64,000 nt of DNA from positions 22,444,001 to 22,508,000 of the forward strand of contig NC_043000.1 in NCBI RefSeq assembly GCF_006345805.1, written 5' to 3'. Within the stretch, counting starts at the first letter, position 1. Each line of letters starts with the position of its first letter. Positions 1-64,000 of this stretch are shown in pieces. The stretch comes from Octopus sinensis (Eukaryota). A program made the translations under genes and the position numbers. Below the pieces are notes generated by a model. The model did not search any database, was not told where the DNA came from, and saw only the letters and a list, made by a program, of their open reading frames with translations.

Positions 1-182
1 GATGGGAGTCTTAACTCATGCAGTTAATTGATCAAGCTCCAAGTGGTAAAATGTATTTGAACTGATGTGTCTTGAGGAAGGGGAACAGTGATGCTAGAAA
101 CAAAATAGAACTTTGAAGAAATTGGTTACTGCATTCGATGGTATATAGATGCAGCGAATATTCAGAATAAAAAGGTTTTAGA

Positions 183-1130
183 GCACAAGATTATCCACCA
201 TCTTTCCAACACAACCTTGGGCACCTTTTTGAATTCCATATGACTAGCACTTGTGGACATGCTCACAAAATCAAAAATCAATACATGACTTTCAGAAACA
301 GGTTTTCATGCTCAGAATTATTGAAGCATGGAAGAGACTATCCCCATCAGTTGTCAGCTGCTGGGACACTACATCCTTCAAAACTTCCATGCTTCCTGAA
401 ATTTTCCAATAGTACTCCAGATGTTTCTCCACTTTTTTTAATGACTCAATCACTGTTTACTTCATCATCATCATCGTTTAACATCCGTTTTCCATGCTAG
501 CATGGGTTGGACAGTTCGACCAGGGTCTGGGAAGCCAGGAGGCTGCACCAAGCTCTAGTCTGCTCTGGTAGTGTTTCTACAGCTGGATGCCCTTCCTAAC
601 ACCAACCACTCCGTGAGTGTAGTGGATGCTTTTTACGTGCCACCAGCACAGGGGCCAGAGGTGGCTGGCAACGGCCACGATCGGTTGGTGCTTTTTACGT
701 GCCACCGGCACGGACACCAATCAAGGCAGCACTGGCATCAGCCACGTTCGGATGGTGCTTTTTATGTGCCACCGGCACAGGTATCACAACTTCAATTTCC
801 ATTTGATTTTTATTTTGATGTTGATGTACTTGACTCAATAGGTCTCCTCAAGCACAGCAGGTCACCCTACGATCCAAGGTAAGCACAGCAGGTCGTTCTG
901 CAGTCCAAGGTACTTCAGATGGGCTGGGGCTACGATCCAAGGTAAGCACAGCAGGCCATCCTGTGAGCCATGAACTCACTTCATTTGTCGGGTCTTCACA
1001 GTCATAGCATATCTCCAGAGGTCTCGGTCTTTCATTCTGTGCATTATTGCATGTATAATTTATGCACTTTTGGCTAGTTTTTCTGATTAGTTATTGTGCA
1101 CCTGAGTATGGTATACAATAAGTTCATTAT
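183..1130 (+). mobile_element. CR1-clade LINE 3' fragment, split by an RTE 3'UTR insertion (462-1033)
   Basis: Degenerate translation 'TCGHAHKIK...FHAQNY..AWKRL..SVVSC' matches the CR1 ORF2 C-terminus (GH.xK...FF..R....WNxLP..VV). It is homologous in inverted orientation to 5700-6390, including the 3' tail 'gtgcacctgag..tgtatacaata'. Confidence 0.75.
462..1033 (-). mobile_element. RTE-type LINE 3' end / 3'UTR with (GAT)n tail (abundant dispersed repeat)
   Basis: Same sequence as 43024-43520, which is contiguous with an RTE ORF2 C-terminus. Begins with (tca)n-tcgtttaac. Confidence 0.8.
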
Positions 1131-2659
1131 ATTTTCTTTTCCTCCTCTTCCCACTCTTATCCCTTTTTGTCACTTACTGCTTTTCCCCCTTGTTCCTCTC
1201 CCTCTCTTCCCTTTTTCTTGTTTTCTTCACCCTCTTCCACTCCTTCATTCTGTATCCTGAAAATTGTTCGCAAACAATTGTTTGAAAACAATTATTCAAA
1301 AAAACAGTTATTCGAAATAAATATCATTTGTGTACTTAATTTTTTAATTTTATCATTTTTGTTTAAATAAAGTAAAAAATTTAGAATAATGAACATTTTA
1401 TATAATTGTCCTTTTGAATAATTTTCATTTATACAATTTTCCATTCGAATAAATGTTTTACAAACAATGTTCACATAATCCTTCATTCTCTTTCCCCTCT
1501 TTATCTTCTCCTTTTTCACCCTGTTCTTCTTGTGTGCCTCATTTTCTTGATATTGTGTAATAGCTATGTAACTCTTGAAATCAAGAGTAAAAGGAATGGA
1601 GATATTTATCTCCAAGACAGTAAGGTGTGTTCTCTTAATATTTTCATACTTTTATGGATGATACAGCTTAATCAATTTTGCAGGCTGAATTTAACTTTCA
1701 AAACCATAGCAAGTCTGGAAAGCCAATATTTTCAAGCACAAACTAGAAACCCAATGTACAAGTGGTCAAGAAATTCTGTTTGCACATACATAGTTTCAAG
1801 TTCAGTCCACTGTGTGGTACCCTGGGCTGGTGACTTCTATCAAAGATTCGTATTGACCAAAGCTTGGAGAATGAAATTGGGTAGATGGAAACTATGGAAA
1901 CCTGCTGAAGATACCATTCCTATCATTGAAAGGTAGGCTTCATCCATCACCCAGGTAAACACCATCATCTGAATACCTCTAGTAAAGTCAAATCTTTTGC
2001 AAGCATTCGATAACTTCTCTTGTTTCCACCATTTTCAGAGGCCCTGGAAGGGGCTTGGATGCTGCCATTCCTCCTCTAATTAAGCCAATGGGCAATTAAC
2101 ACAGGATAGAAGACAAGTTCACTTTGAGTTTCCCTTCATGTCTTCTATCCACCTACAAAATATAATCAATCCAGAATTTCTTCACAGCATGGCACTTCTC
2201 AAACCAATAATAATGAAACTTTCCATCATCACAACAGAGCTTTCTAATAGATACAACAAATCACTTCTAAAGACTTCTATCATGATACAGCCACATGACA
2301 CAGTTTTAGAGAGGAAAGGATCCAAGCATACTCAGTCTTCTTATCAACTGCTACAATAATATTGTAATGACTGCCTAACATTCTGTGAATGAAATTGTGG
2401 AATTAACAATATTTATTTTAGACATAATTTCATTATCAAATCTTAAGGTGAAAAAAGCATCAGATACTTTGTCCTATACAGAAACTTGGAGGAGCTCCTC
2501 AGAGGTATTACAAGCTCTTCTGAATTCATCACAGTGTTAGAAATCCCTTTTCTATCTTCAGTAGGTATCTCAGGGTCACAAGCATTTTGCCCTTTAGCCT
2601 GTATGCATCGCTTAAGAGGGACAGTGAGGACTGAATTAGTCTTCACCTGCTGGAGGGTA

Positions 2660-3318
2660 CTAACTGTGGTCTCCTGTCAACCATAGCCACCTTGAGCTGG
2701 TTTCAGTTGCTATGTCTATCTCCTTGGTGGCTTCCTTCAATTGTCTGTGTTCTAGACAAATCTTTTGCAGGAAATAGCATACCAATGTAACTGGAGATCA
2801 TGTACCATCTTTTGACAAATGCCTTGTTGTTGTTTGTTCCTTCTCGAGCCATGCCTAGCTCATAAGGGCCAGTTTCCTGGTTTCATTGGCGTATAGGTTC
2901 CCCACCTGGATGGGACGCCAGCCCGTCGCAGGTGAGCTGAAAGATGCAGGAGGAAAGAGTGAGAGAAAGTTGTGGTGAAAGAGTCAGCAGAAGTTTGCCA
3001 TTACTTTCTGCTGGAGCCGCATGGAGCTTAGGTGCTTTGCTCATAAACACACGCATCGTCCGGTCTGAGATTCAAACCCACTATCCCTCAGTCTGCTGCT
3101 CTAACCACTAGGCCATGTGCCTCCACTATAAGGCCTTGTTGACCAAGTCCTGATATTTGCTTTTTTTTAGCTGGTAGGAATTGTTAAGTCACTCCTTCCA
3201 GAGCCCTGTAAGTTTCAACTGCAATGAATATTTTTACACTCCTGGAGAGAAGGAACATGTCTGGTTGGAATGATGTTACTGCTGCTTCCTCTGGGAAGCC
3301 GAATCTGTTCTTCAGGTC
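2660..3318 (-). mobile_element. Hero-like (R2-superfamily, RLE) non-LTR retrotransposon C-terminal relic, interrupted by a SINE
   Basis: After removing the 2830-3132 insert and allowing frameshifts, the minus strand reads DLKNRFGFPEEAAVTSFQPDMFLLSRSVKIFIAVE/LT..WKE*..KYQDLVNKAFVKRW..PV..FLQKICLEHRQLKEATKEIDIATETSSRWLW. This is the PD..ELT.PWE..KY RLE signature plus the Hero-type ending A.E.SSRWLW. Confidence 0.75.
2830..3132 (-). mobile_element. tRNA-headed SINE (family D) with 9-bp TSD GCCTTGTTG
   Basis: TSD at 2821-2829 and 3133-3141. Minus strand begins gtggaggcacatggcctagtggttagagcagc...gggtttgaatctc (A/B-box-like). Confidence 0.85.
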
Positions 3319-4429
3319 CTAACAATCGATTATTTGAAAAAAGCCTTTCTATCTTTTTCCATAATCTTGGATTTTATTAAAAGGACAGTTTTTTACAAGT
3401 CTTAAATAATGTCCCTCAAACTTTTTTGTTTGACCATAAAAAGAAAGGGGTCAAGCAGTGTAAATTTATGAAACACCTCTCAGTTATATAATCCACTAAT
3501 GTTTAGTGGTGTACTGTGCCTCATCCCCATGTTTTTTTTTTCAACACAAAGCAGAGTGATCCATTTAGAGAGAAGTACCTTTCCCAATGACAGTGTTAGG
3601 ATATAAATTATTGACGTTTTGGAAAGGTGCGTGGCTTCTGTTGTAAAAACGTGTTTGCCACGAATGATTTCTACTGGAACAATAACCAAAGTTTAAAGTG
3701 TTTTAAATCTGCTGATGTAAGTGGAGTTATTTAAAAACAAATTGAAAACATTTAAGAAATGCCAGTTGGTACAATCAATCTCTATATTAAGTCAATACCT
3801 TTTTGTTCTGGGAGAGGGGGCCAGTCGATTAGATCGACTCCAGTATGCAACTGGTACTTAATTTATCGACCCGGAAGGATGAAAGGCTAAGGCGACCTTG
3901 GCAGTATATTAAGTCAATAGTGATAAATTATATACTGTAGAATATTTAAAAAGGAATGAATATAGCATAAATCTATTAATGTTCGTAGAATGGCCCACAA
4001 GGTTGTTTAGCATCAGGAACGACGGGCTTCCGCACTGTATCTGTCACTTAATGTTTTGGTCGATCTGAAGCTATCGCAGAAAGTGATAGAATGGGATTTG
4101 AGAAAAATTCGACTGCTATTTCTGGTAGATCAAACGACTACATAGAGGCTCTCTCGTTGCTTCATCATACAAAATTGTTATCTTTACATGATACGACCCT
4201 AGGTTCCATTTAATTTTAACTCTATCAGTGGATCATTTACCAATAAGTTTTAATTACACTCTAAAATACGACTTTTTGAAAAAAAAAAGAAAGCATTTTT
4301 AGAAACTTCATCTCAATGCATTTAACTTATAAGAACGGATTTAATCAAAAAGAAACACATAAAAGTAAATAAATTTGTAACGAATGTGTGTATGTGTACA
4401 TCCATACACACATACACATAATATATTTA

Positions 4430-4635
4430 TATTAGACGGATAAACCCTATCTGCTTCCCCCTTTACACTTTACATCATGACATTTCTGTGATACACGATC
4501 CCTATTGATCGTTTATTTTCTTTTTTTTCTTTCCCTTTTGATCGAAAACCTACCCCACTTTTTTTTCCTTTTCTCTCCATAAAGAAAAGCTCTACTTTGT
4601 AATCGGTCCTGTCTGTGTGGCTAATAAAGAAACAT
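4430..4635 (+). mobile_element. probable LINE 3' terminal fragment ending TGTGGCTAATAAAGAAACAT
   Basis: Pyrimidine-rich 3'UTR-like stretch ending in AATAAA. The last 20 bp recur exactly at 28405-28424. Confidence 0.45.
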
Positions 4636-4923
4636 TAATACAAAAAAGTAAGACGAGATGAATACTAAATATTTTTATATATTTACGATTTCAAGCTGTA
4701 ATTAACAGAATTCTATTGATGGTGACAAGTGAAGAAACAGTTCGTATATTTTGTCCCAAAATCATTAGAAACACATTTTGGAAACGACAACATAAAGTCA
4801 AGGTGAATAAGGTTGCATTTGGTGTTGCTCCAGTCTTTCATCTTCACAATCACTTTGAACATTGTTGCATATTCGATAGTGAGGACCATCTGTTAGTAAA
4901 ATCTTCTAAGGGAGTTTTCTTGG

Positions 4924-5208
4924 TTATACAGAAGACAGAGAATGTACTGCTTCTAAAACCTCGCCCGATGTAAATCCAGTGAGGGGTAAACTCGATTCTC
5001 TGCCGTATTCAAAACGTGCGAATATCTTCGGTTGGATGCCATTACATTCTCGAATAAGAATAGGAAGATGGGGATTCTCCTGCTTAATAGCTACATAGTG
5101 TTGTTCTATAAAATCCCGTACACCTTTACTCGAGCTGCATCTCTGGCATAGATGTACTCTCAGTTCTTTTAAATGTTGTCCGAAGCGCAGAGCCTTGGAA
5201 GCAGCCAT
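4924..5208 (-). CDS. NDUFA2: NADH dehydrogenase [ubiquinone] 1 alpha subcomplex subunit 2 (CI-B8), 94 aa, single exon
   Basis: Complete ATG-to-stop ORF with the family motifs ELRVHLCQ..S.SKGVRDFIE..Y...K..NP.LPILIREC.G.QP...AR...G.E. Both conserved cysteines are present and the length is right. Confidence 0.96.
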   Translation of the reverse strand: MAASKALRFGQHLKELRVHLCQRCSSSKGVRDFIEQHYVAIKQENPHLPILIRECNGIQPKIFARFEYGRESSLPLTGFTSGEVLEAVHSLSSV

Positions 5209-5272
5209 TTTGACCTTCGCTTAGCAGGAGTTCTCTACCTTGGTTTCCAAAGCAGTTCCATTATTATCTCCC

Positions 5273-5280
5273 CTTTTATA
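5273..5280 (-). promoter_or_regulatory. TATA box (TATAAAAG) 65 bp upstream of the NDUFA2 ATG
   Basis: Plus-strand cttttata at 5273-5280 is a consensus TATAWAAR on the gene's strand. Confidence 0.5.
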
Positions 5281-5466
5281 ATCCCATTATTTTTTCCTCT
5301 TGATGTACAAAAATAAAAATTACACACATATATTTTTAAACATTATGTGTAAATGTGTTTATATATCTTGATAAATATCTTCAAATCCCGCCAAGGCCAA
5401 CTCTGATATTCATCCTTCTAGTATCGATGAAATAAAATTTATAATAATGAACTTATTGTATACATA

Positions 5467-5697
5467 ATTCTTTACTACCCACAAGGGGCTAAACACAGAG
5501 AGGACAAACAAGGACGACAAACGGATTAAGCCGATTACATCGACGCCAGTACGTAACTGGTACTTATTTAATCGACCCCTAAAGGATGAAAGGCAAAGTT
5601 GACCTCTGCGGAATTTGGACTCAGAACGTAACGGCAGACGAAACACTGCTAAGCATTTCGTCTGGCGTGCTAACGTTTCGGCCAGCTTGCCGCCTTC
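5467..5697 (-). mobile_element. tRNA-headed SINE family A
   Basis: Near-identical to 45443-45676, 52570-52797 and 25030-25255: head gaaggcggc-agctggc, B-box gagttcaaattcc, tail cccttgtggg-agtaaagaa. Confidence 0.9.
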
Positions 5698-5699
5698 TA

Positions 5700-6390
5700 T
5701 TGTATACAGTGCTCAGGTGCACTGCAACTCACCAGAAAAAGTAATGAAAACTGCATGAACAGCAGGTAAAATAATACACAGGAAGTGAACAGTAAACAAG
5801 TCTTGAGAAAAGAAACGGGAGTGGGAAGCATCAGGTGTTCTGTTGGCGAATTTCGGGAAGCATGGAAGTTTTGAAGGATGTAGTGTCTTGACAGCTAACA
5901 ACTGATGCAGGTAGTTTATTCCATGCTTCAGCAATTCTGAACATGAAAAAATGCTTCTGAAAATCATGGGTGCTATGTTGTTTTTTGATTTTGTAAGCAT
6001 GTCCATGAGTGCTAGACATATGGAATTCAAAAAGGTACCTAAAGTTATTGTTTGGAAAGATGGTGAATAATCTTGTGGGTGTCTACCAAGTCAGTTGTCA
6101 GATGTTGGAGCTTTAATGTGTCTGTGCTCAGGTAAACAAGACGTTCAGAGTATGGTAAATGTCTGACGGAGGGTATTCATCTGGTTGCACGTCTTTGAAC
6201 AGTTTCCTCAAAATTGATATGCCAAGCAAAGTAGAGATTCCAGACTGGTAATACAAGCTCTAAGTGTAGACGTACCATAATCATATACGACTTTATACAG
6301 TCTTGCTGAGTAATGCTAAGACACCCTCAGCCTTCTTGACAATCTTAGAGATGTGGTTTGTTCAATGAAGATTCATCAGTGTCACGAATG
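5700..6390 (-). mobile_element. CR1-clade LINE ORF2 3' fragment (degenerate)
   Basis: Translates as MVRLHLELVLPVWN...TVQRRATR*IPSVRHLPYSERL...DLVDTHKII and HGHAYKIKK...HFFMFRIAEAWNKLPASVV, the standard CR1 post-RT motifs. Confidence 0.85.
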
Positions 6391-6584
6391 GTAATTGATC
6401 TTAATCCAGTGTTTCTCAGAATCTAAGGAACTGGTAAAATTGAAAAGCAGACAAATTGCCATGTTCATTAAAATTCAGATGGTTCTAAACTTGTCCAAGC
6501 CGAAGGTGAAGAAATAAGAATTATATAAACTCTATACTTTCTTCTCATTAATAAAGAAGAATGGTAAAGAATTTCACTCATAAA

Positions 6585-6930
6585 TGAGTGGCTATATGGT
6601 AAGAAGTTTGCTTTCCACCCACATGGTTCCACGTTCAGTCCCACTGCATGGCAACTTGGGAAGGTGTCTTCCACTAAAGTCCCAAGCTGGTCACTATCTT
6701 GTGAGTGAATTTGGTAGATAAAAACAGAAAGAAGTCTCTTGTATATATATCTATTTGTACTTGTCTCTCAGCATTGCTTGACAACCAGTGTTGGTTTGTT
6801 TACATCACCATAACTCAGCAGGTCAGCAAAAGAGACCTACAGAAAAAGTACTAGGCTTAAAAATAAATACTAGTGATCCATTCGACTAAAATGCATAGTC
6901 ACAGTCTAATGATTGAAACAAAATAAAAGA
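6585..6930 (+). mobile_element. SINE family B (tRNA-like head + CTTGGGCAAG core + microsatellite + 3' domain), degenerate
   Basis: Homologous to 17617-18030 and 29233-29538. Confidence 0.8.
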
Positions 6931-7250
6931 ACATTATGTACATTTGACGGATATTTGTCCTCATCATTTGTTGTTAACACGTTTCAGCTGATATACCCTC
7001 CATCCTTCATCAGGTGTCATGGGGAAATTTTGAACCTGTGTTCTCATTCCTAAGGTATTTTACGATGTTACTATTATTATTATTATTCAGGTCACTGCTT
7101 GGAATCGAACTCGAAATCTTGGGGTTAGTAGCCCGCGCTCTTAACTACTACACCATATACCCTGAAACGTTGAGTTAACAACAAACAAGATGAGGACAAA
7201 TATCTGTCAAATGTGAATAATGTACATAATTCCTCATCTCTTAAATATAG
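6931..7250. mobile_element. Penelope-like element relic with ~57-bp inverted arms (6931-6987 / 7162-7224)
   Basis: Arms catttgacggatatttgtcctcatc..ttgttaacacgtttcag and ctgaaacgttgagttaacaac..gatgaggacaaatatctgtcaaatg. Carries the CTGATGA..GAAAC motif typical of Penelope pseudo-LTRs. Confidence 0.65.
6976..7018 (-). ncRNA. degenerate minimal type-I hammerhead ribozyme motif
   Basis: Minus strand reads GACAC-CTGATGA-A-GGATG-gagggtatat-CAGCT-GAAAC-GT-GTT. Stem II has a mismatch and the cleavage triplet region appears deleted in this copy. Confidence 0.55.
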
Positions 7251-7512
7251 AGAGATAAAAGAAGATAGTCTCATAACTGCCAATTTATCCCAACAAACAG
7301 TTTCCTACTAAAGAACCTTTCTATTGTAGAAAGGTAAACTTACAATCACTGGACATGGCCCTGATCAAAATTGGAAGGTTCTTCAGCATGAAACCATTCA
7401 GTGACATAAAATGACTATTATTGGATTATATATATAATACTGTATAAATAATATACCCACTCTGTTAACTAGTGTTTGTTATGTTTTGACTTAAAAACCT
7501 TACTAGACAACT

Positions 7513-7576
7513 GTATGTATGTATGTATGTATGTATGTATGTATGTATGTATGTATGTATGTACGTACATACGTGC

Positions 7577-7607
<31 letters not shown>

Positions 7608-7800
7608 TGTATGTATGTATGCATGTATGCATGCATGCCCTGTTGTTGATGTTGAAATTCCAATGAAGGAACCTTGGATCTAGATTAGAAACCAGTTCTT
7701 ACACAATTGGCAAGAAATTTTGAAATAAACTGAATAATGACATACATACATACATACATATATTATCATCATCATCATCATCATCATCATCATATATTAT
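7513..7800. repeat. (ATGT)n / (CATA)n / (CAT)n microsatellite cluster
   Basis: Directly visible tandem runs. Confidence 0.9.
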
Positions 7801-7819
7801 CATCATACATATATTATCA

Positions 7820-8165
7820 TATTTATTGGCTCCCATGCCGGTGGCACATAAAAAGCACCATGATTGTTAACCAGCATTGCCTTACTGGTGCTTATGTAAG
7901 TGAAAAACAACATTTGAGCAAGGTCGTTGCCAGTGCCACTGGACTGGCTCGTGTGCAGGTGGCACAAAAAAACACCATTTGAGTGTGGCTGTCACCAGTA
8001 CCACCCGACTGGCCCTTGGAGTGGTTGGCATTAAAAAGGGCAACCAGCTGTAGAAACTCTGCCAGATCAGATTGCAGCCTCTGACTCACCAGTCCTAATT
8101 CAAACCGTCCAACCCATGCCAGCATGGAAAGCAGACGTTAAACGATGATGATGATGATGATGATA
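7820..8165 (+). mobile_element. RTE 3'UTR fragment with (GAT)n tail
   Basis: Homologous to 62470-62790; ends gcagacgttaaacgatgatg. Confidence 0.8.
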
Positions 8166-8399
8166 TTAATGGATGAAAAATGGACAAGTGAAGTAGTTCT
8201 GAATAGTATGAAAAGTAAGTGGTATCAAAGAGGGGCTATGGTTAGGGAGATGATGGGTGGTGAGGGTGTCTTAAGGAGTAAGGAGGACTTTGGGCAAAGG
8301 GCCCATTTGTACATCATCATCATGCTGGCATGGATTAGACACAATGCTACTAAAATTCAGTTTCACCGAGATGAGTGAATCTCCATGCGAACTGCATAT

Positions 8400-8700
8400 T
8401 ACCATTCATCCTTGTTCTTTGTCATCACCTCTGTGAGACTGAGGGTCCAGAGATCAGTCTTCATCCCTTTTGTCCATATTTTCCTGGATCTCTCTCTTCC
8501 ACAGGCTCCATCTATATTAAGTGAATGGCACTTCTTTATACATCTGTCCTCATCCATACGTATCCCATGTCCTTATCAGCACAGTCTTCTTCCTTGCTCA
8601 CTACGTTCGATTTCTCTTATGCTCCGCTTTTTCTCTCAGCTCTTTTGTACTTTGTCTTTTATGCTCTCTTACACATTCAACATTCAACAGATGAGTGCAG
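8400..8700 (-). mobile_element. RTE LINE ORF2 C-terminal relic
   Basis: RRLC**GHGIRMDEDRCIKKCHSLNIDGACGRERSRKIW, homologous to the ORF at 43529-43822. Confidence 0.75.
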
Positions 8701-9078
8701 TCAGACATCATCATTGACATTATTGTTTTAATGTCCACTCTTCCGTATATGTGCGGGTCAGATGGAATTCATTGAGGCCAGATTTCTCTGACTGGATGCC
8801 CTCCCTGTCATCACTCCTCACCTGTTTCCAAGTAAGGTAATATTTCCTTATGGCTGGGTATGCTTTGGCAGAAGATTGGAAATGAAGGACACTGCTTGTA
8901 TGATGGTGATGCTCGTTTACAACCATCACATGATGTCAGGCAAAGAGACACAAATGCATGCACACAGATATCTATGCATGTGTGTGTGTATGTGAGTGCG
9001 TGCGCGCATCTGTGTGTGTATATACATGCATCAACTACTCATGGACAAACTTTGGGCATAACAAAAATGCAAAATAAG

Positions 9079-9225
9079 AAACCAGCACACAGATTAGGAT
9101 ACTGGAATATACAGACAATGACCACTGGGCCATCAGGTAATCTGAAAATCAGTGATGCATGACAGACAGGAATAATTAACAACAAACTGCTAAAGTCTCA
9201 AGTGGACATTACAGCATTACAAGAA
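9079..9225 (+). mobile_element. RTE LINE apurinic-endonuclease N-terminal relic
   Basis: LGYWNIQTMTTG...A*QTGIINNKLLKSQVDITALQE matches the APE motifs WNVRTM and DI.ALQE. Confidence 0.7.
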
Positions 9226-9639
9226 CTGTTTTCTCAGGGAAAAGCAAAGGCCAATACAACTTGGCACCAATGACATTACTACTCATTTTTTCAGCCAAGT
9301 GAACTGGAACAACATGAAATAAAGTGTCTTGTCCAAGAACACAACATTCAGCCCAGTTTGGGAATTGAACTCACTATCTCATCTTCCAGGAGTATTTATC
9401 TAATTTGCTTAGAGTGTTTTCACAGGTAGGTATCCTGCATTCAAAATTTACTATATTCTCTGTAAAATACCAACCCACTTGATGATGATATATGTATAAA
9501 TTAATAAAAACAGTTAGTTGCAATGTTAAACCGTAAAGGTATGTATATATATCTATATATTTCTCTTAAGCAAAGAATTTCTCTTATTTTTAATTGCCTC
9601 ATTCATTCAGACCCATCTAACCCACAACATTACTAACCT

Positions 9640-9885
9640 TTTTTCTTGGCTACATATATATACACATTTCGTACTATTCTCTAAAATATTTCTTTCATGT
9701 TTGTTCCGCCCCACAAAAGAATTAACCTTGTTTCTTGGCTACATGTATATACATATTTTGTATTTTTCTCTGCTCGAAACGGTAAACCGTCTTTCTTTCC
9801 TTTCCTGAGTGTCTGCTAATACACTACATGTACCACGTCCTCGCGTTGTTGTGTTTTTGTGTTTGTTCTTTTCGGGATTTACTAT
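9640..9885 (+). mobile_element. Penelope-like pseudo-LTR relic containing a hammerhead 3' half (9776-9791)
   Basis: GAAAC-GGT-AA-ACC-GTC forms stem III plus a GUC triplet, but the CTGANGA box is missing. A ~45-bp local duplication lies upstream. Confidence 0.45.
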
Positions 9886-10001
9886 ATACATATATATATA
9901 TACATATAAATCTATATATATGTACATATAAATATATATATACATATATATATACAGATACATCTATATATATATATATATACATCTATATATATATATA
10001 T

Positions 10002-10171
10002 CATCATCATCATCGTTTAACATCTGCTTTCTATGCTAGCATAGGTTGGACGATTTGACTGAGGTCTGGCGAACCAGATGGCTGCATCAGGCTCCAATCC
10101 TGCCACATCAAGATTGGAGCCTAGTGCAGCCATCGTCCAACCCATGCTAGCATGGGAAGCGGACGTTAAAT
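10002..10171. repeat. fold-back of two RTE 3' tails joined head-to-head
   Basis: Left arm (cat)n-cgtttaac..gatggctgcatcaggctccaatc, 12-nt spacer, right arm gattggagcct..gcagccatc-gtccaacc..gttaaat-(gat)n. Confidence 0.85.
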
Positions 10172-10192
10172 GATGATGATGATATATATATA

Positions 10193-10233
<41 letters not shown>

Positions 10234-10245
10234 TATATACATACA

Positions 10246-10278
<33 letters not shown>

Positions 10279-11096
10279 GTAAATATCTATACATATAAAT
10301 TCGACATGGGCGATTCTTTCTTGTCTTGGGATTCATGGTCAAACGGCTTGGTGGAATTGCACGAAAAATGTAGAATGATCCGGTGGTGATACTGAGCTTT
10401 GTATTTTTTCATAGCTCCCATGGTTACCGAGATAATCTACTTTAATAATACTCTTGTGTTTATGAATGAGAAAGGAAGTGGTGATGAAAATTGTATGCTG
10501 AAAAACTAAATCAAACAGCATTTCAACTTTGTGTGAATATGTGTGTGTGTGTGTATGTGAATGTGCGTGTGTGTGAGCATGTGTGTGCATGTGTGCTTGC
10601 AATGGAAGTGGGATGGTTCATCTTTGTTTACTTAGTATTTGGGGTTTTTTTGATTTGGTCAAATCTTGGTTGGTTGTTTTTTTTTTGTTGGTCAGTTATT
10701 TTTGGCATTTTGACAGAAAAAAGTCATTCTAAAATTGTTTTTTAACGTAAGCATGCTCAAACAAGTCAAATGCTTACACAGAGCACGTTTTACAGCCACA
10801 TCATCCAAGCTGACCGGGTGAAACTGGGCTTAGCTGCTAGTATATATATATATATATATATACTGGCCTGCTCGCTTAGCCAGCAGGGTGGCATCATTTG
10901 AAGGCTAAAATAATGCGAAGCGCATTGTGACCAGCGATGTGTAGCAACATCCGATAGCCTGGTCAGTCACGGTGATATATATATATATATACATAAATAC
11001 ACATATATACATATATATACATACATTTATATGTACACATATATATATACATATATACATGCATACATATATTTATATATATATATAAATACATAT

Positions 11097-11149
<53 letters not shown>

Positions 11150-11242
11150 TATATACACATATACACATACATATATATAAATCTATATATACATGTATAT
11201 ATATATATATACATATGTACATATACATCTATATATGTACAT

Positions 11243-11273
<31 letters not shown>

Positions 11274-12030
11274 CATATATATATGTGAGATATGTAAGAT
11301 AATAATTTCACTTTTAATAGCTCCAGTATTAATAATGAAACTATTAACCTGAAGGACTCTAAGTAAGGCATGTGTAAAATTTGAATGAAACGGTTTGTTA
11401 GTTCTTGAGTTTTAGTGATGCACACATACTAACTCACAGACAGACAGACAAATACACACACACAAACACACATTCTAGTTTTATATATATATTGTGTGTG
11501 TGTGTGTGTGTGTTTGTTATATAACCACCCATCATGTGACAACTGGTGTTGGTTTGTTTACATCTTTTTAACATAATGGTTTGGCAAAAGAGAACAAAAA
11601 AAAAATAAAATGCCAAACTTAAAGAAACAAAAAGGAAAAGAACATAAGAATTGGAGGCCAATTGTTTAACTAGAACTCTTCGAGGTGGTACCATGGCATG
11701 GCTGCAGTCCAATAACTGAAACAACTAAAAGATAAAAGATGATATTATCACAGTGGTTGAGGCTTTTTATTTTTTTTTGTTATAAACTTGTTCCAGAGAA
11801 AATATTAAGATATACAGAAAATGTTGAATATTTTGGCTCAGGATGTCAGTTTTTTAAAATCAAATTATTATTTCATTTAAACATTGTTTACAAGATTATT
11901 TTCAGGAACATAATAATTCTTGCATGCATTCAAATCTTGTCGCATGTATATATGTGAGTTAGTGTACATATGTGCGTGTATGTGTGTGTGTGTGTGTGTG
12001 TATCTGTGTGCATGCATGCATGTATGGGTA

Positions 12031-12141
<111 letters not shown>

Positions 12142-12979
12142 ATCTGTCTATCTATCTTTTTATCTATCTATCTATCTATCTATCTTTATATATTTATATA
12201 TACATGTGCACAAGCACATACATATGTATATATACATATATAAAATATGCATAAATATATATACATATATACAGATACACATATACACACATTTGTATAT
12301 GTATACGAGTGTATGTGCTTGTGTATGTATGTGTATGTGCTGGTGTGCCTGCATATGTGTGTGTTTGTGTAAAATAATCATTGAGAATTGATTGCATTTG
12401 TTTTCTATATAAAATTTAATGAAATCTTAATTATTTGCACACAGGCAATACTGACAGAGGTAAAGGTAAGGATGTACACACACACACACACACACCTAAA
12501 TGTATATGTCAATTTATGTGTGTGTGTGGTGTGTGTGTGTGTGTGTGTGTTAGGAAATGTAATTCCCTATCAAATAATATTCTGAATTATTGCACTAATG
12601 AGGGAAACAGAAACATAAATAAGAAAATAATAATTGATTGCAAATACAAGTTTTTTTTTCAAACTGAAAGGTGAAAAAACAAACAGTAGTAGTAGTAGTA
12701 GTTAATAAAGAGGAAAATGTAGGAGAAAAATCTAAATAATGATGCACAGTCTTATATAAGCAGGAAAAATAATAACTTTGATTGGATTAAAACAAAATGT
12801 TTTCTTAAATTAATTGTTAATTTCTTTGTATAAGAAATTACAGCAAAAAAAAAAACAAAAAAAAACAGTCAATTGTTTTATAAATAATTGTAGAAGAAAT
12901 TAAAACAAAATGATACAGAGAGGAGTAGTGCATGTGAGGTTGAGGTACTGGAAAACTGGTTTCATAGTTGTAAGTTCAA

Positions 12980-13568
12980 CCCTTTACCATTCAGATTCTG
13001 TCAAATGTGATGCTTATTCATTGCCTCCGCCTTAGTGAAGGCAGAGGTATTATTTTCAGTCGTATTTGTTTGTTTGTTAGTTAGTCTGTGGACAAGATAT
13101 CTCAAGAACCGCTGGATGGATTCAGATAGAACTTTCAGGGATGTTGGGCCTTGTGACTGACATGAACTTATTAGATTTGGGGATCGATCCAGTACCAGAC
13201 AAAGATTCTGGATTATTTTTCCATTTTTTTTACTTAATTTCTGAGAGTAGTCAGGTTCATTTTTAATATTCTCATTTGTGAGAGATGTCGAGTTTATTTC
13301 AGATATTCTCATTTTAAAAATCATCTCTGGCTAATTGTTGAGAGGACATTGGTGTTGCATTGGTGGAGGTTTGCAACATCTGAGTGCTCTTGTTCACATT
13401 GTTTTGAATTAATCATTCATTATCTTATAGCTTGAAGATTTCAATGATGTGATTGTTTATTTTTGTAATGACATAGTAGGGCAGGTGTGAGAGGCCTGAT
13501 CTGGCTGGTTTGAACATAAAGCTGGTAGAATATTTGAGTCAAATATGGCTAGTTGAAATGCTAAAAGG
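12980..13568. mobile_element. piggyBac-type MITE (CCCTTTA..TAAA(A/G)GG termini) hosting a HINE
   Basis: Same family as 51807-52026, 58190-58409 and 48908-49718, which have TTAA flanks. Confidence 0.75.
13020..13392 (+). mobile_element. Helentron-associated non-autonomous element (HINE / DINE-1-like)
   Basis: 5' cctccgcc..ggcagagg palindrome, (TTTG)n, 3' subTIR ggtggagg followed by a gca..gagtgc hairpin, TT target. Second copy at 49090-49455. Confidence 0.7.
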
Positions 13569-15018
13569 TTAAAATCTGATACAGCCATTGAGTTTAAAAT
13601 GTTGCTGCTGTTTAGTCCAAGGTCAATTCAGGTTAAAGATCTATAAGTAAAGGTATTTAAGCCATGATTTTCCTATCTTATGTTCAGACATAGTATATCT
13701 TGGACTACCTTATACAATGTCTTCTTTCTTTTTAAAATTTTAGGTGTAAGCTGAATGGGATTTGGCTGCTATTTCTCATGAGTCAAATGATTGAGAAAGC
13801 TCTGTCATCAGTTGTTAAGTTGTTGGTTAGATACAAGTCAGTCTTGATTAAGCACACCTATGCTCAAAGACATTCCAATCGTGACCATCCTATCTTTTTG
13901 TCAGGCAGTGTATATCCAGAACAACACTTTCCAGTATATCCATTTATCTTTTAAGACAGTTGGGAGGCTCTCCTGGGTTTGGCTTCAAACTACATTTGGT
14001 GGCAGGGTCTAAGGTTGGGAAGCTCCAGATACTGAGAAGAATGAAGTCACCCCTTAACAGACACTACTCTTGGGGCTCATCTGACAGAGCAGCAGCATCT
14101 GTAAGGGTAGAAGAGTGAAGTGCATCACTAAACCACTTTGGCACAACAAAAGATTGTTGGTTGGAGTAGCTAGTAACGAGCTGTGGTTAAACAGTGATTG
14201 CTACCTTGGAGGTAGAATACGGAAGTCCAAAGGGTATGGGATAACCCAAAGAGAAAAAAAAACTGCAGTCTTGCAGATAGGATTATGCACATCAAAGGCT
14301 AAGGGACCAGCTTTAATGGAAGAGAGTTGCTAGGGAGTTGCACACTTAGTAGACTATCAGCACATTGACAAGATGAATTCACAATGTCATAATAACAGGA
14401 TTAGGGTCTTCTTGTCTGTTATTCCTAGTAAAGTTCTCAGACAATTTTGTTTACGTGTAGTGCATATATAAGACCAATCAGTTCAACACAGTCCAACCTT
14501 GTCTCAGATAAACCCATGGCAGGATTTGAATTCATTACTGGATGACAATGAAACACTGGTATTTATATAGTGCTCCTACTGTTGGTGCAGGTGGATTAGC
14601 AGAATTGGTGGAGCATTGGATGAAATGTCTAGTAGTACTTGTCCTGGTTCTTTACATTCTAAGTTCAAATCTTGATGAGGTCAGTTTGCCTTTCCTTCTT
14701 TTGGAATAGATAAAATAAAGCACCAGTCAAATACAAAAGTTAATTTAATTGATTAACACTCAACCTAAAACTTTTGGTTTTGTATCTATCTTAGAAGCAA
14801 TTGTTTTTAGTAGTTTTCACACTCCTGGTCCATCTGCCCACACCTCTACTCATTTTCCAAACCCCACTCACTCATACTCCTAGTTCTTCTGTCCTCACTC
14901 ACTTTTACTCCCCTTGTACCTTGAGGGCAACCTGGATATCTCCTCTGTATTATGTCTTTCAGGGGTGTATATTCCAGGTGTACTAGGTGTGTGCTGCACA
15001 CCCATCAAAAATGGCAAA

Positions 15019-15382
15019 TCTTTATATATATAAAGCTGAAGTTGTCTGTGTATGGCAGGTTTGGTAGCCTTCAACTAACACTATCTCCTCCGAGACCCTG
15101 TGGCACAAGTTGACCAAAATTGAGAGTATGATAGAAGAAGGCTTGCTCTTTCTTCTATGGAAGAAAAAATTCAAATCGGACCATGTTAACACCAAAAATT
15201 ATTTACATCAAAAAGGTGCTTTTTTTCTATGAAAATCCCTATTTTTTACGATTTTTTTACTGCTGTGTTGCCATTTTTTGGTGTATTTCAACCAGCTACA
15301 TAATGCAAAATTTTTACTTTTTCAAAAATTCCAATTCTAAAGGGTCGAAACAAACCTGAGCAACGCTGGGCGATACTGCTAG
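15019..15382 (+). mobile_element. non-autonomous Helitron
   Basis: A|TCTTTATATATATAAAG ... CCTGAGCAACGCTGGG-CGATACTGCTAG|T: canonical TC start, subterminal hairpin, CTAG end and A/T target. Confidence 0.85.
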
Positions 15383-15835
15383 TTCATTATAAATATTAAC
15401 CTTACTCATTAATTTAATCCCAAATCTTAATGGAAAACTTTTGCTATACCCCTGCTTGAAATCTGGTGACATTGGGTGTGGCAGCACACCCAATACAACC
15501 ACCACCATATGCCACTTACCTCTTTCCATTCCCACCTGACTGTCTTCTCCCTCTCTTTTAAATGTGAGTAGTCATGTAGCACCTCCTCAGCAAGAAACCT
15601 GCTCTGCCCACTTCTCTCATATTTTATCCATAGCATCTCCTAGCATAAAGCTCCCAACCAACCTCAGCGTTTGTAGTCATGCAAGCTGCATGGCAACCTC
15701 ACTAGTGTTGATGGCATGAAAAATGCACCTTGTACATGCTGTAAAGGAGTTGGTGTTAGGAAGGGCATCCAGCTGTATAAACCATGCCAAAAGAGACAGC
15801 AGAGCTTGGTGCAATAATCTGATTTGCCCATTTCT

Positions 15836-16060
15836 TATTTCTTTATTGCCCACAAGGGGCTAAACATAGAGGGGACGAACAAGGACAGACAAAGGGATTA
15901 AGTCGATTACATCGACCCCAGTGTATAACTGGTACTTAATTTATGGACCCCGAAAGGATGAAAGGCAAAGTCGACCTCGGCAGAAATTTGAACTCAGAAC
16001 GTAATGGCAGACGAAATACTGCTAAGCATTTTGCCCAGCTTGCTAATGTTTCTTCCAGCT
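15836..16060 (-). mobile_element. SINE family A lacking its first ~10 nt, fused 3' of a 5S rRNA copy
   Basis: Homologous to 5467-5697. Its head joins an A-run (T-run on plus, 16060-16069). Confidence 0.9.
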
Positions 16061-16073
16061 TTTTTTTTTCTAC

Positions 16074-16191
16074 GCTTACAGCACCTAGGTTTCCCAAGCA
16101 GTCACCCATCTAAGTACTAACTAGGCTTGACATTGCTTAACTTGGGTGATCAGATGAGAACTGGTGCTTTCAACGTGATATGGCCGTAAGC
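16074..16191 (-). pseudogene. 5S rRNA-derived retrocopy, full length (118 nt), no poly-T terminator
   Basis: Minus strand GCTTACGGCCATATCACGTTGAAAGCACC..GATCACCCAAGTTAAGCAA..GTTAGTACTTAGATGGGTGACTGCTTGGGAA..GGTGCTGTAAGC. Helix I pairs fully, boxes A and C are recognisable, and there are CpG-decay-type substitutions. Followed by GTAG and ~A10. Confidence 0.92.
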
Positions 16192-16759
16192 CCATTTCTG
16201 CCCATTTCTGTCAAACCATCCAACCTATGCCAGCATGGAAGATGGACATGAAATGATGGTGATGATGATGATGATGATGATGAAACAAAGTATAGTCCAG
16301 TCCTGGGTACATTCTCTCTCTCTCTCTCCTTCCCTCTCTCTCCCTTCTCCTTCCCCTCTCCCTGAATTGTTCCTGTAATTCAAAAGGTCCAGCCTTGTCA
16401 TATTGTGTCCCTGCTGATTCAACTTGAGAATTTCCTTAAATGTACATGCATCTGTGGAATACTCAAACACCGGTTTGTTAATTTCATCAAATAGGAATTC
16501 AGCTGATTGAACAATTGATTATTCATCATTGAGACAACTGACTGAAAGACCCATCACAGACACAGTGGTGCCATTCGGGTGTGTGCCACCTGGAATAGCT
16601 GTTGAGTTTGCTGCCCCTTCTCACTGGACACTCCAGCCTATACAGGCTTATACACCAGACCCCAAAAGTTCTTCCCCCATACAAGTGTTGCCCTGGGTGA
16701 AACCCACCCTAACTCCAGCCATGCTATTGCACACATACATTTGCACATATACAAGTACT

Positions 16760-17335
16760 TTATATAGGGGTGTAACCAGCCCACTTATGCGTGTCTTTCC
16801 TTCATTGGACACTAAACTCCGCTTGCAAAGACCTGTTGAGGCAAGTGAAATCGAAATGGAAATCAAATTCAATGACTGGCATCCGTGCTAGTGGAGTGCT
16901 AAGAGTACCATAAGAGTGAGATCGTTGCCAGAGAAACAAGCTGGCCTCTGTGCCGATAGCACGTTAAAAACACCATTCGAGCGTGATCATTACCTGTGTC
17001 GCCTTACTAGCACTTGTGCTGGTGGCATGTGAAAAAGAACATTCGAGTGAGGTCGTTGCCAATGCTGCTGAACTGGCCCCTGTGCAGGTGGCACATAAAA
17101 AGCACCATTTGAGCATGGCCGTTGCCAGTACCGCCTGACTGGCTCTTATGCCAGTGGCATGTACAAGCACCTACTACACTCTCGGATTGGTTGGTGTTAG
17201 GTAGGGCAACCAGCTGTAGAAACTCTGCCAGATCAGATTGGAGTCTGGTGCAGCCATCTGGTTCGCCAGGCCCCAGTCAAATAGTCCAATCCATGCTAGC
17301 ATGAAAAGCAGAAGTGAAACGATGATGATGACGAT
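16760..17335 (+). mobile_element. long RTE 3'UTR fragment with (GAT)n tail
   Basis: Internal tandem sub-repeats (ggtggca..aaaagcaccatt) and a 3' end shared with the other copies. Confidence 0.75.
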
Positions 17336-17616
17336 AATCTATCAGTAAAGGTATGTGGCCTAATGGTTTGGGTGTTGTGCTCATGATTGCTAGATCACAT
17401 GTTTGATTCCCAGATGGGGAATGCATTGTGCTTTTGAGTGAAACACTCCCTTTTACATTGCTCCCATCCACTCAGCTGGTCAATGAGTAACCCTATGATG
17501 GAATAGTCTTCCAGCTAGGTGGGATGCTGTTGGTCTGCTTACCTAGCTAGTGGGGTGGCACTTGAAGGCTAAAACAATGGGAAATGTATTGTAACCAGTA
17601 ATTTATATCAACATCC

Positions 17617-18030
17617 AGGTGTAGGAGTGGCTGTGTGGTAAGTAGCTTGCCTACGAACCACATGGTTCCGGGTTCAGTCCCACTGCTTGGCATCTTGGGA
17701 AAGTGTCTTCTACTATAGCCTCAGGCCGACCATAGCCTTGTGAGTGGATTTGGTAGACAGAAACTGAAATAAGCCCGTTGTATATATATGTTTGTATATA
17801 TATATATGTATGTGTGTGTATATGTTTGTGTGTCTGTGTTTGTTCCCCCAACATCGCTTGACAACCGATGCTGGTGTGTTTACGTCCCCGTAACTTAGCG
17901 GTTCAGCAAAAGAGACCGATAGAATAAGTTCTAGGCTTACAAAGAATAAGTCCTGGGGGGTCGATTTGCTCGACCAAAGGCGGTGCTCCAGCATGGCCAC
18001 AGTCAAATGACTGAAACAAGTAAAAGAGTA
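17617..18030 (+). mobile_element. full-length SINE family B
   Basis: Head ggtgtaggagtggctgtgtggtaag..ggttcagtccc, tail cagtcaaatgactgaaacaagtaaaagag. Confidence 0.9.
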
Positions 18031-18774
18031 TCCAATAGTCTGGTCCATGCTGTGATATTCCATTAACAGCCTAACCTTTATTATTCATTTATTAAATAGA
18101 GTCACCGAAAATGCTAAACACTACAGTATATAGCTCTGATTTCTAATATGTAAGTATGTCTAAACTGAACATCATTACTTTCAATTCATTTTGTTTTTAA
18201 TTTTTCAGTTCATCTGTTATATTAATTAAATATTTTTCTGCACTATTGATTACTTGTGTTGAGACACAAGTCCAATTATTTAAGAGTTGGGTATATTTAG
18301 TTTTTTTTTTTCCCCCCCACCAAGCTATTTAGAGAACGATAATATAATATTAATATATTGACTCGATACAATGTATATGAATATATAATCAATTGATAAT
18401 TAATGTTTTCTTACTTTCATAGTATCGACATTGATATATGATGCTAATAGTGAATTAAATTTTTTTTGACTGATTTGTTAATATGAAAGCTAGTTCCTGA
18501 ATTAATTAAAATGCCAAGATACTTCACAAAATCCACTGAACTGGAAAACATTTATTAAAAAAGAAAAATGATGTCTACTTTCCTTTATAGCTGCAAGTCT
18601 CATGACTGTTTCTAATTTAAGAACAAAGCCAGCAATTTTTTGAGGAGAGATATTTTGTCTATTACATCGTTCCTGTTACTTGATCAATACTTTGTTATAT
18701 CAACTGCAAAAGAATGAAAGTTCTATCAGGTATACTCATCTTTGAAGTGAAAACACATGACTTGGTGGTTAGGG

Positions 18775-19755
18775 CAGCGTTTCTCAGCTGCAGTTCTCCG
18801 GAACCCTAGGATTCCACAAAAGGTTCCTAGGGGTTCTGTGAGAGAGAGTGAGATAAGCTAACGCTAATTTCATGATTGTAATATTACTATACATGCACAA
18901 CATATTATTGGTTATTGTAATATTGTAATATAGACATCATCCTATCTAACCAATAATGTTATAAAAAAAATATAACAACCATTGGGGATATACTTAGTGA
19001 TGTCTGTAATTTACGGATACCCTATATATATATATACTAGCAGTATCGCCCGGCGTTGCTCAGGTTTGTAAGGGAAATAACTATAAAGCATTTGTAGAGA
19101 GTTATAGCCAAAAAATAGCAAAAAAATGGAAAAAAATGATGGTAATTTTTTTTTGAGATTTAAAAAGGTTGAGTTGCGTCCCTAGACAGTTTGTGGTTCG
19201 TGTTTCTGATTCTCGACCCCATGTCGAATTTATCGATTTTTTCAGAACTGGGGGAACTTTTCAAAATTTTTGCTGCGTTAGTTTTGAATTATGACATTGG
19301 GCTATGTGTGTGTCAAGTTTCATCAGAATCGGTTGAAAGCCGTGGTCAGGGTGAGGGTACAAGCAAACAGACACACAGAAACACGCACAGACAAACTGCC
19401 GTTTATATAGAGAGAGATATATAAGCAATTATGTTATTAACAATTTAAAGTCTATTCTCAGTATATTGGCATAGAAATCTTTTTTTCTTTTGCCCTTGTT
19501 TATAATAGTTTATAATTTTCACCTTTAAAGGTATTTTAATATTCTGCCACTTTGATGAATTTTTTTTTTTGAAAAAATTTCATCCTATATTAGAAGTATA
19601 TATATATATATATATATATATGATATTTACCACATGAATTACAATGAAAAAATACGAGAAAGATATGGTGTATAATTTTTTTTTGTGCAGGGGTTTCTTG
19701 AGACATGTAATTTATTTTAAATATTATGCAAGGGTAAAAAGGTTGAGAAACACTG
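18775..19755. mobile_element. hAT-type MITE with 8-bp TSD GGTTAGGG, inserted in a SINE head
   Basis: TIRs cagcgtttctca / tgagaaacactg; TSD at 18767-18774 and 19756-19763. Confidence 0.85.
19037..19417 (-). mobile_element. non-autonomous Helitron nested in the hAT MITE
   Basis: Minus strand A|TCTCTCTCTATATAAAC ... CCTGAGCAACGCCGGGCGATACTGCTAG|T. Confidence 0.85.
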
Positions 19756-20730
19756 GGTTAGGGCATTTGGCTTACAATTGTAAGGTTATGAGTTCGATTT
19801 TCAGTAGTGCCTTGTGTTCTTGAGCAAGGCACTTTATATCATGTTGCTCCACTCACTGAGTGAACTGAAGCAAAGATGAGTCATGCCTGTAATTCAAAGG
19901 ACCAGCCTTGTCACATTCTGCATCACGCTGAATACTCTTGGGAACAACTTTACTGGTAAGTGTATCTGTGGAATACTCAGCCACTTGCACATTAATTTCA
20001 CGAGCAGGCTATTTTGTTGATCAGATTACCTGGAACCCACGTTACCATAGCCAATGGAGTGCCAGTTTTACTCATCTTTAAATAATCTACTCACTTAATT
20101 CTATCAGCTATATTAATCCCTCCACAAAGTACTCAGTTAATTTACTCAGCTTTACTTGTTTTTTGAGTTATATACAAGGTTAATTCTATCTTCTATTCTA
20201 ATCATCTTTTAAAACTTACAAGCTGATCAAAGAATTCTATGAAGTATATGAAGCCAAATCCAAAACCATTATCTAAAGGTAGGTCTAATATAATTAATGT
20301 AATAGAGTTTTGGTTAGGAAGAAAATCAATGGGTATATGATTGGCTATATATTATGAAGTTAATTAATTTCTTAAAATGGAAGTATTTATTATAAATTTT
20401 CCATTCCATTGATGCCAATGTTATCATACTTTTCAATAGAAAAACATTCAATACAAGTTGCAGGAATCAATAAATCCAAGAAGCTGGATTATGTTCTTCA
20501 GATAGTAAGATGAAGTTCTCCATAAAAACCATTCTTAGAGAAAGAGAAAATTTAGTTCATATTATTAAGCAGAAGAGAGAATTTCATTAGAGTTATAATA
20601 CGATGCTTGCAGTGGACTTTGAATCCTGTTGTCTAATACATTAATTAGCTTGTAAATAGTAGAGTAGAAAAGTCTTCTTAATAAAGAATGTCTGTAGCAC
20701 CAAATTTAATTTCTGATTAAAGGTATTCAT

Positions 20731-21278
20731 TGTGCGAAGGGCCACCCAAAAGAAACTGGAATTTTGGAATATTATTTTGTTTATTTATTTTTACATGTTT
20801 ACACTTTTATCACCATCAAAGTATTTTCCATTTGAAGCCATGCATCAGTCCAGATGCGTTTTCCGCTGTTCGAAGCAGTCCTGGAACTCATAAAGTGATG
20901 CCTTTTAACGTCTCCATTGTTTTGTTCTTCACCTCTTCCACACCTGCAAAACGTTTTTCTTTAAGGACTTTTTTCATTAGGGGGAACAAAAAAAACGTTG
21001 CAGGGAGCAAGATTGGGTGAATGGGGAGGGTGAGTAAGTGGGGTGATGCCACTTTTGGTCAAAAACTGTCTCACACTCAAAGCGGTGTGCGCAAGCGCAT
21101 TGTCATGATGAAACCACCACTCTCCACTTTGCCAGAGGTCGGGGTGTTTTCGTTTCACTGTGTCTTGGAAATGCTTCAGAACTTCCAAGTAAAATGCCTG
21201 GTTAACAGTTTGACTAGGAGGAACAAATACTGTGTGAACAATTCCTTTTGCATTGATGAAGCAAATCAGCATTGTCAT
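20731..21278 (-). mobile_element. mariner transposase relic 1 (C-terminal half plus one TIR)
   Basis: MLICFINAKGIVH..TVNQAFYLEVLKH..KRKHPDLW..WWFHHDNALAH..HPPHSPNLAPC. TIR-like gtgcgaagggccacccaaaagaaactggaat at ~20733. Confidence 0.9.
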
Positions 21279-21603
21279 AAGGAGGAGTTTAAATGGGAAA
21301 CGATGCCCCATCCACCATATTCGCTGGATATTTCCCCATCTGATTATCATTTATTCTGCAGTCTTCAAAATCATTTGGATGGAAAAAAATACGAATTTTG
21401 TGAATGAAGTCAGAACAGTACTGGAAGAGTATTTTTCATCACAGACAAGTGAATTTTGGAAGAAGGGCCTTGCACATTTACCAGACAGATGGAAGAGCAT
21501 TGCAGAAAATGAAGGAGAGTATATTCTAGATTAAAAAAAGAACTTTGTTTATCTTAATTTTGAAAAATAAAAGAACCTCATTATTTATGGTATGACCCAG
21601 TAT
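21279..21603 (+). mobile_element. mariner transposase relic 2 (different subfamily, C-terminus plus TIR)
   Basis: WETMPHPPYSLDISPSDYHLFCSLQNHL, then frameshift, ..FWKKGLAHLPDRWKSIAENEGEYILD*. TIR-like attatttatggtatgacccagtata. Confidence 0.9.
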
Positions 21604-22264
21604 ATGGGTTGATGGAAAGCAAAACCTTTGGAGGAATATCAGAGTTGATAAAGTATAGGTCAGAGAGAGGTTCTATACCACAATGGTGCAGAGCAATCGT
21701 AAAGGAAATAACCAAAAGATGCGAAAGAACTGGAATACATTGACAGGCAGCTTTGACAAAGGATTTGCGTGCCAGACATGATTGAATGCATTGTGATTTC
21801 AAATTCAAGAAAACTGTTTGCACTAAATTTCTTGAAAGTAAGAGCCAATTGGTGAGTGGAAACAGAAGAGAGTTCTCCGGTAGATCTGACTTTATAAAAT
21901 CTACTTGGGGTCATTAGCAATGTAGAAAAGGATTGAGATGCTGGAGAAGGTTGTGCTATTAATGGCTATATTGATCATGGAGTTAATGGCTTGCCCTGGT
22001 ATTCTAGTCATGACAAGCCCATTTTTTTTATATCTATGTCTCCACTAATCCAATGTGTTGTTCTGCTTTTTAAAGAGAGTAAGGTGTAATTTGAAGGACA
22101 TTTGACTGCTATTTCTAACAAGTCAAAGTTGTCACATAATGCTCCCTTATTGGTTTGAGATATTTTTGTTAACACTGAAGGTAGAAATTCCCCAAACTTA
22201 ATATTATTCTTTAGAGATGTACTTGCCAGGTAAGCGATTTTTTTCTGAGGTCAGGTGTTGAAAC

Positions 22265-22631
22265 TGTAGCGGCACAAGCAGCCAGGGGCATATTGGATGA
22301 GATCTTGCGACAGCCATTGCCATCTCCGAGACTGGAGCGAGAACTCACCTGCATCCATTTGCCATGCGCATGATCACAACGAGGCTCGCGATGGAGAAAA
22401 CTATATAAATGGGAAACTGATTCAGACCAGCCTCTTTTGGCACCATTGGCTGAACATCAACACAGGCAGCGCTTTCTGCCTGTCTATCTCCAGAGGCAAT
22501 GTGCCCACACTATTCGGAGCTTAAGATGGTAACTGTGAGCAGCACACTTCACCTTTCCTGTAAATAAACCAGTTGTATTAGCAGTTGTACTTGAAGTCTT
22601 ATCTCTTCACCTGCCGAAAGCCTGAACTACA
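22265..22631 (+). mobile_element. probable solo LTR (367 bp)
   Basis: TGTAG...CTACA inverted termini, internal TATATAAA and AATAAA, GC-richer than the flanks. Flanks gaaac / taaag do not form a clean TSD. Confidence 0.55.
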
Positions 22632-22885
22632 TAAAGAACAAGAAAAAGATGATGGAAAAAGATAATATTCCTCCGATATCATAAACCTTGCCTTCCATTT
22701 CTAAAAAACTAAAGCAATTACAGTATAATAGACAGATATTAGCCATTCAATGACACACAAAGATTGTTAACTCCACCTAAACATTTATTATTTGGTGCCA
22801 AAATTTCTGTTGAACCAACTGTTATCTTGTCACTGACATGGGTTTCCCTGCAACTGGTTTAAGGTGAGGTTGGTTAGCTTATCAA

Positions 22886-49718: not shown

Positions 49719-50524
49719 TTAAATAAAGAAAATCCTAGGATTGTAACTATGCAGGACCCTTGACACAGAAGCTTTTGTTTTCATAATTGTTGGCCTTGGT
49801 TTGGTTTTTGATAGCCCTGTTGATAGCTTATCATCAGCGTCATCTTCAGCATCATCAACATCAGCATTACTATCGTCAACATCATCATCATCATCGTTAC
49901 TTCCACCACCATTAATATCATCAGGTGTGTGTTGTGTCTGAGTGTGGTGAATATCTGGTACTTATAAAACCAAAATATGATAGTTGCCATATGATAATGA
50001 AACACAACAGTGGTTCACACTTATTTTGTTATGGACCCTTTATCTCTACTTTACGGACAACTTCCATCACCTTAATTTTGATAAATTATTCCATGAAAAA
50101 AAAGCATCCATGCCAGTGCCGTGTATGAAGCACTTGTGCCAGTTCCGCATATAAAGCACTGGTGATGGTGCCACATATAAAGCACCCAGCACACTCTGTA
50201 AAGTGGTTAGCATTACTAAGGGCATCAAGCTGCAGAAATCATACCAAAACAGACAATGGAACTTCAGATTGTCCAACCTATGCCAGCATGGAAAAAAACG
50301 GATGTTAAATGATGATGATGACAAAATCTGTTTTAGAGAGAGAAACTTTTCATATTTCTTCAAAAAAAACAAACATTTTTTTGAAAACAGAGAAAACCAA
50401 ATTTTTATACAATAAATTTTTAAAAAAAATTTCATTAAAAGAATTTCAATGAAATTTTAACCCTAGAATTTTAATGAAATTTTAACCCTAGAATTTTCAT
50501 AGATCTCATTCTGGAAAATACTGG

Positions 50525-51350
50525 AAAAAATGGTGGTAGGTGCAGGCATGGTTGTGTGGTTAAGAAGTTTACTTCCTAACCATCTGGTTTCAGGTTCTCA
50601 TCCATTGCTTGTTACCTTTGCAAGTGTTTTCTACTATAGCCCCAGATCAATCAAAGATTTATGAGTGTATTTGATAGACAGAAATTGAAAGAAGCCTGTT
50701 GTGTATATGTATGTGTGTGTATAGGCACAGGTATGGCTGTGTGGTAAGAATCTTGCTTCCCAACCACGTGGTTTTGGGTTCAGTCTCACTGTGTGGCACT
50801 TTGGGAAAGTGTTTTCTATTATAGTCTTGGGCCAACCAAAGCCTTGTCAGTGGATCTGGTAGATGGAAACTGAAAGAAGCCTGCCACATGTGTGTCTATA
50901 TATATATATATGTGTGTGTGTGTGTCTTTGTGTGTTCGCTCCCCCACTCCCATTTTTGCTTGACAACTAATGTTGGTGTGTTTATGTCCACATAACTCAG
51001 CGGTTCGGCAAAGAGACTAATAGACTTATAAAGAATAAGTCCTGAGGTCGATTTTTTTCAGCTAACAAGCCCTTTAAGACAGTGCTCCAGCTTGGCTGCA
51101 GTTCTAATGACCGAAACAAGTAAAAAATAAAAAAAGAATATATCTATATAAATGCCTGTGTTTGTCCCTCATCACTACTTAACAACCGATGTTGGTGTAT
51201 TTACATCCCTATAACTTAGCAGTTTGGCAAAAGAAGTCAAACTAAGCACCAGGTTAAGAAAAAAAAAATCCCAGGATTGGTTCATATGACTAAAATTCTT
51301 CTAGGTGGTGTTCCAGCATGGCCACAGTCTAAGAAGTAAAATATAAAAGA
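50525..51350 (+). mobile_element. tandem / partial SINE family B copies
   Basis: Two heads (50530, 50725) and two 3' domains (50940-51130, 51160-51350). Confidence 0.75.
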
Positions 51351-51806
51351 TAGTTTTGCTTTTGAGGAAAAAAAAAGAATCATTATTCCATATTCTATTC
51401 TAAAAGACTGAAATTACAAAAGCAGTCAAAAGTTCATGTTTTTTTTTTGTTTTATTTTTGTATAGAATGAGGCTAATTGTTGTTCTCCTTCTGTTGACTT
51501 GATTGAAATTGGATTTGTGAATGAGGACATTTGTAAGAATTATTCTACTGCCGAATATTGCATCAGCCAGGACAGATAGGTGAGAGTTTTAAGAGGGTCC
51601 TTCAGATTTATTTAATTGTCTCAGAAATAGAGATCATCTGTAGCATGTGTGTGTGTGTGTGTCTGTGTGTGAACATCTGGTGCAACTTGCTCTCTGATTG
51701 CCTTTGTATTGTGACATTGTAGCGCAACACACTGCCACACAGCAGAGTAGATAACGAGGGAGCCTTTACATTGTTACAAGGCCTGTTAGAAATGGCAATC
51801 CATTAA

Positions 51807-52026
51807 CCCTTTAGCATTCAGATTAATTTGTCAAAGGTAATCCTTATTTATTCACATTAAAAAAAGTTTATCTAATATTATTTTGTAGCTTCAAGGTAAG
51901 AAAGATATAATTGCTTATTTTTAGAATGACAATGTAGGTTTGGTGTGAGATGCTGGCTCTGGCCAGTTTGAGCATAAAATGTGTAAAATATTTGGGCCAG
52001 ATACAGCCGGTTTAAACACTAAAGGG
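51807..52026. mobile_element. piggyBac-type MITE, uninterrupted
   Basis: TTAA|CCCTTTAG...CTAAAGGG|TTAA. Confidence 0.85.
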
Positions 52027-52558
52027 TTAATAAAAGAAAGATCACATTGGGTATTGTAGTCACAGATTTCCAGCCATGATCATTCCCCACCAAATTGGCT
52101 GACCATAGAAATGCTTTGATTATGATCATGTTCACTCAAGGCTGACCTGGGGCTAAACAACAATTTACATGCACACACACACATGTAAACATATGTTACA
52201 CACACACACACACACCTGTGCATCTACATATTAAAGCTTGTAACAAAATGACACTGAAAACCACATACTGTAATAGTTTGTTTAATGCAATTGCCAACAG
52301 CAGCAACAAATATTAGCATGCTTTCATTCATTTACTTAATTCTCGTGTTTAATTACTTGTTCAGCAAAATTCAACGATGATACTTCATCAGCATACAGTG
52401 TGTGTGTGTGTGATCAGCAATGCCAATAGCTCTGAAATGGATATCATAAACTTTATTGATTGTGAGATTCCTAAAAATGTTTTGTCATTGCTTCTTTTCT
52501 TAACAGATGACATGCAGTGACACCACACGTAATTTGTCTTTCTGTACTTAATAATCTT

Positions 52559-53025
52559 AATAATCTTAAAACGAGATGGCAGAATCGTTAGCACGCCGGG
52601 CGAAATGCGTAGCCGTATTTCGTCTGTCGTTACGTTGTGAGTTCAAATTCCGCCGAGGTGGACTTTGCCTTTCATCCTTTCGGGGTCGATAAATTAAGTA
52701 CCAGTTACGCACTGGGGTCGATGTAATCGACTTAATACATATGTCTGTCCTTGTTTGTCCCCTCTGTGTTTAGCCCCTTGTGGGTAATAAAGAAATATGT
52801 ACTTAATAATCTTTTCTACTCTTGGCACAAGGCCTGAAATTTGGGGGAAGGGACTAGCCAATTACATTGACCCCAGTGTTTCACTGGTACTTAATTTATT
52901 GACCCAGAAAGGATGAAAGGCAAAGTCGACCGTTGCGGAGTTTGAACTCAGAGCGTAGCGGTTGACGAAATGCCGCTAAGCATTTCAACCAGCGTGTTAA
53001 CGATTCTGCCAGCTCACAGCCTTTT
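52559..53025. mobile_element. tail-to-tail SINE A (+) and SINE A' (-) pair
   Basis: TGTACTTAATAAT occurs three times, at 52543, 52798 and 53028, bracketing the two copies. Confidence 0.85.
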
Positions 53026-54028
53026 TCTGTACTTAATAATAACACGAGCAAAATTAACCAAAATCTAACATACACCACATGTATACTGCTTATTCACACA
53101 CATACACACACGCTAAAGAGAATTTCAACATGATTGCTCAACTTGTTGGAAATAGCAGTCTAATCTCCCTCAAATCACTTAAAGACGAATTTTTTTTGAT
53201 AATGCAGTCCTGGATTTCCTGCTCATAGGAAAGAGAGGAAAGGGTCACAGTAAGAAGGCCTTTGATTTTTGACCTGGGGTTAAACAACACCAGCAGCAAC
53301 TCTTATACTATACATGCACACATACACACTCATATTTTTAGCTATTGATTTGTCATATGAGTATAATATTTATGTAATAATATTCATATCATCATCATCA
53401 TCATCATCATTTAGTGTCCATTTTCCATGCTGGCATGGGTTAAACAGTTTGATTAGAACTGGTAAACTGAACAGCTGCACCAGACTCCAATCTCTTTTGG
53501 CTTGATTTCTATGACTGAATGCTCTTCCTGACACCAACCACTCCATAGGATATACTGGGAGCTTTTTACATGTCACAGGCATGAGTACTTTTAACATGTC
53601 ACTTCTTTATATAGCTGTCCTCGTCTGTAGCTTAATCAATACAATAAAATTTGTTATAGTTACCCCCCCCCACCTCACCATACATACATATATATTTGTC
53701 TTCATCATCATCATTGTTTAACATCTATGCTCCATGCTGGCATGGGTTGGACAGAATCTGCTGGGTCCAAGGACTGCATTGTTCACAACACACACACTCA
53801 TATTTTTAGGCAGGGTTTCAAGAATAAGAGATTAAGTACTTAATATATGTTGCATTGTATTTTTATATGAATTAAGCTGGTTTCTTGATTGGTGCTTTCA
53901 TTCAGATAATGGTAAACATGCACATAAATATAGTTAAATTCATGTTTACAATCACCAGAAAGAGCACATTTAATAGGAAGCTTTGTGTGGCAATGAAATA
54001 AGTCATCAGCTTCATACTTTGATATGTA

Positions 54029-54612
54029 TTAAATGGTTGGTACATAATTATTGCAGCATCTTTAAATGCTTATTCCAACTGGCTGCCGAGCAAATAGGAA
54101 GGAGTAATTGAAGTAAATGGTGAATATGCTCTGGAATAATCATTTTTATTCTCTATTCTTTTATTTTTTTCGATCATGCTGGAGCACCATGTTTAGTTGA
54201 GCAAATCGATCCCAGGACTTATTCTTTGTAAGCCTAGTACTTATTCTATCGGTCTCTCTTGCCAAACCGCTAAGTGACAGGGACGTAAACCACACAAGCA
54301 ATGTTGGGGGGACAAACACAGACACACAAACATATACACATATATATGTATATATATGATGGGCTTCTTTCAGTTTCTGTTTACCAATTCCATTCACAAG
54401 GCTTTGGTTGGCCCAAGGCTTTAGTAGAAGACACTTGCCCAAGGTGCCACGCAGTGGGACTGAACCCAGAACCATGTGGTTGGTAAGCAAGCTACTTACA
54501 ACACAGCCACTCCTGCACCTTAAAGATGTTTTTGTTAAATATTGTTATTGTTTTTGCTGAATAAAATTTATTGAAAAAAAAAAGCCACAGTAATTACGCA
54601 CCAACCTAATAT
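54029..54612. mobile_element. mariner-derived MITE with a SINE B insert (~54150-54520)
   Basis: TIR-like ggttggtacataattattgc / cagtaattacgcaccaacc; the right end is homologous to 63884-63970. Confidence 0.65.
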
Positions 54613-54924
54613 ATGCGTATATGTCACTTATTTCTGATGTATTTTTTTATATCCTTTCCTACGAATTTTTTCTATTCATCTTTTAAATTTCATTCAACTC
54701 ACTTTGATACATATTTTACCATTATAGTAAATAGCTTTATCCAAGAGATTCTAATTATTTTGAAAAGGAATTGCCCAATCAACTTTAAATGTTTAGTCAA
54801 TGAGTTAGTAATCACAAATACTTACAAACTCTTGCATTGTTGTAAATACTCACAACTGTCTGGTGGTTGATTATATGAAACTCTGAGTAACAGTTCGTGG
54901 AGTCTTTTCAGCTTTAATACAATA

Positions 54925-55255
54925 CTGCTGAAACCCTCTTTGGTCATGACTGACCATGGGATTGCACTTACAAAGTTACCCTCTGAGGCACAAGTCCAGG
55001 CTAGGTTGTTTATGGAAGACCAGTGCATACCGGCCTCCTCTCTCACACCACTAATGTTAACCAAGGGAAAGGCAAAGGCAGATACAGCTTGGCACCTGTG
55101 ACATTGCAACTTATTTCTACAGCTGTGTGAACTGGATCAATGTGAAATAAAGTGTCTTGCTCAAGAACACATCATGCAGCCTGGTCCGGGAGTTAAACTC
55201 ACAACCTCATGATCGTAAGCTCGACGCTCTAACCCCTTAGCCATGTGCCTTCACA
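54925..55255 (-). mobile_element. tRNA-headed SINE (family D head, different 3' tail)
   Basis: Minus head gtgaaggcacatggctaagg..gagcgtcgagc..gggttgtgagtt, core aataaagtgtcttgctcaag. Confidence 0.75.
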
Positions 55256-55455
55256 TACAATACTATGGCACGTAAAAAGCATCCGGCACACTCTGTTAAG
55301 TGGTTGGCATTAGAAAGGCATCCAGCCATAGAAACTATGCCATGACAGACAGTTGGAGTCTGGACAGCTCCCAGCTAGCCAGCTCCATATCAAACTGTCC
55401 AACCCGTGCAAGGAAAGTGGACATTAAACGATAGTAATGATGATGATATATATAA

Positions 55456-55760
55456 GTGAAGGCACATGGCTTAGTGGTTAGGGTGTTGCACTCACGATTG
55501 CAAGATTGTGGGTTCGATTCCCAGACCGGGCGTTGCGTTATGTTCTTGAGCAAAACATTTCATTTCACGTCGCTCTGCGATCATTTCGACATCCGACATG
55601 TGGCACCCAGTTGCACCTGTGCATGTAATGTCGATTTGATGGAGAGAGTGAGCTTATGTCTGCACAAACTTTTGATCACTATAAACAAATCATCTGTGTG
55701 GTTGTTCGGTAAGAAATTGTTGAACCCTCATACGTCGTCTAACAATGGGAGGGTCTATCA
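55456..55760 (+). mobile_element. tRNA-headed SINE (family D-type)
   Basis: gtgaaggcacatggcttagtggttag..gggttcgattccc..ttcttgagcaaaac. Confidence 0.8.
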
Positions 55761-57323
55761 CATATATATTATATCACTTAGTCATAGTGATATTAATAAA
55801 CTAGTGTTATAACTCAATATACATATGCTTAGTCTTTGTAAGCCTAGTACTTATTCTATTGGTCTCTTTTGCCAAACTGCTAAGTTATGGGTACGTAAAC
55901 ACACCAGCATCGGTTGTCAAGTGATGTTACGGAGACAAACACAAACAAACAAACAAACACACACACACACATATACATACACAACAGGCTTCTTTCAGTT
56001 TTCATTTACCAAATCCACTCAAGGCTTTGGTTGGACCAAGGCTAATAGTAGAAGACACTTGCCCAAGGTGCTATACAATGGAACTGAACCTGGAACCATG
56101 TAGTTGGTAAGCAAGCTACTTACCACACAGCCACTCTTGTGCCTACAAAACCACTCCTGCGCCTACTATACACACAGAAAAGCATTATCAACGAAAAATG
56201 TTTCCTTTGTCAGTTTAATGTGTGTGTGTGTGTATGTGTGTCCAATATGTGCATGTTTTGTTTCTCCTGTCTGTCATGATCTGAAACTGTTAGTCTAATC
56301 CTCTGAGATTTTCATTGGATGCTGAGTTGACAACTTGATTTTTATTGTGATATATTGCTTTCAGCTTCTAAGATATGCATTTTTCTCTTTTAAATTGCAT
56401 TCATGTGGAGAATGGTAGTTTAGTTATTGAGATGTTGCAAAATATTTCAAGGAGAATTAAAACTGTTGCAGATAATTCTTCTTGCTTGAATAATGAAATT
56501 CAGCAAGAATGGGAGAGAAAATTAATTTTTCTGCCTTTGCTAATAGATAAAATAACTGAGTCAACAATGTTGACTTTTTCTTCAGAGCCACCAAGACTGC
56601 TACAGAATGAAAGGGCAGTGCCCTCTTTTAACTTTTTCTTCAGGGCTAAGAGGAAAGGGGGAAATAATTATCAGACCAAAGATTGGATTTGAAGGATTGC
56701 AACAAATTGGACTCTGTTAAAGGCACTAGGAATCAGGTGAACAGATTAGGTCCACAACTTGCAAATAGGAATTTCACTCACAATAGTTTAGTTAGATTGA
56801 GACAATGCTAGAAAATATCTGCTTGTGTAGTTGCAAGTGAACTAATTAGCAACACAACCATGCCTGTGCTCTTAAATTACACTACTATGTCAAAAAATGG
56901 TACTACATTAGGCACAGGCATGGCTCTGCAGTAAGAAGTTTGCTTCCCAAGCATATGGTTCTGGGTTCAGTCCCACTATGTGGCACCTTGGGCAAGTGTC
57001 TCCTATAGCTACAGGCTGACCAAAGCCTTGTGAGTGGATTTGGTAGAAAGCCTGCCACATTTATATATCACGTGATCACATGACTGACCAGGCCAACAGA
57101 AAAAAGAGTGAGAGAAAGTTGTGGTGAAAAAATACAGCAGGGATCAACTCCCCCCTCCCCTACTGCCGGAGCCTTGTGAAACTTTAGGTGTTTTCGCTCA
57201 ATAAACACTCACAACACCCGGTCTGGGAATCAAAACCGCGATCCTACGACCACGAGTCTGCTGCCCTAACCACTGGACCATTGTGCCTCCACACACACAC
57301 ACACACGCACACACACACATATG

Positions 57324-57365
<42 letters not shown>

Positions 57366-58189
57366 ATCAGAAAAAATATAGCAGAGGAAGTGGATCAGAG
57401 TTGTACGATAAAATTAACTTTAATCCAGGGATCAACAATATCAATAAGGTCTTTTATGGTGACCCATGTGGTTATTTATCCTAAACACTTTGGGACTAGT
57501 CCACAGATAGGCATGCAAAACCTTAATTTTGCTTACTGCTTCACTCATATGGTGCCATGTGTCCTCCTTTGCTCAAGGTAGACGATATCATTTTATGTAT
57601 TGGTGTATTGCTTGCTCCAGCAGCTCTTTGCAGAGCACAGTTATCTTCCTTCTCTTTTGTGTCTCTGTGTGACAATTACAGTAAAAAAAGCACTTGTTTT
57701 TGTAACAGAATGCTGCCACATAATCATATTTTTTGTCTCCATGTCCTATATCTAAAGTTCATCTATCGAAAGTTTTATCTATAATGAATGTAAATAGTCC
57801 TTTACTCAAATACCTCTCGTTAAGAAATACATAGTTACTTTTGTTTGGAAAAGCTTGTGTTTGTGTAAGTGTTGTTTTTGTTTTTTGTTTTAACCAAATG
57901 TATCACCAGGGCTGCTCTCAGCAGTATTTTTTTACAGATATGTTAATATTTTCCACTGCTAATGTGCATATATTTTCATGCAACATGTTCCTACAAGTTT
58001 TCTTCTTTCTTTTTCTCTTTTTTTTCTTTTCAAAATATGCAGAAACATGCTCACCTTCAAAATATTTGGTTTGATGGTGGTTCTGTTGTACCGTATTATG
58101 AACGAGCGTTTCTCTTTTTCCTTTAAATCTTGTATGGGTAAACTTCCAAATGTTCAATTCTCCTTGTTGCCATCATCATCCTTATTTAA

Positions 58190-58409
58190 CCCTTTAGTGT
58201 TTAAACCGGCCATATCTGGCCAAAATATTCTACCTATTCTATGTTCAAACTAGTCAGATATGGTTATTCATAGCTACCTTATTGTGTCATTTTCAAAATA
58301 AACAATCACATCATTGAAATCTCAAAGCCATGAAATGATGCAAGATTAATTTTACATGGTGTGAATACATAAGCTTTACATTTTACAGAATAATCTGAAT
58401 GCTTAAGGG
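58190..58409. mobile_element. piggyBac-type MITE (reverse orientation)
   Basis: TTAA|CCCTTTAG...AAGGG|TTAA. Confidence 0.85.
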
Positions 58410-60268
58410 TTAACATCTATTTTCCATGCTGGCATGGGTTGGATGGTTTGAGACCTTCACCAGGCTCCAATTGTCTGTTTTGGCATGTTTTCTACAGCTG
58501 GATCTCCTTCCTAATGCCAACCACTTTACAGTATGTACTGGGTTCTTTTTCTGTGGTACCAGCACCAGTGTCATTACATGTCATTTGTACATGTACTTTA
58601 TATTTGGCACTGGCACAGGTACTTCTTACATGACACTGGCATGGGTCCTTTATATGTGGACCCAGCACGTGTGCTTTATACCAGGACCTCGCACAAGTGC
58701 ATTTTACATAGTACCAAGATGGATGCTTTTTACGTGACACCTCCATGGGTAATAAATTCTTTCATGCTGTTGGAACTTATTAGAATCCAGTTTTTAATTG
58801 TGATATAAAAAAACGTATCTGAACAGGTCAGGAGTCAATAACTATTGTAATAATAATAATAATAATGATAATCATACCAATGAAGGCATGTGGCTTAGTG
58901 GTTAGGTTATGCAGTTCATGATCAGATGTTTGTGACCTTGAGCAAGACACTTTATTTCATGTTCTTCCAGTCTACTTAGCTAGCAAAAGTGGGTAGTACC
59001 TGTATGGCAAAGGGCCAGCTTTGTCACATCCTGTGCCACTGTGTCACGCTGAATCTCCTTGAGAACTACGTTAAGGGTATGCATGTCTGTGGAGTGCTCA
59101 ACCACTTGCACATTAATTTCATGGGCAGACTCTTCTGTTGATTGGATTTACTGAAATTCTTGTCATTGTAACTTTGATGTAGAACCAGACATGCCAGGTA
59201 GGGCATGAGCTCCAGTACATAATTGTCATATATTTCATGAACCCCAGGGATGACAATTACAACTAACTTTGAAAGAATTTGAAATCAGCATGTTATAAAG
59301 ATATAACTGTTTTGCCTGGAGCTTTGATGATTCTCTTATCCAGAATGTCAAGAAAGATTCTTGAGATTTGAGGAGGATTGTTACCAAACCTCAAAACAAC
59401 ATCCCTGCTAAGTATAGTAGTAAGTCTTAGCTTTATGATTAATAATAATATGATTACCGTGACCGTGACCGACCAGGCTATCAGATGTTGCTACACATCG
59501 CTGGTCACAATGTGCTTTGCATTGTTTTAACCTTCAAATGACACCACCCCGCTGGCTAAGCGAGCAAGCCAACAGAAGAAAGAGTGAGAGAAAGTTGCGA
59601 CGAAAGAGTACTGCAGGGATTGCCACCACCCCCTGCCAGAGCCTCGTGGAGCTTTAGGTGTTTTCGTTCAATAAACACTCACAACTCTTGGTCTGGGAAT
59701 CGAAACTGCGATCCTACAACCGCAAGTCCGCTGCCCTAACCACTGATAATTAATAATGGTTTCTTTTAATAATAATAATAATCATTATCATTTCAAAAAT
59801 TTCTCGAAAGTAACAACTATAGAGCCATTTTAGCCATCTAACAGTGCACAAATATCTCATGAGATGTGAGAGAATTGTGTCAGTTGTCAAGATACAGTGG
59901 TGTGATGAAAATTTAGACCCCTCACAAAGTAAATGCAAAATAACTCCAACGGTTTTTGTATGTTTTTTTAAATTGCTACAATGGCTCTAATCATGATGTA
60001 ATTATTTTGGTTTCAATGCAAGTTCCCAGATCAAAGTGGTTGTTTTATAAGTACATCTCTGGAAAATTTTTAAAAGTACTTATACCATAATTCTGTGTCA
60101 TTTAGGTACATACAATGGTCTTTGATGATCTGCGTGCATAAAATCGTGTGTGACACCACTTCAGGACAGATTTATTGATTAAAATATATTTCTACAAAAC
60201 CAAATTGAATAAAATATTCATGGCTTTGTGCTTACATCTTTAAATGAAAATACATGCATAAAAGCTAA

Positions 60269-60336
<68 letters not shown>

Positions 60337-61145
60337 CTTTTCTTTGCCAAAACAGCTGGTTGTATTGATTAGCTGTTGGCTTATGAACTAGTGTCATTAG
60401 TACCTTGATTACTACATTATATGCATTAGCAGCATATAATTAAAGCTTTATTGAATTTCCAGCAATAGGTTCAAATCTTGGAAACGGCAACTGATTCCAG
60501 TTTATTGTATCTTCAAATGATTACATGACTAATCTTTCTGCAATGATCCAGTTGAGTATGGGACAAACAGGAAATTCTGTGATCCATTGGAATATGTTAT
60601 TTCCCATGATCATGGGATTATGTGAGGTTACATTTCTTGAAGACTTTAAGAAAATAATTCTTCAAATGGCTAAAATACTTCCCATATTTTTTATCTTTTA
60701 CTTGATTCAGTCATTAGACTTCAGTCATTCTGGAGCACTGATTTGAAGAATTTTAGTTGAATGAATTGAACCCATTATTTATTTTTAAACCTGATAATTA
60801 TTCTATCAGTCACTTTTGCCAAACCACTATGTTACAGGGACGTAAACACACCAACACCAGTTTTCAAGCAGTAGTGGAGGCAGACACAGGTACAAAGGCA
60901 CATGCACATATATATATAATTTTCTGCTTTTCTTTACATGAACTAAGAAGATACATTGTGGAACTGATACTTTAACGAGTCATGTCTCTTTTTATCACTC
61001 AAAGAGACATATCTGCACCATCGAATGTTCCTGAACCAGTTGTTAAGTGTCCCACGTATGAGGGATCAATGCTCGATGTGTTGAAACAATTTTAGTGATT
61101 AATAAAAATTCTCATATCTTCTAGCTTCCAGCTCTCATTAACCAA

Positions 61146-61181
<36 letters not shown>

Positions 61182-61182
61182 A

Positions 61183-61215
<33 letters not shown>

Positions 61216-62469
61216 AAGAATAAGTTCAAGTAGAACAAATCAAACTTTTTGGGGAGTCCAAAAAGAAATATTTCTAATAAATATTCATCATATCAAAATG
61301 ATACCCTGCTAAAGCAAGCAATTAAAATATGAAAATAACAAGTAAGAAGTTCGTTATAGGCATATATAAAATAAAATCTTATATAAAACACTACTAACAC
61401 TTAGAAAAATGAAGAAGAGAAGATCTTAAAAGTTCAAATTAGAATTTAATTTCCACATACGACAGTTTCAAATGGTAATACAAACATGTAAGAAAATACA
61501 TTAACTATAATAACAGTAATTAAAATAGTTATGTATACCATTCTCGTCAGTGTAAAAAATTAAAGGAAAGCATCAAAAAAGGTATTACCAAACAATGGAA
61601 AAACAAAGAGGCTGTGTCGGAGAAGCTGACTGGAGATTTGCAAATAAATTGTAAAAGGGGAAAAAGGAAGAGAAACAGTGACATGTTAATGTGCTTTCGA
61701 GTCCATCTGTGTGATAAACTATAAACTAATCTGGCCAACAGACATATTTAAAAATAAGTAGGAAAAAAAAATGAGATAAAGCCAAGTGTAAACAAAAAAA
61801 TCAACACACGTATCTAACATACACAAATGCATGCTCTCTTATCTAAAAACCATATACATCTACATGCATATATATTTGAATACAAAAAATATATAATATA
61901 ATAACAGTAAGCATGTAGCGGGATTAGATAGCTATATTTAAAAATTGTTTTAGTGTATGAACTGTTATGGGTGGTAAGCTGTGGAAAAAGTTAAAAAGTT
62001 TTATAAAGAAAAATACATAGTACAATTACAAAAAAAACTTGTTGATATAAATTGGACCGATTGTATGTATGTATGTATATACATGCACATATACCTATAC
62101 ATATATACAATCGGTCCAACCCATGACAGCAAGGACAACGGACGTTAAATGATGATGATGATAATGACATTCAGGTTCCATTTACTAAATTCATTCGCAA
62201 GGCCTTGGTTAACCTGAGGCTGTAGCAGAGGACACTTGCCCAAGGTGTATTGTCTTGTAGCTTTGAGATAACAATGAAATGATTGTATATTTTTAGAATG
62301 ATATCGTAGCGTAGGTGCGAGAGGTCAGATTTCACCAGTTTGAACATTAAACAGCTAGAATATTTGAGTTGGATGTGGCTGGTAACCTTTTAGTATTCAT
62401 ACATAATGCTTATTTATTCATTGTTTTGACTTAATCATGCATTATATTGCAGCTTTGTGATTTCATTGA

Positions 62470-62790
62470 TAAGATTGTGCTGGTGGCACATGAAAAAACA
62501 TTCAAGTGAGGTCGTTGCCAGTGCCGCTGGACTGGCTCCTGTGCAGGTGGCACATAAAAAGCACCATTTGAGCGTGGCCGTTGCCAGTACGGCTGACTGG
62601 CCCTCATGCTGGTGGCACGTGAAAGCACCCACTACACTCTTGGAATGGTTGGCGTTAGGAAGGGCATCCAGCTGTAGGAACTCTGCCAGATCAGATTGGA
62701 GTTTGGTGCAGCCATCTGGTTCGCCAGACCTCAGTCAAATCATCCAACCCATGCTAGCATGGAAAGCGGACGTTAAACGATGATGATGAT
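62470..62790 (+). mobile_element. RTE 3'UTR fragment with (GAT)n tail
   Basis: Ends gcggacgttaaacgatgatgatg. Confidence 0.85.
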
Positions 62791-63838
62791 GGTAATGATG
62801 ATAGTATATTTTTAGAGTGTCATTATAGGGTCGGTGTGAGAGGCAAATCTGGCCAGTTTAAACAGAAAGCAGATTCAATATTTGAGCTGGATGTGACTGG
62901 TTTATATGCTAAGGAGCAAAATGTTTATTCTCTACACCCATCTTTAGAGTGTTTGTCTCATAGTCACTGTTGTTACAAGACCATGATCTTACATCTAATA
63001 TCTTTTGTTTGGTATGAATTTAATAAATTTTAATGATGTTACTTGCACTAACACATTTCCTGTTGTAAACAATCTCCAACGCTACTCTGAAATCTCCCAC
63101 CTTTGTACACTGTAGCCAAACAAAACACCACTAATCTGTTTTTTTTCCAATGTAGGAATATTACTGATGTTATTGTTAAAAGCACTAAATCATTCAACAA
63201 GTTTTTCTATTCTGTCTAGTGATGAATTTTATTTTTCTTTCCTTCAATTCATTCACCAAAATATCTGCCAATAAAAGCGATTACCATCTTTATCTGTTAT
63301 TAATGTACACTTGTTGTATTGTATCGGGCATCCACTAGTACTTAGTGCTGTTTTGCTTTATATCATAGCACATAAATAGTAGCAAATGAAAATTTTATGA
63401 CACTAAAAATCACTGAAGCTTTCAATAATAGTAGTTTGTAGTAGCTTAGTGTCTAAAAAAAATTAATTGCATTGAATAAATAGGCTTAACACATTACATT
63501 AATGTGATGTCATATTGTGTTGAGCAATATCTGTTTACTTAAAATTTATGTCTAAATTCTGTGTGTATGTATGTATGTATGAATGTATGTATGTATATAT
63601 ATATGTGTGTGTGTGTGTTAGATGCCAATTTCTTCCCTGAAGAGGGAGGCCAGATTTATGGTTATGTTTATATGTATCCACTACTGGTTGCATATTCTTG
63701 ACCACAGGTTCTCAAAGTGGGCCCTCAATAAAGACTTCAGTGTATAAGTCCAAACCATTTGAGCACCACTGTTTTCTATATTGGGCCTCCCTGGATTTCA
63801 TCTGTTGACTCTCTCTCTCTCTTTGTATATCTGTACAC

Positions 63839-63869
<31 letters not shown>

Positions 63870-63883
63870 AATATATATATATA

Positions 63884-64000
63884 TTGAGTTGGTGCATAAT
63901 AATTGTGGCTTTTTTCAACAAATTTTATTCAACAAAAACAACAATATTTGACAAAAACATTTTTAAATGATGGTCTGACCATCTGCCAAGCAAATCGGAA
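63884..64000. mobile_element. mariner-type TIR end, running off the window
   Basis: TA-TTGAGTTGGTGCATAATAATTGTGGC; same family as 54545-54612. Confidence 0.7.

What the first reader, a model, noticed from the sequence alone, without database searches (positions are those of the whole stretch)
15826..16209. 5S rRNA-poly(A)-tRNA-SINE chimeric retroposon inside a single TSD (candidate composite SINE3)
Seen, reading the minus strand: a full 118-nt 5S rRNA copy with no T-run terminator, then GTAG and ~A10, then SINE A minus its first ~10 nt. GCCCATTTCT occurs at 15826-35 (left) and at 16190-99 and 16200-09 (right), but not between the two modules. The host RTE 3'UTR rejoins across the insert. Established: 5S carries an internal Pol III promoter, 5S-headed SINEs (SINE3) exist, and template-switch chimeras such as U6-L1 form during LINE reverse transcription. 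Inference: this integrated as one molecule, either a one-off template switch from SINE RNA to oligo-adenylated 5S RNA or a member of a dimeric 5S/tRNA SINE family. Without a terminator, the 5S promoter could transcribe the whole unit.
Basis: partly seen in the sequence, partly recalled or inferred. Interest (0 to 1): 0.78.

Follow-up and report, generated by a model that had tools for sequence, protein, structure and literature searches.

The report
5S rRNA–SINE chimeric retrocopy, one insertion
A reverse-transcribed copy of 5S ribosomal RNA with a short A-tail is fused head-to-tail to a slightly 5'-shortened SINE and sits inside a single target-site duplication, so the two went in together as a dead by-product of retrotransposition; this kind of chimera is already known in other organisms and is thought to be how 5S-headed SINEs begin.

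Summary
On the minus strand the layout is: AGAAATGGGC twice, then a full-length 5S rRNA copy (Rfam 96.6 bits, 16191-16073), GTAG, A10, a SINE lacking exactly its first 10-11 nt (16059-15836), then AGAAATGGGC once.

The 10-mer occurs nowhere else in the 64 kb. Neither module has its own duplication. The joined flanks with one 10-mer copy align straight through the insertion point with about 12 other copies of the host repeat.

Both modules have lost a similar share of CpGs (57% and about 57-75%), against 14% for the five other SINE copies, so they look the same age. A neighbouring locus with two independent insertions keeps the duplication between its elements, unlike here.

Best reading (0.6): one target-primed reverse transcription event in which the enzyme jumped from SINE RNA nucleotide 11 to an oligoadenylated 5S RNA. 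This is a bipartite chimeric retrocopy, a known class.

A propagating 5S/SINE family could not be tested, because no genome of this organism was searchable; the window holds only one copy. "tRNA-derived" for the SINE and "RTE 3'UTR" for the host are unverified. Still unexplained are GTAG and the extra upstream 10-mer copy.

It is a new member of a known kind, of moderate-to-low interest.

The parts
16200..16209 (-). Outer upstream copy of the target-site duplication, AGAAATGGGC on the minus strand. It continues directly from the host repeat (...GGTTTGAC).
   Evidence: Alignment of host copies shows that a single copy fits the host consensus.
16190..16199 (-). Inner, extra tandem copy of the same 10-mer at the 5' junction. 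Its last two bases (GC, 16191-16190) are also 5S nucleotides 1-2, so it is either 8 extra nt plus a 2-nt microhomology or a full second copy.
   Evidence: A similar partial TSD repeat lies at the 5' junction of SINE copy 52577 (AATAATCTT, 52561-52569).
16073..16191 (-). Full-length 5S rRNA retro-copy (pseudogene). Helix I is intact; three base pairs are broken in helices II and III; only 3 CpGs remain; there is no T-run terminator.
   Evidence: Rfam RF00001, 96.6 bits, model 1-120. It is the only 5S in the window even at a permissive threshold. CpG o/e is 0.46.
16070..16072 (-). TAG. With the preceding G at 16073 it forms the GTAG spacer between the end of 5S helix I and the A-run. It stands where a Pol III transcript would normally carry 1-3 U. 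Its origin is unexplained.
   Evidence: direct reading.
16060..16069 (-). Uninterrupted A10, read as the oligo(A) tail of the 5S RNA that served as acceptor template. It occupies the place of the SINE's missing first 10 nt.
15836..16059 (-). SINE ('SINE A'), 224 nt, starting at consensus position ~11 (GCTGGAAGAA...) and ending with the family's normal 3' end ...AATAAAGAAATA. It belongs to the same subfamily as copy 24846-25030.
   Evidence: It has lost 8 of 14 ancestral CpG sites.
15826..15835 (-). Downstream copy of the target-site duplication, AGAAATGGGC, followed by the continuation of the host repeat (AAATCAGATTATTGCACC...).
15692..15825 (+). Host repeat, 5' portion. The element's sense strand is inferred to be '+', opposite to the insert. 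It belongs to a family with about 18 copies in the window.
   Evidence: The copies have variable 5' starts and a common 3' end.
16210..16281 (+). Host repeat, 3' portion, ending in a (GATGAT)n tail on the + strand. It resumes exactly where the 5' portion stopped once the insert and the extra 10-mers are removed.
15789..15792 (-). First run of four or more T on the sense strand downstream of 5S +1 (offset 400), in host sequence 44 nt past the SINE end. This is the first possible Pol III terminator for a transcript started at the 5S.

Best explanation
This is a one-off bipartite chimeric retrocopy made in a single target-primed reverse transcription (TPRT) event.

Proposed sequence of events:
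1. A LINE-encoded reverse transcriptase began copying a SINE RNA from its 3' tail at a nick in the host repeat.
2. Ten to eleven nucleotides before the 5' end of the SINE RNA, it switched template to the 3' end of a 5S rRNA molecule. That molecule carried a short non-genomic tail (GUAG + about A10, probably surveillance-type oligoadenylation).
3. It copied the 5S to its first nucleotide.
4. The cDNA was joined to the upstream target end at a GC microhomology, with an extra copy of the target 10-mer.

The product is 5'-[5S][GTAG A10][SINE minus its first 10-11 nt]-3' inside one 10-bp target-site duplication. It has since decayed, with heavy CpG loss and three broken 5S helix pairs, and it has no function.

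Shown here: the anatomy, the single TSD, the clean empty site and the equal decay of the two modules. Inferred: the template switch itself, the adenylated 5S intermediate, and which LINE supplied the enzyme.
For: - The 5S is full-length. The SINE is 5'-truncated by exactly 10-11 nt and keeps the family's normal 3' end. Both lie in the same orientation.
- One 10-11-nt direct repeat flanks the composite: P about 0.002 or less, and the 10-mer occurs nowhere else in 64 kb.
- Each module alone has only a chance-level 5-mer as a candidate repeat (P about 0.5).
- The flanks joined with one 10-mer align without interruption with about 12 other copies of the host repeat.
- Internal control: at 52545-53045 two independent insertions into one target left the target three times, including between the two elements. 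That pattern is absent here.
- CpG clock: the focal SINE lost 8/14 ancestral CpGs, against 9/65 in the five other copies (p = 0.0013). The 5S lost about 57-75%, which is indistinguishable from its SINE partner (p = 0.43-1.0) and different from the other SINE copies (p = 0.005 to 5e-5).
- The same machinery left a head-to-tail array of 5'-truncated SINEs with no TSD between the units at 25270-24690. It also left extra bases or partial TSD repeats at other 5' junctions.
- The locus meets four of the five published criteria for bipartite chimeric retrogenes. There is a direct precedent of a full-length cellular RNA fused to a 5'-truncated SINE inside 12-bp repeats.
- 5S/LINE-1 chimeras are known in humans.
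Against: - The modules are not directly joined: 14 nt (GTAG + A10) lie between them, and GTAG is not explained by a normal 5S 3' end.
- There are three copies of the 10-mer rather than two. The extra one at the 5' junction has only an ad hoc explanation.
- The target AGAAATGGGC does not resemble the (T/G)GTAY-type starts of the TSDs of the other four SINE A copies read here.
- No empty orthologous site, no other genome copies and no RNA data could be examined.
- The 5S CpG-loss estimate rests on structure-based inference and on general knowledge of 5S sequences, not on this organism's own 5S gene.
- In human chimeras, 5S segments are usually truncated and often antisense, unlike here.
Confidence: 0.6

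Rival explanations
1. The locus is one copy of a propagating composite SINE: a 5S head, an A-rich linker and a SINE A body and tail (SINE3-like or dimeric). It would be transcribed by Pol III from the 5S internal promoter of a master copy and mobilised through the SINE A 3' tail. The founding fusion happened earlier, at another locus.
For: - The 5' boundary coincides with 5S +1, as expected for a Pol III transcript started at the 5S.
- There is no T4 run within the 356-nt unit; the first lies 44 nt downstream.
- The normal SINE 3' end needed for recognition is retained.
- Composite 5S/tRNA-SINE families exist and are thought to arise this way: HaSE3 and the Deu-SINE/AmnSINE1 heads. SINE3 families arose several times independently.
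- An A-rich linker is what dimeric SINEs carry (own knowledge: Alu).
Against: - The window holds only one 5S and one junction, against about 12 SINE A/B copies, even in a permissive Rfam scan.
- The 5S part is a complete 1-120 copy with an intact helix I, rather than a promoter-only, diverged head as in established SINE3 families (describes divergence outside the promoter boxes).
- Retroposed 5S copies are expected to be silent or weak because type 1 promoters depend on upstream signals (argument quoted).
- No cephalopod or mollusc 5S-headed SINE turned up in the literature searches.
Confidence: 0.15
2. There were two independent insertions. Either a 5S-poly(A) retropseudogene inserted first and the SINE later landed exactly at the end of its A-tail, or the SINE inserted first and a 5S-poly(A) copy later landed at its 5' edge with a 10-bp target deletion and no TSD.
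For: - A-runs and the ends of existing retroelements are reused as targets. This window shows one target hit twice (52545-53045).
- Three copies of the 10-mer exist, which at first sight suggests two duplications.
- SINE 5' truncation is common on its own.
Against: - The third 10-mer lies upstream in tandem, not between the modules, so it does not fit two TSD-generating events in either order.
- Neither module has flanking repeats beyond a chance 5-mer.
- No A-run remains downstream of the SINE, so the second nick would have had to fall exactly at the A-tail/TSD boundary.
- An A-run does not resemble this SINE's other targets.
- The two modules show equal and unusually heavy CpG decay, whereas typical SINE A copies here are much younger.
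Confidence: 0.1
3. It was a single insertion, but the fusion was made at the RNA level before reverse transcription. An RNA ligase (RtcB-type) joined a 5S-derived RNA to a 5'-cleaved SINE RNA, and the chimeric RNA was then retrotransposed through the SINE tail.
For: - U6/L1 chimeric RNAs form by RtcB ligation independently of retrotransposition.
- This would give the same final anatomy: one TSD, same orientation, 5'-truncated 3' partner.
Against: - The ligation needs a 2',3'-cyclic phosphate (or 3'-phosphate) donor end. 5S rRNA is not normally so modified, and an oligo(A) tail added by a poly(A) polymerase ends in 3'-OH (for the requirement; the rest is inference).
- In-window SINE-SINE arrays without intervening TSDs are at least as easily explained by RT template jumps.
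Confidence: 0.07
4. It is an artefact or a DNA-level rearrangement: an assembly chimera, or non-homologous recombination that placed a 5S pseudogene next to a SINE.
For: The region is extremely repeat-rich, with about 18 host-repeat copies, about 12 SINE copies and large microsatellites.
Against: - The boundaries are exact: the RNA 5' end on one side and the SINE 3' end on the other.
- The A-tail, the flanking duplication and the seamless reconstruction of the host repeat are hallmarks of retroposition, not of misassembly.
Confidence: 0.03

Closest known systems
Bipartite chimeric retrogenes made by LINE reverse transcriptase template switching (human U6/L1, U3/L1, 5S/L1; Magnaporthe MINE = WEIRD-MGL and the WEIRD-Mg-SINE chimera)
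   Same: A full-length small cellular RNA lies at the 5' side and a 5'-truncated retroelement at the 3' side, in the same orientation, with one short direct repeat around the whole (criteria). WEIRD-Mg-SINE is the same small RNA + truncated SINE layout with 12-bp repeats. 5S rRNA is a known partner, making up 10.5% of 253 human chimeras.
   Different: Here the 3' partner is a non-poly(A) SINE of an invertebrate genome rather than L1. The 5S is complete and in sense orientation, whereas human 5S segments are usually truncated and often antisense. A 14-nt GTAG + A10 spacer separates the parts instead of a direct join. An extra copy of the target lies at the 5' junction.
HaSE3 of Helicoverpa armigera (a SINE3 family: 5S head + body and tail of the tRNA-derived HaSE1)
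   Same: It is a 5S rRNA sequence fused upstream of the body and tail of a resident SINE. Its authors attribute it to a template switch from the SINE RNA to 5S rRNA.
   Different: HaSE3 is a multi-copy family found in several species, and its 5S head replaces the tRNA head. The focal element is a single observed copy, keeps almost the whole SINE (only 10-11 nt missing), and has an A10 linker.
AmnSINE1 / Deu-SINE subgroup with a composite 5S + partial tRNA promoter region
   Same: The 5S sequence is fused to the 5' end of a SINE head, giving a 5S-then-SINE-head order. This too is explained by a template switch from SINE to 5S rRNA.
   Different: [quoted passage not shown] No Deu domain was looked for here, no family is shown, and the SINE head here is not demonstrably tRNA-derived.
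Simple 5S rRNA retropseudogene
   Same: It is a full-length 5S copy followed by an A-run, with no terminator, dispersed away from any 5S array, and decayed.
   Different: The A-run is not followed by the target-site duplication. It is followed by a SINE that shares the duplication with the 5S 5' end.

Membership tests
Bipartite chimeric retrogene (criteria of Gogvadze/Buzdin) | (i) The 5' part is a full-length copy of a cellular RNA. | tested here: met
   Rfam 5S_rRNA, 96.6 bits, model positions 1-120, not truncated.
Bipartite chimeric retrogene (criteria of Gogvadze/Buzdin) | (ii) The 3' part is a 5'-truncated copy of a retroelement RNA. | tested here: met
   The SINE starts at consensus position ~11. 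Four other copies begin (G)AAGGCGGCGA directly after their TSDs.
Bipartite chimeric retrogene (criteria of Gogvadze/Buzdin) | (iii) Truncation points are random among independent chimeras. | not testable with these tools
   There is only one instance, and no genome of the organism could be searched.
Bipartite chimeric retrogene (criteria of Gogvadze/Buzdin) | (iv-a) Both parts have the same transcriptional orientation. | tested here: met
   Both read on the minus strand.
Bipartite chimeric retrogene (criteria of Gogvadze/Buzdin) | (iv-b) The parts are directly joined. | tested here: not met
   GTAG + A10 (14 nt) lies between the end of 5S helix I and SINE position 11. I read it as a tail on the acceptor RNA, so this is a variant rather than an exclusion.
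Bipartite chimeric retrogene (criteria of Gogvadze/Buzdin) | (v) The whole chimera is flanked by short direct repeats, and its parts are not. | tested here: met
   A 10-11-nt repeat flanks the composite (P <= 0.002). Only a chance-level 5-mer flanks either part alone.
SINE3 / composite 5S-headed SINE family | A 5S rRNA-derived head lies at the 5' end. | tested here: met
SINE3 / composite 5S-headed SINE family | There are many dispersed copies sharing the same head-body junction, each with its own TSD. | not testable with these tools
   Within the 64 kb there is only one copy. The ORF probe, the junction-pattern scans and the fetched contigs gave nothing from this genome.
SINE3 / composite 5S-headed SINE family | The internal type 1 promoter (box A, IE, box C) is intact and transcribed. 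| tested here: inconclusive
   The regions are present. Compared with the human 5S sequence (from my own knowledge), boxes A, IE and C differ at 4, 1 and 4 positions, and some of these are probably lineage-specific. No expression data and no reference 5S of this organism were available.
SINE3 / composite 5S-headed SINE family | There is no internal Pol III terminator, and the 3' tail is shared with mobilisable elements. | tested here: met
   There is no T4 run within the unit; the first is at offset 400. The 3' end ...AATAAAGAAATA is identical in type to that of other SINE A copies. The partner LINE was not identified.
   There is no Rfam tRNA hit at E<=10 on a well-preserved copy. ARAGORN gives nothing at default or -ps settings, and only 'tRNA-???' at -ps80. 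No B-box match was found with <=2 mismatches. GAGTTCAAATTCC is B-box-like by eye only.
   About 12 copies. Their TSDs include GGTATATA, TGTATACAATA and TGTACTTAATAATCTT.
   The copies show LINE-like variable 5' truncation and a common 3' (GATGAT)n tail. None exceeds about 215 bp, and no RT-like ORF of 110 aa or more exists in the window. No RTE reference was available for comparison.
Functional 5S rRNA gene | A T-run terminator lies directly after the gene, the gene sits in a tandem array, and its helices are intact. | tested here: not met
   The gene is followed by GTAG + A10 with no T-run. It is the only 5S in 64 kb. Three base pairs are broken in helices II and III. CpG o/e is 0.46.

The most novel reading that the evidence does not exclude
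The locus is a member, or the fossil founder, of a so far undescribed dimeric 5S/SINE family in this (probably cephalopod) lineage. It would be transcribed from the 5S internal promoter through an A-rich linker into a resident SINE, and mobilised through that SINE's tail. That would catch the birth of a SINE3-type element at the stage where the complete 5S and almost the complete SINE are still both present.
Probability: 0.15. Interest if true: 0.55.

Novelty: new member of a known kind. Interest (0 to 1): 0.35.

Why it matters
Composite SINE heads (SINE3, AmnSINE1, HaSE3) are explained in the literature by a reverse transcriptase jumping from a SINE RNA to 5S rRNA. That step is normally inferred from old, remodelled families.

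This locus shows the raw product of such a jump: a complete 5S, its A-tail, an almost complete SINE and one target-site duplication. It comes from an invertebrate genome whose SINEs do not use poly(A) tails.

It is therefore a clean textbook example. It extends template-switch chimeras beyond L1 and the fungal MGL element, and it suggests that oligoadenylated 5S RNA can be an acceptor template. It does not change any concept, and the copy itself is a decaying pseudogene with no sign of function.

Tried and rejected
**Searches for other junction copies outside the window (all failed)**
- I used the 57-aa ORF that spans the 5S/A10/SINE junction as a protein probe against the 5.8-billion-protein collection. 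No candidate was returned, not even the window's own ORF, so such repeat ORFs are not indexed.
- I scanned for a degenerate junction pattern (GGTGCTGTAAGC, a gap of 1-30 nt, then GCTGGNAGAA) in JGI metagenome contigs and in GTDB genome contigs. There were 6 + 2 hits, about the number expected by chance. BLAST showed that only the pattern words match.
- I tried to sample the source genome through the mariner-like transposase remnant. The best relatives are <=72% identical and lie on metagenome or Logan contigs. None of the eight fetched contigs contains the SINE, the host repeat or a 5S.
- I tried to read the 1983 paper reporting invertebrate 5S RNA sequences to obtain a reference 5S. It is not held.

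**Ideas considered and rejected**
- A10 is the SINE's own first 10 nt after mutation. This would need 7 substitutions in 10 nt, in a copy that is about 5% diverged.
- An APOBEC-like strand-biased editing signature. The changes are both G>A and C>T at CpG sites, so this is ordinary CpG decay on both strands.
- A regional methylation difference as the sole cause of the heavy CpG loss. The whole window is CpG-poor (o/e 0.2-0.5), including the flanks of the CpG-rich young SINE copies, so the difference reflects age.

**A correction made along the way**
- My first null model for the TSD gave P = 0.10. It was inflated by microsatellites, and I replaced it with complexity-filtered and random-composition nulls.
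Full report
**1. What is there**

Read on the minus strand, the region is:
- host repeat ...GGTTTGAC
- AGAAATGGGC (16209-16200)
- AGAAATGGGC (16199-16190)
- 5S rRNA (16191-16073), whose first two bases GC are the last two of the second 10-mer
- A10 (16069-16060)
- a SINE from GCTGGAAGAAAC (16059) to ...GGGCAATAAAGAAATA (15836)
- AGAAATGGGC (15835-15826)
- host repeat AAATCAGATTATTGCACC...

The 5S assignment is not in doubt. Rfam RF00001 gives 96.6 bits against a gathering score of 38, E = 9e-20, model positions 1-120, untruncated. It is the only 5S in the window, even in a permissive scan at E<=1. The other hits in that scan are microsatellite-driven microRNA false positives. ARAGORN finds no tRNA in the window.

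**2. The SINE and its truncation**

The 224-nt 3' module matches about 12 other places in the window. Full-length copies (45445-45676 +, 5695-5465 -, 25256-25031 -, and the related 53012-52848 -) begin (G)AAGGCGGCGAGCTGGCAGAA directly after their own target-site duplications. They end ...GTAGTAAAGAAATA directly before the second TSD copy.

The focal copy has the normal 3' end but starts at GCTGG. It therefore lacks exactly the first 10-11 nt, and the A10 run sits in their place. Turning AAGGCGGCGA into A10 by point mutation would need seven changes, so this is a truncation plus foreign A's.

I could not confirm that the SINE is tRNA-derived:
- There is no Rfam tRNA match at E<=10 on a well-preserved copy.
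- ARAGORN reports something only at its loosest setting.
- There is no B box within two mismatches.

**3. The duplication and the empty site**

GCCCATTTCT occurs at 15826, 16190 and 16200 and nowhere else in 64 kb. The flank windows of the composite share 11 nt (AGAAATGGGCA). For comparable pairs of windows, a shared word of >=10 nt has P = 0.002 at real, complexity-filtered positions and P = 0.0007 with random composition. My first null, P = 0.10, was inflated by microsatellites and was discarded.

The 5S-A10 module alone and the SINE alone each have only the 5-mer AGAAA as a candidate flanking repeat. That is chance level, P about 0.5.

Both flanks belong to a repeat with about 18 copies in the window. 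When the flanks are joined with one copy of the 10-mer, the multiple alignment is collinear with 13 other copies with only a 1-nt gap. About 12 BLAST alignments then run straight across the joint, for example query 613-807 against 53575-53384. So the pre-insertion site had one AGAAATGGGC, and the second upstream copy is extra.

The host copies have variable 5' starts and a common 3' end at a (GATGAT)n tail on the + strand, as 5'-truncated non-LTR elements do. None exceeds about 215 bp, and there is no reverse-transcriptase ORF in the window. 'RTE 3'UTR' therefore remains a guess.

**4. One event or two**

Two TSD-generating insertions into the same target would leave the target between the modules. 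The window contains exactly such a case. At 52545-53045, TGTACTTAATAAT is present three times: before SINE A (+), between SINE A and an oppositely oriented SINE B, and after SINE B. In the focal locus nothing of the kind lies between A10 and the SINE; the third copy is tandem to the first, upstream of the 5S.

Insertion of the SINE into the A-tail of an older 5S retropseudogene would require a nick exactly at the A-tail/TSD boundary, because no A-run follows the SINE. It would also require a target unlike this SINE's others.

An age test also favours co-insertion:
- The window is CpG-poor throughout (o/e 0.2-0.5). The other five SINE A copies are still CpG-rich (o/e 0.87-1.34) and have lost only 9 of 65 inferred ancestral CpG sites.
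- The focal SINE has lost 8 of 14 (Fisher p = 0.0013), although it has only 4/195 private non-CpG differences.
- The 5S module retains 3 CpGs. At least 4-5 losses can be inferred from broken or wobble pairs next to TG/CA dinucleotides: a C.A mismatch and a G.U pair in helix II, an A.C mismatch in helix III, a G.U pair in helix IV, and loop C. Up to 9 can be inferred by comparison with typical animal 5S sequences, which is my own knowledge and unverified for this organism. That gives 57-75% lost.
- This loss is indistinguishable from the SINE partner (p = 0.43-1.0) and different from the other SINE copies (p = 0.005 to 5e-5).

The two modules therefore look equally old, and older than the typical SINE A copy.

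**5. Mechanism**

The anatomy fits the published definition of a bipartite chimeric retrogene: a full-length cellular RNA at the 5' side, a 5'-truncated retroelement at the 3' side, the same orientation, and short direct repeats around the whole. That paper also describes a full-length cellular RNA (WEIRD) fused to a 5'-truncated Mg-SINE inside 12-bp repeats. 5S rRNA is a known partner in human LINE-1 chimeras, making up 10.5% of 253, although there it is mostly truncated and antisense.

The accepted mechanism is a template switch of the LINE reverse transcriptase during TPRT. Applied here, cDNA synthesis started on the SINE RNA tail, reached SINE nucleotide 11, jumped to the 3' end of a 5S RNA carrying GUAG + about A10, and ran to 5S nucleotide 1.

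The A-run argues that the acceptor was an adenylated 5S RNA. Oligoadenylation of aberrant or precursor 5S by nuclear surveillance is established in yeast (my own knowledge); its involvement here is an inference.

The window gives circumstantial support that this machinery jumps templates. At 25270-24690 a full-length SINE is followed directly by a copy starting at position ~40 and then by a related SINE starting at position ~17, with no TSD between them.

Extra nucleotides at 5' junctions are also common for this SINE: a 9-nt partial repeat of the TSD at copy 52577 and TTG at copy 45455. This makes the extra 10-mer at the focal 5' junction look like a by-product of 5'-end resolution. That explanation is ad hoc.

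An RNA-ligation route (RtcB) is the documented alternative for U6/L1. It needs a 2',3'-cyclic phosphate donor, which 5S rRNA and a polymerase-added A-tail normally lack.

**6. Could it be a family (SINE3-like)?**

The features that would allow propagation are present:
- The 5' end is at 5S +1.
- There is no T4 run in the 356-nt unit; the first is 44 nt downstream, at 15792-15789.
- The SINE 3' end is intact.

Families of this build exist: HaSE3 and the 5S + tRNA heads of Deu-SINEs/AmnSINE1. SINE3 families arose repeatedly, and RTE-based chimeras with 5S can seed SINEs (Kojima 2018, cited).

There is no positive evidence for a family here, however:
- The window holds one copy, against about 12 SINE copies.
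- The 5S is a complete copy rather than a remodelled head.
- Retroposed 5S promoters are expected to be weak (argument quoted).
- The literature searches turned up no 5S-headed SINE in cephalopods or other molluscs.

I could not search the organism's genome. The ORF probe, two collection scans and a contig-sampling attempt all failed. The organism itself is not verified. The 5S type and the repeats look molluscan or cephalopod to me, but that is memory, not a test.

**7. Unexplained**

- GTAG lies between the end of 5S helix I and A10, where 1-3 U would be expected.
- A third copy of the 10-mer is present.
- The target AGAAATGGGC is unlike the (T/G)GTAY starts of the other SINE A TSDs, and its first six bases repeat the SINE's own tail (AGAAAT).

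**8. Verdict**

Integration as a single molecule is well supported (about 0.85 over all single-event mechanisms). A one-off template-switch chimera is the best specific reading (0.6), and a family is possible but unsupported (0.15).

This is a new member of a known kind. It is a neat illustration of the step from which 5S-headed SINEs are thought to arise, but it is not a new concept, and the copy is a decaying pseudogene. Interest 0.35.

Noticed in passing
window 24690-25270 (minus strand): There is a head-to-tail array: a full-length SINE A (about 25256-25031), then a SINE A starting at position ~40 (25030-24846), then a related SINE with a different 3' half starting at position ~17 (24845 to about 24680). 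No TSD lies between the units. This looks like serial template switching onto the 3' ends of other SINE RNAs in one event. Short inverted matches (TTCCTATAACT / AGTTATAGGAA) flank the array and were not resolved.
   Followed up: partly
window 52545-53045: One target was hit twice. SINE B (minus strand, 53012-52848; TSD ATTATTAAGTACA in its own orientation) inserted first. SINE A (plus strand, 52577-52797) then inserted with a 16-nt TSD, TGTACTTAATAATCTT, that includes SINE B's TSD plus 3 nt of its tail. The target is therefore present three times. SINE A also carries a 9-nt partial repeat of its TSD (AATAATCTT, 52561-52569) and a non-canonical 5' end (AAAACGAGATGG).
   Followed up: yes
window 5465-5695, 24846-25256, 45445-45676, 52566-52797 versus 15836-16059: Four of the five SINE A TSDs start with (T/G)GTA(T/C): GGTATATA, TGTATACAATA, GGTAT..., TGTACTT.... 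This suggests an endonuclease target preference, and the focal insertion (AGAAATGGGC) does not share it. The sample is small.
   Followed up: partly
window 32343-38960 (also 31116-31680): There is a 6.6-kb imperfect (AT)n microsatellite: 3413 copies, 80% matches, GC 6-11%. A further 0.56-kb (TA)n block lies just upstream. This is unusually long for a dinucleotide array and a likely trouble spot for assembly.
   Followed up: partly
window 20961-21407, both strands: Two mariner/Tc1-type transposase remnants lie on opposite strands, with DDE-region motifs such as HHDNALAHTA and PPYSLDISPSDYHLF. The best database relatives are PF01359 transposases at <=72% identity on metagenome contigs that do not share this window's repeats.
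   Followed up: partly
window 45978-46048 (+): There is a sub-threshold tRNA match (Rfam 24.9 bits against a gathering score of 29). Its sequence, GGGAATGTGGCTAAGTGGTCAGGG...GTAAGTTCAATACTCC, has clear A- and B-box-like motifs. It is probably the head of a different, genuinely tRNA-derived SINE family.
   Followed up: no
window 24480-24615 (minus strand): A fourth SINE head (positions ~13-113) is cut off by a copy of the (CATCAT)n-ended host repeat. This is a nested insertion of the host-type repeat into a SINE, so the host family was active after at least some SINE insertions.
   Followed up: no
whole window, 2-kb bins: Background CpG o/e is 0.14-0.5 almost everywhere, while young SINE A copies have o/e 0.87-1.34. 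The SINEs act as transient CpG islands, and CpG loss can serve as a relative clock for insertions in this genome.
   Followed up: yes
window 16282-16345 (minus strand): A (CAT)n run and then a (GA)n/(GGGAGA)n purine-rich block lie directly upstream of the host repeat's tail. Several Rfam 'microRNA' hits elsewhere (7.5, 10-12.5 and 62 kb) are likewise artefacts of TG/TA-rich simple repeats.
   Followed up: no
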